Below are positions 1 through 64,000 of a stretch of DNA of 64,000 nucleotides, piece by piece. The stretch lies in NCBI GenBank assembly GCA_964607705.1, contig CAZSLI010000001.1, forward strand, positions 145,420 through 209,419. The letters are read 5' to 3'. How positions within the stretch are numbered: position 1 is the stretch's first letter; every line of letters begins with the position of its first letter. The position numbers and the translations under genes were made by a program. The notes beneath the pieces are model-generated. The model made no database searches, was not told the origin of the DNA, and saw nothing but the letters and a program-made list of their open reading frames with translations. The stretch comes from an uncultured Eubacteriales bacterium. GTDB taxonomy: Bacteria > Actinomycetota > Coriobacteriia > Anaerosomatales > PHET01.

Positions 1-1
1 T

Positions 2-1201
2 GACGACGGCAGCGTGGTCTTCATGAACGAGACTGCCGAGAAGCTGCTCGGAGTGTCCAACAAGGACGCAGTAGGGCACCAGTTCGAACAAGTCTCCTGC
101 GGCGAGTCCGCAGACGCGGCCCTGCTTGGTGAGTTGTTGCGGGTGGGTCATCTGGACCGGATGGACCTGCCGCCGACCGACTCGCGGCCCGCACGCACGT
201 TGATGGCGCTCTCGGCACCGGTCGACCCGAGCGTTCCCGCCTCGGGGTACTCGATCGCCCTTGCCGAGATCAGCGACGTCCAGCGCGACCGCGAGCGGCT
301 CCAGCGTTCGCTCGAGGGATTCGGTTTCCTAGTGCCCGCGCTCGAGGAGGCGGCACACGCGAGTGAGGAGGCCCTGCTGCTCAAACGTGTCGCCGAGCTG
401 GCGGTCAAATCGGGACGCTATGCAGCGGTGTGGGCCGTGGCACTCGACAGGGACGCCCAACGGTACACGACCGTCGCTCGTCTCGGCATGGGCGAGAGAA
501 CGAGCGAGATCGCACATTTCATGGAGGAGCGGGCGGTCGCCAACCCTCGCGCGTCGAAGATGCCGTTCGGTTCGGTGGACGAGATCATGGTCGCGAACGA
601 CGTCGTACGCGACCCGGCCAACGTCTGGCACCCCGCCGCCCTCGAGGACTCGTTCGGCTCAACGGCCACCATGTCGATCTTCTCGGGCGGACGTCTGGCT
701 GGCGCTCTTACCTTCTTCGCAACCGAGGCCGGCGCGTTCGACGCTGCAGAACTCGAGATGCTGCGGACACTTCTGACCGAGCTGTCCTACGCAGTGGGTC
801 GGATGAACCTCGACAGGCAACGATTGGTCGCCGAAGAAGCGTCGCTGGGTGACCACCGGGCCTATCACGAGCTGTTCACCCACCACCCGGCGCCCATGTG
901 GGTCTACGACCTCGAAACCCTTCAGTTCCTGGCTGTCAATGACGCGGCAGTCAAGAAGTACGGCTACTCGGAGGACGAGTTCCTCGCCATGACTATCAGC
1001 GACATCCGGCCGAAGAGCGAGGTGCCACGGCTGCTCAGCAACGTGCAGTCGGTCGCCGGTGGCTTCGAGGACGCCGGCGTCTGGACACACTTCGACAACA
1101 GTGGCCGCGAGTTCCCGGTGCATATCTACTCCCATACCATCGATTGGGCTGGACGCGCCGCCAAGCTCGTCATGGTGATGGAGGTCGCCCGGATCGAGTA
1201 G
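2..1201 (+). CDS. PAS-GAF-PAS sensor protein, 5'-truncated by the window edge
   Basis: The frame of ORF 14..1201 stays open back to nt 2 (DDGSVVFMNETAEKLLG, a PAS core). The middle is GAF-like. A second PAS follows (HELFTHHPAPMWVYDLETLQFLAVNDAAVKKYGYSEDEF). There is no output domain before the stop. Confidence 0.6.
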   Translation, partial: DDGSVVFMNETAEKLLGVSNKDAVGHQFEQVSCGESADAALLGELLRVGHLDRMDLPPTDSRPARTLMALSAPVDPSVPASGYSIALAEISDVQRDRERLQRSLEGFGFLVPALEEAAHASEEALLLKRVAELAVKSGRYAAVWAVALDRDAQRYTTVARLGMGERTSEIAHFMEERAVANPRASKMPFGSVDEIMVANDVVRDPANVWHPAALEDSFGSTATMSIFSGGRLAGALTFFATEAGAFDAAELEMLRTLLTELSYAVGRMNLDRQRLVAEEASLGDHRAYHELFTHHPAPMWVYDLETLQFLAVNDAAVKKYGYSEDEFLAMTISDIRPKSEVPRLLSNVQSVAGGFEDAGVWTHFDNSGREFPVHIYSHTIDWAGRAAKLVMVMEVARIE

Positions 1202-1243
1202 GCGGTTGTCCTCGGCGGCTGGTTCGGGTAGTCTGTGCCACGA

Positions 1244-1954
<711 letters not shown>

Positions 1955-2890
1955 ATGCTCTCCAGTAAGCACATTCTCGGCATGAGTGACCTGACGGCCG
2001 ACGAGGTCTCGCTGATCCTCGATACCGCCGAGTCGTTCAAGGAGGTCAACGAGCGCCGTATCAAGAAGCTGCCGACCCTCAGGGGCCGCACGGTGGTCAA
2101 CCTGTTCCTCGAGCCGAGCACGCGCACGCGCACAAGCTTCGAGCTCGCAGCCAAGCGCCTCTCGGCCGACGGCATCAACTTCTCCGCTTCCGCTTCGGCG
2201 ACCGTCAAGGGCGAGTCGCTAGCCGATACCGCCGAGACGCTTTCAGCGATGGCTTGCGACCTGGTCATCGTGCGGCACAAGTACGCTGGCGCGCCTCGGC
2301 TCCTCGCCGACCACATGGATGCACACATCATCAACGGCGGCGACGGCATCCACGAGCATCCCACGCAGGCGCTGCTCGACCTCTTCACAATGCGGGAGAG
2401 GCTCGGCAAGCTCGAAGGGCTCACCGTTGGCATCGTCGGCGACATCGCGCACTCGCGCGTCGCTGGCTCGCTCGTGCCTGCGCTCAAGATGATGGGCGCC
2501 ACGCCGCTCATCATCGCGCCACCCACGCTCCTGCCGGCGCGGCCGGATGTCCTCGGCGCCGAGGTGGCGCCATCGCTCGACGAGGTGCTGCCGGATCTCG
2601 ACGTGGCTTACATGCTGCGCATCCAGATGGAGCGTGCCGAGGGCATGCCCTTCCCGTCCCTGCGCGAATACTCGCGGCTGTACGGGATGAACGAGGCGCG
2701 GCTGGCGAAGATGAAGCCGCACGCCATCGTCATGCACCCCGGACCCATGAACCGCGGCGTGGAGATCAGCGCCGCCGTGGCCGACAGCGAGCGCTCGCTG
2801 GTGCTCGATCAAGTGAACGCAGGCGTGGCCGTCCGCATGGCTGCGATGTACCTGCTGCTGGGAGGTGAGGCGAGTGGCGCTGCTGCTTAG
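1955..2890 (+). CDS. pyrB: Aspartate carbamoyltransferase catalytic subunit
   Basis: LFLEPSTRTRTSFE and HPTQALLD motifs. ATG 1955 abuts the pyrR stop (TAG 1952-1954). Confidence 0.95.
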   Translation: MLSSKHILGMSDLTADEVSLILDTAESFKEVNERRIKKLPTLRGRTVVNLFLEPSTRTRTSFELAAKRLSADGINFSASASATVKGESLADTAETLSAMACDLVIVRHKYAGAPRLLADHMDAHIINGGDGIHEHPTQALLDLFTMRERLGKLEGLTVGIVGDIAHSRVAGSLVPALKMMGATPLIIAPPTLLPARPDVLGAEVAPSLDEVLPDLDVAYMLRIQMERAEGMPFPSLREYSRLYGMNEARLAKMKPHAIVMHPGPMNRGVEISAAVADSERSLVLDQVNAGVAVRMAAMYLLLGGEASGAAA

Positions 2891-4175
2891 AGGAGGACGG
2901 GTCGTGGACCCGTCGGTCAACCTCGATACCGTGTGTGACGTGCTCGTGAGTGATGATGGGCTCATCGAGCAGGTGGGAAGCGACCTGGTCGCGCCCAAAG
3001 GCGCCACCATCGTCGAGTGTGCCGAGAAGGTCGTCGTCCCCGGCCTCGTCGACGTACACACCCACGTGCGGGAGCCCGGCTTCGAGTACAAGGAAGACGT
3101 CGCCTCGGCGACGCGGGCGGCCGCTCACGGCGGCTTCACAGCGATCTGCGCGATGCCCAACACCAAGCCGGTCACCGACAACGGCTCGGCCGTGCGCTTC
3201 CTGGTGGAGCGAGCAGCGGCCTGCGGGATCGTCCGGCTTCATCCTATCGGTGCGATCACCGCGGGCAGCAAGGGCGAAGCCCTTGCCGAGATGGGCGATA
3301 TGCTCGCCGAAGGCGCGGTCGCGTTCTCGGACGACGGCAAGGGAATCCAGACCGCGGGAATGATGCGCCTCGCGATGGACTATGCGCGCCAGTTCGACGC
3401 GGTGATCGTCACGCACTGCGAGGACGAGTCACTCGCGGGCAAGGGCGTCGTCAACGAGGGAGTCATCTCGACCCGCCTTGGCATGCCGGGAATCCCCGAC
3501 GAGGCCGAGGAGATCGCCGTAGCCCGGGACATCGCGCTGAGCGAGCTGACCGGATGCCGCCTCCACCTGGCGCACCTCTCGACCGCCGGCTCCGTCAAGC
3601 TCGTCCGCGAGGCCAAGGCGCGCGGCGTCCGGGTCACCTGTGAGGTCACCCCGCACCACCTCTTCCTCACCGAGGACGACGTCACCGACGCCTACGACAC
3701 CAACTTCAAGATGAACCCGCCCCTCAGGACCGCCGAGGACCGCGACGCGCTCGTCGCCGGTCTGCTCGACGGCACCGTGGACTGCATAGCGACCGATCAC
3801 GCGCCGCATGCGCCGCACGAGAAGGCTCTCGAGTTCGAGTTGGCGCCCTTCGGCACCACGGGACTTGAGACCGCGCTGTCCCTCGTCGTGTCGAACTTGG
3901 TTGCGCGCGAGATTCTGAGCTGGGGCGATGTCGTCCGGCTGATGGCCCACGGACCGCGTGCCGCACTCGGCTTGCCGGCGGTGGCGCTTGAGGCCGGTGC
4001 GGAGGCCGATATCACGGTCATCGACCCCGAAGCGCGCGTCGAGATATCGGGCAGCTTCTTCGAAAGCAAGTCGGCCAACTCGGCGTTCTTGGGAGCTACA
4101 CTACTTGGCAAGGCTTCCGAGGTCGTCGTCGGGGGCCGCTTCGCACTTCGGAACGGAAAGGTGGTCGACGCGTGA
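2865..4175 (+). CDS. pyrC: Dihydroorotase
   Basis: VDVHTHVREPG (HxH metal site), FSDDG and ATDHAPH. The start is GTG 2865 or GTG 2874, after GGAGGTGAGG. It overlaps the pyrB 3' end. Confidence 0.9.
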   Translation: MRRVALLLRGGRVVDPSVNLDTVCDVLVSDDGLIEQVGSDLVAPKGATIVECAEKVVVPGLVDVHTHVREPGFEYKEDVASATRAAAHGGFTAICAMPNTKPVTDNGSAVRFLVERAAACGIVRLHPIGAITAGSKGEALAEMGDMLAEGAVAFSDDGKGIQTAGMMRLAMDYARQFDAVIVTHCEDESLAGKGVVNEGVISTRLGMPGIPDEAEEIAVARDIALSELTGCRLHLAHLSTAGSVKLVREAKARGVRVTCEVTPHHLFLTEDDVTDAYDTNFKMNPPLRTAEDRDALVAGLLDGTVDCIATDHAPHAPHEKALEFELAPFGTTGLETALSLVVSNLVAREILSWGDVVRLMAHGPRAALGLPAVALEAGAEADITVIDPEARVEISGSFFESKSANSAFLGATLLGKASEVVVGGRFALRNGKVVDA

Positions 4176-5410
4176 CGCGTCTGGCAGCACTGCTCGCTCT
4201 CGAAGACGGACTCGTCCTGCGCGGCTATTCATGCGGCGCCGAGGGGGAGACCTCCGGAGAACTCTGCTTCAACACCTCGATGGCCGGCTACCAGGAGATC
4301 CTCACGGATCCCAGCTACGCGGGCCAGATCATCACCATGACCATGCCGCATATCGGCAACTACGGCACGAACGGCGCCGACATGGAGTCCTGTGGTATCT
4401 CGGCGCGCGGATTCGTGGTGCGGGAGATGTCCGACACTCCTTCCAACTGGCGTGCCGAGGAATCCCTGCCCGACTTCCTGCGTCGCCATGGCATCGTCGC
4501 GATCGAAGGCATCGACACCCGGCGTGTAGTGAGGCACCTGCGCGAGCGGGGAGCCATGCGGGCCGTGCTCTCCACCGTCGATCTCGACGAGGCGTCCCTG
4601 GTCGCGAAGGCCCAGGCGTCGCCCGGGCTGGTCGGTCGCGACCTGGTCGCGGAGGTGGCCGTGCGCGAGCCGTATCGCTGGGGCGATCCGGTGCCCGGCG
4701 GCGAGCTTCCGGTCGACACGGGCGTGCTGCCAGTCGAGCCGTCCTACCGAGTCGTCGCCATGGATTCGGGCATCAAGTTCAACATCCTGCGCAAGCTGGT
4801 CGAGCATGGCTGTGACGTGACGGTCGTGCCTCCGACCACGACCGCCGAGGAGGTGCTCTCGCTCGACCCGCACGGCGTCTTCCTCGCCAATGGCCCCGGT
4901 GATCCGGAGGCCGTCGAATATCTGTACGGAACCCTGCGCGACCTGCTCGGCGTCAAGCCTGTCTTCGGTATCTGTCTCGGCCATCAGATGCTCTCGCTGG
5001 CCGTCGGGGCCGATACCTACAAGCTCAAGTACGGGCACCGCGGCGGCAACCAGCCGGTCAAGAACCTGCGCACCGGTCAGGTCGAGATCACCAGCCAGAA
5101 CCATGGCTTCTGTGTCGACTTCGGCAGCATCGGCGAGCTCGATGCGGAGACCACGGGACGTGACGACATCGCTGCGGGAGACCTCGGTGCGTGGGTCGCG
5201 GCCGGCGTTGCACCGGTGGTGAAGAGCGAGCGCTTCGGGCGCGTCCAGCTCACGCACGTGAACCTCAACGACATGACCACCGAGGGCATCCGGCTACTCG
5301 ACCTGCCTGCCTTCTCGGTCCAGTACCACCCCGAAGCGGCACCGGGCCCGCACGACGCCCGCTACCTCTTCGGCGAGTTCGTGAAGTTGATGGATGGCGC
5401 AGGCCGTTAG
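4172..5410 (+). CDS. carA: Carbamoyl-phosphate synthase small (glutaminase) subunit
   Basis: MAGYQEILTDPSYAGQI, GICLGHQ nucleophile elbow and QYHPEA. GTGA overlap with the pyrC stop. It carries an insertion of about 35 aa before the THVNLND segment. Confidence 0.93.
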   Translation: MTRLAALLALEDGLVLRGYSCGAEGETSGELCFNTSMAGYQEILTDPSYAGQIITMTMPHIGNYGTNGADMESCGISARGFVVREMSDTPSNWRAEESLPDFLRRHGIVAIEGIDTRRVVRHLRERGAMRAVLSTVDLDEASLVAKAQASPGLVGRDLVAEVAVREPYRWGDPVPGGELPVDTGVLPVEPSYRVVAMDSGIKFNILRKLVEHGCDVTVVPPTTTAEEVLSLDPHGVFLANGPGDPEAVEYLYGTLRDLLGVKPVFGICLGHQMLSLAVGADTYKLKYGHRGGNQPVKNLRTGQVEITSQNHGFCVDFGSIGELDAETTGRDDIAAGDLGAWVAAGVAPVVKSERFGRVQLTHVNLNDMTTEGIRLLDLPAFSVQYHPEAAPGPHDARYLFGEFVKLMDGAGR

Positions 5411-5440
5411 AGGCGGCCGCGAGGTAGGGGAGTAGAGACC

Positions 5441-6268
5441 ATGTCGCTCAACAAGATGCTGCTGCCGGTGGCCGTCGAGCCGCGCGATCAGAAGCTGCTC
5501 GCGTACGCATGCGGACTGCTCGCCCAGGGCGTGCATCAGTTGCTCGTCGTGCACGTCGTGGATAGCTCGGGCCAGGAAGCGCCCGTGATCATGGCGGAGG
5601 TCGAGCGCGCCCGCGCCCGACTGCGCGAGATGGTCGAGCCGTATCTGGACTGTGGCATGACCATCGAGGTGCGCGTCGTACCGGGCAGCGTCTTCCGCGA
5701 GGTCTCGGCGCTCGCTCACCAGCACGACGTCGACGTGATCCTCTGCGGTACCGAGGGCAAGTCGTTCGTTGACTACCTGTTCGCCGGGTCCGTGTCCGAG
5801 GACCTCGCGCTCAAGGGCGACGAGCGCACCATGACCGTGCGTTACGACCTGCTCGACCGCACGACTGACGCGAGTGAGCTCGGCCGTAACTTCGCGAAGC
5901 GGCTCGTGGTCCCCACCGACTTCTCGAGCTCGGCCTTGAGGGCCGTGCTCTCGGCGTTCGATCGCCCGGCCGAAGCGCGTGGCACGGTGCATCTGCTCCA
6001 CGTTCTCGGCGATGAGCTGTCGCTCGATGATGCCGAGGCGCAGATGCGCGCGATGCTTGCGATCGCCGAGGAGTACGACGCCGAGGCAGTCATCGCCATC
6101 CGTGAGGGAGACCCGACCGAGGTCGTACTCGACTACCTGGCCGAGATCGACGCGACCGGCGTCATCCTCGGCCGCAGGGGCCGCAGCCGCATCGGGCGCG
6201 GGATCCTCGGCAGCGTGTCGATGAAGCTTCTGCAGGAAGCGCCCTGCCCGGTAGTCATTCAGCCGTAA
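5441..6268 (+). CDS. Tandem universal stress protein (two UspA domains)
   Basis: Two USP-like halves. Each ends with a G-x2-G-x9-G-S ATP-binding motif ([15 protein letters not shown] and [15 protein letters not shown]). Confidence 0.8.
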
Positions 6269-6297
6269 CGCCAGCTCTCGACGCTCAAGGAGCGCCC

Positions 6298-9536
<3,239 letters not shown>

Positions 9537-9540
<4 letters not shown>

Positions 9541-10349
9541 CGCTCGGTCCCACACCCGCGGTCGAGCGCGTCCGCGTGCTCGCGAACGAGCGCGTCGCCG
9601 AAGGGGTCGGCCTGATCGTGCTCGAGGCGCCGCGGTGCGCCGCGAGCGTGCGTCCGGGGCAGTTCGTGCATCTGCGCATCGCCAGGCACACCGACACCAT
9701 CCTGAGGCGACCGTTCTCGATACACCGTGCTCACGACGGCCGCCTGGAGATCCTCTACCAGGTTCTCGGCGCCGGAACCCTCCAGCTCGCCGAGAAGCAG
9801 CCCGGTGACGACTCGATGGACCTGGTGGGACCGCTCGGGCGCGGATGGCAGGTCCCTGACGGCATCTCGCACGCGCTTCTCGTCGCCGGTGGTCTCGGTG
9901 CCGCCCCTCTCGGCATGCTTGCCGAGGAGCTGGCCGCAGCCGGTGTCGCGACGGTGCTTGCCCAAGGCGCCCCCTGTGAGGAGCGACTCGTGGCGCGCGA
10001 CCTGTTCACTGAAGTCTGTCGCCGCGTGGAGGTGGCCACAGACGACGGGAGTGCGGGCACTCATGGCTTCGTCACCGCCGTCACTGAACAGCTGCTGACA
10101 GAGGAGCGGTTCGACGTCGTCTACGTGTGTGGTCCCGAGGTCATGCAGCGGGCCGTGGTGGCTCAGTGCGTTGAACGTCGGCTTGCCTGTCAGGTATCAC
10201 TCGAGCGCCTGATGGCATGCGGTATCGGCGCCTGCCTCTCGTGCGTCGTGACCACCACCGACGGGCGCAAGCGCGCTTGTGTCGACGGCCCCGTGTTCGA
10301 TGCCGGGGAGGTGGTCTGGAATGCGTCGGAGATCCCGCCGAAGCACTAG
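9537..10349 (+). CDS. pyrK: Dihydroorotate dehydrogenase electron-transfer subunit
   Basis: Ferredoxin-reductase-like fold (RRPFSI) with a C-terminal 2Fe-2S cysteine cluster (CGIGACLSC...C). GTG 9537 overlaps the carB TGA (GTGA). Track ORF 9135 is an out-of-frame extension inside carB. Confidence 0.85.
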
Positions 10350-10457
10350 GCCTGCCGTCTCGCCCGATTCAGGGCCCGCGTCGTGCGTCCCCCTCTTGGC
10401 GCATCGCCCATCCGACCAGCGCGTCTTCTCTCTCAGAGGACGAGGGAGTGGCAGGCT

Positions 10458-11381
10458 ATGACCATCGACCTGAGAGTGAGTGTTGGACGAGGCCTCGAGC
10501 TTCCCAACCCGGTCATGACGGCCAGCGGGACCTTCGCCTCCGGACGCGAGTTCGCCGACTTCGTCGACCTCGGCCGGCTCGGAGCCGTGGTCACCAAAGG
10601 TGTCTCGTCGGAGCCCTGGGCAGGTAACGACAGCCCCCGCATCGCCGAGACTGCGAGCGGCATGCTGAACTCCATCGGGCTGCAGAATCCCGGTGTGGAG
10701 GCGTTCTGCGCAAGGGACCTCGTTTGGCTTGCCGAGAACGCGTCGGCGACACCCATCATCGTGAATGTGAGCGGTCACTCGGCGCCTGAGTACGTCTCTG
10801 TCATCGAGCGGCTTGAAGACGAGCCGACGGTGGCCGCCTACGAGATCAACATCTCCTGTCCCAATGTGGACGAGGGTGGCATGGCGTTCGGGACTTCGTG
10901 CGATGCGGCATCAAGCGTGGTGGCGGCGTGCAGAGCTGCCACGCAGCGGCCGCTCGTCGTGAAGTTGTCGCCCAACGTGACCGACATCGCCGAGATCGCT
11001 CGCTCGGTCGAGGCTGCCGGTGCCGATGCCGTCTCGCTGATCAACACTCTGCTCGGCATGGCGATAGACGCCGAGAAGCGCCGTCCCAAGCTCGCGCGGG
11101 TCGTCGGCGGCCTCTCGGGACCGGCCATCAAGCCGGTCGCCCTTCGCATGGTGTGGCAGGTGGCGCAGGCGGTCTCCGTCCCGGTGGTGGGCATGGGCGG
11201 CATCATGGACGGTGAGGACGCCATCGAGTTCATGTTGGCGGGCGCAACCGCGGTGGCGGTCGGTACCGCTAATTTCGTCGATCCGACGGCTACGACCCGC
11301 GTGCTCGACGGCATGGTGGCGTGGTGCGAGCGCCAGGGAGTCACCCGTATTCACGAGATCATCGGCGCACTGGAGGTCTAG
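10458..11381 (+). CDS. pyrD: Dihydroorotate dehydrogenase, class 1B catalytic subunit
   Basis: [22 protein letters not shown] (catalytic Cys) and [13 protein letters not shown] 10458 follows GGGAG. Confidence 0.9.
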
Positions 11382-12109
11382 TGGCTGGTTTCGGAGACGT
11401 TCGCGATTCACTGATCGTCGCTCTCGACATGGACGAGCGCGAGGCGCTGTCCGTCGCACGGTCGCTGCGCGGTAGCGTGTCGTGGATCAAGGTCGGTATG
11501 ACCCTCTTCTACCAGGCGGGACCTGATGTCGTCGCGCGCATGCGCGAGCTCGGCTTCAAGGTCTTCCTCGACCTCAAACTGTTCGACATCCCTCACCAGG
11601 TCGCGGGGGCAGCGGAATCGCTCGGCGCTCTGGGCGTCGACATGCTGACCGTCCACGCCTCGGGGGGTGCTCCGATGGTGCGCGCTGCTGTCGAGGGCGC
11701 CGCGCGTGGCGCCGGTACGGCGGGTGTCACCGCACCTGCCGTCATCGCCGTCACCGTGCTCACCAGCATGGACGACGAAGCGCTTTCGTCCGTCGGGGTG
11801 ACGGAGGGATCGACCGTGCAGGTCCCACGCCTCGGCCACATAGCGCTCGAAGCCGGCGCCGCAGGCGTGGTCTGCTCGCCTCGTGAGGCGGCGGCCATGC
11901 GGTCGCTTCTCGGAGAGCGGGCCCTCGTGGTGACGCCCGGAGTGCGGCCCGCAGGGGCCGACGCAGGCGACCAGGCTCGCATCGCGACGCCGACCGCCGC
12001 TCTACGGGCGGGAGCGAGCCATCTGGTGATCGGCCGACCCATAACGACAGCCGCCGTCCCGGCCGAGGCCGCTCGTGCCATCGCCGATGAGATCGAGAGG
12101 ACCACCTAG
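11381..12109 (+). CDS. pyrF: Orotidine 5'-phosphate decarboxylase
   Basis: LIVALDMD and FLDLKLFDIPHQV motifs. GTG 11381 overlaps the pyrD TAG by 1 nt. Confidence 0.9.
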   Translation: MAGFGDVRDSLIVALDMDEREALSVARSLRGSVSWIKVGMTLFYQAGPDVVARMRELGFKVFLDLKLFDIPHQVAGAAESLGALGVDMLTVHASGGAPMVRAAVEGAARGAGTAGVTAPAVIAVTVLTSMDDEALSSVGVTEGSTVQVPRLGHIALEAGAAGVVCSPREAAAMRSLLGERALVVTPGVRPAGADAGDQARIATPTAALRAGASHLVIGRPITTAAVPAEAARAIADEIERTT

Positions 12110-12705
12110 TGCCCGAGAACACGACACCTCTGACCGACGAGCAGGTGCTACAGGCACTGCGCGAGGCGAACGCAATCAAGAGCGGCCACTTCGTGCTCAC
12201 CAGCGGGCGGCACAGCGATACGTACGTGCAGTGTGCACGGATCCTCGAGGACCCCGCCCTCACGACGATGCTGGCCCGAACCGCTGTCGAGCGCTTGCCG
12301 GAAGACCTTGAGATCGACTTGGTAGCGGCTCCCGCAGTCGGCGGGCTCATCATCGGCTTCGCGGTGGCACAGGCGTTGGGTGTCAAGTTCATCTTCAGTG
12401 AACGCGAGGGTGGTGCGATGGTCTTCCGGCGTTCGTTCCAAGTGCCTTCCGGCGCCCGGGTCCTGGTGGTCGAAGACGTCGTTACCACAGGTGGGAGCGT
12501 TGCGGAGGTAGGCGCGCTCGTACGTGAAGCAGGAGGAACGGTTGCAGGTGTCGTGTCGCTGATCGACAGGGGAGGCGACAAGGCGTTCGACGACCCCTTC
12601 TGGCCTCTCCTTCGACTCGAGGTCGAGAGTTGGGACCCGGCGTCTTGCCACCTCTGTGCCTCCGGAGTGCCCGTCTATTCGCCGGGTTCCCGGCGCTTGG
12701 GGTAA
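12109..12705 (+). CDS. pyrE: Orotate phosphoribosyltransferase
   Basis: SGHFVLTSGRHSDTYVQC and PRPP loop VLVVEDVVTTGGS. The start overlaps the pyrF stop by 1 nt. Confidence 0.9.
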   Translation: MPENTTPLTDEQVLQALREANAIKSGHFVLTSGRHSDTYVQCARILEDPALTTMLARTAVERLPEDLEIDLVAAPAVGGLIIGFAVAQALGVKFIFSEREGGAMVFRRSFQVPSGARVLVVEDVVTTGGSVAEVGALVREAGGTVAGVVSLIDRGGDKAFDDPFWPLLRLEVESWDPASCHLCASGVPVYSPGSRRLG

Positions 12706-12826
12706 CAACCGCTTGGCATATCCGCAGGTCAGGCGTACGATGGGTTCGCCTTTGAGGGAATCGCTGCTCCATGAGGGGGGCGGCGTGAAGGTGTGTGAGC
12801 CCCGCCTGGGAGACGAGGAGGAACCG

Positions 12827-13135
12827 ATGGCACTACCGAATCTTTCGGACGCCGATCGCGCTGCAGCTCTGAAGAAGGCTGCGGAAGCGCGTCAGAAGCG
12901 TGCCGAACTGCGCGCCCAGCTGAAGAGCGGCAAGATGTCGTTCGCTGAGGTCATGAAGAAGGCGGACGATCCTGTCGTCGCGCGCATGAAGGTGTCGACG
13001 CTCCTGGAGTCCCTGCCGGGCTTCGGCAAGGCCAAGGCGCACAAGCTTATGACGGACCTCGAGATCTCCGAGAGCCGCCGCGTGCAGGGCCTCGGTGCCC
13101 GCCAGCGCGAGCAGCTCATGGAGCGTCTCGGCTAG
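12827..13135 (+). CDS. mihF: Actinobacterial integration host factor (mIHF)
   Basis: MALPNLSDADRAAALKKAAEARQKRAELRAQLKSG...LLESLPGFGKAKA. ATG 12827 lies 5 nt after GAGGAGGA. Canonical position upstream of gmk-rpoZ. Confidence 0.8.
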   Translation: MALPNLSDADRAAALKKAAEARQKRAELRAQLKSGKMSFAEVMKKADDPVVARMKVSTLLESLPGFGKAKAHKLMTDLEISESRRVQGLGARQREQLMERLG

Positions 13136-13159
13136 TCGCGTACGAGCGCAAGGAGCTTC

Positions 13160-13732
13160 GTGGCGAAGGGACACCTGTTCATAGTCTCCGGCCCTTCGGG
13201 AGCCGGCAAAGGGACCCTGGTGAAGGAAGTACTTCACCGGGTCCCTGACATATGGACCTCGATATCGGTGACAACGCGGGCGCCTCGTCCCGGCGAGGTT
13301 GAGGGCGTGCACTACTTCTTCATCTCGCACGAGCGTTTCGGCGAGCTCGTCGAACACGATGGTCTTCTCGAATGGGCTGAAGTACACGGCAACCGCTACG
13401 GGACGCCTCGCGCCGAGGTGGAGCGACGAATGGCCGCCGGCACGCAGGTCATACTCGAGATCGACCCGCAGGGCGCCTTTCAGGTGCGAGATCTCATGCC
13501 CGAATCCGTGCTTGTGTTCATCATGCCGCCTTCGACTGAAGAGCTGAAGCGGCGGCTTGAGAGGCGCGGGAGCGAGACTGAGGAGCAGGTGGCGGTGCGT
13601 ATGAAGACCGCCGAGCGTGAGCTCGAACTTGTGGGCAAGTACGACCATGTGATAATAAACGACGACGTTTCCCGCGCTTCAGAGGAGCTCGCGGACGTCA
13701 TCCGCTCATATGCCGACGACGAGGAGTCGTAG
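13160..13732 (+). CDS. gmk: Guanylate kinase
   Basis: P-loop SGPSGAGKGT, and TTRAPRPGEVEGVHYFF. Confidence 0.95.
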   Translation: MAKGHLFIVSGPSGAGKGTLVKEVLHRVPDIWTSISVTTRAPRPGEVEGVHYFFISHERFGELVEHDGLLEWAEVHGNRYGTPRAEVERRMAAGTQVILEIDPQGAFQVRDLMPESVLVFIMPPSTEELKRRLERRGSETEEQVAVRMKTAERELELVGKYDHVIINDDVSRASEELADVIRSYADDEES

Positions 13733-13737
13733 AAACC

Positions 13738-13989
13738 ATGTCAGTCATTAATCCCGAGATCGACGTTCTGCTCGAGAAGGTCGACTCGAAGTACACGCTG
13801 TGCATCATCTCGGCCAAGCGGGCCCGCCAGATCAACGACATGATCCACGGCGTTCGTGACCAGGCCCTGCTGACCATGCCCACGAGCGAGATCGCGAAGA
13901 TCACGAGCACCAAGCCGCTGTCGCTCGCCATGGAGGAAGTTGCGTCGACCGACGTGAGCTACGAGCGCACGAAGGACAGCTACAAGTAA
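13738..13989 (+). CDS. rpoZ: DNA-directed RNA polymerase subunit omega
   Basis: KYTLCIISAKRARQIN motif, 83 aa, downstream of gmk. Confidence 0.9.
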   Translation: MSVINPEIDVLLEKVDSKYTLCIISAKRARQINDMIHGVRDQALLTMPTSEIAKITSTKPLSLAMEEVASTDVSYERTKDSYK

Positions 13990-13990
13990 C

Positions 13991-15250
13991 GTGGCGCGCA
14001 TCTACGAGCGCGTCTGCCTGGTCCACTACCACGAGATCGGCCTCAAGGGCCGCAATCGTTCCGTGTTCGAGCGCCGTCTTCAGGACAACCTGGATGCGGC
14101 GCTTTCGGGTCTTCCGGTAGGCAAGGTGGCCCGCATCCCGTCCCGGCTCGTGGTCCGCGTTTTCGAGCCGGAGCGCATCGAAGAGATCGCCCGGCGCATG
14201 GCTGCCGTCCCCGGGGTGGTCGGTATCTCCCTCGCCTACAAGGCCGAGCTGACGCCTGCGGCGATGGAGGAGGCGGCGATCGCCGTCCTCGGCGATGCAG
14301 GTGCCTTCTCGAGTTTCAAGGTAGAGTCCCGGCGCTCGAACACCGAGTACACCGAGGGCACGCTCGACATGAACCGCCGCATCGGGGCCGTGCTTCAGGC
14401 GCATACCGGAGCGCGTGTGGACCTCACCGATCCGGACGTCACGATCTCGGTGATCGTCACGCAGAAGGACACCTACGTCGCCTCGCGCCGCGTGGTCGGC
14501 GTGGGCGGACTGCCCGTCGGCTCGGCGAGCTCGGTGGTGGCGCTGCTGTCGGCGGGTATCGACTCGCCGGTCGCCGCGTGGCGTCTCATGCGCCGCGGCG
14601 CCACCGTGGTCGGCGTCCACTTCTCCGGCCGTCCCGCCACCAACGACCTCTCCGAGCGGCTCGTGGCCGAGATCGGTGAGGTCCTCGAGCACACCGGAGG
14701 CCTCGGGCGAATCTACGTCGTGCCCTTCGGGGAGCTGCAGCGCGAGATCTCGCTCGCGGTCCCGCCGGACCTGCGGGTGTTGATGTATCGCCGGCTCATG
14801 ATCCGGGTCGCCGAGGCGATCGCGTCGGTCGAGCGCGCGAAGGCGCTGGTCACCGGCGAATCCCTCGGCCAGGTGGCGAGCCAGACGCTCGAGAACATAG
14901 CGGCCGTCGACGAGGCTGCGACGCTCCCGGTTCTGCGCCCGCTCATCGGCAGCGACAAGCTCGAGATCATTGGCGACGCGCGAAAGCTGGGCACCTACGA
15001 GATCTCGACGCAGGAACACGCCGATTGCTGCACCCTCTTCATGCCGAGGAACCCTGAGACGCACGCCAAGCTGCATTTCGTACTGAAGGCGTGGCAGGAG
15101 CTGGACGTTGACCGGATGGTCGCCGACGCGCTCGGCTCCCTCGAGTGGCTCGACTTCTCCTGCCCGACGTACCGGCCGCCGAAGCGCTGGCCGACGCCCG
15201 CCGGCGAAGGTGGTTGGAGCGCTGCCAAGCTTGAAGCGCGCGCCGAGTGA
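13991..15250 (+). CDS. thiI: tRNA 4-thiouridine(8) synthase ThiI (THUMP + PP-loop, no rhodanese domain)
   Basis: HYHEIGLKGRNR N-terminus, PP-loop LLSAGIDSPVAAW, C-terminal DCCTLFMPRNPET. Confidence 0.85.
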   Translation: MARIYERVCLVHYHEIGLKGRNRSVFERRLQDNLDAALSGLPVGKVARIPSRLVVRVFEPERIEEIARRMAAVPGVVGISLAYKAELTPAAMEEAAIAVLGDAGAFSSFKVESRRSNTEYTEGTLDMNRRIGAVLQAHTGARVDLTDPDVTISVIVTQKDTYVASRRVVGVGGLPVGSASSVVALLSAGIDSPVAAWRLMRRGATVVGVHFSGRPATNDLSERLVAEIGEVLEHTGGLGRIYVVPFGELQREISLAVPPDLRVLMYRRLMIRVAEAIASVERAKALVTGESLGQVASQTLENIAAVDEAATLPVLRPLIGSDKLEIIGDARKLGTYEISTQEHADCCTLFMPRNPETHAKLHFVLKAWQELDVDRMVADALGSLEWLDFSCPTYRPPKRWPTPAGEGGWSAAKLEARAE

Positions 15251-16353
15251 GCGAGCGGTTCCGGATACTGGCCCTCGAGCCCTATTACGGCGGTAGCCAC
15301 CGGGCTGTGCTCGACGGGCTTGTCGAGCGCATCGACGCCGACTGGACCGTGCTCACGCTGCCCGCCCGCAAGTGGAAGTGGCGGATGAGGGGCTCTGCCA
15401 TCACGATGGCGCGCCAAGCCGCTGCGCTCGCAGAGGTACGGGATACGCCCCAGCCGTTCGACCTTGTGTTCGCGTCGACCTTCCTCAACCTGGCCGAGTT
15501 CCGCGGACTCGCAGGGCCGAGAGTGGCGGCAGTGCCCGCGGTGGTCTACTTCCACGAGAACCAGCTCGTCTACCCCAACCGCCACAGCGCCGACTGGGAC
15601 TACCAGTTCCCGCTCACGAACATCACCACCGCGCTCTCCGCTGACAGCTGCATCTTCAACACGCGCTGGAACCTCGAGCAGTTCGTGGCCGAGATACCCG
15701 GCTTCATGAAGGAGTTCCCGGACCACCGGCCATCCGGTCTCGCCGATTTGATCGCCGAGAAGTCGCGCGTGATCGCGCCGCCGTTCGACCCGGCCCCCTT
15801 CGATACGGCGCCCCCCACTCGCGGCTCACGGTGCCGCATCGCGTGGCCTCACCGCTGGGAGCACGACAAGGACCCGGAGACGTTCTTCCGTGCCGTGTCG
15901 GCACTGGCGTCGGAAGGACTCGACTTCGAGGTGCTCGTCGCGGGCCAGAGCTTCCGCGAGACCGAGGGCCTGATGCGCGACGCCGCCGAAACGCTCGGCG
16001 ACCGGCTCGCTCACTGTGACGAACCTGCGGATCGCGCCGAGTACGCGCGACTCCTGGCCTCGGCCGACGTCGCCGTCTCCACGGCTAACAACGAGTTCTT
16101 CGGTCTCGCCATGGTCGAAGCATGCTACGCGGGCTGTACGCCGCTCGTGCCCGACCGTCTCGCGTACCCCGAGATCTACCCGGCTGGATACCGCTATGGC
16201 GACCTAGATGCGCTCGTCGCCCGACTGCGCGGCTGCGTCGCCGAACGACCCGAGCCGGGCTCGGCCCGGTCGCTGGTCGAGGGCTTCACATTCGACGCGC
16301 TTGTGCCAAAGTATGAATCGGCCTTTGCAGAAGTGGCGGCGGCACGCCGCTAG
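15247..16353 (+). CDS. DUF3524 + GT4 glycosyltransferase (GTDC1/QTMAN family)
   Basis: LEPYYGGSH, LPARKWKWRMRG, YFHENQLVYP (15547-15576), FNT and FPDHRP in the N-terminal half. GT-B 'Glycos_transf_1'-like C-terminal half (NNEFFGLAMVEACYAGCTPLVP). GTG 15247 overlaps the thiI TGA. Confidence 0.75.
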   Translation: MSERFRILALEPYYGGSHRAVLDGLVERIDADWTVLTLPARKWKWRMRGSAITMARQAAALAEVRDTPQPFDLVFASTFLNLAEFRGLAGPRVAAVPAVVYFHENQLVYPNRHSADWDYQFPLTNITTALSADSCIFNTRWNLEQFVAEIPGFMKEFPDHRPSGLADLIAEKSRVIAPPFDPAPFDTAPPTRGSRCRIAWPHRWEHDKDPETFFRAVSALASEGLDFEVLVAGQSFRETEGLMRDAAETLGDRLAHCDEPADRAEYARLLASADVAVSTANNEFFGLAMVEACYAGCTPLVPDRLAYPEIYPAGYRYGDLDALVARLRGCVAERPEPGSARSLVEGFTFDALVPKYESAFAEVAAARR

Positions 16354-16403
16354 TCGCGAAGGCTGCCGGGCCGCGGGTGGCGGCCAACTGTGGGAGGGGA
16401 CTC

Positions 16404-16718
16404 ATGGACGCACTCTCAGGACTGCCGCAGGCTGCGCTCCTCGGCATCGGATCACTCATCATTCTGCAGTTGACGCTGCAGGTCGTCGCTCTCGTGCAGC
16501 TCGTGCGCACTCCGGCCGAGCGCGTCACCATCGGCGGCCGCAAATGGGTCTGGGCGGTGATCATCCTGTTCGGCGAGATCGTTGGACCGCTGATCTGGTT
16601 CTTCGCCGGACGCACTGCCGCGCCGGTGGCCGACGTCGCCCCGAGCGCCCCGGTGTCGGCGCGTGCCGATGACGCCGCCGACGCCCTCTACGGCAAGGCG
16701 CCGCAGGACCAGCAGTGA
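16404..16718 (+). CDS. Small membrane protein with PLD-nuclease N-terminal (PLDc_N) domain
   Basis: RKWVWAVIILFGEIVGPLIWFFAGR. ATG 16404 follows GGGAGGGGA. The alternative track start is 16377. Confidence 0.6.
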   Translation: MDALSGLPQAALLGIGSLIILQLTLQVVALVQLVRTPAERVTIGGRKWVWAVIILFGEIVGPLIWFFAGRTAAPVADVAPSAPVSARADDAADALYGKAPQDQQ

Positions 16719-17635
16719 CCCGCGCGCTCGAGATCCGAGGACTGCGCAAGCGTTTTGGCGACTTCACCGCCCTCGAGGGCATCGACCTGTCGGTCGAAGA
16801 GGGAAGCGTCTACGGGTTCCTCGGCCCCAACGGCGCCGGCAAGACGACCACGCTGCGTATCCTGACCGGGCTCGCTCGCGCTGACGCGGGCTCGGTGTCC
16901 ATCTTCGGCGAGCAGCCGGGAAGCGCTGCCGCGCGGCGTCTTACGGGCTTCCTGCCGGACGTCCCCGGTTTCTACGCCTGGATGACCGCCGAGGAGTTCC
17001 TGCGCTTCGCAGGTGGGCTCTTCGGCTTCGACAAGCCCACGCTCGACGAGCGCGTGCCGCTCTTGCTCGATCTCGCCGGGCTCACCGACGTGCATGCCCG
17101 CGTGGGCGGCTTCTCACGTGGCATGAAGCAGCGGCTCGGGGTCGCCCAGGCGCTCGTGAACGCGCCCCGCCTTCTCATGCTCGACGAGCCGACGAGCGCG
17201 CTCGATCCGCTCGGGCGCAAAGAAGTCCTCGACATGATCACGTCGCTGCGCGGGCGCACCACGGTCTTCTTCTCGACGCACATCCTGGCCGACGTCGAGC
17301 GCGTGTGCGACACGGTCGCCATCCTCGATCACGGGCGCGTGGTCGCCGAGTCCGGCATCGACGAGCTCAAGGAGCGCTATGCCGCACACAAGCTCGTGCT
17401 GGAGGTAGGCGAGGGGAGCGAGGCGTTCTCGCGCACCCTCGCCGAGGAACCCTGGGTGACCACGGTCGCGACAAGCGACGATGGTGCCCTCGAGGTGTCG
17501 GTCACCGATCTCGAGGCTGCCCGGGTCCGCGTGCCGGCGTTGCTGGCTCAGAATGACACCCCCTTGCTGCGCTTCGAGAGCGGCGAGATCTCGCTAGAAG
17601 AAGTCTTCGTCGAGCTCGTGGGAGGTGGGCGCTGA
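16715..17635 (+). CDS. ABC transporter ATP-binding protein
   Basis: Walker A GPNGAGKTT, signature FSRGMKQRL and Walker B LLMLDEP. GTGA overlap with the upstream gene. Confidence 0.9.
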   Translation: MTRALEIRGLRKRFGDFTALEGIDLSVEEGSVYGFLGPNGAGKTTTLRILTGLARADAGSVSIFGEQPGSAAARRLTGFLPDVPGFYAWMTAEEFLRFAGGLFGFDKPTLDERVPLLLDLAGLTDVHARVGGFSRGMKQRLGVAQALVNAPRLLMLDEPTSALDPLGRKEVLDMITSLRGRTTVFFSTHILADVERVCDTVAILDHGRVVAESGIDELKERYAAHKLVLEVGEGSEAFSRTLAEEPWVTTVATSDDGALEVSVTDLEAARVRVPALLAQNDTPLLRFESGEISLEEVFVELVGGGR

Positions 17636-18396
17636 TGCGCGGCTTCTACCGCTTCCTCGGCAAGGAGATCACGGAGTTGTCACGCACGTGGAGGTTGCCC
17701 GTGCTTGGCGGTGTCGCCCTGTTCTTCGCGCTGTCGGGACCGATCTTGGCGCTTCTCACGCCGCAGCTGCTCGAGTCGATGCAGTCGTCGCAGCCGGGCG
17801 TGATCATCCAGGTCCCCGACCCTGTCTTTCGAGACGCTTACGCGCAGTGGATCAAGAACCTCTCGCAGTTGGTCGCCTTCGTCGCGATCATCGCCGCCGC
17901 CGGGTCCATCTCGGGCGAAGTGGCCGGCGGCACGACGACGCTCGTGTTGACCAAGCCGGTATCGCGTGCGGCGTTCGTCGTCTCCAAGGCGGTCGCGCTC
18001 ATCGGCCTGGTGCACGTGGCAGTGGTGGCCGGGACCGTGGTGACTCAGCTCGTCACACTCGCCGTCTTCGGCGAGGCGCCGCCCGGCTTGCTCTGGGGCC
18101 CCGTGGTCGTGTGGCTGCTCTTCGCGGCGTTCCTGATCGCCGCGGCAGTGCTGCTCTCGGCGATCCTACCGACACTTGCCGCCGCAGGCGTAGGCGTGGG
18201 CGTATTCTTCGCGATCTCGCTCGCCGCCCTGTGGGGTCCTCTCGTCGAGTACTCACCGGCCGGGCTCACCTTGGCGCCGAGCGAACTGCTGCTCGGCAAG
18301 GAACCCGCATTGGTCTGGCCGATAGTCACCACGCTCGCGGCGACGGTCGCACTCATCGCCCTTGCGGCGTGGCTGTTCGGCCGGCGAGAGATCTGA
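17635..18396 (+). CDS. ABC-2 type transporter permease
   Basis: About 6 predicted TM helices. ATG overlaps the ATPase stop (TGATG). Confidence 0.7.
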   Translation: MRGFYRFLGKEITELSRTWRLPVLGGVALFFALSGPILALLTPQLLESMQSSQPGVIIQVPDPVFRDAYAQWIKNLSQLVAFVAIIAAAGSISGEVAGGTTTLVLTKPVSRAAFVVSKAVALIGLVHVAVVAGTVVTQLVTLAVFGEAPPGLLWGPVVVWLLFAAFLIAAAVLLSAILPTLAAAGVGVGVFFAISLAALWGPLVEYSPAGLTLAPSELLLGKEPALVWPIVTTLAATVALIALAAWLFGRREI

Positions 18397-18428
18397 CTGC
18401 GGCTACGGCAGGCTAGAGCGCTCGCGAG

Positions 18429-18977
18429 TCAGACGGTGTCGGCGCAGCCGGCGATAGTCGCGGCGACCGCATCGAGCGCGATGTGGTCGAGTTCCACCTC
18501 GGCGACCGCGGCGAAGACCTCCCGAACGCGCTCGTTGGTCGCGCGCGCCGAAGCGTCTGCGTAGAACGCGGAGGCACGCTTCTCGCGCTCGAGTGACGCG
18601 CCGATCCCGGCGCACCAGTCTTCAGGAGCTTCGCCCGGCTGCATGAGGTCTTCAGGCTTCGGCTCCTTGAGCAGCTTGCAGAAGAGCGAGCAGTGCTCCG
18701 CTTCGATGGTGGCGAGCCGCTTGTATGCCGAGGACAACGTGTGGTCGCCGCCAAGGCCTGCCATCGCCCGGTAGAAGCGCGCATTCGAGCGCTCGAGCTC
18801 GACGGCCGCCTCTAGGTCCTCGCGCTCGACTTCGGTGAGCTGGACCTCGTTCTCGGCGGGATCGAAGCCCCCGGGCTCGGCGAGGTAGGCACGATGCGCC
18901 CCGCAGAAGGGGCACTGCGAAGGCGTCTCGTTGCCAAGGTACGTCTCCCCGCATACTCGGCATCTGATCATCTTCAT
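18429..18977 (-). CDS. Rubrerythrin-like protein (N-terminal rubredoxin-type Cys4 + diiron ferritin-like domain)
   Basis: MKMIRCRVCGETY...CPFCG, then two ExxH pairs (EAEH, ELDH) with partner Glu helices. ATG 18977. The track ORF extension to 19562 runs out of frame through the DJ-1 gene. Confidence 0.75.
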   Translation of the reverse strand: MKMIRCRVCGETYLGNETPSQCPFCGAHRAYLAEPGGFDPAENEVQLTEVEREDLEAAVELERSNARFYRAMAGLGGDHTLSSAYKRLATIEAEHCSLFCKLLKEPKPEDLMQPGEAPEDWCAGIGASLEREKRASAFYADASARATNERVREVFAAVAEVELDHIALDAVAATIAGCADTV

Positions 18978-19000
18978 GGCGCTGTCCCTTCCCTTGATCC

Positions 19001-19513
19001 TCAGTCGCCCAGCAAGTCCGCAAGTGCATGGCCGAACGCCTCGGCCGCTTCGGGCCCGTTGGCCGTGACGATGCGGCCCTCGACGGTCACCGGCTCGCCG
19101 GTCCAGAGAGCGCCATGCTCCACCAAGTCGTCCTCCTGGCTGGCGAAGGCCGTGGAAGGGACCCCTGCGAGCAGTCCTGCATGTGCGAGTACGGAAGGGG
19201 CGATGCAGATGGCTCCGAGGACCGCGCCGCGTGTCGCCGCATCGTGCGCCAGCCGGTGGGCGAGGGGGTCGTCGAAGTAGATCTGGGCGCCGCCTCCGCC
19301 GACAAAGACGACAGCATCCCAGGCCACTTGTGTGGCTTCCGTGAGGCTCATGTCTGCTTCGGCCACCAGGCCCAACTTTCCGATACACTTGCCCGCGGTC
19401 ACGCTTGCAACGGTAACGCGCGCCCCGGCGTCCTCGAGGACGGTTCGGGGGTGCGCATACTCTTCGTCGCGAAAGACCTCTGGGGCGATGACCATGAGTA
19501 CTTCGGGTGGCAT
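19001..19513 (-). CDS. DJ-1/PfpI family protein
   Basis: Nucleophile elbow GAICIAPSVLA, 170 aa from ATG 19513. Confidence 0.8.
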   Translation of the reverse strand: MPPEVLMVIAPEVFRDEEYAHPRTVLEDAGARVTVASVTAGKCIGKLGLVAEADMSLTEATQVAWDAVVFVGGGGAQIYFDDPLAHRLAHDAATRGAVLGAICIAPSVLAHAGLLAGVPSTAFASQEDDLVEHGALWTGEPVTVEGRIVTANGPEAAEAFGHALADLLGD

Positions 19514-19623
19514 GGTTCGTGCGTCCTTTCGGGCGAGGGTTCGCTCGTGCGACCACCAGCATATATGAGGCTCGTGCGCGGCCGGCACCGTCACGATCGA
19601 TTCACTGCGAGAGGTGTCAGCAG

Positions 19624-20631
19624 ATGCGTGAGACGCTTGTGCGGGTCCGGGACGTCGTCACCGGCCGCTGGTTCGTTAAGACCGCCTTCTTCGTCTTCTT
19701 CGTGTACGCGTGCGTCCAGCTGTTCAGATTCGCCGCGTGGGCGCGTGGTACAGGGCCGTATGTGCATCGTCCTGAGGCGGCAGCCGGCATCCTTCCCATC
19801 GGGCACTTCACCAGCTTCTTCGCCTGGGTCCGCGGTGGCGGATGGGATACGTACCTACCCGCGGGCCTGGTCATCATCCTCGGTGCTCTCGCCCTGTCCT
19901 TGCTGCTGAAGCGGGGATTCTGTGGATGGATCTGCCCGGTAGGCACCGTCTGGGAGGCGTTCGCCGCGCTCGGCCGCAAGCTGTTGGGCCGCAACTTCGT
20001 GCTCCCGCACTGGCTCGACGTAGCCGGTCGCGCGTTCCGCTACGTGTTGACCGCTGCCTTCATGAGTTTCCTGATCATGGTCCCGGTCGCCGAGGCCACC
20101 GGTTTCAGGACGCTCCCGTACATGTGGGTGGCCGACCTCAAGATCCTGGGTCTCATGATCCAGCCCATCTACATCCTCGTCATTCTCCTCGTGGGTGCGG
20201 TTTCGATGTTCATCGGACCGCTGTGGTGTCGTTACCTGTGTCCGCTGGGCGGCCTCTACTCGGTTGTGGGAATGGCATCGCCTTGCACGATCGAGCGAGA
20301 TCCCGATCTGTGCATCGACTGTCACAAGTGCTCCCGTTCCTGCCATGCGTTCGTGAAGCCTGAGGAGTCGAAGCGACTGCTTGCTCCGGAATGTGACGGC
20401 TGCATGGACTGCGTGAAGGTATGCCCGGTCGACGGATGCCTCGAGGCCAAGGCGTTCTCGCGCGTGCGGATCGCACCGTGGGTCTGGCCGCTGCTCATCG
20501 TGGGCCTGTGGCTCGCGATATGGGGTACCGCCAAGCTGACAGGCAACTGGGACTCTCCCATCCCGCCGGACGCGTTCCGCCAGGTCATCAACTCGGGGCT
20601 CCTCGAGGAGACGACGAAGGGTGGCTTCTAG
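19624..20631 (+). CDS. Membrane 4Fe-4S binding protein (NapH/YccM-like)
   Basis: CGWICPVG and CRYLCPLG membrane motifs plus two ferredoxin motifs, CIDCHKCSRSC and CDGCMDCVKVCP. ATG 19624. Confidence 0.75.
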   Translation: MRETLVRVRDVVTGRWFVKTAFFVFFVYACVQLFRFAAWARGTGPYVHRPEAAAGILPIGHFTSFFAWVRGGGWDTYLPAGLVIILGALALSLLLKRGFCGWICPVGTVWEAFAALGRKLLGRNFVLPHWLDVAGRAFRYVLTAAFMSFLIMVPVAEATGFRTLPYMWVADLKILGLMIQPIYILVILLVGAVSMFIGPLWCRYLCPLGGLYSVVGMASPCTIERDPDLCIDCHKCSRSCHAFVKPEESKRLLAPECDGCMDCVKVCPVDGCLEAKAFSRVRIAPWVWPLLIVGLWLAIWGTAKLTGNWDSPIPPDAFRQVINSGLLEETTKGGF

Positions 20632-20641
20632 TCCCACACGC

Positions 20642-20670
20642 CTCGGCGACGATCGCCGAGTATGTGGTTT
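20642..20670 (+). terminator. Possible terminator hairpin
   Basis: CTCGGCGA-CGA-TCGCCGAG perfect 8-bp stem followed by a TATGTGGTTTG tail that is only partly T-rich. Confidence 0.35.
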
Positions 20671-20710
20671 GCCTGTGTGGACGGTTACGCCCTAGGGCTC
20701 GGTGGTAATA

Positions 20711-20730
20711 TGTGTACAAGTTTGTACACA
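20711..20730. promoter_or_regulatory. Perfect inverted repeat, candidate operator
   Basis: TGTGTACAA-GT-TTGTACACA (9-bp arms) in an AT-richer patch, 38 nt upstream of ATG 20769. Confidence 0.4.
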
Positions 20731-20768
20731 GGGCGCCAGGGGGGCGCCATCTGCCGAGAGGGGCCTAC

Positions 20769-21983
20769 ATGCTCGACGTCACCTTGCGCCGCGACGGAAT
20801 CGACGAGCGAGTCACCGAGTTCCGCGTTCGCCGTGACGGCATGCAGAAAGCCAACCGCTACTTCTACCTTCAACCGACGGTGGGCAAGACCAACAACCGC
20901 GTGACCATGAAGGACGGGCGTGACATGGTCATGCTCGCCTCCTACAGCTACCTCGGACTCATCGGGCACCCCCGGATCGAAGCGGCCGCGCACGAGGCCA
21001 TCGACCGTTATGGGACCGGCGCCGGCGGCGTGCGGCTTCTCACCGGCACGACCGACCTTCATGAAGCCCTCGAGGAGCGCATAGCCAGGTTCTCGAAGCG
21101 CGAGGACGCCTGCGTCTACTCGTCCGGGTACGCCACCAACATGGCGATCATCACCGGGATGACCGGACCGGGCGACCTCGTCCTTATGGACAAGCTCGAC
21201 CATGCGTCCATCGTTGACGGCTGCCTGCTCTCCGGTGCGAAGTGGCACACGTATCGGCACAACGACATGGCGCACCTCGAGAAGCTCTTGCAGCGCTCGC
21301 AGGGCGAATACGGCACCGTGCTGGTCGTCGCAGACTCCGTCTTCTCGATGGACGGCGACATCATGGACCTTCCGACAACGAAGGCGCTGTGTGAACGCTA
21401 CGGCGCACGGCTGATGGTCGATGAGGCACACTCGGTCGGTGCTCTGGGTGCCACGGGGCACGGTATCGAAGAGCACTTCGACATGTATGGGTCGATCGAC
21501 CTCAAGATGGGCACGCTGTCGAAGTCGATCCCGAGCGTCGGCGGCTACTGTGCCGCGAGCAAGGACATCGTCGACTACCTGCGTCACTACTCGCGTCCGT
21601 TCATCTTCTCCGCGGCACTTCCGCCTGCCCAGACTGCTGCCGCGCTCGAGGCATTCAACGTCATCGAGGACGAGCCCGAGCGTGTTGCCGAGTTGCACCG
21701 CATCTCCGCGACCTACGCCGACGGCCTCCGGGCGCAAGGCTGGAACACCATGGATGCCGCGACGTGCGTCGTCCCGGTGCTCGTCGGGGACGAGGCGAAG
21801 ACGATGGACCTCACGCGCATGCTCTTCGATCGCGGCGTGTTCGTGTGCCCGATCGTGCACCCGGCCGTTCCTCGAGGCACCGAGCGTCTTCGGACCTGCC
21901 TCATGGCCACGCACACCGAATACGACATAGACCAGGCGCTGTCGGCATTCGAAGTCGCTGGCAAGGAACTCGGGCTGATCTAG
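20769..21983 (+). CDS. Alpha-oxoamine synthase family PLP enzyme (serine palmitoyltransferase / KBL / BioF-like)
   Basis: SYSYLGL, GAGGVRLLTGT, VDEAHSVGALGATGHG and PLP-lysine motif GTLSKSIPSVGGY. ATG 20769 follows GAGAGGGG. Track start 20712 lies inside the palindrome. Confidence 0.85.
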   Translation: MLDVTLRRDGIDERVTEFRVRRDGMQKANRYFYLQPTVGKTNNRVTMKDGRDMVMLASYSYLGLIGHPRIEAAAHEAIDRYGTGAGGVRLLTGTTDLHEALEERIARFSKREDACVYSSGYATNMAIITGMTGPGDLVLMDKLDHASIVDGCLLSGAKWHTYRHNDMAHLEKLLQRSQGEYGTVLVVADSVFSMDGDIMDLPTTKALCERYGARLMVDEAHSVGALGATGHGIEEHFDMYGSIDLKMGTLSKSIPSVGGYCAASKDIVDYLRHYSRPFIFSAALPPAQTAAALEAFNVIEDEPERVAELHRISATYADGLRAQGWNTMDAATCVVPVLVGDEAKTMDLTRMLFDRGVFVCPIVHPAVPRGTERLRTCLMATHTEYDIDQALSAFEVAGKELGLI

Positions 21984-22009
21984 GGCCGTTGCGCTCTAGC
22001 CGTTCGTCC

Positions 22010-22047
22010 AACGAACCCGCTGCACTAAGGCGGGTTCGTTTTGTTTC
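22010..22047 (+). terminator. Rho-independent terminator
   Basis: AACGAACCCGC-TGCACTAAG-GCGGGTTCGTT followed by TTGTTTCG. Confidence 0.65.
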
Positions 22048-22121
22048 GCCTCAGACGGTCACAGCCGCTATAATCGTGCGCATCGGCGCCGGGGGGCGTC
22101 GATTTCCGACGAGGGGGAACC

Positions 22122-23717
22122 GTGACCGACAGGGAGTCGAGCGCCAGCGTATCCTCGGCTGACCTCGTCGTCCGCCTCAGTCCCGTCCGTGCCAGGCAGC
22201 TCCGCGTACTGGCATGGGCATTCCTGCCTGCATTGGCTCTGGTCTACTACTTCGTGCTGATGTCGGGGATTCCGCCGTTCACGCGGCTGCTGATCCTGGA
22301 GCTCATCTACTGCACGCCGATACTCGCGACCGTGGCATTGAGCTACGTCGCCTATTCGAGAGCCGAGCCGGCCGAGAGTCGCTTCTGGGGCTATCTCGCG
22401 TGCGCTAACTTCGTGCTGTTCCTCTGCGAAGTCCTTCTTGTGTGGTGGGTTGCGCTAATAGACCCTTCGGGCCCGCCACGCGTTTCGTGGCCGTTCCACG
22501 TCCTGCACGCCATCGCGGCATCGTTCTTCATCGCCGCACTCTTCCGCATGACTCGGTTCGCGTCGGCGCCTGCGTCGACGCGCCTTCGCTGGGCGGGCGA
22601 CATAGGAATGTCCCTGCTCGTCGTGGCCGTCTTGCTGGCGGAGTTCTACGTGCGCCCGGTGATGTCGAGCGCGGGCGCTTCGGTGTCGGAGCAGGTGCTA
22701 GGCGTCGGCTATGCACTGTTTGCCGTGCTTGTCGCAGGCGGGACGCTGAGCATTCTGGTCGGCTTCAAGGTGGACAAGTGGAGGTCGTGGGACAAACTGG
22801 TGGCCGGAGCGCTGATCATCTACAGCGCTGCCATCGTCATGTGGCCGATGTGGTTCGCCACCGCGTCGAGTGGTTCGCGCAACTACGAGCGGGGAGTTCT
22901 CGACCTCATCCAGATGTCCGGGCACTGGCTGCTCATGGCAGCGGCTGTCTACCGGCTCACCGAGCTGGGCGAATGGGAGATGCGTCCGCTTCCCGCTCTG
23001 ACACATCCCACGCGCCGATGGGCTTCGCTCATCACGCCTGCGATCGTGCTGTTCGCCGTGCCCTACATCGCCTGGAATACCTACCGTTCCTTCGGGGACT
23101 CGGCCTGGTTCACCATCTACGCGTTCGTCTTCTGGGCGATCACGGTCCTTGCCCTGTTCCGCAGCATGCTCATCAACCTTGAGAACACCACGCTGTTCCA
23201 TCAGTCGGTCACGGACCCGCTCACCGGTCTGCACAACCACAGGTTCTTCTACGAGCGGCTCGATGACGAGCTCGCCCGCGCCAAACGCTACGGTGACGAC
23301 CTTTCGGTGATCGTGCTGGACCTGGACGGCTTCGGCCAGCTGAACGCCGAGCATGGGCACGAGCAGGGCGAGATCATGCTTCAGAAGGTTGCCCAACTCG
23401 TGGCCTCGCGCTGTGCTGGTAGATGCGCTGCCGCCCGGCTCGGCGGCGACGATTTCGGCATCATCGCGCCGGAGACGGATATGTTTCAGGCGACGGTGCT
23501 CGGACGGCGCATCCTCGACTCGATCTCGATCGAGGCCGGAGTGAACCCCGGAGACCTCACGGCCTGTGCGGGCGTCGCGACGTATCCTCGGCATGCCGAG
23601 ACCGCCGAGGGGCTCGCGCGCGAGGCGGAGCGGGCGCTCGAGGAAGCCAAGCAGTCCGGCCGCGACCGGCTCGTGACTAGATCCGAGCCATCACCTTCGT
23701 CACGTCCCGCGGCGTAA
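22122..23717 (+). CDS. Polytopic membrane GGDEF-domain protein (variant GGDDF signature)
   Basis: About 330 aa of TM helices, then TDPLTGLHNHRFF...VLDLDGFGQLNAEHGHEQGE...RLGGDDFGIIAP. Confidence 0.8.
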   Translation: MTDRESSASVSSADLVVRLSPVRARQLRVLAWAFLPALALVYYFVLMSGIPPFTRLLILELIYCTPILATVALSYVAYSRAEPAESRFWGYLACANFVLFLCEVLLVWWVALIDPSGPPRVSWPFHVLHAIAASFFIAALFRMTRFASAPASTRLRWAGDIGMSLLVVAVLLAEFYVRPVMSSAGASVSEQVLGVGYALFAVLVAGGTLSILVGFKVDKWRSWDKLVAGALIIYSAAIVMWPMWFATASSGSRNYERGVLDLIQMSGHWLLMAAAVYRLTELGEWEMRPLPALTHPTRRWASLITPAIVLFAVPYIAWNTYRSFGDSAWFTIYAFVFWAITVLALFRSMLINLENTTLFHQSVTDPLTGLHNHRFFYERLDDELARAKRYGDDLSVIVLDLDGFGQLNAEHGHEQGEIMLQKVAQLVASRCAGRCAAARLGGDDFGIIAPETDMFQATVLGRRILDSISIEAGVNPGDLTACAGVATYPRHAETAEGLAREAERALEEAKQSGRDRLVTRSEPSPSSRPAA

Positions 23718-24558
23718 GGGCGCGCTGCCAGCCCGGGGTTCGCGCCTCTTCGAGCTCATCCTCGTACGTGAGCTCGCCCTCTTTGCGGTAGTAGACGCCG
23801 ATGGGGATCTTGCACTGATCCGGCTCGCACGTCAGCGCATGGAAGGTCGACAGCGACAAGTCGAACGCCTTGGTGAGGTCGGTCGGGTCCCAATCGGTGT
23901 CTTCGAGCTTGTAGACGCGCTCCTTGAACCACGGGAACGTGTTGATCTTGTTGAAGGTCACGCACGGCTGGAAGACGTCGACGAGCGCGAATCCCTTGTG
24001 CGTGAGCGCCTGTACGTAGAGATCCGTCAGGTGCGCGACGTCGCCGGCGAAGCCGCGGGCCACGAAGGTCGCCCTCTCGGCGAGGGCGATGCCAAGGGGG
24101 TTCACCGGTTCCTCGAGGACGCCCTGCGGCGTAGAGATGGTCTTCATGAGGTGATCGCTTGTAGGCGACGCCTGGCCAGTCGTGAGGCCGTAGATCTGGT
24201 TGTTGTGGGCGATCACCGTCAAGTCGACGTTGCGGCGCACCGTGTGCACGAAGTGCCCCATGCCGAGACCGTATCCGTCACCGTCGCCCATCTCCACGAT
24301 CACGTGCTGGTCGGGCCTGGTGAGCTTGTACGCGGTAGCGGGTGGCAGTGCGCGTCCGTGGAGTGCGTGGAAGCCCTGGACATCGTAGAAGTCGGCGCCG
24401 TTGCCGAACTGCCCGATACCCCAGAACATCGCGAAGTCGCGCTTCTCCCAGCCGAGCTGCTCGAGCGCGGCCTTCAAGGCTTTGAACATCTGGTAGTTGC
24501 CGCATCCCGGGCACCAGGTGGGCGCAAGGGCGGACTCGAAGGACTTGGCATCAGGCAT
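23677..24558 (-). CDS. 2-oxoacid:ferredoxin oxidoreductase beta (TPP-binding) subunit
   Basis: WCPGCGNY N-terminal motif and TPP-binding GDGDGYGLG. Confidence 0.9.
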   Translation of the reverse strand: MPDAKSFESALAPTWCPGCGNYQMFKALKAALEQLGWEKRDFAMFWGIGQFGNGADFYDVQGFHALHGRALPPATAYKLTRPDQHVIVEMGDGDGYGLGMGHFVHTVRRNVDLTVIAHNNQIYGLTTGQASPTSDHLMKTISTPQGVLEEPVNPLGIALAERATFVARGFAGDVAHLTDLYVQALTHKGFALVDVFQPCVTFNKINTFPWFKERVYKLEDTDWDPTDLTKAFDLSLSTFHALTCEPDQCKIPIGVYYRKEGELTYEDELEEARTPGWQRALTPRDVTKVMARI

Positions 24559-26405
24559 CAGGACGGCACCTCCTCGGCGACTGCGACGGCGCCGGCGGCA
24601 GTGAGCTCCACCGGCGTGCCGAGTATGTCGCGGATCTTCGCGTACACGAGCTCGGGCGAGATCGGGCGGCCGTCGTAGCGGCGTAGACGCTCATCGACGC
24701 CGCGCAGGCACGCCTCCCGGACGAGGCCCTCGAACTGGCCGGTCGCGTTGCCCTCGATGACGAGGGTGCGCTTCGCGCCGTCGATGAAGGCGGAGACCTC
24801 CTCGGCGGGGAAGGGGGAGAGGCAGACCACCTGCAGCATGTTGACGGTGCGCCCCTCCGCTTCGAGCCACTTCATCGCTTCACGGGCCGGCATCTTCGTA
24901 GTGCCGAAGCAAAGGATCGAGACGTCGGCCTCATCGGGACCGAAGCGGTTGGGAGGCGGGACGAGAGTGCGCGCGAGGTCCAGCTTGCGCAGACGCTTCT
25001 CGTTCTGGGCGATGCGGTTCTCAGCTGTCTCGCCTTCCTGACCCCAACCTGCCTCGTCGTGCTCGTACGAGTTCACGAGCTGGACGGCGCCCTCGACACC
25101 AGGGACAGCGCGGACGCTCACGCCATCGTCGGTCACCTTGTAGCGCAGATAGCGGCCGTCTTCGCCGAGCGCGTCGGGGCTCTCGGCGACGTTTCCTTCG
25201 AGCACGATCTTGCCGCGGTCGATGGTGACCGCCGCGGTGTCGTAGTCGCTCCACGTCTGCCTATTGTCCGACAGGTACGAGTCGCCGAGGATGACGACCG
25301 GCGTCTGGAGGATGTCGGCGTAGTTGAACGCCTTCCACGTGAGCTCGAACGCTTCTCCGTGGTCGCCGGGCGCCAGCACCACGCGCGGGAATTCGCCTTG
25401 CGCCGCATGAAGGACGAAGCGCAGATCGCTCTGCTCGGTCCAGGTGGGCATGCCGGTGGCCGGCCCCGGTCGCGTGAACACGCCTACGACGCAGGCGGTC
25501 TCGCTGACGCCCGCCATCCCGAACGCCTCTACCATGAGCGCGAAGCCGCCGCCTGCGGTCGCGCACATCGCTCGTGTTCCGCCGAAGGCCGCGCCGAGCA
25601 CCATGTTCATCGCCGCGATCTCGTCCTCCGTGTGCTTCACGACGACGCCATAGTCGTGACCGTTGGCGGCCATGAAGCCGAGCAGTGACGACGACGGCGT
25701 CATCGGGTAGGCGCCGTAGAAACCGATGCCCGCCGCCAGTGCGCCGAGACCGATCGCCTCGTTGCCCTCGGCGAGAACCGGTCGCGGACCTTCAAGAGCG
25801 CGTGGCTCGAGTTTGTAGGGAAAGTCGCAGTGCGCCTGCTGTGCGTACTGGTAGCCTGCGGTGGCGACGTTCACGTTCTGATCGGTGATCTCGGGCGCCT
25901 TGTGGGCGAACTGCGCCCGGATGGAGTCGAGAAGCCCGTCGAGCGGGAAGTCCATGTGGCCGAGGACTGCGCCCAAGGCGGCGACGTTGCGCATGATCTT
26001 GACGCCGCCGGCCTGCTTGACGACGTCGGTCAGCGGGACGCTCACCAGGCACAGGTCGTCGCGCTGTCCGAGGTCGCTCTCATCGGGTTCGAAGTCGGCA
26101 GGGTCGTAGATGATGGCGGCCCCCAAGGTGAGTTCGTGCACGTGCGTGCGCACAGTGGCGCGGTCGAGCGCGACGAGCACGTCCGTGGGCATCACGTGGC
26201 TGAAGATGGGGTCGACGCTCACCCGCACGTGGTAGGTGTTGTGGCCGCCCTTGATGAGCGACGGGTACTCGGTGAGGTCGAACGTGTGGTATCCGGACGA
26301 GGCGAAGACCCGCGCGAGTGACTGCCCCGCCGCCTTGATGCCGAATCCGGCCGGTCCGCCGAGGCGGATCCGTACTTCGCGTCCGTAGGGTGCCCGCGCT
26401 TCCAT
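24558..26405 (-). CDS. 2-oxoacid:ferredoxin oxidoreductase alpha subunit (fused gamma-alpha)
   Basis: N-terminal gamma-like GGPAGFGIKAAG, followed by a pyrimidine-binding alpha domain. 615 aa. Ends 1 nt into the beta gene. Confidence 0.9.
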   Translation of the reverse strand: MEARAPYGREVRIRLGGPAGFGIKAAGQSLARVFASSGYHTFDLTEYPSLIKGGHNTYHVRVSVDPIFSHVMPTDVLVALDRATVRTHVHELTLGAAIIYDPADFEPDESDLGQRDDLCLVSVPLTDVVKQAGGVKIMRNVAALGAVLGHMDFPLDGLLDSIRAQFAHKAPEITDQNVNVATAGYQYAQQAHCDFPYKLEPRALEGPRPVLAEGNEAIGLGALAAGIGFYGAYPMTPSSSLLGFMAANGHDYGVVVKHTEDEIAAMNMVLGAAFGGTRAMCATAGGGFALMVEAFGMAGVSETACVVGVFTRPGPATGMPTWTEQSDLRFVLHAAQGEFPRVVLAPGDHGEAFELTWKAFNYADILQTPVVILGDSYLSDNRQTWSDYDTAAVTIDRGKIVLEGNVAESPDALGEDGRYLRYKVTDDGVSVRAVPGVEGAVQLVNSYEHDEAGWGQEGETAENRIAQNEKRLRKLDLARTLVPPPNRFGPDEADVSILCFGTTKMPAREAMKWLEAEGRTVNMLQVVCLSPFPAEEVSAFIDGAKRTLVIEGNATGQFEGLVREACLRGVDERLRRYDGRPISPELVYAKIRDILGTPVELTAAGAVAVAEEVPS

Positions 26406-26511
26406 GCCGGCGTCCTTTCCGGTGTTGGGAGTGGGAACGGTGAGGTTTTCACCATAGCGTTTGTTCCCGTTGTTCGAGAGAGCGCGGTGCTGTCGTGAGA
26501 TACTTCATCAC

Positions 26512-27735
26512 ATGACCTCGAATCAACCCACCATAGTCGTCGGCGTCACCGGCTGCATCGCGGCGTACAAGTCGTGTGAGCTGGTGCGCACACTCCAGAA
26601 GGCCGGCTGCCGCGTGAAGGTCGTCATGACCGAGAATGCGACCCGCTTCGTGGGTACCGCGACCTTCCGAGCGCTCACGGGTGAGCCCGTGGCCGTTTCG
26701 CTGTGGGACGAACCGGCAGCCAAAGTGCATCATGTGTCCCTTGCCGAGGAGGCCGACGTCTTCGTGGTCGCCCCGGCGACCGCTAACGTGCTGGCGAAGA
26801 TCGCGACCGGCCGTGCGGACGACCTGCTGACGACCGTGGTGCTTGCGACCGAAGCCCCACTAGTCGTGGCGCCGGCAATGAACGTCCACATGTGGCGCGC
26901 GAAGGCGACCCGCGAGAACATCGCGACGCTGCGAGACAGCGGAGTGCTCATCGTGGAGCCGGAGAGCGGCGAGCTTGCATGCGGCGACATTGGGGAGGGT
27001 CGGCTGGCCGATGTGGCAGCGATCGCTGAGGCGGTGCTCGCCGAGGCGCGGCGTAGTCGTGACCTCGAGGGCGTCTCGGTACTCGTGACCGCAGGGCCCA
27101 CCGAGGAGCCGATCGATCCCGTGCGGTTCATCGGCAATCGAAGCAGCGGTAAGACCGGCTATGCGATCGCCGAGGAAGCCGCCCGCCGAGGAGCGGAGGT
27201 CACGCTCGTGAGCGGACCTACGGCGCTTCCCGACCCGTTCGGCGTGCGTGTGGTGCGGGTGACCACTGCGCTGGAGATGGAGGCGGCGGTCGACGCGAAT
27301 TACGACGTCGCCGACGCAGTGGTGGCTTCGGCAGCGGTGGCGGACTTCCGGCCCGAGGTCGCAGCGCCCGGCAAGCTGAAGAAGGCGACTGCGCCGGACG
27401 AGGTTCGGCTCGTGCGCAACCCCGACATTTTGGCAGGGCTGGGTGCGCGCAAGGGCGGCCGCCTGTTGGTGGGATTCGCCGCCGAGACCGGCGACGTACT
27501 CGGCGAGGCGCGTCGCAAGCTGGCCGACAAGAACCTCGACCTCGTGGTCGCGAACGACGTCTCCCGACCCGCGCTCGGCTTTGGCACCGACGCCAATCGG
27601 GTGTGGCTGGTCGCGGGAGAGGGCGCCGAGGAGCTGCCGGTCCTCGGCAAGAAGACGATAGCGCGCGAGCTGTGGGACAGGCTCGCTGAAGATGCTCGGG
27701 CTGCTGCGGTGGCCCGGATGGCGAAGAAGGAGTAG
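26512..27735 (+). CDS. coaBC: Bifunctional phosphopantothenoylcysteine decarboxylase / phosphopantothenate-cysteine ligase
   Basis: [55 protein letters not shown]. Confidence 0.9.
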
Positions 27736-27738
27736 CGA

Positions 27739-28101
27739 ATGGCGACACACACTCTCGAAGGACAGGCGAAGCGGCTGTCGGCGTATGTGGGCGAGGACGA
27801 GATCTACGAGGACGACAGGCCGCTCTATCAGGCGCTGATCGAGCAGGCACGGATCCAGGGGTGTGCAGGGGCGACTGCGCTGCGCGGCCTGTCGGGATTC
27901 GGGGCCTCGAGCCGCGACGTGGCCAAGCACGCGCTGCGCATGTCCACGGACTGCCCGGTGCTCGTATCGGTCATCGACGAGGGGCCGCGCATCGCCGCGC
28001 TCGCCGAGGTCTGGTCGGCGATGATCCCCAGCGGACTCGTCATCATCGAGGACGTGAATGTCATCTCGTATTGCAAGCGAGGAGAGTGCCTTCCGGAATA
28101 G
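27739..28101 (+). CDS. DUF190 (PII-like fold) protein
   Basis: RLSAYVGEDE...PLYQALIEQARIQGCAGATALRGLSGFG pattern typical of DUF190. 3 nt after the coaBC stop. Confidence 0.65.
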   Translation: MATHTLEGQAKRLSAYVGEDEIYEDDRPLYQALIEQARIQGCAGATALRGLSGFGASSRDVAKHALRMSTDCPVLVSVIDEGPRIAALAEVWSAMIPSGLVIIEDVNVISYCKRGECLPE

Positions 28102-28169
28102 GTAGAACCGACCCTTGCCGCTGGCGTGCGGGATAAGTAGTATTACTCCCTGCCGCTTGGCGGCAGTAT

Positions 28170-28246
<77 letters not shown>

Positions 28247-28255
28247 GAGCTTTCG

Positions 28256-28287
28256 CAGGGCACCCTTCGCGGGTGCCCTGTTTGCTT
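28256..28287 (+). terminator. Rho-independent terminator after the tRNA
   Basis: CAGGGCACCC-TTCGC-GGGTGCCCTG followed by TTTGCTT. Confidence 0.6.
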
Positions 28288-28406
28288 CGGCCCATAGAAT
28301 CTCGGCGACGCACTCGCGAAGGTCGCCTCCGCCCGGGTCGCGACTCCGGCAATCGACCACCACCTGATCACGGCTGCCTGTTGCGCGCTATCCTGATTCA
28401 AGCCCT

Positions 28407-29300
28407 TTGAGCGTCCCAACCCCGAGGAATGTCATCGATGACGGACACGAGCGTACGGTGAACAACGAATACGAGCTGTTGGACAGTGGTGAAGGGCGCA
28501 AGCTCGAACGATTCGGCGAGGTGGTTCTGTCTCGTCCATGCGGGCAGGCGGTGTGGGATGTGCGCGAGCCGGAGAAGTGGGTGAGGGCCGCTGCCTCATT
28601 CGACCGGGAGTACGGATGGCAGACGCATGGAGATGCCGAGTTGCCCTCTAGCTGGACTGTCACGATCAACGACATAGCGATGCTGCTGAAGCCCACACCT
28701 GCCGGGCATCTCGGCGTGTTCCCTGAGACACGCATGCTATGGGATTGGATCACCGGCACGCTCAGGTCGCCCAGCGCAGCGACGGTGAACGTTCTCAACC
28801 TGTTCGCGCACTCGGGCGGAGCAACACTTGCCGCCGCTCGTGCCGGCTGTTCGGTGTGTCACGTGGACTCCTCGAAGTCGATGGTCGCGCGTGCCAGAGA
28901 GAACGCCGGCCTGAACGGACTTGATGAAGCACCCATACGATGGATCGTCGAAGACGTCGGCAAGTTCCTGGATCGAGAGATTCGCCGCGGTCGCAGGTAC
29001 GATGTGATCATGCTAGACCCGCCCTCGTTCGGACATGGCACCAAGGGCGAGCAGTACAGGATCGACAGGGATCTCGATTCGACGTTGCGACAGTGCAGGG
29101 CGCTGCTTACCGGCGAGCCCGCATTCGTGCTGCTGACATCGCATACTCAGGGCGTGACGACCGCAAGACTCGAGAGCCTGTTGACGGACGCACTGGACTG
29201 CGGTCACGTGGCGTCCGGCGAGATGCAGTTGACCGGCGCCAGCGGTGTGCGCCCGGTGAACAGCGGCATGTGGGTACGCTGGACCCCTTCCGCCCGGTAA
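28407..29300 (+). CDS. Class I SAM-dependent (RlmI/COG1092-like) methyltransferase
   Basis: YELLDSGEGRKLERFG N-terminal signature, SAM site NLFAHSGGATLAAA, DVIMLDPPSFG. The start is uncertain (TTG 28407 or GTG 28458). Confidence 0.75.
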   Translation: MSVPTPRNVIDDGHERTVNNEYELLDSGEGRKLERFGEVVLSRPCGQAVWDVREPEKWVRAAASFDREYGWQTHGDAELPSSWTVTINDIAMLLKPTPAGHLGVFPETRMLWDWITGTLRSPSAATVNVLNLFAHSGGATLAAARAGCSVCHVDSSKSMVARARENAGLNGLDEAPIRWIVEDVGKFLDREIRRGRRYDVIMLDPPSFGHGTKGEQYRIDRDLDSTLRQCRALLTGEPAFVLLTSHTQGVTTARLESLLTDALDCGHVASGEMQLTGASGVRPVNSGMWVRWTPSAR

Positions 29301-29372
29301 GCGGCCGTGAACGCCAGCCAACTCCACGACAAACTTCGACAAACCGATTTCCTCAAGACTGAGAAGGATGCG

Positions 29373-30614
29373 ATGCCCGAGTCGAGCGTGCTGATCATCG
29401 GTGGAGGGGCCTCGGGTCTGTCGGCAGCCATAGCGGCGGCGCGTCTTGGGGTGGCGGTCACGGTACTGGAGGCTGGCCCGCGGGTTGGTCGGAAGATCTT
29501 GGCGAGCGGCAATGGGCGCTGCAACCTCACGAACCTCTCGGTATCGCCAGGAGCTTTCAACCGCCCCCAGTTCGTCGAGGCGGTGCTCGGCGCGTATCCG
29601 TGCGAAGTTGTTCGCTCCTTCTTTAGCGACATCGGCTTGCTGACTCGCGCGGATGATGAGGGCCGGGTATACCCGGTGACGAACTTCGCCGGTTCAGTCC
29701 TCGATACTCTGCGGCTTGAGTGTGCGCACCTCGGCGTGGAGGTGCGCTGCGGGTTCGATGTCGCCAGAATCTCGGCGGACCCGGGCCTCAACCGTTTCGT
29801 GGCGACTGCGGCCACCGGGGAGACAGCCCGAGCGCACGCGGTGGTCGTCGCGACGGGAGGGGGTGGTTCGCTCTTGGCAGGCGCTGGTCACGGCATGGTC
29901 GAGACAGTTCCGGTGCTCGGGCCTATCAGGACAAACACCGAGCCGATTCGCGGGCTCTCCGGGGTCCGCGTACGGTGCGCGGCGACTCTCCTCGTTGGCT
30001 GTGATGGAGACGACGCGGGCGGCGATGCTGTCGCTACCGAGCGTGGCGAGCTTCTCTTCCGCGAGTACGGAGTGAGCGGGATCATGATCTTCGATCTGTC
30101 GCGCTACCTGAAGCCGAGGAGCGTCATCTCGATCGACTTCTTCCCGGAGATCGCTTCCGAGGAGCTCCAGGTGATGATCGAGCGCCGTTGTAGGGCGCTG
30201 GAATGGCGCGACGCGGACACGCTCTTCGCAGGCATGCTCCATGACCGGGTCGCGCGCGCCATTCTCTCGGCTGCGGGAGTGAGTCTGGACACCCCGGTTC
30301 GAAGACTGCCCCAGGCGCGACTCGCTCGACTTCTCAAGGACTTCCGACTGAACGTGACCGGCATGGGTGATGTCAGCCAGGCGCAGGTGACGCGCGGTGG
30401 CGCGTCGGTGGATGAATTCGATCCGAGCACAATGGCATCGGCTCACGTGGAGGGGCTGTTCGCCGCGGGCGAGGTTCTCGACATCGATGGCCGCTCCGGC
30501 GGTTTCAACCTGCATTGGGCCTGGGCGTCAGGCATAGTGGCCGGAGAGGCAGCTGCGCGCGCAGCCGTGAAGCGCGTCGCGCAAGACGACGGCCCGTCGA
30601 GTGGTTCAGCGTGA
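29373..30614 (+). CDS. HI0933/BaiN-family NAD(P)/FAD-dependent flavoprotein
   Basis: VLIIGGGASGLSAAIAAARLG, SGNGRCNLTN, C-terminal GEVLDIDGRSGGFNLHWAWASG. Confidence 0.8.
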   Translation: MPESSVLIIGGGASGLSAAIAAARLGVAVTVLEAGPRVGRKILASGNGRCNLTNLSVSPGAFNRPQFVEAVLGAYPCEVVRSFFSDIGLLTRADDEGRVYPVTNFAGSVLDTLRLECAHLGVEVRCGFDVARISADPGLNRFVATAATGETARAHAVVVATGGGGSLLAGAGHGMVETVPVLGPIRTNTEPIRGLSGVRVRCAATLLVGCDGDDAGGDAVATERGELLFREYGVSGIMIFDLSRYLKPRSVISIDFFPEIASEELQVMIERRCRALEWRDADTLFAGMLHDRVARAILSAAGVSLDTPVRRLPQARLARLLKDFRLNVTGMGDVSQAQVTRGGASVDEFDPSTMASAHVEGLFAAGEVLDIDGRSGGFNLHWAWASGIVAGEAAARAAVKRVAQDDGPSSGSA

Positions 30615-32236
30615 TAGAGCTCAGAAACCTTGCTCTGCCGCTCTCCGGCGATGATCCTTTGGCCAAAGAGACGCTGGCGCGTGCAGCCGCCAAACGCTTG
30701 GGCATCGACGTCGCCCAGATCGGCTCCGTGCGCCTGCTCAAGAGCTCTGTCGATGCGCGCCGGAAGAGCAATGTTCACTTCGTCGTGACGCTCAGTGTGA
30801 CGCTTGATGATGCGAGTGCCGGTTACGAGGCCAAGGTCGTGAAGCGCATCGCTGATGACGACGTGTACGTCTCCGAGGTCGCGCCGCCTTCGGTGAGTCC
30901 GAGCCTCTCGGTCGCCCCTTCGCCGCGGCCCATCGTCGTGGGCACGGGACCGGCGGGGCTCTTCGCTGCGCTCGTCCTCGCGCGGGCGGGTGCCAAGCCG
31001 CTCGTGCTCGAGCGTGGAGCGGCGGTAGGGCCACGTGTCCGGGCCGTACAGGATTTCATTCACAGCCGCGTGCTCGATCCCGACTCGAACATACAGTTTG
31101 GTGAAGGCGGCGCCGGGACCTTCTCGGATGGCAAGCTCACCACGAATACGCGCGATCCGCGAGGCCGCCGTGTCCTCGAGACCTTCGTCGAAGCGGGAGC
31201 AGCCGAGGAGATACTCTGGCAGGGTAAGCCGCACATCGGCACGGACCAACTCACCGGGGTCGTCAGAAGACTGCGGGAGGAGATCGAATCGCTCGGCGGC
31301 GAAGTCCGCTTCGGCGTGCGGCTCTCCGACCTCATTCTCGACTCAGACGATAACCTTCGCGGTGTCGTGGCACAGACTCGTGGCGGACGCGAGGAGTTGG
31401 CGGCCGAAGCTCTCATCTTGGCGACAGGTCACAGTGCTCGCGACACCTTCGAGATGCTGCACCAGCACGGTGCGCGCATCGCGCAGAAGCCGTTCTCCAT
31501 CGGACTCCGAATCGAGCACGACCAGGCCATGGTGGACCGAGCGCAATACGGCTCGTCGGCGGGTCATCCTGCGCTCGGCGCGGCGGAGTACAAGCTGTCT
31601 TGTCACCTTTCCTCCGGTCGCGGGGTGTACACATTCTGCATGTGTCCCGGTGGCTGGGTGGTGGCGGCGACCAGTGAGGCCGGGGGCGTCGTGACGAATG
31701 GCATGAGCCGATTCGCTCGCGAAGGCGCGACCGCCAACGCAGCCTTTCTGGTGAACGTCACCCCTTCCGACTTTGAGGACGGCCATCCGTTGGCGGGGGT
31801 GCGGTTTCAGCGGCGGTGGGAGCAGGCCGCGTTCGAGCTTGGCGGACGCGACTTCCGTGCTCCGGCTCAACTCATGGGCGACTTCTTGCGGGGTGTCGCT
31901 TCCTCGGCGGAGGGAGGCGTGTCCCCAACGTATCCGCTCGGGGTCACGTACGGCGATCTCGCTCTGTGCTTGCCGGACTTCGCCGTTGCATCGCTTCGCG
32001 AGGCGGCGCCGATACTGGATCGCCGCATGCGCGGATTCGCGGCCGCCGATGCGCTTCTCACAGGCGTTGAGACTCGGTCGTCGTCGCCCGTGCGAATACT
32101 GCGCGATGACTCGTTGCAGTCGAATCTCCGGGGGATCTATCCATGCGGCGAGGGCGCTGGCTATGCGGGCGGCATCATGTCCGCAGCTGTGGATGGCATG
32201 CGCTGCGCCGAAGCCGTCCTGGCACGCTACCTCTGA
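30611..32236 (+). CDS. FAD-dependent protein (COG2509-like uncharacterised dehydrogenase)
   Basis: IVVGTGPAGLFAALVLARAG dinucleotide fold, C-terminal YPCGEGAGYAGGIMSAAVDG. GTG 30611 overlaps the upstream TGA. Confidence 0.75.
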   Translation: MIELRNLALPLSGDDPLAKETLARAAAKRLGIDVAQIGSVRLLKSSVDARRKSNVHFVVTLSVTLDDASAGYEAKVVKRIADDDVYVSEVAPPSVSPSLSVAPSPRPIVVGTGPAGLFAALVLARAGAKPLVLERGAAVGPRVRAVQDFIHSRVLDPDSNIQFGEGGAGTFSDGKLTTNTRDPRGRRVLETFVEAGAAEEILWQGKPHIGTDQLTGVVRRLREEIESLGGEVRFGVRLSDLILDSDDNLRGVVAQTRGGREELAAEALILATGHSARDTFEMLHQHGARIAQKPFSIGLRIEHDQAMVDRAQYGSSAGHPALGAAEYKLSCHLSSGRGVYTFCMCPGGWVVAATSEAGGVVTNGMSRFAREGATANAAFLVNVTPSDFEDGHPLAGVRFQRRWEQAAFELGGRDFRAPAQLMGDFLRGVASSAEGGVSPTYPLGVTYGDLALCLPDFAVASLREAAPILDRRMRGFAAADALLTGVETRSSSPVRILRDDSLQSNLRGIYPCGEGAGYAGGIMSAAVDGMRCAEAVLARYL

Positions 32237-32395
32237 GAAGCGGGGCTTCCTACTCGCGCAGTCGTGCCTCTATCGAGGCATCCTTCGGGGTGCCGAGGAT
32301 CCCCGGGGCCCCGTGTTTCCTCAATGCGCAACGGTGGGAGATTATGGACGGGTCGCTCCACTCGGCACGCGGCCTCACGAAGAGGAGGTCTTCAC

Positions 32396-32860
32396 ATGTC
32401 CATGATCGTCGACTTTGAGCACGTCTCGACCGAGGGTCTTGAGTCGTCTCAGCATCCCGAGGCGCTTGCGGGTCTCCGCGCCAACGAAGCGCGCTACTAC
32501 ATGAACAAGTTCAAGCACCCGTTCATGGTCACGCCCGCCGAGGATAGCCGCGACACGGTCGAGTACGTGCACCGGATACTCAAGCAGGAGCGCGACATAG
32601 AGATAGCGTCCCGGCCCTTGGAGACGTCGCACTTCGAACTCGAGGGCGTACGGCACGACTATGTCTTCTACGAGAGCGGCCTCTCCATCAACGTCATGTA
32701 CTCGATCGGCGACCCCAAGAAGCGGGCAGTCGGGTTCAAGCTGTCGGAGGGCATGGACGTGCCGGCCGAGCTCGAACAGAAGTTCAAGTTCGCCAGGCAG
32801 AAATCGAAGCTGGCCGGCACCATCAGGGGCTCATTCTTCGTGATCAAGAAGGAGTACTAG
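32396..32860 (+). CDS. Hypothetical protein (154 aa, no recognised domain)
   Basis: ATG 32396 lies 8 nt after AGAGGAGG. Lys-rich compared with its neighbours. Confidence 0.5.
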   Translation: MSMIVDFEHVSTEGLESSQHPEALAGLRANEARYYMNKFKHPFMVTPAEDSRDTVEYVHRILKQERDIEIASRPLETSHFELEGVRHDYVFYESGLSINVMYSIGDPKKRAVGFKLSEGMDVPAELEQKFKFARQKSKLAGTIRGSFFVIKKEY

Positions 32861-32887
32861 GCCTTAACCATCAACTGGAGGTCTCCC

Positions 32888-33802
32888 GTGCCCGATACTG
32901 CCTGGCCCGCCCTGTCGTACGCCGAGTGGGCACCCACGAAGAAGACGCTGCAGATGTGCGCGCAGATGATGGGCAAGACCAGGCTCGCGCTCGCGCCGCC
33001 GCAGCCTGAGTGGCTCAACGCGTGCCTCTACCTCGAACCTCGCGGGTTCACGACCGGATCCATGCCGCATGGTTCGCGGATCGTATCGGTTCGGCTGGAT
33101 CTGTTCGACCGAACGTTCGTGATCGAGACGAGCGATGGCGTCCGAGCCGATGTGCCACTGACGCAGCGCTGCGTGCGTGACGTTTGGGCCGACTACGTCT
33201 CCACGCTCGCACGTCTCGGCGTCAGCGTTCCATTCGACGAGACCCCCCAGGAGACCTCGGACACCACTAGGTTCTCCGAGAACGCTCAGGACTGCTCGAT
33301 AGAGCCCGAGGCGGCGCAGAAGTTCCACCGGTTGCTCTGCACGATAGATGGCATCTTCGAGGAATTCCGCGGTCGGTTCTTCGGCAGGACGGGTGTGCAG
33401 TTCTGGTGGGGCGCGTTCGATTTCGCGCTGCTTCTGTTCACGGGCAAGAAGCTGGATGCGCCCGAGGACAAGGGCTACATCATGCGCTACGACTTGGACG
33501 CCGAGCACCTCAACGCCGGATTCTGGCCCGGGGACGACACCTCGCCCGAACCCATCTTCTACGGCTACCTCGTCCCGCGGCCTGATGGCTGCGAGGTCGC
33601 GCCGATGTCACCCGAGCATGCTGCGTGGGTCGAGGCGATGCAGGAGTGGATCCTACCGTACGAATCGGTCAGGACCTGCGACGATCCTCGGCAGGCGCTG
33701 CTGGACTTCCTCGAGAGCGTCTATGACGTCGCGCTCACGCGTGGCGGCTGGGACGCAGAGGCGTTCACGTACACTGCGCCCCCGACGAAGCGTGCGGTCT
33801 GA
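32888..33802 (+). CDS. DUF5996-like protein
   Basis: WPALSYAEWAPTKKTLQMCAQMMGKTRLAL...EWLNACLYLEPRGFTTG resembles the DUF5996 N-terminus as I recall it. 304 aa. Confidence 0.5.
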   Translation: MPDTAWPALSYAEWAPTKKTLQMCAQMMGKTRLALAPPQPEWLNACLYLEPRGFTTGSMPHGSRIVSVRLDLFDRTFVIETSDGVRADVPLTQRCVRDVWADYVSTLARLGVSVPFDETPQETSDTTRFSENAQDCSIEPEAAQKFHRLLCTIDGIFEEFRGRFFGRTGVQFWWGAFDFALLLFTGKKLDAPEDKGYIMRYDLDAEHLNAGFWPGDDTSPEPIFYGYLVPRPDGCEVAPMSPEHAAWVEAMQEWILPYESVRTCDDPRQALLDFLESVYDVALTRGGWDAEAFTYTAPPTKRAV

Positions 33803-33807
33803 CCGCG

Positions 33808-35631
33808 CTAGGACAGCGCGTCGGACAGCGTCACCCAGTCGTCCTCGAGACGAGCGATCTGCTCTTCGATGGCATGCCCGCGAGCCTGGGCATCGAGGAT
33901 GGCGACGTAGTCGGAGTGGTCGACGGCGGCCAACTCAGCGCGAGCAGCTTCGGCCTTCTTGCTGAGCGTCTCGAGTTTGCGCTCGGTCGACGCGAGCTCC
34001 TTCTTCATGCGGTATTCGTCCGCCCGCGTGAGACCTGCCGGCGCCTTCTCGGCCAGCTCTGTGGTCGCCGGTGGGGCCGGTGCGGCGGCCGATTGCTGCC
34101 GACTTGCGACCCCCGCGCCACCGCGCTGACGTCCCTCAACCAGCCTCAGATACTCATCGATACCCCCGGGAAGATGCCGGATCGTCCCGTCGATGAGCGC
34201 GAACTGGTCGTCGGTGACGCGCTCCATCAGGTGACGGTCGTGCGTGATGAGCAACAGCGTGCCTGGCCAGGTGTCGAGCAGGCTCTCGATGACCGCAAGC
34301 ATGTCGATGTCCAGGTCGTTGTCCGGCTCGTCGAGGATGAGGACGTTGGGCTTGTCGAGCAGGATGAGCATGAGTTGGAGACGGCGCTTCTGCCCACCTG
34401 AGAGGTCCCGGATGTAGGCCGAGAGGTGCGCTGCCTCGAAACCGAGCCGCTCGAGCAGTTGTGCCGGCGTGAGCTCCTTGCCGTCGAACTCGTACCTGGT
34501 CTTGTACCGTGCAAGGACGTCGCGTACTCGGCTGTCATTCAACTCGGTGAGCTCATCGAGATGCTGCGACAGGAAGGCGGTGTTGACCGTCTTTCCGATC
34601 TTGACCGTTCCTCCGGTGGGCTCGAGCGTCCCACGGATGACATTGAGCAGCGTCGTCTTCCCCGAACCGTTCTCGCCGAGGATGCCGAAGCGGTCGCCGG
34701 CGCCGATGTGCCACGTGAGCCGATCGAGGATCGTGCGGTCGCCGAAGCGCTCGGTCACGTCGACCAGATCTATGACCTGCTTACCGAGGCGCGACATCGC
34801 GGTTCGCTTCAACTCGATCGAGTTGCGCACGGGCGGCTCGTCGGAGATCAACGCGTTGGCGGCATCGATCCGGAACTTGGGTTTGGTCGAGCGTGCCTGA
34901 GCCCCGCGTGAAAGCCATGCGAGTTCCTTGCGCATGAGGTTTTGCCGCTTTTGCTCGGCCTTCTTGGCCGCCTCCGCGCGCTCCACGCGCTGAAGGACGT
35001 ACGCCGAGTACCCGCCGTCGAACTGGTCGATGCGCCCGTCGTGCACCTCCCACATGCCGAGGCAGACCTCGTCGAGGAACCAGCGGTCGTGGGTGACGAC
35101 GAGCAGCGCGCCCGACTTCCTCGGCCAGCGGCTCTTGAGGTGCTCGGCAAGCCATGCGATCGCATGGACGTCGAGGTGGTTGGTGGGCTCGTCGAGCATG
35201 AGCACGTCGGAGTCGCCGATGAGCACGCGCGCGAGGTCGACGCGCCGGCGCTGTCCGCCTGAGAGCTCGCCGACGAGGCCTTCCCAGGCGATGTCGGCGA
35301 TGAGACCGCGGATGATGGAGCGGATCCGCGCGTCCGACGCCCAGACGTGCTCGGGGACGTCGCCGGTGACAGCGCGGGCGACCGTGGATCGCGGGTCAAG
35401 TGCATCGGCCTGGCCCAGAACGGAGATAGTGACGCCTCCTCGGCGCATGACGCGTCCGTCGTCCGGCTCGATAGTGCCCGCCAGGAGCGATAACAGCGTC
35501 GACTTGCCGTCGCCGTTGCCTCCCACGATGCCGATGCGGTCCCCGTCGTCGACGCCCAGAGAGACCGAGTCGAAGACCTTCTTCGTCGGGAACTCCAGGT
35601 GAACGTTCTCGCAGCCAAGCATGAATGCCAC
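33808..35631 (-). CDS. ABC-F family ATPase (Uup-like, C-terminal coiled coil)
   Basis: Two ABC cassettes (GGNGDGKST, GENGSGKTT; LSGGQRRR, LSGGQKRR), no TM domain, charged coiled-coil tail. Confidence 0.9.
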   Translation of the reverse strand: MAFMLGCENVHLEFPTKKVFDSVSLGVDDGDRIGIVGGNGDGKSTLLSLLAGTIEPDDGRVMRRGGVTISVLGQADALDPRSTVARAVTGDVPEHVWASDARIRSIIRGLIADIAWEGLVGELSGGQRRRVDLARVLIGDSDVLMLDEPTNHLDVHAIAWLAEHLKSRWPRKSGALLVVTHDRWFLDEVCLGMWEVHDGRIDQFDGGYSAYVLQRVERAEAAKKAEQKRQNLMRKELAWLSRGAQARSTKPKFRIDAANALISDEPPVRNSIELKRTAMSRLGKQVIDLVDVTERFGDRTILDRLTWHIGAGDRFGILGENGSGKTTLLNVIRGTLEPTGGTVKIGKTVNTAFLSQHLDELTELNDSRVRDVLARYKTRYEFDGKELTPAQLLERLGFEAAHLSAYIRDLSGGQKRRLQLMLILLDKPNVLILDEPDNDLDIDMLAVIESLLDTWPGTLLLITHDRHLMERVTDDQFALIDGTIRHLPGGIDEYLRLVEGRQRGGAGVASRQQSAAAPAPPATTELAEKAPAGLTRADEYRMKKELASTERKLETLSKKAEAARAELAAVDHSDYVAILDAQARGHAIEEQIARLEDDWVTLSDALS

Positions 35632-35652
35632 TAGATGGACCTCGGTCTCTTG

Positions 35653-36567
35653 TCAGTCAGAGCGCGAGCCGGCGCGCATGACGAGCGCGGCTCCCGTGAG
35701 TATGCCGACCGCCGCCACCGCGGTCACGGGTGCGGGCCGCTCTCCCAGCACCAATGCCGCTAGCGCGATGCCGAAGAGGGGCTGCGTGAACTGCACGGGA
35801 GCCACTCGGCTGATCCCTCCATGTCCCAGGGCCCAGTACCAGGCCACATACCCGAGGACGGAGGTGAGCAGCGCGAGAACGATCACCGAGCCCCACGCTG
35901 CAGGGCCGGCGGAAGGCGCACCTCCGCTGACGAGCAGCCACGCGAGCAGGGGAGAGACGAGCAGCGCCGAGCCGGTGACGCCCCAAAGCGTGGTCGGCAG
36001 GCTGGCGTAGCCCCGCTGCTGCAGACGTGCACCGGCGACGTACCCCATCGCGCAGATCGCCGAGGACGCGAGGATCACCGCATCGCCGAGGAGCCGCGCG
36101 TCGCCTGAGCCCGTCCCGTTGCGCGACGCTATGAGGACGGCCTCGCCGGCGAGCGCGATCACGCACCCCGCGATCCACGACTTCGAGACGCGTCTGCGCT
36201 CGACGATCGTGCCGAACAGGCTGGTGAACACCGGCAGCGTCGCAAGGATCAGAGCTCCATGGAGGGCCGAAGTGCGTGACTGGCCCACCGAGAAGATGAG
36301 CGGAAAGGCGACGAACGCCGCGACGCCGGAGAACGCGAGCAACTGCCGCTCGCGAGTGCTCTCAGGCAGCGGGAGCCGCATCAGGAGTACGAGGGGGAGC
36401 GCGGCGATCCCTGCCAATACCGTGCGCAAGACGCCGACGAGGAGTGGATCGATGTCGCCGGTGGCGATCTTGGTGAAGATCGGAGTCCCGCCCCAGATGA
36501 CCATCACCAACAGAGCTATGAAGAGGGGAAGGAGCGCGCCCTCGCGCCCGGATGCGGGTTTCGTCAT
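35653..36567 (-). CDS. DMT superfamily (EamA) transporter
   Basis: About 10 TM helices and duplicated EamA-like halves. Confidence 0.8.
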   Translation of the reverse strand: MTKPASGREGALLPLFIALLVMVIWGGTPIFTKIATGDIDPLLVGVLRTVLAGIAALPLVLLMRLPLPESTRERQLLAFSGVAAFVAFPLIFSVGQSRTSALHGALILATLPVFTSLFGTIVERRRVSKSWIAGCVIALAGEAVLIASRNGTGSGDARLLGDAVILASSAICAMGYVAGARLQQRGYASLPTTLWGVTGSALLVSPLLAWLLVSGGAPSAGPAAWGSVIVLALLTSVLGYVAWYWALGHGGISRVAPVQFTQPLFGIALAALVLGERPAPVTAVAAVGILTGAALVMRAGSRSD

Positions 36568-36637
36568 TCGAACAGAGTAGCAGGGTGCAACGTCGCGCTG
36601 AGCCGCTCATTCACCGCGCCGGACGCTCGTTCGATGC

Positions 36638-38116
36638 CTAACTGCCGGGAAGTCCGTTCACCAGCACCGCGGCGAGTCGGTCCCATGCCGTGGGAGAGGG
36701 GACCGATCTGGAGGTGACGACGGGAACGACGGCCACGACGCTGCCATCCTGGGTGTATCGGATAACCCCGACTGGCGTACCGGCCGCGAGCGGGGCCCGT
36801 AGTCTCGTCGGCACGTCGAGAGTGCGCGTGAGGGGCTTCTTCGGGTCGTAGGTCTTCACGGGGGTGTCGGTCGTAGCGGCCTGCAGCGCGACCGTCGCTC
36901 GTGCATAGCCGGCTATCGACGCTGCACCGACCGTCTCCTCGGCGGACGCTTGCGATGTGGCGGCTACCGCGGGAACCGTCGCGAGTACCGAGCCACCTTG
37001 CATGACCCGCACCTGGCCGAGCGGCTGGCCGGCATAGACGGGGAGGGGCACGGCGGTCGGCAGGGAGGGCGAGAGTGTGACCTTCCCGGCTACGTCGAGC
37101 ACCATGCCGGACGCGGCCGAGCCTGCGCGTACCGGGATCAGCACGCTGCCGTTCTGCGCCGCAGGCACACTGCCGAGGCGATCGCCTGCGCTCACCAGTG
37201 GGCGGTGGTGGTAGTGCCGTCGACCCCAGCGGATCAAGCGGTCGGCGCTCGCGAAGCGGGCGGCCGAGCTCGGCGCGCCGAGGACGACCGCCGTCAGCCC
37301 CGTTCCATTGGAACCCGCCGAGCCCACGAACGCGAAGCGAGCCCGACCGGTGTAGCCTGTCTTGCCGCCGTGCAGCCCTGCAGTTCTCCCCAGCAGCTTG
37401 TCTGTGCTCTTGAGCACCCGACCGGCTCGCCCCCGGTACCCGGGGAGCCAGACAGTCCTCATCGCGACGATCCGCCTGAACTCGGGGTGCTTCATCGCCT
37501 CGCGCATCAGCACAGCGATGTCCGCTGCCGAGGAGTAGTGCCCTCGGGCGTCGAGCCCGTGGGGGTTGCTGTAGTGCGTGTCGTCCATGCCGAGCTCCCG
37601 TGCACGGGCGTTCATCAGCGCGGCAAAACCGCGCTCACTGCCCCCGACGTGGATGGCAAGTGCGGTGGCCGCGTCATTTGACGAGGCGATGAGGGCGAGC
37701 TCGAGGAGCTTGCCGACTGTGCGATGTTCGCCCGCCTTGAGTCCCGTGGCGTAGCCGACGCTCGCGGCACGCCGAGGAACCCTCACCGTCTCGTTGAGGT
37801 CGGCGTTCTCGAGCACGATGAGCGCTGTCATGACCTTGGTCGTACTGGCCATCGCACGCTGGCTGGTCGCCGCGCGGGCCCATAGCACGCGACCCGAGTC
37901 GTCGACCAGTACACCGGATCGCGCCGCGACGTCAGGCGCCTGTGCCGCCCTGACGCGGCCCGCAGAAAGAGGCGCGCCTCCGACCCGGTCACTGCCCGAG
38001 CGCGAGGCTGATGCAGGCGAGGCAGTCAGAGCCAGGCTTGTAACGAGCAGCGAGGGCACGAGCACACAGCGGGCCGCGAGGGCCGCAGCACGGGCTATTC
38101 GGGCGTTTGGGTTCAT
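36638..38116 (-). CDS. D-alanyl-D-alanine carboxypeptidase (S11, PBP5-like) with extended C-terminal region
   Basis: SxxK ASTTK, SxN SSNDAA, KTG GGKTGYT and a signal peptide. ATG 38116 lies 7 nt after GAGAGGAA. Confidence 0.8.
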   Translation of the reverse strand: MNPNARIARAAALAARCVLVPSLLVTSLALTASPASASRSGSDRVGGAPLSAGRVRAAQAPDVAARSGVLVDDSGRVLWARAATSQRAMASTTKVMTALIVLENADLNETVRVPRRAASVGYATGLKAGEHRTVGKLLELALIASSNDAATALAIHVGGSERGFAALMNARARELGMDDTHYSNPHGLDARGHYSSAADIAVLMREAMKHPEFRRIVAMRTVWLPGYRGRAGRVLKSTDKLLGRTAGLHGGKTGYTGRARFAFVGSAGSNGTGLTAVVLGAPSSAARFASADRLIRWGRRHYHHRPLVSAGDRLGSVPAAQNGSVLIPVRAGSAASGMVLDVAGKVTLSPSLPTAVPLPVYAGQPLGQVRVMQGGSVLATVPAVAATSQASAEETVGAASIAGYARATVALQAATTDTPVKTYDPKKPLTRTLDVPTRLRAPLAAGTPVGVIRYTQDGSVVAVVPVVTSRSVPSPTAWDRLAAVLVNGLPGS

Positions 38117-38202
38117 CGGCGGGTTCCTCTCGGGGCAGGCAAGCTGCACGTGCCGGGTCTGGTCGCGCATCCTCGGTGGTGGGTCCGCGGGTAGGGCGTG
38201 CT

Positions 38203-38238
38203 CGAGGGGCCGGATGTCGGTTGGACGCCGGCCCCTCG
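38203..38238 (-). terminator. Strong hairpin between the amidase and carboxypeptidase genes
   Basis: CGAGGGGCCGG-N14-CCGGCCCCTCG (11-bp perfect stem) with no clear U-tract. Confidence 0.35.
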
Positions 38239-38250
38239 GGTTCGCTGCTG

Positions 38251-39096
38251 TTAGCGGAAGAGTCCGATCACGCGGGACAGCAACTGCTCGGTGGTGCTCT
38301 GGCTGGCCACCGGGGTACCGCCGGTCTGCTTGAGCGGCGATGTCACCGGCTCGAGCGCGGCGGTGGTGGGTGCGCCGACCGGCTCAGTCTGCGGAACCGA
38401 AGTGGGAGGCAGCGGCGTGGGCTCGGTCTTGAGCTCAGGCTGCGGCTGGTCGATGGGCTTGTAGTCCACGTGCTTGAACTTCGCGATGCCGCGGACGATG
38501 GCCTGGGCGTACTTCGCTCGGGCTTCCGGGTCCTTGAGCTGCCTGCGCTCGGAGGGCGTGCTGACCGAGAGGACCTCGATGAGGACCGCGGGGCGCTTGC
38601 TGCCGCGCAGAACCGCCAGGCCGCGAACGTCTTTGCGATTGCCGATGTCCTTGTAGGGGGTCAGCGGTTGCAGTTCGCTCATGATCGCGCGACCGAGGCG
38701 CTTGCCGGACTTCGAACGGTAGATGGCCATCGTGCCGTCCTTGCGGCTTCCGGTGCTGTTCGAGTGGATCGACACGAAGACATCGGCGCGGCTGCGGTTC
38801 GCCTTCGCAGGACGCTTGTTCAACGGGATGAAGCGATCGTCGTCACGGGTCATGGACACCTTCCAGCCCTGACGCTTGGCTTCCTTGGCGACCGCGAGGC
38901 TGATCGCCAGGTTCGATCTCTTCTCCTGGAGACCATGGCTGACGGCGCCCGGGTCCTTACCGCCGTGCCCCGGGTCGATGACGATGCTCACTGGCGCCGC
39001 GTATGCGCTTGCGGGCAGGGCGAGAGCCAGGCCGAGGCCTGCCACGGTCACTGCAAATCGGCGCTTCGCCGAGAACTTCTGAGACGCTGCGTTCAC
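38251..39096 (-). CDS. N-acetylmuramoyl-L-alanine amidase (Amidase_3) with Pro/Thr-rich C-terminal linker
   Basis: IVIDPGHGGKDPGA, VFVSIHSNS and a signal peptide ending ASAYA. GTG 39096 lies 5 nt after GAAGGAG. The track start at 39210 has no RBS. Confidence 0.8.
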   Translation of the reverse strand: MNAASQKFSAKRRFAVTVAGLGLALALPASAYAAPVSIVIDPGHGGKDPGAVSHGLQEKRSNLAISLAVAKEAKRQGWKVSMTRDDDRFIPLNKRPAKANRSRADVFVSIHSNSTGSRKDGTMAIYRSKSGKRLGRAIMSELQPLTPYKDIGNRKDVRGLAVLRGSKRPAVLIEVLSVSTPSERRQLKDPEARAKYAQAIVRGIAKFKHVDYKPIDQPQPELKTEPTPLPPTSVPQTEPVGAPTTAALEPVTSPLKQTGGTPVASQSTTEQLLSRVIGLFR

Positions 39097-39311
39097 GTGC
39101 ACTCCTTCACTCCGGGCGGCATGCGACAAGGCATGCCTGCGGGGGGTGGTTTCGCGCCGTGGTCCCGCCATGTTGCGGTCCTGGCGCCTGTTCACTTGCG
39201 ACCCTGACAAAGCGATGCCGATGCCAACCCAGAGCAGTGCAGGTCAGGCGTTAGCCGAGTGGAAAGTCGTGACAGACGGCGGCATCTGAGTGGTAGTCCG
39301 AGGAGGCAGAC

Positions 39312-40745
39312 ATGGAGAGAAATGCCAGTTCAGAGGTGGTGCTGGCATTCAGCGTCGTCACACGCAAGCGCTGCGGACCGTTTGGTCAGTGCCGCCTCGG
39401 ACTTGGCAGCCGCATTGCTTCGCTAACCGTCATGAGCAACTACATGCAAAGACTCGAAGTGCGGCTACGCGGGCTTGTAGAAGGCCGTCGCGAGCGAGCG
39501 CTACTCAGCCCGTTCACCGTCGTCGCGAGCACGGTCATGGGGCTCGCGCTGATCGCCGCCCCGGTGGCGTTGACGCGTCGCCCTGCCGACGACTTGATCG
39601 CGGGCCGGACGCCGATCACGGCGGCCGGCGGCGCAGGGTCATCGGCAGGCGATGTGTTGCCGGGTGCTGTGGGCGCGAGCGCGCCTGCGACGCCGTCGGT
39701 GGAGCCCGCGCACAAGACGCTCGTCGTCGCCTTCTATGGCGGCTGGGGAGATGAGGGCTTTCACTCGCTGGAGCGCAACATCGACAAGATCGATGTGCTG
39801 ATGCCGATGTGGTACCACATCGGCAACGACGGCCGGCTGACCCTCAGTTCGGTGAAGGACAAGCGCCGTGTCATGCGCCTCGTCCGGCGAGAGAACCCTG
39901 ATCTCAAGGTCATGCCGATCGTGAACAACTACGACAAGCGAACCGGTTCGTGGAACCCCGAGCAAGTCGCCAGGCTCATGCACAAGAAGGGCAAGAAGCA
40001 GGCGATCGCCAAGCGCATAGTCGCCACTATGCGCGCCGAGGGCTACGCGGGCATGAACATCGACCTCGAAGGTTTCACCGGTCGTGACCGAACGCTCGTC
40101 ACCGGCTTCATGAAGGAACTCTATCCGCGCGCCCACAAGGCCGGCTTGACCGTCTCGCAAGACGTGATCGTCGGCTCTGCCGCGTACGACCACGCCAAGT
40201 TGGCCAGGTACAACGACTACATGATCCCGATGATGTACGACGAGCACTGGAAGACCAGTGGTCCGGGACCCATCGCCTCGCAGCGCTGGTACGAGAAGAC
40301 GCTGCGCAAGTTCATCCGTCAGGTCCCTGCCGAGAAGGTCATCGTGGGGCTCGGCACCTATGCTTACAACTGGGGGCCCGGGCAGCGCGCGCAGGCCATG
40401 ACGTTTCACGAGGCAGGCTCGCTCGCCCGCCGCAAGCACGTCAAGATCAAGCTCGACCGGAGAGGCATGAACTCGCACTTCAGCTACAAGCAGGGCGGCA
40501 AGACGCGTCACGTGTGGATGCTCGACGCGGTCAGCTCGTACAATCAAGTGAAGGCCGGTTCGGAGCACAAGATCGCGGGGTACGCCTTCTGGAGGATCGG
40601 CGCCGAGGATCCCGACGTGTGGAAGGTCTTCTCCGACCGCGATGCGCTGGACGGCCGGACTGCTGCCTCTCTGGAGCATGGTAGGCGTCGCATCGCTTAC
40701 GACGAGTCGAGCGGACGCATCGGCGGGGCCGTGATCGTTCCTTAG
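39312..40745 (+). CDS. Membrane-anchored glycoside hydrolase family 18-like protein
   Basis: GH18 catalytic strand GMNIDLEGF and WRIGAEDP near the C-terminus. ATG 39312 lies 5 nt after AGGAGG. One N-terminal TM helix. Confidence 0.75.
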   Translation: MERNASSEVVLAFSVVTRKRCGPFGQCRLGLGSRIASLTVMSNYMQRLEVRLRGLVEGRRERALLSPFTVVASTVMGLALIAAPVALTRRPADDLIAGRTPITAAGGAGSSAGDVLPGAVGASAPATPSVEPAHKTLVVAFYGGWGDEGFHSLERNIDKIDVLMPMWYHIGNDGRLTLSSVKDKRRVMRLVRRENPDLKVMPIVNNYDKRTGSWNPEQVARLMHKKGKKQAIAKRIVATMRAEGYAGMNIDLEGFTGRDRTLVTGFMKELYPRAHKAGLTVSQDVIVGSAAYDHAKLARYNDYMIPMMYDEHWKTSGPGPIASQRWYEKTLRKFIRQVPAEKVIVGLGTYAYNWGPGQRAQAMTFHEAGSLARRKHVKIKLDRRGMNSHFSYKQGGKTRHVWMLDAVSSYNQVKAGSEHKIAGYAFWRIGAEDPDVWKVFSDRDALDGRTAASLEHGRRRIAYDESSGRIGGAVIVP

Positions 40746-40782
40746 GGCTGGGTCGGCTTTTCGCGCGCGCGAAGGGCGGCTG

Positions 40783-41796
40783 GTGCGCTACTCTGTACGC
40801 CGTCCAGCAATCCATGAAGCGACGTGCGGAGCGAAAGTGAACGAACCCGTTCCCTCGTGTAGCGACGAGGCCTCAGATCGGCTGAGGAGTCACTACCGAA
40901 ACCGGATCGTCTTGGTGACCGGTGCCGGTGGGTTCATCGGCGGCCATCTGGTCCGAGCCCTCATGCACTACGGGGCCGACGTCCAGTGCACCGCGTTGCC
41001 CGCCGAGTCGCTGTCGCACGGATGCGTCCACCGGGTCGATCTACGGGACGAGGATGCCATCGCGGATCTCGTCGCGCAGGTGCGTCCCGAGGCCGTCTTT
41101 CACTTGGCGGGGGTCGTCGACACGTCGAGCGCCGCAGCGCACGTCTCCCGCTCGTTGCAGGGCAACCTCGTCGCCTCAGTGAACGTGCTTCTTGCCGCCG
41201 AGGCCAACGGAGTCCCACGCGTCGTGCTGACGGGCTCTTCCGAAGAGCTCACGGGTGAGGCCGGAGCGACATCCCCTTATGCGGCGGCGAAGCTGTCTGT
41301 GCGCCCGTGGGTCGGCTTGTTCCGCGAGCGTTACGGGTTGGATGTCGTGACCTTGCGCCCCTTCATGGCGTATGGCCCGGAGCAGCCGCCTCATCGGCTG
41401 ATCCCCCAGGTAGCGCTTCACTTGTTGGCTGGCAACGCGCCCACGGTCAAGGACCCTGAGCGGATCTGCGATTTCACCTACGTCGATGACGTCGTGCAGG
41501 CGTTCCTGCTCGCAGGCATGGCCGATTCCGTCCCCGCGGGGGACTACGACGTCGGTACGGGCGTGGGAACCCGTGTTGCGGATGCGTGCGAAGGACTTCG
41601 TCGCCTTCTGCCCGAGAGCCCAGCCATCGAATACCTACCGCGACCGGCCTCGGTGGAGCCCCACATCGCGTTTCAGCACGGCGCGCGGATTCCGGGCTGG
41701 GCACCATGCGTGGCGCTCGACGCCGGACTTGAGAGAACGCTCAAGTGGTATCGCTCGAAGCAAGCGTCCCACTCCGAAGATGAGGAAGCACGATGA
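40783..41796 (+). CDS. NAD-dependent epimerase/dehydratase (extended SDR)
   Basis: VLVTGAGGFIGGHLV Rossmann motif, catalytic SPYAAAK (YxxxK). The alternative start is GTG 40837. Confidence 0.8.
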   Translation: MRYSVRRPAIHEATCGAKVNEPVPSCSDEASDRLRSHYRNRIVLVTGAGGFIGGHLVRALMHYGADVQCTALPAESLSHGCVHRVDLRDEDAIADLVAQVRPEAVFHLAGVVDTSSAAAHVSRSLQGNLVASVNVLLAAEANGVPRVVLTGSSEELTGEAGATSPYAAAKLSVRPWVGLFRERYGLDVVTLRPFMAYGPEQPPHRLIPQVALHLLAGNAPTVKDPERICDFTYVDDVVQAFLLAGMADSVPAGDYDVGTGVGTRVADACEGLRRLLPESPAIEYLPRPASVEPHIAFQHGARIPGWAPCVALDAGLERTLKWYRSKQASHSEDEEAR

Positions 41797-42827
41797 GCTG
41801 GTTGGTCACCGGTGGATGTGGTTTTGTCGGCAGCAACGTGGTCGACGCACTGCTGACTCAGGGGCAGGACGTCGTCGCGCTCGACAACCTGACCCGGCAC
41901 GGTTCCGAACACAACCTCGCGTGGCTGCGCGAGCGCCATGGGGATGGCTGGCGCTTCGTTCAGGCCGATACGCGCGACCAAGGCGCGGTCGACCAGGTCA
42001 TCGGTGACTTCAAGCCAGACACTATCGCGCACCTTGCGGGGCAGGTGGCCATGACCACCAGCGTCGCGGACCCGCGCCTCGACTTCGAGACCAACGCACT
42101 CGGCACGTTCAACGTCCTCGATGCCGTGCGACGGCTGTCGCCCGACAGCGGCGTCATCTACTCGTCCACCAACAAGGTCTACGGCGAGCTCGACCAGTTC
42201 GAGTACGTTGAGGGCCCGACGCGCTGGCTCATGCCATCTCACCCCAATGGGATCGCCGAGGACGTGCAGCTTGACGGTTACTCACCGTATGGCTGCTCAA
42301 AACTCGCGGCCGACCAGTACGTTCGTGACTGGCACCGTCTCTACGGTTTGAAGACTGCGGTCTTCCGGCACTCGTCGATGTATGGCGGACGCCAATACGC
42401 CACGTACGACCAGGGCTGGATCGGGTGGTTTTGCATGAAGGCACTCGAGATGGCGGATCCGGACGCGCCGAACTTCACCATCTCAGGAGACGGCAAGCAG
42501 GTGAGGGACGCCTTGCACGCCGATGACCTCGTGACGGCGTACCTCGCCGCCGGGGAGCACCTCGATGAGGTAGCCGGAAGCATCTTCAATCTCGGTGGTG
42601 GCCCCGCCAACGCGCTCTCGCTGCTGGAGTTGTTCGCCAAGCTTGAAGAGATCACCGGCAACACGATGCGCTACGACAAGCTTCCATTCCGCCAGGGTGA
42701 CCAACTCGTCTTCGTCGCCGACATCACGAAGGCCCACGATCTTCTCGGCTGGCAGCCGAGAGTCTCGTCCGACGAGGGGCTCGCTCGAATGGTGGAGTGG
42801 ACACAGGAGATGACCGGTGCCCTCTAG
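41793..42827 (+). CDS. NAD-dependent epimerase/dehydratase (CDP-paratose 2-epimerase-like SDR)
   Basis: WLVTGGCGFVGSNVV, SPYGCSKLAADQY. ATGA overlap with the upstream SDR gene. Confidence 0.8.
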   Translation: MSWLVTGGCGFVGSNVVDALLTQGQDVVALDNLTRHGSEHNLAWLRERHGDGWRFVQADTRDQGAVDQVIGDFKPDTIAHLAGQVAMTTSVADPRLDFETNALGTFNVLDAVRRLSPDSGVIYSSTNKVYGELDQFEYVEGPTRWLMPSHPNGIAEDVQLDGYSPYGCSKLAADQYVRDWHRLYGLKTAVFRHSSMYGGRQYATYDQGWIGWFCMKALEMADPDAPNFTISGDGKQVRDALHADDLVTAYLAAGEHLDEVAGSIFNLGGGPANALSLLELFAKLEEITGNTMRYDKLPFRQGDQLVFVADITKAHDLLGWQPRVSSDEGLARMVEWTQEMTGAL

Positions 42828-43554
42828 TCAGACCGGACCCGCCATCAGCGTCGTCATGCCGGCCTATCAGGAGGCCGAGAACCTGGCGCTGTTGCTTCCC
42901 CAGCTCAGGTCCGTGCTCGATTCGCTCGGCGTGAGCTGGGAAGTGCTCGTCGTCGACACGGCACAGCCGCGAGACGAGACGCCCGAGATCTGCGCCCGCG
43001 TGGGCGTCACGCACGTGCCTCGCGAGGGCGGGGACAGCTACGGCGACGCGATCCGCACCGGCATGGCGCGCTGCAGGGGTGAGCGGGTCGTGATCATGGA
43101 CAGCGATGGATCGCACGATCCCGAGTTCGTGCGCACGCTGTGGGAGCACCGCGACGACGCGGACATCGTCATCGCATCGCGCTATGTTCCCGGCGGCGAT
43201 ACACAGAACCCGTGGGCGCTTGTCGCCATGTCCAAGGCGCTCAACCTGGTCTTCTCGGCGGTCGTTCACCTGCCGGCGAAGGACGTGTCGAACAGTTTCC
43301 GCCTCTACCGGGGCGAGCAGTTGCGCTCGATCCAGGTCGAGTTGGACCACTTCGATGTGCAGGAGGAGCTCTTCGCCCGCCTGTTGTGGGAGTTGCCCGA
43401 GCCGGCGACGGTAGCCGAGGTACCATTCGCCTTCAAGGCGCGGCTTCACGGGAGCTCGAAGCGAAGCATGACCGTCTTCATCGCCGCCTACCTCGCCGCG
43501 ATGGTTCGCCTGCGCAAGATGCGTCGCGGGATCCGGGATGCGAGAGGGCGATGA
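42817..43554 (+). CDS. GT2 polyprenol-phosphate glycosyltransferase (Ppm1/DPM1/GtrB-like)
   Basis: ISVVMPAYQEAENL, VIMDSDGSHDP (DxD region). Overlaps the upstream stop by 11 nt. Confidence 0.8.
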   Translation: MPSSQTGPAISVVMPAYQEAENLALLLPQLRSVLDSLGVSWEVLVVDTAQPRDETPEICARVGVTHVPREGGDSYGDAIRTGMARCRGERVVIMDSDGSHDPEFVRTLWEHRDDADIVIASRYVPGGDTQNPWALVAMSKALNLVFSAVVHLPAKDVSNSFRLYRGEQLRSIQVELDHFDVQEELFARLLWELPEPATVAEVPFAFKARLHGSSKRSMTVFIAAYLAAMVRLRKMRRGIRDARGR

Positions 43555-45209
43555 GCCCCCGGCCCGATGAGCGTCGACGACGTCGAGGTCGGGAGCGGCT
43601 CACGTTCCCTGACGCGATCCTGGGCGATCCGGGTGCTCGGACAAGCCGAACTCTTCTGATCGTCACGCTGCTCACGGCTGCGGCGTTGTTTGCCGCGATC
43701 AAGTACCTGGGCATGCGCCAGTTCGGAGCCGAGGACGGCGGTATCACCGCGGCGATCGCCTACATGGTCAAGCTCGGATACGTGCCGATCCGGGACTTCG
43801 AGACCACGGGCTTTCCGCCGCTGTACATGCTCGCCGGTGGGTGGGCGTTCCGGATGCTCGGCACGCGCTGGGAATCCCTCGTCACACTTGCGGCACTCAC
43901 GAGTTCGATGGCGCTCGTGGTGCAGACATGGTTGGGCAGACGGGCGGGATTCTCGCCGGTCACGGCGATCGCGATCGCGATCGTCACCCAGTGCGCCACG
44001 TTCCTGCCACTCTCCAACTGGTGGTACAACCAGCTGACTTCAGTGGTGGGCGTGCTGTTCGTGACGGCGGCGCTGGCGTTCGCGCGCCAGCCCGAGGACC
44101 GGCTGAACTCGGCGTCGTTGCTGCTTACAGCGGCAGTGATCTCCTGGTGCAAGCCCAACGTCGCCGCACTGCTCCTGTTGGGCGTCGGAATCGTCATCGT
44201 GTCGTCTCACCGGCTACGCCGCCGAGGACTCGCGTTGATGGTGGGTGCCGCGGTGCTATCCCTCGCGGGGTTGGTCATCGTCGGACTGAGCCCGTCGGGG
44301 CTCATTTCCGAGTACTTGGGCGTTGGCGTCAGGCTGACACCGGGCAACTTCGTCACCTTCTTCCTGCTCAATGACAACCTCGACGTCATGCTCACCATGG
44401 GGTTGCTCGTCCCGGCACTTGCCGCGGGGGTCACCTCTCTCGTATTCGCGGTTCTCAAGCCGACGGATGCGCAAGCGGCAGGTCCCCGCGTTGCGCTGGC
44501 CGCACTGGCGGTGGCGACCGGTCTCGCCGCCATGGGCACGAACAACGATCACAACCTCGTCGACGCTCCTCTCATCTTGCTGGGATGTGTCGCCGTGGCC
44601 TGCGTCGCGTTCGGTGAGCGCGGCGAGCGCCGAAAGACGCGCCTCGCTGTGGCGTTGGCTCTGTCGTTCACGTTGCTCGGGCTGAGTGTCTACGGCACCG
44701 TGTCCGCCGGTTTCCGCTATCGCATCTACTCGGTGGGACCGGGGGCGTTTTGGGAGAAGACCGGTCTGTCGTCGTTGGGTGGAAGACCCATGCTTGCCGG
44801 TGTGAGCGCTGGTCCGGCTCTCCATACGACGCTTGCAGACATCCGAGCCACCCTGCGCGCCAATCCGGACGTCGTCGCGTCCGACGGCGTGTTCTTCGGC
44901 CCGCGGCTGCTCGTGATGTATCCCGAGTTCGGTGTGGCTCCGCCCAAGGGGCTGCCCACCTGGTGGATGCTCTATCGCGACGGCCGACCGCGGACAGCCA
45001 AGGCCGTGGGCCGTTTCGCCGAGGAGAAGCGCCCGCTCCTCATCATCTTCGGTGGGGACTACACCGACTTCCCGCAGTCACTGCGAGAGCTGATCCGCTC
45101 GCGTTACACGGCCTATCACTACGGCACGCTCACGCTCCACGTGCTCAAGGGCTCAGACGTGCGGGTGCCGAAGGGTGCGCAGCCCTTCAAGTGGGACGGC
45201 GGGAGCTAG
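43551..45209 (+). CDS. Polytopic membrane protein, putative GT-C fold glycosyltransferase (ArnT/PMT/YfhO-like)
   Basis: ATGA overlap with the GT2 stop. At least 10 hydrophobic helices, an acidic first loop (FGAEDGG) and a soluble C-terminal domain of about 170 aa. The track ORF start at 43140 is an out-of-frame extension inside the GT2 gene. Confidence 0.55.
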   Translation: MSPRPDERRRRRGRERLTFPDAILGDPGARTSRTLLIVTLLTAAALFAAIKYLGMRQFGAEDGGITAAIAYMVKLGYVPIRDFETTGFPPLYMLAGGWAFRMLGTRWESLVTLAALTSSMALVVQTWLGRRAGFSPVTAIAIAIVTQCATFLPLSNWWYNQLTSVVGVLFVTAALAFARQPEDRLNSASLLLTAAVISWCKPNVAALLLLGVGIVIVSSHRLRRRGLALMVGAAVLSLAGLVIVGLSPSGLISEYLGVGVRLTPGNFVTFFLLNDNLDVMLTMGLLVPALAAGVTSLVFAVLKPTDAQAAGPRVALAALAVATGLAAMGTNNDHNLVDAPLILLGCVAVACVAFGERGERRKTRLAVALALSFTLLGLSVYGTVSAGFRYRIYSVGPGAFWEKTGLSSLGGRPMLAGVSAGPALHTTLADIRATLRANPDVVASDGVFFGPRLLVMYPEFGVAPPKGLPTWWMLYRDGRPRTAKAVGRFAEEKRPLLIIFGGDYTDFPQSLRELIRSRYTAYHYGTLTLHVLKGSDVRVPKGAQPFKWDGGS

Positions 45210-45257
45210 ACCGACGCAGTAGACTAAGGGGCGATAGTCGCGTCCGAGGGGGGATCG

Positions 45258-46211
45258 GTGGCTCAGGTCGTCGTAAGGTGGCTGGACGGCGGTCAAGTGC
45301 GCGTCGGCAGCATCGTGGACATCGACATCGCATGTGACTCGGGCTGGGCCTGGGTCGACGTTCTGCAGCCCGACGCCGACACCATGGCCGTGCTGTCCGA
45401 GCGCTTCAATCTGCACCCGCTGGCGGTCGAGGACACGCTCCACGGGCGTCAGCGGCCCAAGATCGAGACCTACCGCTCCGGTCTGTTCATCGTGTGGCTC
45501 ACCCCGCTTGCGCCGGATGGCGACGAGGTACCGGTCCACGAGCTCGCCGCGTTCCTCGGCAAGGATCACCTCATCACGGTCCACGGCGAACAGCGCGAGG
45601 AGATCGATGACGTGGTGCGGCGTGCCGATGACATCATGCCGCAGGGCTCCGACTTCCTGCTGCATGCGATCATCGACCGGCTGGTCGACTCCGTTCTGGG
45701 CATCGTCGACGGGCTTGCCGATGAGCTCGAGGACGTGGAGGACCTGCTGCTCTCCAGCCCTGCCGCTAGGGAGCTCGACTCCATCTACTCGATCCGTCGG
45801 CGGCTCGTTAAGCTGCACCGCATCGTCGGCCCCGAGCGCGACATCATCCGCTCACTGGCGCGGGAGCGGGAGTACATCGACGAGGAGGCCTATCGCTACC
45901 TGCAGGACGTCGGCGACCACCTCGCGAGGCTCGAGGACTCCATCGAGACGACCCGCGACGTTGCCGCCGCCGCAATGGACATCTACCTCTCCTCGGTCTC
46001 GAACCGCATGAACGAGATCATGAAGGTGCTCACGGTGGTTGCCACGATCTTCATGCCGCTGACCCTCATCTCGGGTATCTACGGAATGAATCTCGTTCGC
46101 GGTATGTGGCCCCCCATCGATGCGGTCTGGTCCTTCTGGGCCGTATGCGGCGCGATGGTGGTGATAGCTGCCTGGATGGTCTGGTTCTTCAAGAGGAGGA
46201 AGTGGTGGTAG
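45258..46211 (+). CDS. corA: CorA family magnesium/cobalt transporter
   Basis: C-terminal two TM helices with the GIYGMN motif (YGMN). Confidence 0.9.
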
Positions 46212-46909
46212 ATCTGCGCGAACCGCGTTCCGACCACGCGCACACGCCCGAATCCTCGCCCGACCACGCGCACGACATCTACACGCTCGCCAACATCATC
46301 ACGATCCTGCGCCTGATCCTCGTACCGATCTTCTTCGCAGTGCTGATGAGCGGCCGCAACGATACGGTTGCCTTCATCCTCTTCGTCGTGGCGGCTTCCA
46401 CCGACTGGGTGGACGGCCAGATCGCGCGACGCACCGGTACCGTAACCGAGATCGGCAAGGCCATCGATCCGATCGTCGATCGGCTTCTGATCGCCGCCGG
46501 CGTGCTCGGCGTCTATCTCGAAGGCCGCGTGCCGTTGTGGATCCTCGCGGTCCTCATCTTGCGCGACGTGTTCCTCGGCGTAGGCGTCCTCTTCCTTGCA
46601 CGCCGAAGAGTTGCAGCCCCGCCCGTGAACATGCTCGGAAAGATCACTACAGCGCTTCTCCTGATCGGATTCTCAGGACTCATCCTCAACCAGCCGCTGG
46701 TGCCCGGACTCGGTGTCGTCGAGTCGCCTGCACTGCCCGGATGGGGGAGCTCGCCCGCACCCCTCGGCATCTGGTTCCTCTACGTCGGTATCCTGACGTC
46801 GCTCGCGACTGCCGCCATCTACACCGCTCGAGGACTGCACGCCTTGCGTCTCAAGAAGGCCGAGGACACGGCTGCGATCTCGCCCACGGATCAGGAGGCA
46901 ACACGATGA
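46205..46909 (+). CDS. CDP-alcohol phosphatidyltransferase (PgsA-like)
   Basis: [28 protein letters not shown] fits D(x)2DG(x)2AR...G(x)3D(x)3D. GTG 46202/46205 follows AGGAGGA and overlaps the corA stop. Confidence 0.85.
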
Positions 46910-49416
46910 AAGCCGTGATCATGGCTGGCGGCGAGGGTACCAGGCTTCGCCCGCTCACGTCGCTGCGACCCAAGCCGATGGTGCCCATCGTCAATCAACC
47001 GGTGATGGAGCACATCCTCGGCCTCGTGAAGCATCATGGGATCGACGACGTCGTCGCCACGCTGGCGTTCATGCCGCAAGTCATCGAAGACTACTTCGGC
47101 GATGGCGAAGAATGGGCGATGAGGATCGAGTACGCGATCGAGGAGACGCCGCTCGGAACAGCCGGTTCCGTCAAGAACGCCGAGAAATTGCTCCCGGATG
47201 GCGAACCGTTCGTCGTCATCAGCGGTGACGCGCTCACCGACATCGACCTCACCGAGGTCATCGAGTACCACAAGCGCATGGGCGGCGCGGTGACGATCGC
47301 CCTCAAGCGCGTGCCCGACCCCCTCGAGTTCGGCGTGGTCATCACCGCCGAGGACGGCCGCATCGAGCGCTTCCTCGAGAAGCCGACGTGGGGCCAGGTG
47401 TTCAGCGACCAGATCAACACCGGCATCTACGTTGTCGAGCCGTGGGTGCTCCGCGAGATTCCCAAAGATGTGAGCTACGACTTCTCGGCGGACCTGTTCC
47501 CCAAGCTCATGGAGCAGGGCCATGCGTTGTATGGCATCACGATGGACGGCTACTGGTGTGACGTGGGTAGCCGCGAAAGCTACCTTGAGGTCCACACCGA
47601 CATCCTCGACGGCAAGGCGAAGATCTTCGTTCCCGGAATCCACGCGCGTGAGGGACTCTGGGTCGCCGAGAACGCCACGGTCGAGCAGGGGGCCGTACTC
47701 GGCGACAAGGTGGTCATCGGAAACAATGCGAAGATCCGCGCCGGCGCGCGGATAGGGGACTACGTGGTCGTGGGCGACAACTGCGTCATCGGCGACGATG
47801 CCCGCGTGAGCCACTCGGTCATCTGGGACGACACCTTCGTGGGCAAGCAGTCGCGTGTCTCCGGTTCGGTCCTGTGCCGGCATGTCGACGTCCGGGCCCG
47901 CGCGGTGATCGACCTCGGCACGACGCTCGGCGACGAGTCCGTCGTCGGGCAAGGCGCGCACATAGGCGTTGACGTGCAGGTCTTCCCCTACAAGCGCATC
48001 GAGCCGGCCGCGACGGTCACGAGCTCGCTGATCTGGGAGTCGACGGCACTGCGGTCGCTCTTCGCCGACGGGGGCATATTCGGGCTCGTCGGCATCGACA
48101 TCACGCCCGAACTCGCCCTGAAGGTCGCCGAGGCGTTCGGTTCCCTGTTGCCCAAAGGCGGCCACGTGGTGGTCACGCGCGACACGTCTCGGGCCGCCCG
48201 CATGGTGAAGCGCGCCATGGTGGCCGGCCTGAACGCGACGGGTGTCAACGTGCGCGACCTGCGGGTCGCATCACCTGCCCTGAGCCGGTTCACCACGCAG
48301 AAGACCCGCTGCGTGGGAGGGATCCACATCGCCGTAGCCCAAGACGATCCTGCATCGCTCGAGATCCGCTTCTTCGACAAGAACGGCCTCGACATCGCAC
48401 CGTGGGAGCAGAAGAAGATCGAGCGTCTGTACTTCCGCGGTGAGTTCCGCCGCGCCTTCTTTGAGGACGTGGGGGAGATCATCTATCCCGCACGACCGCT
48501 CGAGTACTACACCGCCGCACTCGACGAAGCGGTCGATGCGGCCGGCCCCGGCGGCGCATGGCGCAAGGTGGTCGCGGACATGCGGTGCGGGGCCGCGAGC
48601 CTGGTGGTCCCGCAGGTGGCGCACTCCTGGTGCATGAACGCCATCGCGCTGAACCCGGTCATCGATACCGAGCAAGGGGGGCAGTGCGGCGAGGTGACCG
48701 CCGCCGCCGTCGAGATCCTCGCCCGAACGGTCGAGCTCTTCGGGGCCGACATGGGTGTCATCTTCGACAGCGGCGCCGAGCGGGTGCGTCTGATGACCGG
48801 CTCGGGTCGCGAGCTCGACGGCGACACGCTGCTGCACCTGGTGACTTCGCTGTGGTGCCGTACGCGCACCGACGTGGACGGCGCCATCGCTGTGCCGCTG
48901 ACCGCCTCCCTGGCTGTCGATCGCATCGCCGAGGAGCACGGCCGTGCCGTCATCCGCCCCGGACGCTCACGCAGGGCGCTCGCTCAGTCGGTTCTCGACG
49001 GCCGGGCGGTCTATGCCGGCGCGACGACCGGCGGATTCATCTTCGGCGACTTCTTCCCAGCCTTCGATGGCGTTCTCACCATCGGCATGATCGCTCGTAT
49101 GCTCGACGGACTGGGCACGAGTCTGGACGAGGCCGCGGCGGAGCTGCCCACCTTCTACAAGTCACAGATCGCAGTCTTCTGTCCCACCGACCGCAAGGGC
49201 ATCGTCATGCGTCGGGTGACCGAGGAAGCGAGTGGCGGCCGCGTCGACCTGACCGAGGGCGTGCGCGTGGTCTACGACGACGGGTGGGCGCTCGTCTTGC
49301 CCGACTCCACCGACCCCACGGTAGGCATCTGGGCGGAGGCCCAGACTGCCGAGGAGGCCGGTCGCCGGGCGGATGCCTGGCGAGACGTCGTGGAGGCGGC
49401 GATCGCCGGTTCGTGA
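46906..49416 (+). CDS. Sugar-phosphate nucleotidyltransferase + LbH + phosphohexomutase-like fusion (836 aa)
   Basis: [18 protein letters not shown], hexapeptide repeats, then a four-subdomain PGM/PMM-like region. ATGA overlap with the upstream stop. Track start 46537 is an extension inside the upstream gene. Confidence 0.85.
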
Positions 49417-49553
49417 TGTGGCAGGTCGCTTGCTTCCTACCTGCGGTAACGGAGAAATGACAGCGGTGCGCGGATAGGCGTTGAGCGGGTACGATAGCCG
49501 CCAACGCGCGAAGCGCATCCCAGGGGCACTCGGCGGCGCATGGCCGCCCTTCG

Positions 49554-51437
49554 GTGGAGGACTACGTGACAGATCCCACGACCGAGACTGATGACTCGGC
49601 CAAGATAGACTACGCGGCTCGACGCTATGAACGCAGGCACGCCCGCGGCCGACGCGATGGTCGCCAATGGGCGCTGTTTGCCGTCGTCGGACTAGCGGCG
49701 CTTCTGCTCGCCGCCAGCGTCATCGAGGCGGCCGGCAGCGCCGGGCGTGTTCACCGGGGCGTGACTGTCTCCGGCATCGACGTCGGAGGAATGAAGCCCG
49801 CCGAGGCCAAGAAGGTCCTGACGCGCGCTCTCGACGAACGGGCTGCGCAGCCCGTGGTCGTCACCGACGGCAAGCAGGATTGGGCGATCAAGGCGGCGAC
49901 CGTCGGCCTTGCCTACGACTTCGACTCGCTGGTCGCCGACGCGATGAAGGTCGGCCGGCGCGACGCTGTCCTTCTCTCGCTACGCGACCGCGCCGTCGCG
50001 TGGGGTCCCGGCATCGACCTTCCGGCCGAGGCCACGGCGCAGGAAGCAAAGCTCGACAAGGAGCTCGCTCGCATCGCCGGGAAGACCGATGCCAGCCCGG
50101 TGGACGCGATGGTCGTCGTCAAGGACGGCGACGTGCAGCTCGAGAAGGCAAAAGAGGGCCGACAGCTCAATCGCACCAAGCTTGCCGAGCTGGTTCTCAT
50201 CGCGTTCGCGAGCCGAACCGAACGACGGGTCGAGGCTCCGATCGAGATAGCCAAGGTGGACATCACGGACCAAGAGGCGCAGGCGGCGGCGAGCGTCGCC
50301 AAGCAGATGCTCTCCGCTCCCGCCACCATCACCTACGCCAAGAAGAAGTGGGAGTTCGACCCGGCCGCGCTAGGCGAATGGATCGCATTCCGGGCCGTTC
50401 CCGCTACACCTGCGAGCGGCACCCCGACCGGCGAGAACGTGCTCGAAGCCTACGTGTCCGAGGAGCTTGCGGCCGACCCGGTGACCAAGTCGCTTGGAAC
50501 CACCGTTGGCAGGCCAGCAAAGGATGCGCGCTTCAGGACATCGAGCGGCAGGGTCACCATCGAGCCGTCCCAAGACGGCATCGGGCCCGACGTGAACGCA
50601 CTGGCGCTCGCGCTGACCGATGAGCTCAAGGACTCGTCCGCAGATCGCGTGGTCGAGCTGCGCACCAACGTGACCACACCTAAGCTGACCACCGAGAAGG
50701 CGCGCACCATGGGCGTGCGCGAGCGGATCTCGACGTACACCACGACCTACGACCCCTCGAACAAGCCGCGGGTGAACAACATCCACCTTCTCGGCGACTC
50801 GCTGGACGGCACGCTGATCGAGCCGGGCGGGACCTTCTCGTTCAATGAAGCAGCGGGGGAGCGCACCGCCTCGAAGGGCTACCAGGAGGCCAACGCCATC
50901 GTGAACGGCAAGCTCGTGCCGCAGCTCGGCGGGGGCGTCTGCCAGGTGGGGACCACCGTCTTCAATGCAGTGTTCGAGAGCGGCTTCCCCGTGATCGAGC
51001 GGCGGAACCACTCGTTCTACATCTCGCACTACCCGACGGGGCGCGATGCGACTGTGTCATGGGGTGGCCCCGACCTGAAGTTCAAGAACGACAGCGACAA
51101 CTATGTGCTGGTCTCGGTGTCTTACACCGCAGGCTCGATAACGGTGTCACTCTACGGCACCGACCCCGGCTACGAGGTCGCCGCGAAGACGGGCGAATGG
51201 AGCGACGAGAAGCCCTACGGGATCGAGACGGTCAAGGACCCGACGATGTACGTCGGTACCAAGTACGTCGAGGACAGAGGTATCACCGGCCGGACCATCA
51301 CAGTGCAGCGCATCGTCTCGAAAGACGGTAAGGTAATGCGCACCGATGACTTCAAGTCGGTCTACAAGCCAAAGGCGCAAGTCGTCAGGGTGGGGACCAA
51401 GCCGAAGTCTTCGAGCACGACGAGCCGCACGCCCTAG
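49554..51437 (+). CDS. VanW family protein with C-terminal G5-like domain
   Basis: N-terminal TM anchor, VanW core (GGTFSFNEAAGERT...GGGVCQVGTTVFNA), G5-like tail. The start is GTG 49554 or 49566 (after GGTGGAGGA). Confidence 0.8.
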   Translation: MEDYVTDPTTETDDSAKIDYAARRYERRHARGRRDGRQWALFAVVGLAALLLAASVIEAAGSAGRVHRGVTVSGIDVGGMKPAEAKKVLTRALDERAAQPVVVTDGKQDWAIKAATVGLAYDFDSLVADAMKVGRRDAVLLSLRDRAVAWGPGIDLPAEATAQEAKLDKELARIAGKTDASPVDAMVVVKDGDVQLEKAKEGRQLNRTKLAELVLIAFASRTERRVEAPIEIAKVDITDQEAQAAASVAKQMLSAPATITYAKKKWEFDPAALGEWIAFRAVPATPASGTPTGENVLEAYVSEELAADPVTKSLGTTVGRPAKDARFRTSSGRVTIEPSQDGIGPDVNALALALTDELKDSSADRVVELRTNVTTPKLTTEKARTMGVRERISTYTTTYDPSNKPRVNNIHLLGDSLDGTLIEPGGTFSFNEAAGERTASKGYQEANAIVNGKLVPQLGGGVCQVGTTVFNAVFESGFPVIERRNHSFYISHYPTGRDATVSWGGPDLKFKNDSDNYVLVSVSYTAGSITVSLYGTDPGYEVAAKTGEWSDEKPYGIETVKDPTMYVGTKYVEDRGITGRTITVQRIVSKDGKVMRTDDFKSVYKPKAQVVRVGTKPKSSSTTSRTP

Positions 51438-51481
51438 CGCTCGGAGCGAGCCGGGCGGGCGGCGTTGCGAAAGGGGACGCC

Positions 51482-52792
51482 GTGTACCAGCCCGAACTCG
51501 AAGCGATGCCGCGCGAGCAGCTCGAGGCGCTGCAGCTTGAGCGGTTGCAGAACCTGCTCACGCGCGTCTACGAGAACGTGGACCTTTACCGGGACAAGTT
51601 CGACCGGGTCGGTTTCGACCCTCGGTCAGTCAACGCGCTCGAGGACATCGCCGATGTCCCCTTCACGGTGAAAGACGACCTCAGAGCGGCGTACCCCTAC
51701 AAGATGTTCGCCGTGCCCATGCGCGACATCGTGCGAGTTCACTCGTCATCAGGTACGACCGGCCAGATCACCGTCGTCGGCTACACCCAGGGCGACATAG
51801 ACCGATGGGCCGACCTCATGGCCCGCACCTACGCAGCCGGCGGCGCGACCGCCGACGACATCGTGCAGGTGACCTACGGCTACGGGTTGTTCACCGGGGG
51901 CCTCGGCGCCCACTACGGGTCTGAGCGTCTCGGCGCGCTCACCATTCCGGTCTCCGGCGGGAACACGAAGCGCCAGGTGCAGATCCTGAAGGACTTCGGC
52001 GTCACCGTGCTCGCGTGCACTCCCAGCTACGCGCTGCTGATCGCGGAGACCGCCAGGGAGATGGGGATCGACCCGCTCGAGCTGCCATTGAAGCGTGGCT
52101 ACTTCGGTGCCGAGCCTTGGAGCGAACAGATGCGCCTCCAGCTCGAGCACGAGCTCGGCATCAAGGCGATGGACATCTACGGCCTCTCGGAAGTCATGGG
52201 TCCGGGCGTCGGGTGCGAGTGCGAGAACCAGGACGGGCTCCACATCTTCGAGGACCACTTCCTCGTCGAGATCATCGACCCTGACACGTTGCGGCCCGTG
52301 CCGGACGGCGAGATGGGGGAGGTCGTCTTCACTACCTTGACCAAAGAGGGCATTCCCGTGGTCCGGTACCGCACGCGGGACATCTCCCGCATCATCCCCG
52401 AGACATGTTCGTGCGGGCGCACCTTCCGCCGCATGGAACGCATCACCGGGCGAAGCGACGACATGCTGATCATCCGCGGTGTGAACGTCTACCCGAGCCA
52501 GATAGAGCAGGTGCTCCTCGGCATCCCGAACGTGGCGCCGCACTACCAGGTGGTGCTCACCAAGCGCGGCTCCATGGACTTCGTCGAGGTGCACGTGGAA
52601 GTCGCGCCGGAGTTCGCCTTCGACGAGGTGCGCGAGTTGGAGGCGCTCCAGCGCCGTGTGAAGCATGAGATCGAGTCGGTGCTCGCCGTGTCCATAGCCG
52701 TCAAACTGGTCGAGCCGAAGTCCATCACACGCAGTGAAGGTAAGGCGAAGCGTGTCGTCGACCTTCGCGCTGAAGGGGAGGCCACGTCATGA
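51482..52792 (+). CDS. Phenylacetate-CoA ligase family (PaaK-like) adenylating enzyme
   Basis: LQLERLQNLL..., SSSGTTGQITVV AMP-binding P-loop, 436 aa. Confidence 0.85.
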   Translation: MYQPELEAMPREQLEALQLERLQNLLTRVYENVDLYRDKFDRVGFDPRSVNALEDIADVPFTVKDDLRAAYPYKMFAVPMRDIVRVHSSSGTTGQITVVGYTQGDIDRWADLMARTYAAGGATADDIVQVTYGYGLFTGGLGAHYGSERLGALTIPVSGGNTKRQVQILKDFGVTVLACTPSYALLIAETAREMGIDPLELPLKRGYFGAEPWSEQMRLQLEHELGIKAMDIYGLSEVMGPGVGCECENQDGLHIFEDHFLVEIIDPDTLRPVPDGEMGEVVFTTLTKEGIPVVRYRTRDISRIIPETCSCGRTFRRMERITGRSDDMLIIRGVNVYPSQIEQVLLGIPNVAPHYQVVLTKRGSMDFVEVHVEVAPEFAFDEVRELEALQRRVKHEIESVLAVSIAVKLVEPKSITRSEGKAKRVVDLRAEGEATS

Positions 52793-53217
52793 TCGAGCAG
52801 CTGAGCGTCTTTCTGGAGAACAAGTCGGGACGGCTCGCCGAGCTGTCTCGCGTGTTGGGCGACGCAGGGATCAACATGCACGCGCTCATGGTCGCGGACA
52901 CATCCGAGTTCGGGGTGATCCGCATCATCTGCGACACCCCTCAGCGCGCGAAGGCGCTTCTCGGCGAGCATGGGTTCTCGGCGAGCCTGACCCACGTCAC
53001 GGCGGTCGAGATACCGGACAGCCCCGGGGGGCTTGCCGACGTGCTCGAGGCGTTGGGGAGGGCCGGGATGAACGTCGAGTATGCCTACTGCTTCGTCGAG
53101 CCTTCGGGAGCCGCAGCGGTGGACGTGTTCAAGGTCGATGACCCGGCGTCCGAGGAAGCGCTCATCGCTGCAGGCTTCAAGGTACTCGGCGCCCCGGAGC
53201 TGTACGCCGAGGACTGA
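52789..53217 (+). CDS. ACT domain protein
   Basis: MIEQLSVFLENKSGRLAELSRVLGDAGINM, tandem ACT repeats. ATGA overlap with the paaK-like stop. Confidence 0.75.
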   Translation: MIEQLSVFLENKSGRLAELSRVLGDAGINMHALMVADTSEFGVIRIICDTPQRAKALLGEHGFSASLTHVTAVEIPDSPGGLADVLEALGRAGMNVEYAYCFVEPSGAAAVDVFKVDDPASEEALIAAGFKVLGAPELYAED

Positions 53218-54023
53218 GCCGGCCCGTCTTCGGGCTCCTCGGCAATGGGTGCAAGGGAATCCACGAGGGTCGAGAACGACGCCACGTCCTCCGGAAGCGC
53301 GTAACACGTCAGGCGCACGGCTTCGTCGCTCGAGCCGAGCGCACGGCGCACGCCCTTGCCGAGGCGCTGGGTGACCACGAGTGCGCCTTCCTTCGGGGTG
53401 TGCGGCAGCAGTACCACGAAGCGCCCGTCCTCGAGTCGGCCGACCTCGTCGACCATCCGCAGATCGGCCCGGATGTGCTCCGCGACCCCGCGCACGACGG
53501 TGCGCTGCCGGGCCGGCTTGAGGTCGGCGAGAACCGGGGCGCTGACCTCTACGATCACGACCGAGACGGCCTCACCGTACCGGTTGTAGCGAGCGCGGGC
53601 CTGGTCGAGCTCCTTGTAGAGATAGCGCTGGTTGAACACGCGGCTCCAGTCGTCCAGCGCGCTCTGCCCTTCGAGCTTGGCCATCGAATAGCGCATGCGC
53701 GTGAAGATCTCGCCGCCCACGACGCCGACGAGGCCGAATGCGACGAGCCTCGACATGAGCATCACGAGCCCCGTCGTCTCGAGATCGCCGCTCGAGATGA
53801 CCGGGATGCGCATCACGACGTAGAGCGCTGACGCAGTGATCGCAGCGATCGTTCCTCCTCGGCGACCGTAGCGGACCGCACAGAAGAGGACGCCGAAGAG
53901 AAGCAGCTGAGCGATGAGTTCGACACGATCGGGCATGCCGCTCGGGATGGCGAGTGCCAGTCCGCCGATGATGGTGGCGCCACCGATGACCAGGACCATC
54001 TGCTCGAACCGCTCGTAACGCAT
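53085..54023 (-). CDS. Membrane protein with degenerate GGDEF domain (EDGRF in place of GGDEF, RxxD retained)
   Basis: Four TM helices, then a GGDEF-like fold (FNQRYLYKELD...RMVDEVGRLEDGRFVVLLPHT) that lacks the DxD and GGDEF catalytic residues. Confidence 0.65.
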   Translation of the reverse strand: MRYERFEQMVLVIGGATIIGGLALAIPSGMPDRVELIAQLLLFGVLFCAVRYGRRGGTIAAITASALYVVMRIPVISSGDLETTGLVMLMSRLVAFGLVGVVGGEIFTRMRYSMAKLEGQSALDDWSRVFNQRYLYKELDQARARYNRYGEAVSVVIVEVSAPVLADLKPARQRTVVRGVAEHIRADLRMVDEVGRLEDGRFVVLLPHTPKEGALVVTQRLGKGVRRALGSSDEAVRLTCYALPEDVASFSTLVDSLAPIAEEPEDGPAQSSAYSSGAPSTLKPAAMSASSDAGSSTLNTSTAAAPEGSTKQ

Positions 54024-54183
54024 CGTGCCTCCGAAATCTCGTTGTCAGGTATCGGGTGGGCGACGAGCGTACGCTCGGTGCTCCCGGCGGTGTACCATGC
54101 GCTTCGGCTCCACTACCGCGACCCCTCGGCGGCCCATGACCGAACGCTATCAGCATAACGCTCCAGCGACTCCACGCGCGCGC

Positions 54184-55491
54184 ATGACGCGCCGTCGATG
54201 CGCGCCGTCCGGTAGGGGTATCGGCATCTCCTCGCGGCCGAATGAGCGCCTCTTCGGCGTCTGGACACGGGCTTTCGTGGCGCTCGCGGTCGGTCTCGCG
54301 ATGCTGCCCTCGCTCGCTTTCGCCGGACCCGAGCCAACCGACCGCCTCGATGGGCGCACCCCGAAGAAGCTCGGGGTCCCGGTCGCCGCACTTCCGGACG
54401 TGTCGATGAAGGCCGGTGCCCTCGTCGCAGGCGACGGGCGTGTGCTGTGGGCGCGCCGCCCCGACGACCGGCGGGCGATGGCGAGCATCACCAAGATCAT
54501 GACGGCGGTAGTCGCCATGGAAAACAGCGATCTCAACGAGGAGGTCACCGTCCCCTCGGACTCGCGCAGCATCGGCGAATCAACCTCGTACCTCCGGGCC
54601 GGCGAGAAGTTGCCCATGTCCGAGCTACTCGAGGCGCTTCTGGTGAAGTCGGGTAACGACGCCGCCATCGCCATCGCCGAGCACGTTTCCGGCGACGAGG
54701 ACCGCTTCGTAGCGCTCATGAACGCGAAGGCCGGCGAGTTGGGGCTGTCGCACACGCGGTTCGCGAACCCCCACGGACTTGACGCACCGGGACACTATTC
54801 GAGCGCGAGCGATCTCTCGGTCCTGGCCCGCTATGCCATGAGCAAGCCGGAGTTCCGGCGCATCGTGGGAGAGCGATACGCGATGATCGACCACGCCAGC
54901 GGCGCCCGGCGGGTGGAGAACACGAACCTGTTGCTCGGCAACTACGATGGGGCCATCGGTATCAAGACCGGCTGGACCAGCGACGCCGGTTACTCGGTGC
55001 TCGGAGCGGCCGACCGCATGGGCGTGCCGCTCTACGCGGTCATCCTGGGCACGGCCACCGAGAACCAGCGGTTCAAGGATGCCCGCGAACTGCTTGACTG
55101 GGGATTCGCCCACTACCGCCCGCAGAAGCTCGCTACCGTGGGCACGGTGGTGGGGGAGGCCGTGGTGACCGACTATCTGGACCGGACCGTCTCCGCCGCG
55201 GTATCGAGAGACAGCAGCGTGACCGTCTTCGACCTGGCCGGACCGATCAAGCGTTCGGTGGTGGTCTCGGCCGTGAAGGCACCGGTCAAGAAGGGGCAGA
55301 GGGTGGGAGTCGCCCGGTTCACGCAGGGAGACCAGGTTGTCGACACTGTGCCACTCGTCGCGACCGAGGACGTGAGCAAACCGAACGTGTTCTCGCGGGC
55401 CGGCATCGCAATCGTGCGCGCCTGGCGGCGACTCACCATCGGCGCAGACGCTCCCATGACCGCTGCTGGTTCACCTGCGGTATCGTACTGA
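54184..55491 (+). CDS. D-alanyl-D-alanine carboxypeptidase (S11), second copy
   Basis: ASITK (SxxK), SGNDAA (SxN), IKTGWT (KTG) and a signal-anchor. The start is ATG 54184 (alternative 54136). Confidence 0.8.
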   Translation: MTRRRCAPSGRGIGISSRPNERLFGVWTRAFVALAVGLAMLPSLAFAGPEPTDRLDGRTPKKLGVPVAALPDVSMKAGALVAGDGRVLWARRPDDRRAMASITKIMTAVVAMENSDLNEEVTVPSDSRSIGESTSYLRAGEKLPMSELLEALLVKSGNDAAIAIAEHVSGDEDRFVALMNAKAGELGLSHTRFANPHGLDAPGHYSSASDLSVLARYAMSKPEFRRIVGERYAMIDHASGARRVENTNLLLGNYDGAIGIKTGWTSDAGYSVLGAADRMGVPLYAVILGTATENQRFKDARELLDWGFAHYRPQKLATVGTVVGEAVVTDYLDRTVSAAVSRDSSVTVFDLAGPIKRSVVVSAVKAPVKKGQRVGVARFTQGDQVVDTVPLVATEDVSKPNVFSRAGIAIVRAWRRLTIGADAPMTAAGSPAVSY

Positions 55492-55523
55492 TCGTCCTAC
55501 CGACACACTAAGGAGTCGCACTG

Positions 55524-56624
55524 ATGAGTGAGGAACTGCACCGCACACCGCTCTACGAAGAGCACCTGGCACTCGGTGCACGTATGGTCCCGTTCGCGGG
55601 ATGGGAGATGCCTGTTCAGTACGCCGGCATCATCGAGGAGCACCGTGCGGTCCGTTCCTCGGCAGGCATCTTCGATGTCTGCCACATGGCGGAGTTCCGC
55701 GTCTTCGGCTTCGGTGCGTTCGACTTCCTGCAGCAGATGTTCACGAACGACCTTCACCGGATCGCGGAGCTTGGCTCGGCGCAGTACACGCTCATGCTCG
55801 ACGACCAGGGCGGCATCATCGACGACCTGATCGTCTATCACTCGGGGGACCTCGAATACCTGATCATCGCCAACGCGGGTAACCGGGAGAACGACTACCA
55901 GTGGCTGCGCGAGCATGCGCCGACCGACATCGAGCTGGTCGACGAGTCCGACCGCACCGGCCTCGTAGCGCTCCAGGGTCCCAAGGCGATCGAGATCCTG
56001 CAGGAGCTGGCCGGGGACAGCTTCGAGCTGCCGGAGCGCTTCCACCTCGCGGAGGCGCTGCTCGACGAAGCCGTGCCCTGCCTGGTCGCCCGCACCGGCT
56101 ACACGGGCGAGGACGGCGTCGAGATCATCTGCCGCGCATCCGAGACGCCTGCGGTCTGGCGCCTGCTGCTCTCGTTCCCGGAGGTCACTCCGGCAGGCCT
56201 CGGCGCTCGGGACACGCTGCGTCTTGAGATGGGCTACCACCTGTACGGCAATGACATGGATCGCTCGATCGATCCCATCAGCGCGGGGCTCGGCTGGGTC
56301 TGTCCCAAGGCCAAGACCGGGTACATCGGCGCCGAGGAGGTCGCGCGCGTTCGCGAACTCGGTCCCGCGCGTAAGCTCGTGCACCTGCGGGTCGAGGGCG
56401 GCATCCCGCGTCCTGGCTTCCCCGTGTTGCACGAGGGGATTGAGGTGGGTAAGGTAGCGAGCGGCACCTTCTCGCCCACGCTGGAGGCGGGCATCGCCAC
56501 CGCGTACGTTCCTGCCGAGCTGTCGGCTCCGGGAACCACGCTCACGGTGGCGATCCGCAAGAAGACCGCACCGGCAACCATCGTGAAGCCGCCGTTCGTC
56601 ACGTCGACATCGCTCGTGGGCTGA
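55524..56624 (+). CDS. gcvT: Glycine cleavage system aminomethyltransferase (T protein)
   Basis: PLYEEHLALGARMVPFAGWEMPVQY. AAGGAG RBS. Confidence 0.95.
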   Translation: MSEELHRTPLYEEHLALGARMVPFAGWEMPVQYAGIIEEHRAVRSSAGIFDVCHMAEFRVFGFGAFDFLQQMFTNDLHRIAELGSAQYTLMLDDQGGIIDDLIVYHSGDLEYLIIANAGNRENDYQWLREHAPTDIELVDESDRTGLVALQGPKAIEILQELAGDSFELPERFHLAEALLDEAVPCLVARTGYTGEDGVEIICRASETPAVWRLLLSFPEVTPAGLGARDTLRLEMGYHLYGNDMDRSIDPISAGLGWVCPKAKTGYIGAEEVARVRELGPARKLVHLRVEGGIPRPGFPVLHEGIEVGKVASGTFSPTLEAGIATAYVPAELSAPGTTLTVAIRKKTAPATIVKPPFVTSTSLVG

Positions 56625-56658
56625 AGGCCCACGACACTCGGAGGGAGCGATCAGCAAG

Positions 56659-57042
56659 ATGGGACATCCGAACGACCGCAAGTACTCGAACGAGCATGAG
56701 TGGGTCATCGTCGACGGTGACGTCGCGACTATCGGCATCTCGAGCTTCGCGCAGGACCAGCTCGGCGAGGTCGTCTATGTCGACCTGCCCAGCGAGGGCG
56801 ACGCCCTCGCGTCCGGCGAGACCTTTGGCGAGATCGAGTCGGTCAAGTCGGTGTCGGAGCTCTACGCCCCGGTCAGCGGCGAGGTCATCGCAGTCAACGA
56901 CTCGCTCGACGACGCGCCCGAGACGGTCAACTCCGACCCGCACGGCGACGGCTGGATGATCAAGGTGAAGCTTGAGGACGCCGGACAGGTCGACGGTCTC
57001 ATGACCGCCGAGGAGTACGACGCTTTCGTGACCGAGGGCTAG
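56659..57042 (+). CDS. gcvH: Glycine cleavage system H protein
   Basis: Lipoyl-lysine motif EIESVKSVSELYAPVSGEV. Confidence 0.95.
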   Translation: MGHPNDRKYSNEHEWVIVDGDVATIGISSFAQDQLGEVVYVDLPSEGDALASGETFGEIESVKSVSELYAPVSGEVIAVNDSLDDAPETVNSDPHGDGWMIKVKLEDAGQVDGLMTAEEYDAFVTEG

Positions 57043-57048
57043 CCCCTG

Positions 57049-58383
57049 ATGCGCTATATACCGATCACGTGCGAGCAGCGCGAAGCAATGCTTCGCGCTG
57101 TTGGCGTTGAGAGCACTGACGAACTGTTCGCCGATGTGCCCGAAGAGGGTCGCCTCGGACGGGCTCTGAACCTGCCGGACGGTCTCGGCGAGATCGCTCT
57201 GGCCTCCCACCTTCGCGAGCTGGCCGATGCAAACGACCCGGCCACCGGACTTGTGAGCTTCGCCGGCGCGGGCTGCTACGACCACTACATTCCGAGCGTC
57301 GTGGACCACGTGGTGAGCAAGCCGGAGTTCTTCACCGCCTACACGCCCTACCAGCCCGAAGTGTCGCAGGGTACGCTGCAGGCCATCTTCGAGTACCAGT
57401 CGATGATCTGTGCCCTCACGGGCATGGACGTCGCCAACGCCTCGATGTACGACGGCGCCACCGCCTTCGTCGAAGCTGCGCTCATGGCCTGCCGCGTCAC
57501 GAAGCGCCACCGGGTCGTGGTGGCGGGCAGCGTGCACCCCGAGTGGTTCGAGGTGCTGATCACGTACGCCGAGTCAGGCAACTTCGAGGTCGACGTACTC
57601 GACTTCGAGGGAGGACGCCTTGATCCAGCGGATGTTGCGGAGCTGCTGGGCCACGACGCTGCGGCACTTCTGGTGGCCAGTCCCAACTTCATCGGCGTGC
57701 TCGAGGACCTCGGTGGTCTTGCGGAAGCCGCTCATGCCGCCGGCTCGCTGCTGGTCGTGGCGACCAACCCGATCCTCCTCGGCGTCATGGAGCCACCGAG
57801 CTCCTTCGGCGCCGACATCGTGGTCGGGGAGGGCCAGCCGCTTGGCAACGCCATGAGCTTCGGCGGACCGGGCCTCGGCTTCTTCGCGTGCCGGCAGGCA
57901 CACGTACGCCAGATGCCTGGGCGGCTTGTCGGTCGCACCGTGGACGTCGACGGCAATGATGCGTTCGTGCTGACATTGTCGACGCGCGAGCAGCACATCC
58001 GCCGGGAGAAGGCCACGAGCAACATCTGCAGCAACCACGCGCTGAACGCGCTGGCCGCGGGGGTCTACCTCTCGGCGGTCGGACGCGAAGGGCTCGCCGG
58101 CATCGCCCGCACGTGCGTCGCTCGCGCTCGCTACCTGCGCGAGCGGCTCATCGAGACCGGCAAGTTCAGTGCCCCGTGGGATGAGCCGTTCGGGTACGAG
58201 TTCGCGCTCGCCTACGACGGCGATGCCGACGACCTGCACCACAAGCTGCTCCACAAGGGCTATCTCGCCGGCGTGGTGCTTGACGCCACGGATGAGGGAC
58301 CCGATCTCATGCTCTTCGCTGTGACCGAGAAGCGCACGCGCGCCCAGATCGACGCGTTCGTCGAGGAGGTGGCGTCGCTGTGA
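57049..58383 (+). CDS. gcvPA: Glycine dehydrogenase (decarboxylating) subunit 1
   Basis: Split P protein N-terminal subunit (TAYTPYQPEVSQGTLQ). Confidence 0.95.
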   Translation: MRYIPITCEQREAMLRAVGVESTDELFADVPEEGRLGRALNLPDGLGEIALASHLRELADANDPATGLVSFAGAGCYDHYIPSVVDHVVSKPEFFTAYTPYQPEVSQGTLQAIFEYQSMICALTGMDVANASMYDGATAFVEAALMACRVTKRHRVVVAGSVHPEWFEVLITYAESGNFEVDVLDFEGGRLDPADVAELLGHDAAALLVASPNFIGVLEDLGGLAEAAHAAGSLLVVATNPILLGVMEPPSSFGADIVVGEGQPLGNAMSFGGPGLGFFACRQAHVRQMPGRLVGRTVDVDGNDAFVLTLSTREQHIRREKATSNICSNHALNALAAGVYLSAVGREGLAGIARTCVARARYLRERLIETGKFSAPWDEPFGYEFALAYDGDADDLHHKLLHKGYLAGVVLDATDEGPDLMLFAVTEKRTRAQIDAFVEEVASL

Positions 58384-59879
58384 GCGAGATCCTTGCGAAC
58401 ACGCCTGATGGCGCCCCCAAGCGCGGTCCGCGCGAGCTCATCTTCGAACTCGGCGCGCCCGAGTCGAGCTGTGTGCTGCCGCCCGAACTCGACGTCCCCG
58501 ATATCGACCTGGCTGAGGCCCTCGGCGGTGCGGTGCGTGCCGAGAAGCCGCTGCTGCCGCACGTGACCGAGCTCGAGATCATGCGCCACTACGCGCACCT
58601 GGCGGAGATGAACTTCGGCGTTGACTCCGGCTTCTATCCGCTGGGCAGCTGCACGATGAAGTACAACCCGCGCATCAACGAGGATGCGTGCCGTCTCGAG
58701 GGCTTTGCGGGCCTTCACCCGTACCAGCCGGTCGAGACCGTGCAGGGGGCCTTGGCGCTGATGGTCGGCCTTTCAGAGGCGCTGGCCGAGGTCTCAGGCC
58801 TGCCCGGCGTCACGCTGCAGCCTGCCGCCGGTGCGCACGGCGAGCTGACCGCGCTGATGGTCTTCCGGGCCGCGCACACCGCCAACGGCGACCCGCGCAA
58901 GAAGGTAGTCATCCCCGACACGGCTCACGGCACCAACCCTGCCACCGTGACGATGTGCGGCTACGAGACCGTCACCATCCCGAGCGACGAACGCGGACTC
59001 GTGGACCTGGAGGCGCTCAAGGCCGTGCTCGATACGGATGTCGCCGCCTTCATGCTGACGAACCCCAACACCCTGGGCCTGTTCGACCCGCAGATCCTCG
59101 AGATCACTGAAGCCGTCCACGCCGTGGGCGCGTTCGCCTACTGCGACGGCGCGAATCTTAACGCCATCATGGGCATCGCACGCCCAGGCGACCTCGGCTT
59201 CGACGCCCTGCACATCAACCTTCACAAGACGTTCTCCACGCCACATGGTGGAGGTGGGCCGGGCGCCGGTCCTGTCTGCGTAACCAAGGACCTGGCGCGC
59301 TACCTTCCCGGCCCTCAGCCGATGTATGACGGCGAGACGTTCGGTCTCGAGACCTCGGACGACACGATCGGCAGGGTCCGTAGCTTCTACGGCAACTTCG
59401 GCGTTCTCGTGCGCGCCTATGCCTACATCGTGAGCCAGGGTGCCGAGGGCCTCAAAGAGGTCTCTGAGCAGGCGGTCCTCTCGGCAAACTACATGAAGGA
59501 GCGCCTGAAGGGCGCCTTCGAGCTGCCGTACGACCGGACGTGCATGCACGAGTTCGTGCTCTCGGGAGCCAAGCTGCGCTCCGAGCACGGTGTGCGGACG
59601 CTCGACGTAGCCAAGCGACTGCTCGACTACGGCTTCCACCCTCCCACGGTCTACTTCCCGCTGCTCGTCGACGAGGCGCTCATGATCGAGCCCACCGAGA
59701 CCGAGCCTCTGGCCGCTCTCGAGGCCTTCTGCGACGCACTCATCGCGATCGCCGAGGAGGCGGGACGCGATCCTGAGCTGGTCAAGGGAGCGCCTTACAC
59801 GACGCCGGTCCGCCGCCTCGACGAGGCGCGCGCAGCGCGCGAGCCGGTGCTTCGCTGGAAGCCCGCCGAGGGCGAGTGA
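58380..59879 (+). CDS. gcvPB: Glycine dehydrogenase (decarboxylating) subunit 2
   Basis: PLP-lysine region NLHKTFSTPHGGGGPG. GTGA overlap with gcvPA. Confidence 0.95.
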   Translation: MSEILANTPDGAPKRGPRELIFELGAPESSCVLPPELDVPDIDLAEALGGAVRAEKPLLPHVTELEIMRHYAHLAEMNFGVDSGFYPLGSCTMKYNPRINEDACRLEGFAGLHPYQPVETVQGALALMVGLSEALAEVSGLPGVTLQPAAGAHGELTALMVFRAAHTANGDPRKKVVIPDTAHGTNPATVTMCGYETVTIPSDERGLVDLEALKAVLDTDVAAFMLTNPNTLGLFDPQILEITEAVHAVGAFAYCDGANLNAIMGIARPGDLGFDALHINLHKTFSTPHGGGGPGAGPVCVTKDLARYLPGPQPMYDGETFGLETSDDTIGRVRSFYGNFGVLVRAYAYIVSQGAEGLKEVSEQAVLSANYMKERLKGAFELPYDRTCMHEFVLSGAKLRSEHGVRTLDVAKRLLDYGFHPPTVYFPLLVDEALMIEPTETEPLAALEAFCDALIAIAEEAGRDPELVKGAPYTTPVRRLDEARAAREPVLRWKPAEGE

Positions 59880-60667
59880 GCGCACCGCGCTGGAGATTGC
59901 TGATCGACGGCCCGGTCGAAGGCGCCCGAAACATGGCGCTCGACCGGGCCGTTCAGCTTGCCCGTGAGCAGAGGAGCGTACTCCCCACGCTTCGGCTCTA
60001 TGGCTGGACGCGCCCGACCGTCACGCTCGGCCGCTTCCAGTCCGTCGACGGCATCGATCTCTCCGCTGCCGAGGAACTCGGCTGCGACGTCGTACGCCGG
60101 TTCACGGGTGGACGGGCGGTGCTCCACGACGACGAGCTCACCTACGCAGTCGTGGCATCGGTGGAGGACGGCGTCCCGCGGGGGGTCGCGGCATCGTATC
60201 GCCACCTCTGCGCGGCCCTCGCCGAGGCCTATCGGCGCTTGGGCGTGGACGCTTCCGTGACCGAACGGGATCGCGCGGCGTCCTCCTCGGCGGCCTGCTA
60301 CCTGACGACCACCCGGGCCGACCTGTCGCTGGGTGCGATGAAGTTGTCGGGCTCCGCGCAGGTGTGGCATGGCGATACGGTGATGCAGCACGGCTCATTC
60401 ACCGTATCGCGCGATGTCGGTCGTGAGGCGCGCATCTTCCGGCTTTCGGCCGAGGATGCCGAGCACCTCGCTGAGGGGTCGGCGACGATCGAGGCGGTCA
60501 CGGGCCGTCGGCCAGCACTGGGCGAGATCCAAGACGCCGTGGTCGATGCCTTCACTGATGTGCTCGGCATTCACATCGAGCCTGGCGAGTTGCATGAAGA
60601 GGAGCTCCAGGCCGCCCTCGACCTCGAGGACCGGGTGAGAGTGCGCTCTGGCGGCGAAGATGCCTGA
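59876..60667 (+). CDS. Lipoate-protein ligase / octanoyltransferase family (BPL_LplA_LipB) protein
   Basis: NMALDRAV...LRLYGWTRPTVTLGRFQ...RRFTGGRAVLHDDELTY...GAMKLSGSAQ. GTGA overlap with gcvPB. Confidence 0.8.
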   Translation: MSAPRWRLLIDGPVEGARNMALDRAVQLAREQRSVLPTLRLYGWTRPTVTLGRFQSVDGIDLSAAEELGCDVVRRFTGGRAVLHDDELTYAVVASVEDGVPRGVAASYRHLCAALAEAYRRLGVDASVTERDRAASSSAACYLTTTRADLSLGAMKLSGSAQVWHGDTVMQHGSFTVSRDVGREARIFRLSAEDAEHLAEGSATIEAVTGRRPALGEIQDAVVDAFTDVLGIHIEPGELHEEELQAALDLEDRVRVRSGGEDA

Positions 60668-60752
60668 AGTGCAACTTTAGCCTTTTAGGACGCCGCGCGT
60701 GTCGGAGGCTTACGCTACAATCAGTTGAGGGAACCCACGAGGGGAGGACCGC

Positions 60753-61070
60753 GTGACGTCTGAAGAGTCCGGAGCCACGAGGGACGACGCGCTGCTCGAC
60801 CTCGAGCAGAAGTCGAACGAGCAGCTCAGGGAGCTTCTCAACGAGCTCTACGCGGAGGAGCAGCGCGTCTCGTACCGACGCCGTGTCCTCCATGGCAAGA
60901 TAGATATTCTTCGCGCCGAGCTGGTCAGGCGCCTCAAGAGCGAGCGCGAGGCCGGCGAAGACGTGATCAGCGGTACGGATGTCGAGAGGCTCATCGACAT
61001 CCTGGCCAACGATCTCCGCGGTGTATCGCGTTATGACGTCGCCACGGACCTCGAGGACGACGACGAGTAG
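60753..61070 (+). CDS. Small helical protein, RsiG-like (single E-x3-S-x2-R-x3-H-x3-D motif)
   Basis: GTG 60753 follows GGGGAGGA. 105 aa, charged and helix-prone. Contains EEQRVSYRRRVLHGKIDILRAEL. Confidence 0.5.
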   Translation: MTSEESGATRDDALLDLEQKSNEQLRELLNELYAEEQRVSYRRRVLHGKIDILRAELVRRLKSEREAGEDVISGTDVERLIDILANDLRGVSRYDVATDLEDDDE

Positions 61071-61103
61071 ACCGAATCGGGCAGGAAGCCGACAGGAGGA
61101 CGC

Positions 61104-61364
61104 GTGTCCACACTAGACGAGCGTATCAAGCAGTTCTTCTCCGACATGACAACCGATGTGGTCGAGGAGCGCGTAGTCGAATACGTGATCCGCGAGGTCC
61201 ACAACGGCCGTCGCCTGATGGAAGTCATCGAGGACCCGTACGTCCGTAACCGTCTCAATGAAGACCGTCGTGTCGAGGTGCTCGAGAACACCGAGATCGT
61301 CGAGGCGCTCGAGCAGGAAATCCGCTCGAGCATGACTCCGCCGGAGCTCGGTTTCTCGAGCTAG
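61104..61364 (+). CDS. Hypothetical small acidic protein (86 aa)
   Basis: GTG 61104 lies 4 nt after AGGAGGA. No recognised domain. Confidence 0.5.
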   Translation: MSTLDERIKQFFSDMTTDVVEERVVEYVIREVHNGRRLMEVIEDPYVRNRLNEDRRVEVLENTEIVEALEQEIRSSMTPPELGFSS

Positions 61365-61396
61365 GTCCCGTCAGGCCGTAAGGGAGGGTGAGCGCG

Positions 61397-61846
61397 ATGC
61401 CGGAGTGCCCCAAGTGCGGTGCTTCATTGGCCACCGAGGAAGAGCGGTGTGCTGCCTGCGGCTCCCTTCCTGGTGAGGCCACAGCTTCGTTCGAGCCGAT
61501 CCAGGGCGGCGATGTCGGCACGACCCCAGGACCTGATGCGATCGAGGGGCCGGTACTCATCGTTCGCAAGGGGCCGCAACCCGGTGAGCGCTTCTATCTC
61601 GACCGCCCGGCGTTGTCGGTCGGCCGAGACCCCAAGAGTGACATCTTCCTCAACGACATGACTGTCTCGCGGACCCACGCCCGGCTGTCACTCGCGGGCA
61701 CAGAGGTCACGGTGAACGACGCCGGGTCCCTCAACGGTACGTACGTGAACGGCGTGTGCGTGGACGAAGCGCTGCTCGTTGACGGTGACGTCCTTCAGAT
61801 CGGCACGTTCCAGATGGTGTTCCACCAGGGAGGGACGCAGCGATGA
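61397..61846 (+). CDS. FHA domain protein with N-terminal zinc ribbon (GarA/OdhI-position homologue)
   Basis: CPKCG...CAACG ribbon. FHA core SVGRDPKSDIFLNDMTVSRTHARL...NGTYVNG. ATG 61397 lies 8 nt after AGGGAGGG (track start 61388). Confidence 0.85.
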   Translation: MPECPKCGASLATEEERCAACGSLPGEATASFEPIQGGDVGTTPGPDAIEGPVLIVRKGPQPGERFYLDRPALSVGRDPKSDIFLNDMTVSRTHARLSLAGTEVTVNDAGSLNGTYVNGVCVDEALLVDGDVLQIGTFQMVFHQGGTQR

Positions 61847-62550
61847 GTAGCCGGGACTACCTCACGATCGGCGAGGTCGTCCAGCGGCTGCAGCCTGTCT
61901 ACCCCGACCTCTCCATCTCGAAGGTACGATTCCTCGAGGAGGAGGGTTTGGTCACCCCCGAGAGGACCGCGGGAGGCTACCGCAAGTTCACCCAGGGTGA
62001 CGTCGCTCGGGTCGAGATGATCCTGAGACTCCAGCGGGATCACTTCCTTCCGCTCGCCATCATCCGCGACAAGCTTGCGGACGTGGATCGCGGCAGGGTG
62101 CCCGCCGAGCTTCAGCGCACACCTGTAGGTGGCACGGAGCCGCTGCCCTTCTCGGTCGTCGACGAAGGCCCACTCGCGCTCGAGGACGTGCCCTCGGCTC
62201 TCGGGATCCCGGTCTCGTTCGTGCGGGAGTTGGCGGAATTCGGCATCGTCGAGCTGCAGAAGGGCGAGGGCGGCGAGCAGTTGGATCGCGTTGAGGTGAC
62301 TTCTGTCCACGCCGCTTGGGATCTGCGACGTTTCGGAGTCGAGCCTCGGCACCTGCGCATGTACAGCACCTTCGCGGACCGTGAAGCGACCTTGTTCGCG
62401 CAGATCCTGATGCCGGCCTTCCGTCACCGGACTGCAGACACCAAGCAGAAGCTCGCTGACACGCTCAACGAGCTCTCGTCCCTCACGGACCAGCTCAAGA
62501 GCAGGCTGTTGCGGCGCGCACTGGAGAAGGCGTTCGAGGACCTTCCTTAA
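61843..62550 (+). CDS. MerR family transcriptional regulator (FtsR / Rv1828-like)
   Basis: LTIGEVVQRL...ISKVRFLEEEGLVTPERTAGGYRKF. ATGA overlap with the FHA gene. Confidence 0.85.
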   Translation: MSSRDYLTIGEVVQRLQPVYPDLSISKVRFLEEEGLVTPERTAGGYRKFTQGDVARVEMILRLQRDHFLPLAIIRDKLADVDRGRVPAELQRTPVGGTEPLPFSVVDEGPLALEDVPSALGIPVSFVRELAEFGIVELQKGEGGEQLDRVEVTSVHAAWDLRRFGVEPRHLRMYSTFADREATLFAQILMPAFRHRTADTKQKLADTLNELSSLTDQLKSRLLRRALEKAFEDLP

Positions 62551-62553
62551 CGG

Positions 62554-63006
62554 ATGGACGAGAAGCGCGACACAACCTCTCAAGACGCCGTACGCACGCT
62601 GGACCATCCCCCTCTCGACGAGATCCGGTTCGCGCACTCGAGCGAGCGGGTCGCGGCCGAGATACTCGACTACTACCGGATCCGATGGCAGTACGAGCCG
62701 CGCTCGTTTCCGATCGAGTGGGACGGGGAGGAGCGGGTCATAGCATCCTTCACGCCCGACTTCTACCTTCCGGACTTCGACCTGTTCATCGAGCTGACGA
62801 CGATGAGCCAAAAACTCGTCACGAAGAAGAACCGCAAGGTCAGACGCCTGCGGGAACTCTATCCCGAGATCAACATCAAGGTCTTCTACCAGAAGGACTT
62901 TCGCGCGCTGCTCGCAAGGTTCGGCATGACAAGCGAGTCACAGCCGCACGCCGCGGGAGGCGGCTTCATCGCCGGACCGGACGACGAAGCCGACGGTGCC
63001 GACTGA
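62554..63006 (+). CDS. Hypothetical protein, possible PD-(D/E)XK nuclease-like fold
   Basis: FTPDFYLPDFDLFIELTT...KK resembles a D...(D/E)xK-type core. 150 aa. This is pattern recognition only. Confidence 0.4.
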   Translation: MDEKRDTTSQDAVRTLDHPPLDEIRFAHSSERVAAEILDYYRIRWQYEPRSFPIEWDGEERVIASFTPDFYLPDFDLFIELTTMSQKLVTKKNRKVRRLRELYPEINIKVFYQKDFRALLARFGMTSESQPHAAGGGFIAGPDDEADGAD

Positions 63007-63554
63007 TGAACACGCCGCCGCTCCCTCCTGAGTGCAGCCGTATCGTGCTCGACGGACATGCGATCGCTGCCCGGGTACGCGAGTTGGGAGCGGAGCTCAC
63101 GGAGCGACATCACGGCGAGCCGCTTCATCTCGTCACGGTTCTGCGCGGGTCCGTCTTCTTCCTGGCGGATCTGTGCCGGGCGATCGATGCGCCGCTCACC
63201 ATGGACTTTCTCGCCGTGGCGCCGTACGTCCCGGGGCGGGGAGGGGCTGTTCGACTGACCAAGGACCTCGACGACAACATCTCCGAGTCAGCCGTCGTGC
63301 TTGTGGAGGACGTTGTCGACACCGGGCTCACGGTCAACTACGTCCTTTCGTTCCTCAGAAGCCATTCACCCCGCAGCCTCGAGATATGCACGCTGCTCGA
63401 CAAGCCGGCGCGACGGATCGCCGAAGTGCCCATCGCGTACACCGGCTTCGAGATGTCGGACCGCTTCCTGGTCGGCTACGGTCTCGACCTGGATGGCCGC
63501 TATCGGAACCTGCCCTACCTGGCAGAGTTGCGCGAGGAGGCGGTTCTCGGATGA
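63006..63554 (+). CDS. hpt: Hypoxanthine phosphoribosyltransferase
   Basis: LVTVLRGSVFFLADL, PRPP loop VVLVEDVVDTGLT. ATG overlaps the upstream TGA by 1 nt (TGATG). Confidence 0.9.
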   Translation: MNTPPLPPECSRIVLDGHAIAARVRELGAELTERHHGEPLHLVTVLRGSVFFLADLCRAIDAPLTMDFLAVAPYVPGRGGAVRLTKDLDDNISESAVVLVEDVVDTGLTVNYVLSFLRSHSPRSLEICTLLDKPARRIAEVPIAYTGFEMSDRFLVGYGLDLDGRYRNLPYLAELREEAVLG

Positions 63555-64000
63555 CCCGCCGCATTCTCTTCGCGCTGCTGCCCGTTATGGCGGTCGGGGC
63601 TGTCGCCTCCTTGGGCTACGTCATCTTTTGGGGTTGGTCGCCGCTGCAGGCGGTCTACATGACCGTGATCACCATCGCGACGGTCGGCTTCCGAGAAGTG
63701 CGGCCGCTCACCCCTGCTGGCCAGGTCTTCACGATCGTCGTGATCATTGGCGGGGTCGCCGGAGCGACGTACGCGATCGGCCGCATAGTGGACATCATCG
63801 TCGAGGAGCAACTCGGCGGGCGTTGGGAGGAACGTCGAATGAGGGCACGCATCAACGATCTGTCCGGACACACGATCATCGCAGGCATGGGTCGCGTCGG
63901 ATCGGTGGTCGCTGAGGAGCTCGCGTCCCAACACCTCGCATTCGTCGTGGTCGACACGTGCGACGAGTGCATCGAGACAGCGCGTGGTCGAGGCTGGCTC
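63551..64000 (+). CDS. 2-TM ion channel with RCK/TrkA-N domain, 3'-truncated by the window edge
   Basis: Not in the ORF track because there is no stop in the window. My translation: MTRRILFALLPVMAVGAVASLGYVIFWGWSPLQAVYMTVITIATVGFREVRPLTPAGQVFTIVVIIGGVAGATYAIG...HTIIAGMGRVGSVVAEEL. ATGA overlap with the hpt stop. Confidence 0.75.
   Translation, partial: MTRRILFALLPVMAVGAVASLGYVIFWGWSPLQAVYMTVITIATVGFREVRPLTPAGQVFTIVVIIGGVAGATYAIGRIVDIIVEEQLGGRWEERRMRARINDLSGHTIIAGMGRVGSVVAEELASQHLAFVVVDTCDECIETARGRGWL

Follow-up and report, generated by a model that had tools for sequence, protein, structure and literature searches.

The window analyzed here, a 64-kb stretch of DNA from an environmental Coriobacteriia bacterium, encodes a glycosyltransferase (GT) that is a true member of the QTMAN/GTDC1 family, with both family domains present. 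We propose, at about even odds (a probability near 0.5), that this GT may act in the cytoplasm as a retaining GT4 enzyme that hexosylates queuosine at position 34 (Q34) of tRNA. In such a mechanism the N-terminal, family-specific domain would bind a tRNA carrying queuosine (Q) at the wobble position (tRNA-Asp in humans), and the C-terminal domain would hold a nucleotide sugar whose hexose would be passed to the cyclopentenediol of Q. By analogy with the human enzyme, the donor would be GDP-mannose and the linkage alpha; the host bacterium would presumably either make Q or salvage it.

The features on which this proposal draws are located in Table 1. As an earlier note on this DNA had described, the GT gene opens with a GTG embedded in the stop codon of thiI, which can be read directly in the sequence. 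The start of the gene is well defined: this GTG is the furthest-upstream start of the frame, and a protein begun at the next in-frame start, V21, would be without the GGSH motif and its conserved first strand. The earlier note had also recognized an N-terminal DUF3524 signature and a C-terminal GT-B/GT4 Glycos_transf_1 domain and had asked that both be checked against their Pfam profiles. Both assignments were borne out. PF12038 (QTMAN_N, formerly DUF3524) matched over its full length (profile positions 1-167 of 168) with an E value of 2.4e-59 and a score of 200.3 bits, where the cutoff is 25, and PF00534 (Glycos_transf_1) matched residues 202-310 at 30.0 bits (cutoff 26.4; 4.6e-7). An AF2 model of the protein (pLDDT 95.6) has a two-Rossmann GT-B fold, and its structural neighbors in the PDB are retaining GT4 enzymes, to judge by which an alpha linkage would fit; neither a sequence search nor a fold search of the PDB returned a QTMAN structure. 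The best explanation of these features is that the GT is a soluble, catalytically intact retaining GT-B/GT4 enzyme, as predicted from its sequence. A phage or defense origin was considered and rejected. The family is absent from 2.9 million viral contigs, which gave a single weak match confined to the C-terminal domain, and the match to PF20706 ("GT4-conflict") fell below its Pfam cutoff.

Table 1. Location and basis of the features discussed in the text (positions within the window).
Feature	Position	Strand	Basis
Sigma-70-like promoter match, the sole one in 12600-17000	12713..12741	+	Consensus match only
Actinobacterial IHF gene	12824-13135	+	NF041260 actino_IHF, 1.4e-38
gmk	13160-13732	+	Guanylate_kin match (Pfam)
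rpoZ	13738-13989	+	RNA_pol_Rpb6 match (Pfam)
thiI, tRNA uracil-4 sulfurtransferase (ferredoxin-like, THUMP and PP-loop)	13991..15250	+	TIGR00342; PF02568, PF22025, PF02926
QTMAN/GTDC1-family GT4 glycosyltransferase, 368 aa	15247..16353	+	PF12038 and PF00534, BLAST to human QTMAN, AF2 model
GTGA start/stop overlap: GTG 15247-15249 (GT), TGA 15248-15250 (thiI)	15247..15250	+	Read from sequence
N-terminal QTMAN_N (formerly DUF3524) domain, residues 6-179	15262..15783	+	PF12038
Basic/aromatic motif RKWKWRMR, residues 41-48	15367..15390	+	Translation
Family signature YFHENQLVYP, residues 101-110	15547..15576	+	Translation
RWEHDKDPE motif with R203 and K208, residues 203-211	15853..15879	+	BLAST register to human QTMAN
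Presumed EX7E motif EFFGLAMVE, E283...E291	16093..16119	+	Translation

Conservation was assessed in three sets, comprising 58 diverse bacterial-type members, 10 eukaryotic QTMANs, and 120 homologues from the Coriobacteriia clade. The bacterial-type and the eukaryotic members have 34 positions in common that are at least 90% conserved in each set, and the GT has every one of them. P12 is the sole position conserved in the bacterial set alone, so there is no sign that the active site or the acceptor site has diverged. Within the N-terminal domain the family-invariant residues are S17, H18, W43, W45, R46, H103, E104, N105, Q106, Y109, P110, and N138. Many of the conserved residues fall in this domain, although the N-terminal half of a GT-B enzyme, where the acceptor is bound, is usually the more variable one. 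All motif residues of the GT are invariant across the 120 clade homologues, and the protein is under purifying selection across the clade.

The motifs named in the earlier note are all present, YFHENQLVYP at exactly the position in Table 1 and RKWKWRMR, YGGSH, FNT, and FPDHRP elsewhere in the protein. For the basic and aromatic RKWKWRMR we can only infer a role in nucleic-acid binding; W43, W45, and R46 are retained by at least 99% of members, bacterial and eukaryotic alike, and position 48 is lysine or arginine in 84%. H103, E104, Q106, Y109, and P110 of the family signature are invariant both in the 58 diverse members and in 120/120 clade members. The reported FNT in place of the family's FNS was also found, with serine at position 139 in at least 90% of the diverse members and threonine in the GT; inside the clade, threonine predominates (99/120) over serine (21/120). 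Conservation of E283 reaches at least 90%, E291 is invariant, and we take EFFGLAMVE, from general knowledge of GT4 enzymes, to be the donor-site EX7E motif. R203, D207, K208, and P210 are invariant among the 58 diverse members, and in an ungapped BLAST segment K208 lies opposite residue K296 of human QTMAN. That human residue is required for the formation of mannosyl-queuosine (manQ): when it is replaced (K296A), the mutant does not restore manQ in cells (bioRxiv 10.64898/2026.06.28.735034).

The gene immediately upstream is a bona fide ThiI with THUMP and PP-loop domains, as had been claimed: it scored 351.5 bits with the TIGR00342 equivalog, above the cutoff of 264.5 (5.6e-105), and Pfam found no rhodanese domain in it. 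Of the 83 Coriobacteriia-clade loci, 73 have thiI upstream of the GT, in 65 cases no more than 150 nt away, and the gap between the two genes is mostly -16 to +35 nt. The remaining 10 loci carry an intact GT directly after rpoZ, and at one locus (L055) thiI is reduced to a 44-aa remnant. Unrelated DNA interrupts the pair in eight clade loci; these inserts were considered as partner genes and rejected, because they contain toxin-antitoxin modules, a small unknown ORF, or a 6.5-kb insertion of unrelated ORFs. Among 77 loci of distant homologues, with 628 kb of flanking sequence and at least 1.3 kb of upstream sequence in 45 of them, thiI was found near none, and across all 83 clade and 77 distant loci the adjacency did not recur in an independent lineage. 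It is one lineage-specific gene order and is no evidence for tRNA glycosylation. The earlier note had taken the operon link as support for glycosylation of tRNA or nucleosides; with its absence from every distant locus and its loss within the clade, that support falls away, and the hypothesis is carried by homology rather than by context. That note had named an adjacency confined to this genome as something that would refute its reading. Taken literally, this does not apply, since the arrangement reaches beyond one genome, but in spirit it does, as one clade holds all of it. What stands of the original interpretation is thus the membership in the QTMAN/GTDC1 family, seen in domains and residues, and not the use of thiI as support.

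The wider neighborhood consists of nucleotide, transcription, and tRNA housekeeping genes, and the order pyrD-pyrF-pyrE-IHF-gmk-rpoZ-(thiI)-GT is kept in the clade; the context of the GT is one of housekeeping rather than of the cell envelope. From the promoter match to the end of the GT there were no terminator-like sites, by consensus matching that is weak evidence for co-transcription. Co-transcription with thiI in the string IHF-gmk-rpoZ-thiI-GT probably reflects shared housekeeping expression and not a mechanistic partnership. For the 77 distant loci we compared flanking ORFs by all-against-all BLAST and counted Pfam families among 122 immediate and 88 second neighbors. There was no recurrent neighborhood, no family being present in more than 5 loci, and the top neighbor families (DnaJ, DUF1178, TerB, and FtsY/SRP54) represent synteny within sublineages. 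Among families present in at least 2 of these 210 ORFs, the two closest per side of each homologue, no Q-pathway gene recurred.

To our knowledge, queuosine is made only by bacteria. A tblastn search with an E. coli Tgt probe gave no match, either in the window or in 166 loci totaling 2.0 Mb, a sample too small to inform, and Rfam detected no preQ1 riboswitch in the window. A gene encoding a 959-aa fusion of a nucleotidyltransferase with PMM/PGM (46537-49416) lies 30 kb from the GT. Among NCBIfam models the protein comes closest to mannose-1-phosphate guanylyltransferase, scoring 276 bits where the cutoff is 440, and it is possible that this gene supplies GDP-mannose.

The QTMAN family comprises 938 clusters at E<=1e-30 and is mostly bacterial, with named members in Planctomycetota, Brocadiia, Thermoanaerobaculia, and Coriobacteriia. 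Bacterial members are publicly annotated as [quoted passage not shown] and NCBI already uses the QTMAN domain name for some. The earlier note had framed the family as essentially eukaryotic, a view that must be revised, since bacteria account for the larger part of its sequence diversity and the public bacterial annotation carries the QTMAN name. Its statement that no bacterial member has an assigned acceptor agrees with our literature search, which found no paper characterizing a bacterial member or its acceptor. In the tree, the eukaryotic sequences fall inside one well-supported split (95/100) and the window GT lies outside it, so its function is extrapolated over a deep branch. The Coriobacteriia proteins form a deep branch of their own, in which the GT groups with P0241 at 100/100 support.

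The position of the GT outside the eukaryotic split speaks for an alternative that is possible, if somewhat doubtful: that the bacterial enzymes share family and chemistry with QTMAN but use another soluble cytoplasmic acceptor (a free 7-deazaguanine or nucleoside metabolite, another tRNA nucleoside, a small metabolite, or a protein), specificity for Q34-tRNA having arisen only in the eukaryotic branch. Few substitutions can shift the acceptor or donor specificity of a glycosyltransferase. Such an acceptor would also suit the missing association with Q genes in the loci examined (the window, the 166 loci, and the neighbors in distant loci), and the solved structures nearest to the model include MshA, BshA, and GlgM, GT4 enzymes with small soluble acceptors. 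The same may be said of the acidic pI of the GT (5.2, against a family median of 6.4), a weak and non-decisive proxy for RNA binding. A change of acceptor, however, should have left clade-specific differences on the acceptor side, and P12 is the only bacterial-specific position; the 34 positions common to bacteria and eukaryotes, among them GGSH, WxWR, HENQxxYP, and FN[ST], therefore count against it. Identity of 40% over both domains also usually means, as a matter of general knowledge, that the substrate class is conserved. The Q34 reading has on its side the full-length PF12038 match with a GT4 domain, the approximately 40% identity to human QTMAN, and the correspondence of K208 to human K296, together with the R203/K208 pair, the intact EX7E motif, the lack of any envelope-biosynthesis signal, and a possible GDP-mannose supply gene in the window. 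Weighing against it are the description of glycosylated Q only in animals in the literature found, the lack of a recurring Q-pathway neighbor in distant loci, and a pI that is atypical of RNA-binding proteins, though compatible with RNA binding.

Two further alternatives fare considerably worse. That the GT is an ordinary cell-envelope GT4, acting in lipid, polysaccharide, or cell-wall glycosylation, is what the automatic JGI name of many homologues ("glycosyltransferase involved in cell wall biosynthesis") would imply, but this is a generic COG-level label. The C-terminal domain does resemble MshA, EpsE, and GlcN-PG synthase, yet at only 19-21 bits against NCBIfam equivalog cutoffs of 400-480 and through that generic domain alone; orthology to a characterized lipid or polysaccharide GT4, which the earlier note had listed as a reason to abandon its reading, was thus not found. 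The N-terminal domain is QTMAN-specific and unlike that of any characterized envelope GT4. A small PLDc_N membrane protein and an ABC transporter follow the GT in the window, but in relatives the transporter lies at varying distances and is missing from many loci. No polysaccharide cluster surrounds the GT in the window or in the 77 distant loci, where GT2 accounts for 2 of the 122 immediate neighbors. We consider an envelope role quite unlikely. Still less credible is a functional partnership with ThiI, in which the GT would act on a product or substrate of that enzyme (for example, to give glycosylated s4U8) or join it in a common tRNA complex. The GTGA overlap and the 65 clade loci with thiI immediately upstream, mostly overlapping or at very short gaps, are what such a partnership might leave behind, but 10 clade members keep an intact GT without an adjacent thiI, the L055 locus has only its remnant, toxin-antitoxin modules or unrelated DNA separate the genes in 8 loci, and no distant locus has thiI nearby. 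ThiI, moreover, works on U8, at a distance from the anticodon loop that QTMAN modifies.

We also advance a broader proposal tentatively, at a little below even odds: that hexosyl-Q (manQ-like) may be a bacterial tRNA modification and not an animal invention, that the QTMAN family may be primarily bacterial (Planctomycetota, Brocadiia, Acidobacteriota, and environmental Coriobacteriia) with the eukaryotic enzyme as one offshoot, and that the window GT, expressed with rpoZ and thiI, may make hexosyl-Q. In the literature manQ and galactosyl-queuosine count as vertebrate or animal modifications, with enzymes identified only in 2023. Were the proposal true, bacteria would glycosylate RNA as a native trait. 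The large, strongly conserved bacterial QTMAN family suggests either that glycosylated Q has gone unnoticed in poorly studied phyla or that an ancestral acceptor is still to be found, and either outcome would widen the catalogue of bacterial tRNA and nucleoside chemistry and account for the origin of the animal enzyme.

The closest known system is human QTMAN (GTDC1), which has the same two-domain architecture of PF12038 with a C-terminal GT4 domain. By BLAST, the window GT is 40% identical to it over the N-terminal domain and 41% over the C-terminal domain; the human sequence used (P0121) shows 96% identity to macaque proteins that carry the name tRNA-queuosine alpha-mannosyltransferase. The human protein and the GT have all 34 family-conserved residues in common, K296 is kept as K208, and the predicted retaining GT-B fold would be consistent with an alpha linkage. 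The GT differs in lacking the approximately 100-residue low-complexity interdomain linker of the human protein, in lying outside the eukaryotic split, in having threonine rather than serine at position 139, and in being encoded in an operon-like bacterial gene string. Bacterial DUF3524/QTMAN-domain proteins resemble it in length (approximately 360-390 aa), domains, and invariant residues, at 35-50% identity, but the Coriobacteriia proteins occupy their own deep branch and the rpoZ-thiI-GT arrangement is theirs only.

Among other enzymes acting on Q, the one bacterial enzyme known to us that further decorates the Q34 cyclopentenediol is GluQRS (YadB) of Proteobacteria, on tRNA-Asp, so bacteria do hypermodify Q. 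GluQRS and human QTMAN modify the same nucleoside in the same tRNA, but GluQRS has a truncated class I aminoacyl-tRNA-synthetase fold and forms an ATP-dependent glutamyl ester, not a glycoside. QTGAL (B3GNTL1), the tRNA-queuosine beta-galactosyltransferase, belongs to a different and unrelated glycosyltransferase family, and the window GT has no similarity to it. QTGAL glycosylates Q34 of tRNA-Tyr from a nucleotide sugar, UDP-galactose; it is an inverting enzyme, and its product carries a beta linkage on the other hydroxyl (bioRxiv 10.64898/2026.06.28.735034). The characterized retaining GT4 enzymes MshA, BshA, GlgM, PimA, and glycogen synthase resemble the GT in their GT-B fold (TM-scores of 0.65-0.73) and have the EX7E and R/K donor motifs in common with the GT, but they are only 11-18% identical to it, and their N-terminal acceptor domains are unrelated to its own in sequence.

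The glycosyltransferase downstream of thiI matches the whole PF12038 profile (QTMAN_N, formerly DUF3524; E 2.4e-59), and its C-terminal half matches PF00534, so the GTDC1/QTMAN assignment made in the earlier note is correct; every motif quoted there was recovered at its coordinates. The reported overlap with thiI is also real: the thiI stop codon (TGA, 15248-15250) overlaps the GTG start (15247-15249) of the glycosyltransferase in a GTGA. This start is secure because it is the most upstream in frame and the next candidate would delete the conserved first strand. ThiI itself carries ferredoxin-like, THUMP and PP-loop domains, and a Pfam search found no rhodanese domain in it. Judged by its nearest relatives, the window (66% G+C) derives from a MAG of environmental Coriobacteriia, either Anaerosomatales-like or OPB41-like. 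A single promoter-like site lies upstream of IHF, and the sequence from there to the 3' end of the glycosyltransferase gene shows no terminator-like site, which weakly supports co-transcription of the IHF-to-glycosyltransferase string. In many Actinobacteria coaBC directly follows rpoZ; here it lies ~12 kb further on, and the intervening DNA holds thiI, the glycosyltransferase, a PLDc_N protein, an ABC transporter, a DJ-1-like ORF, a 4Fe-4S protein, an aminotransferase, a GGDEF protein and a 2-oxoacid:ferredoxin oxidoreductase.

Features of the window and, where an L handle precedes the position, of homologue loci
Feature	Position	Strand	Remarks
IHF-gmk-rpoZ	12824-13989		Actinobacterial string
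thiI	13991-15250	+	TIGR00342, 351.5 bits vs cutoff 264.5
Glycosyltransferase	15247-16353	+	368 aa; PF12038 + PF00534
coaBC	26461-27735
tRNA-Pro(GGG)	28170-28246	+	Only tRNA and only Rfam match in the 64-kb window
ORF	32264-32860	+	198 aa; coding-like GC3; no Pfam match at E<=1e-4
DUF5996 protein	32888-33802	+	Full-length, E 2e-86; unknown function
Sugar epimerase/dehydratase genes	40783-42827		Beside the fusion
GT2 gene	42817-43554		Beside the fusion
ORF	43551-45209	+	552 aa; coding-like GC3; no Pfam match at E<=1e-4; follows GT2 gene, in sugar cluster
Sugar-1-phosphate nucleotidyltransferase (LbH domain) and phosphomannomutase/phosphoglucomutase fusion	46537-49416	+	959 aa
Toxin-antitoxin insert	L011:7187-7991, L042:7182-7983		Exactly between thiI and glycosyltransferase; ribbon-helix-helix antitoxin then PIN-like toxin, judged by sequence alone
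thiI remnant	L055:7840-7971		44 aa, 61% identical to ThiI C-terminus; between rpoZ and glycosyltransferase
Nuc_deoxyri_tr3 family protein (nucleoside 2-deoxyribosyltransferase-like)	L082:9136-9615	-	Convergent downstream neighbour of glycosyltransferase homologue

Among Coriobacteriia relatives of the window enzyme, the gene order pyrD-pyrF-pyrE-IHF-gmk-rpoZ-thiI-glycosyltransferase is strongly conserved. Of 83 clade loci holding upstream sequence, 73 have thiI upstream of the glycosyltransferase, and tight or overlapping junctions are typical, since the gap is below 150 nt in 65 of the 73 (mostly -16 to +35 nt). In eight clade loci unrelated DNA keeps the two genes apart: RHH-plus-PIN toxin-antitoxin modules, an uncharacterised small ORF, or a 6.5-kb stretch of unrelated ORFs. 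The junction resembles a hot spot for insertions. The small ORF (~130 aa, unknown function) occupies the same spot in L048 and L060, and the 6.5-kb insert was seen in L058. In the 10 loci of the 83 that lack adjacent thiI, rpoZ is followed directly by the glycosyltransferase. One of these, L055, has no other thiI at the locus, and its remnant points to a probable loss of thiI by deletion while the glycosyltransferase was kept. The glycosyltransferase is tied to the IHF-gmk-rpoZ string no less stably than to thiI.

Outside the clade, we analyzed 77 non-redundant loci with homologues of 37-50% identity and 628 kb of flanking DNA, 45 of them with at least 1.3 kb of upstream sequence. No thiI was present in this flank, and no common neighbourhood emerged, the largest recurrent neighbour family being found at 5 loci. 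Pfam counts for the 122 immediate and 88 second neighbours were led by DnaJ (5), DUF1178 (4), TerB (4) and FtsY/SRP54 (4); no queuosine gene recurred among them, and GT2 genes numbered only two. The Nuc_deoxyri_tr3 neighbour at L082, a distant locus on a 2.3-Mb contig, was seen in that lineage only. Because the arrangement is conserved in the clade and distant loci lack thiI (0/77), the adjacency is a single arrangement, inherited within one class-level clade. The earlier note's central proposal, that tRNA glycosylation becomes a concrete hypothesis through the operon link with thiI, is not borne out by the comparative context; the hypothesis itself survives on sequence conservation.

That conservation is extensive. 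Aligning 58 diverse family members gave 16 invariant columns and a further 23 conserved at 90% or more; with 10 eukaryotic QTMANs added, 34 positions reached that 90% level in each of the two groups, P12 was the only position conserved in the bacterial set alone, and no residue set separated bacterial from eukaryotic members. All conserved residues predicted to be catalytic or to line the donor site are present in the window protein, with R203, K208 and the EX7E pair E283/E291 intact, and conserved motif residues including these four do not vary across 120 Coriobacteriia homologues. Human K296 is the counterpart of K208 in the alignment, and a K296A mutant did not restore mannosyl-queuosine (manQ) in QTMAN-knockout cells (bioRxiv 10.64898/2026.06.28.735034). 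Residue 139 (window 15661-15663) is Thr where the family's FNS motif has a near-invariant Ser; the clade has Thr in 99 and Ser in 21 of 120 homologues, and T139, beside invariant N138, is a conservative substitution typical of the clade.

An exhaustive HMMER scan of 1.84 billion cluster representatives returned 3,396 clusters at E<=1e-3 and 938 at E<=1e-30, most of 355-400 aa and lacking the linker of the human protein; virtually no family members occurred in 2.9 million viral contigs. Members with a named source come from Planctomycetota, Brocadiia, Thermoanaerobaculia and Coriobacteriia, and the bulk of the sequence diversity is bacterial. A search with a human QTMAN probe returned database protein P0121, an exact match that we take to be the human enzyme and that shares 96% identity with macaque proteins annotated as tRNA-queuosine alpha-mannosyltransferase. 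Neighbour-joining trees built from the top 150 representatives (100 bootstraps) placed P0121 with 16 further sequences and two unidentified marine ones, in a group split from the rest in 95/100 replicates; two of the 16 are confirmed invertebrate QTMANs (rotifer, flatworm), and most of the remainder carry the eukaryote-type linker. The window protein and its relative P0241 formed a separate deep branch (100/100). The trees are unrooted and so do not show which way transfer between domains of life went. Some bacterial members are named 'tRNA-queuosine alpha-mannosyltransferase domain-containing protein' by NCBI, and many are 'glycosyltransferase involved in cell wall biosynthesis' at JGI. A literature search found no paper on bacterial members; the window enzyme adds an uncharacterised member to a known family, for which public databases already carry domain-level annotation.

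The evidence bearing on function is homology. GT-B enzymes have their acceptor side in the N-terminal half, which normally is the more variable one; in QTMAN this half holds many residues conserved from bacteria to human (GGSH, WxWR, HENQxxYP, FN[ST]), which, with no bacterial/eukaryotic residue split, is the pattern expected if the acceptor is the same. The modelled retaining GT4 fold also fits QTMAN chemistry. On these grounds we favour a tRNA Q34 (wobble queuosine) hexosyltransferase, with a probability of about 0.5, and infer its donor sugar and target tRNA by analogy. The main competing possibility, somewhat less probable, is that the bacterial enzymes direct the same chemistry at another soluble acceptor. 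It draws on the deep separation of the window protein from the eukaryotic branch, the lack of association with queuosine genes, the acidic character of the protein (pI 5.2) and the fact that queuosine in the host organism is presumed. Neither a Tgt-like sequence in the window and 2.0 Mb of homologue loci (tblastn, E. coli Tgt probe) nor a preQ1 riboswitch in the 64-kb window (Rfam) was found, in samples too small to inform. An envelope GT4 role is improbable: NCBIfam equivalogs of characterised GT4 enzymes reached ~20 bits against cutoffs above 400, so orthology to a characterised lipid or polysaccharide enzyme, which the earlier note had listed as refuting its proposal, is not apparent. A ThiI-dependent function seems less probable still, given an adjacency confined to one clade.

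For the favoured Q34 hexosyltransferase, the window fusion could be a source of GDP-mannose, the donor of human QTMAN; among NCBIfam models its nucleotidyltransferase best matches that for mannose-1-phosphate guanylyltransferase (276 bits; cutoff 440). That hexosyl-Q exists in bacteria we rate at slightly under even odds, and its demonstration would notably extend a modification thought to be animal-restricted.

Sequence and fold searches of the PDB found no QTMAN structure. The AlphaFold2 model of the window protein, built from the family alignment (pLDDT 95.6, pTM 0.93), is closest to retaining GT4 GT-B enzymes such as MshA, GlgM, glycogen synthase, BshA and PimA, which share only 11-18% identity with it. 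Identity to human QTMAN is 40% in the N-terminal domain and 41% in the C-terminal domain, and the sole large difference is a linker of ~100 residues that the human protein carries and the window protein lacks.
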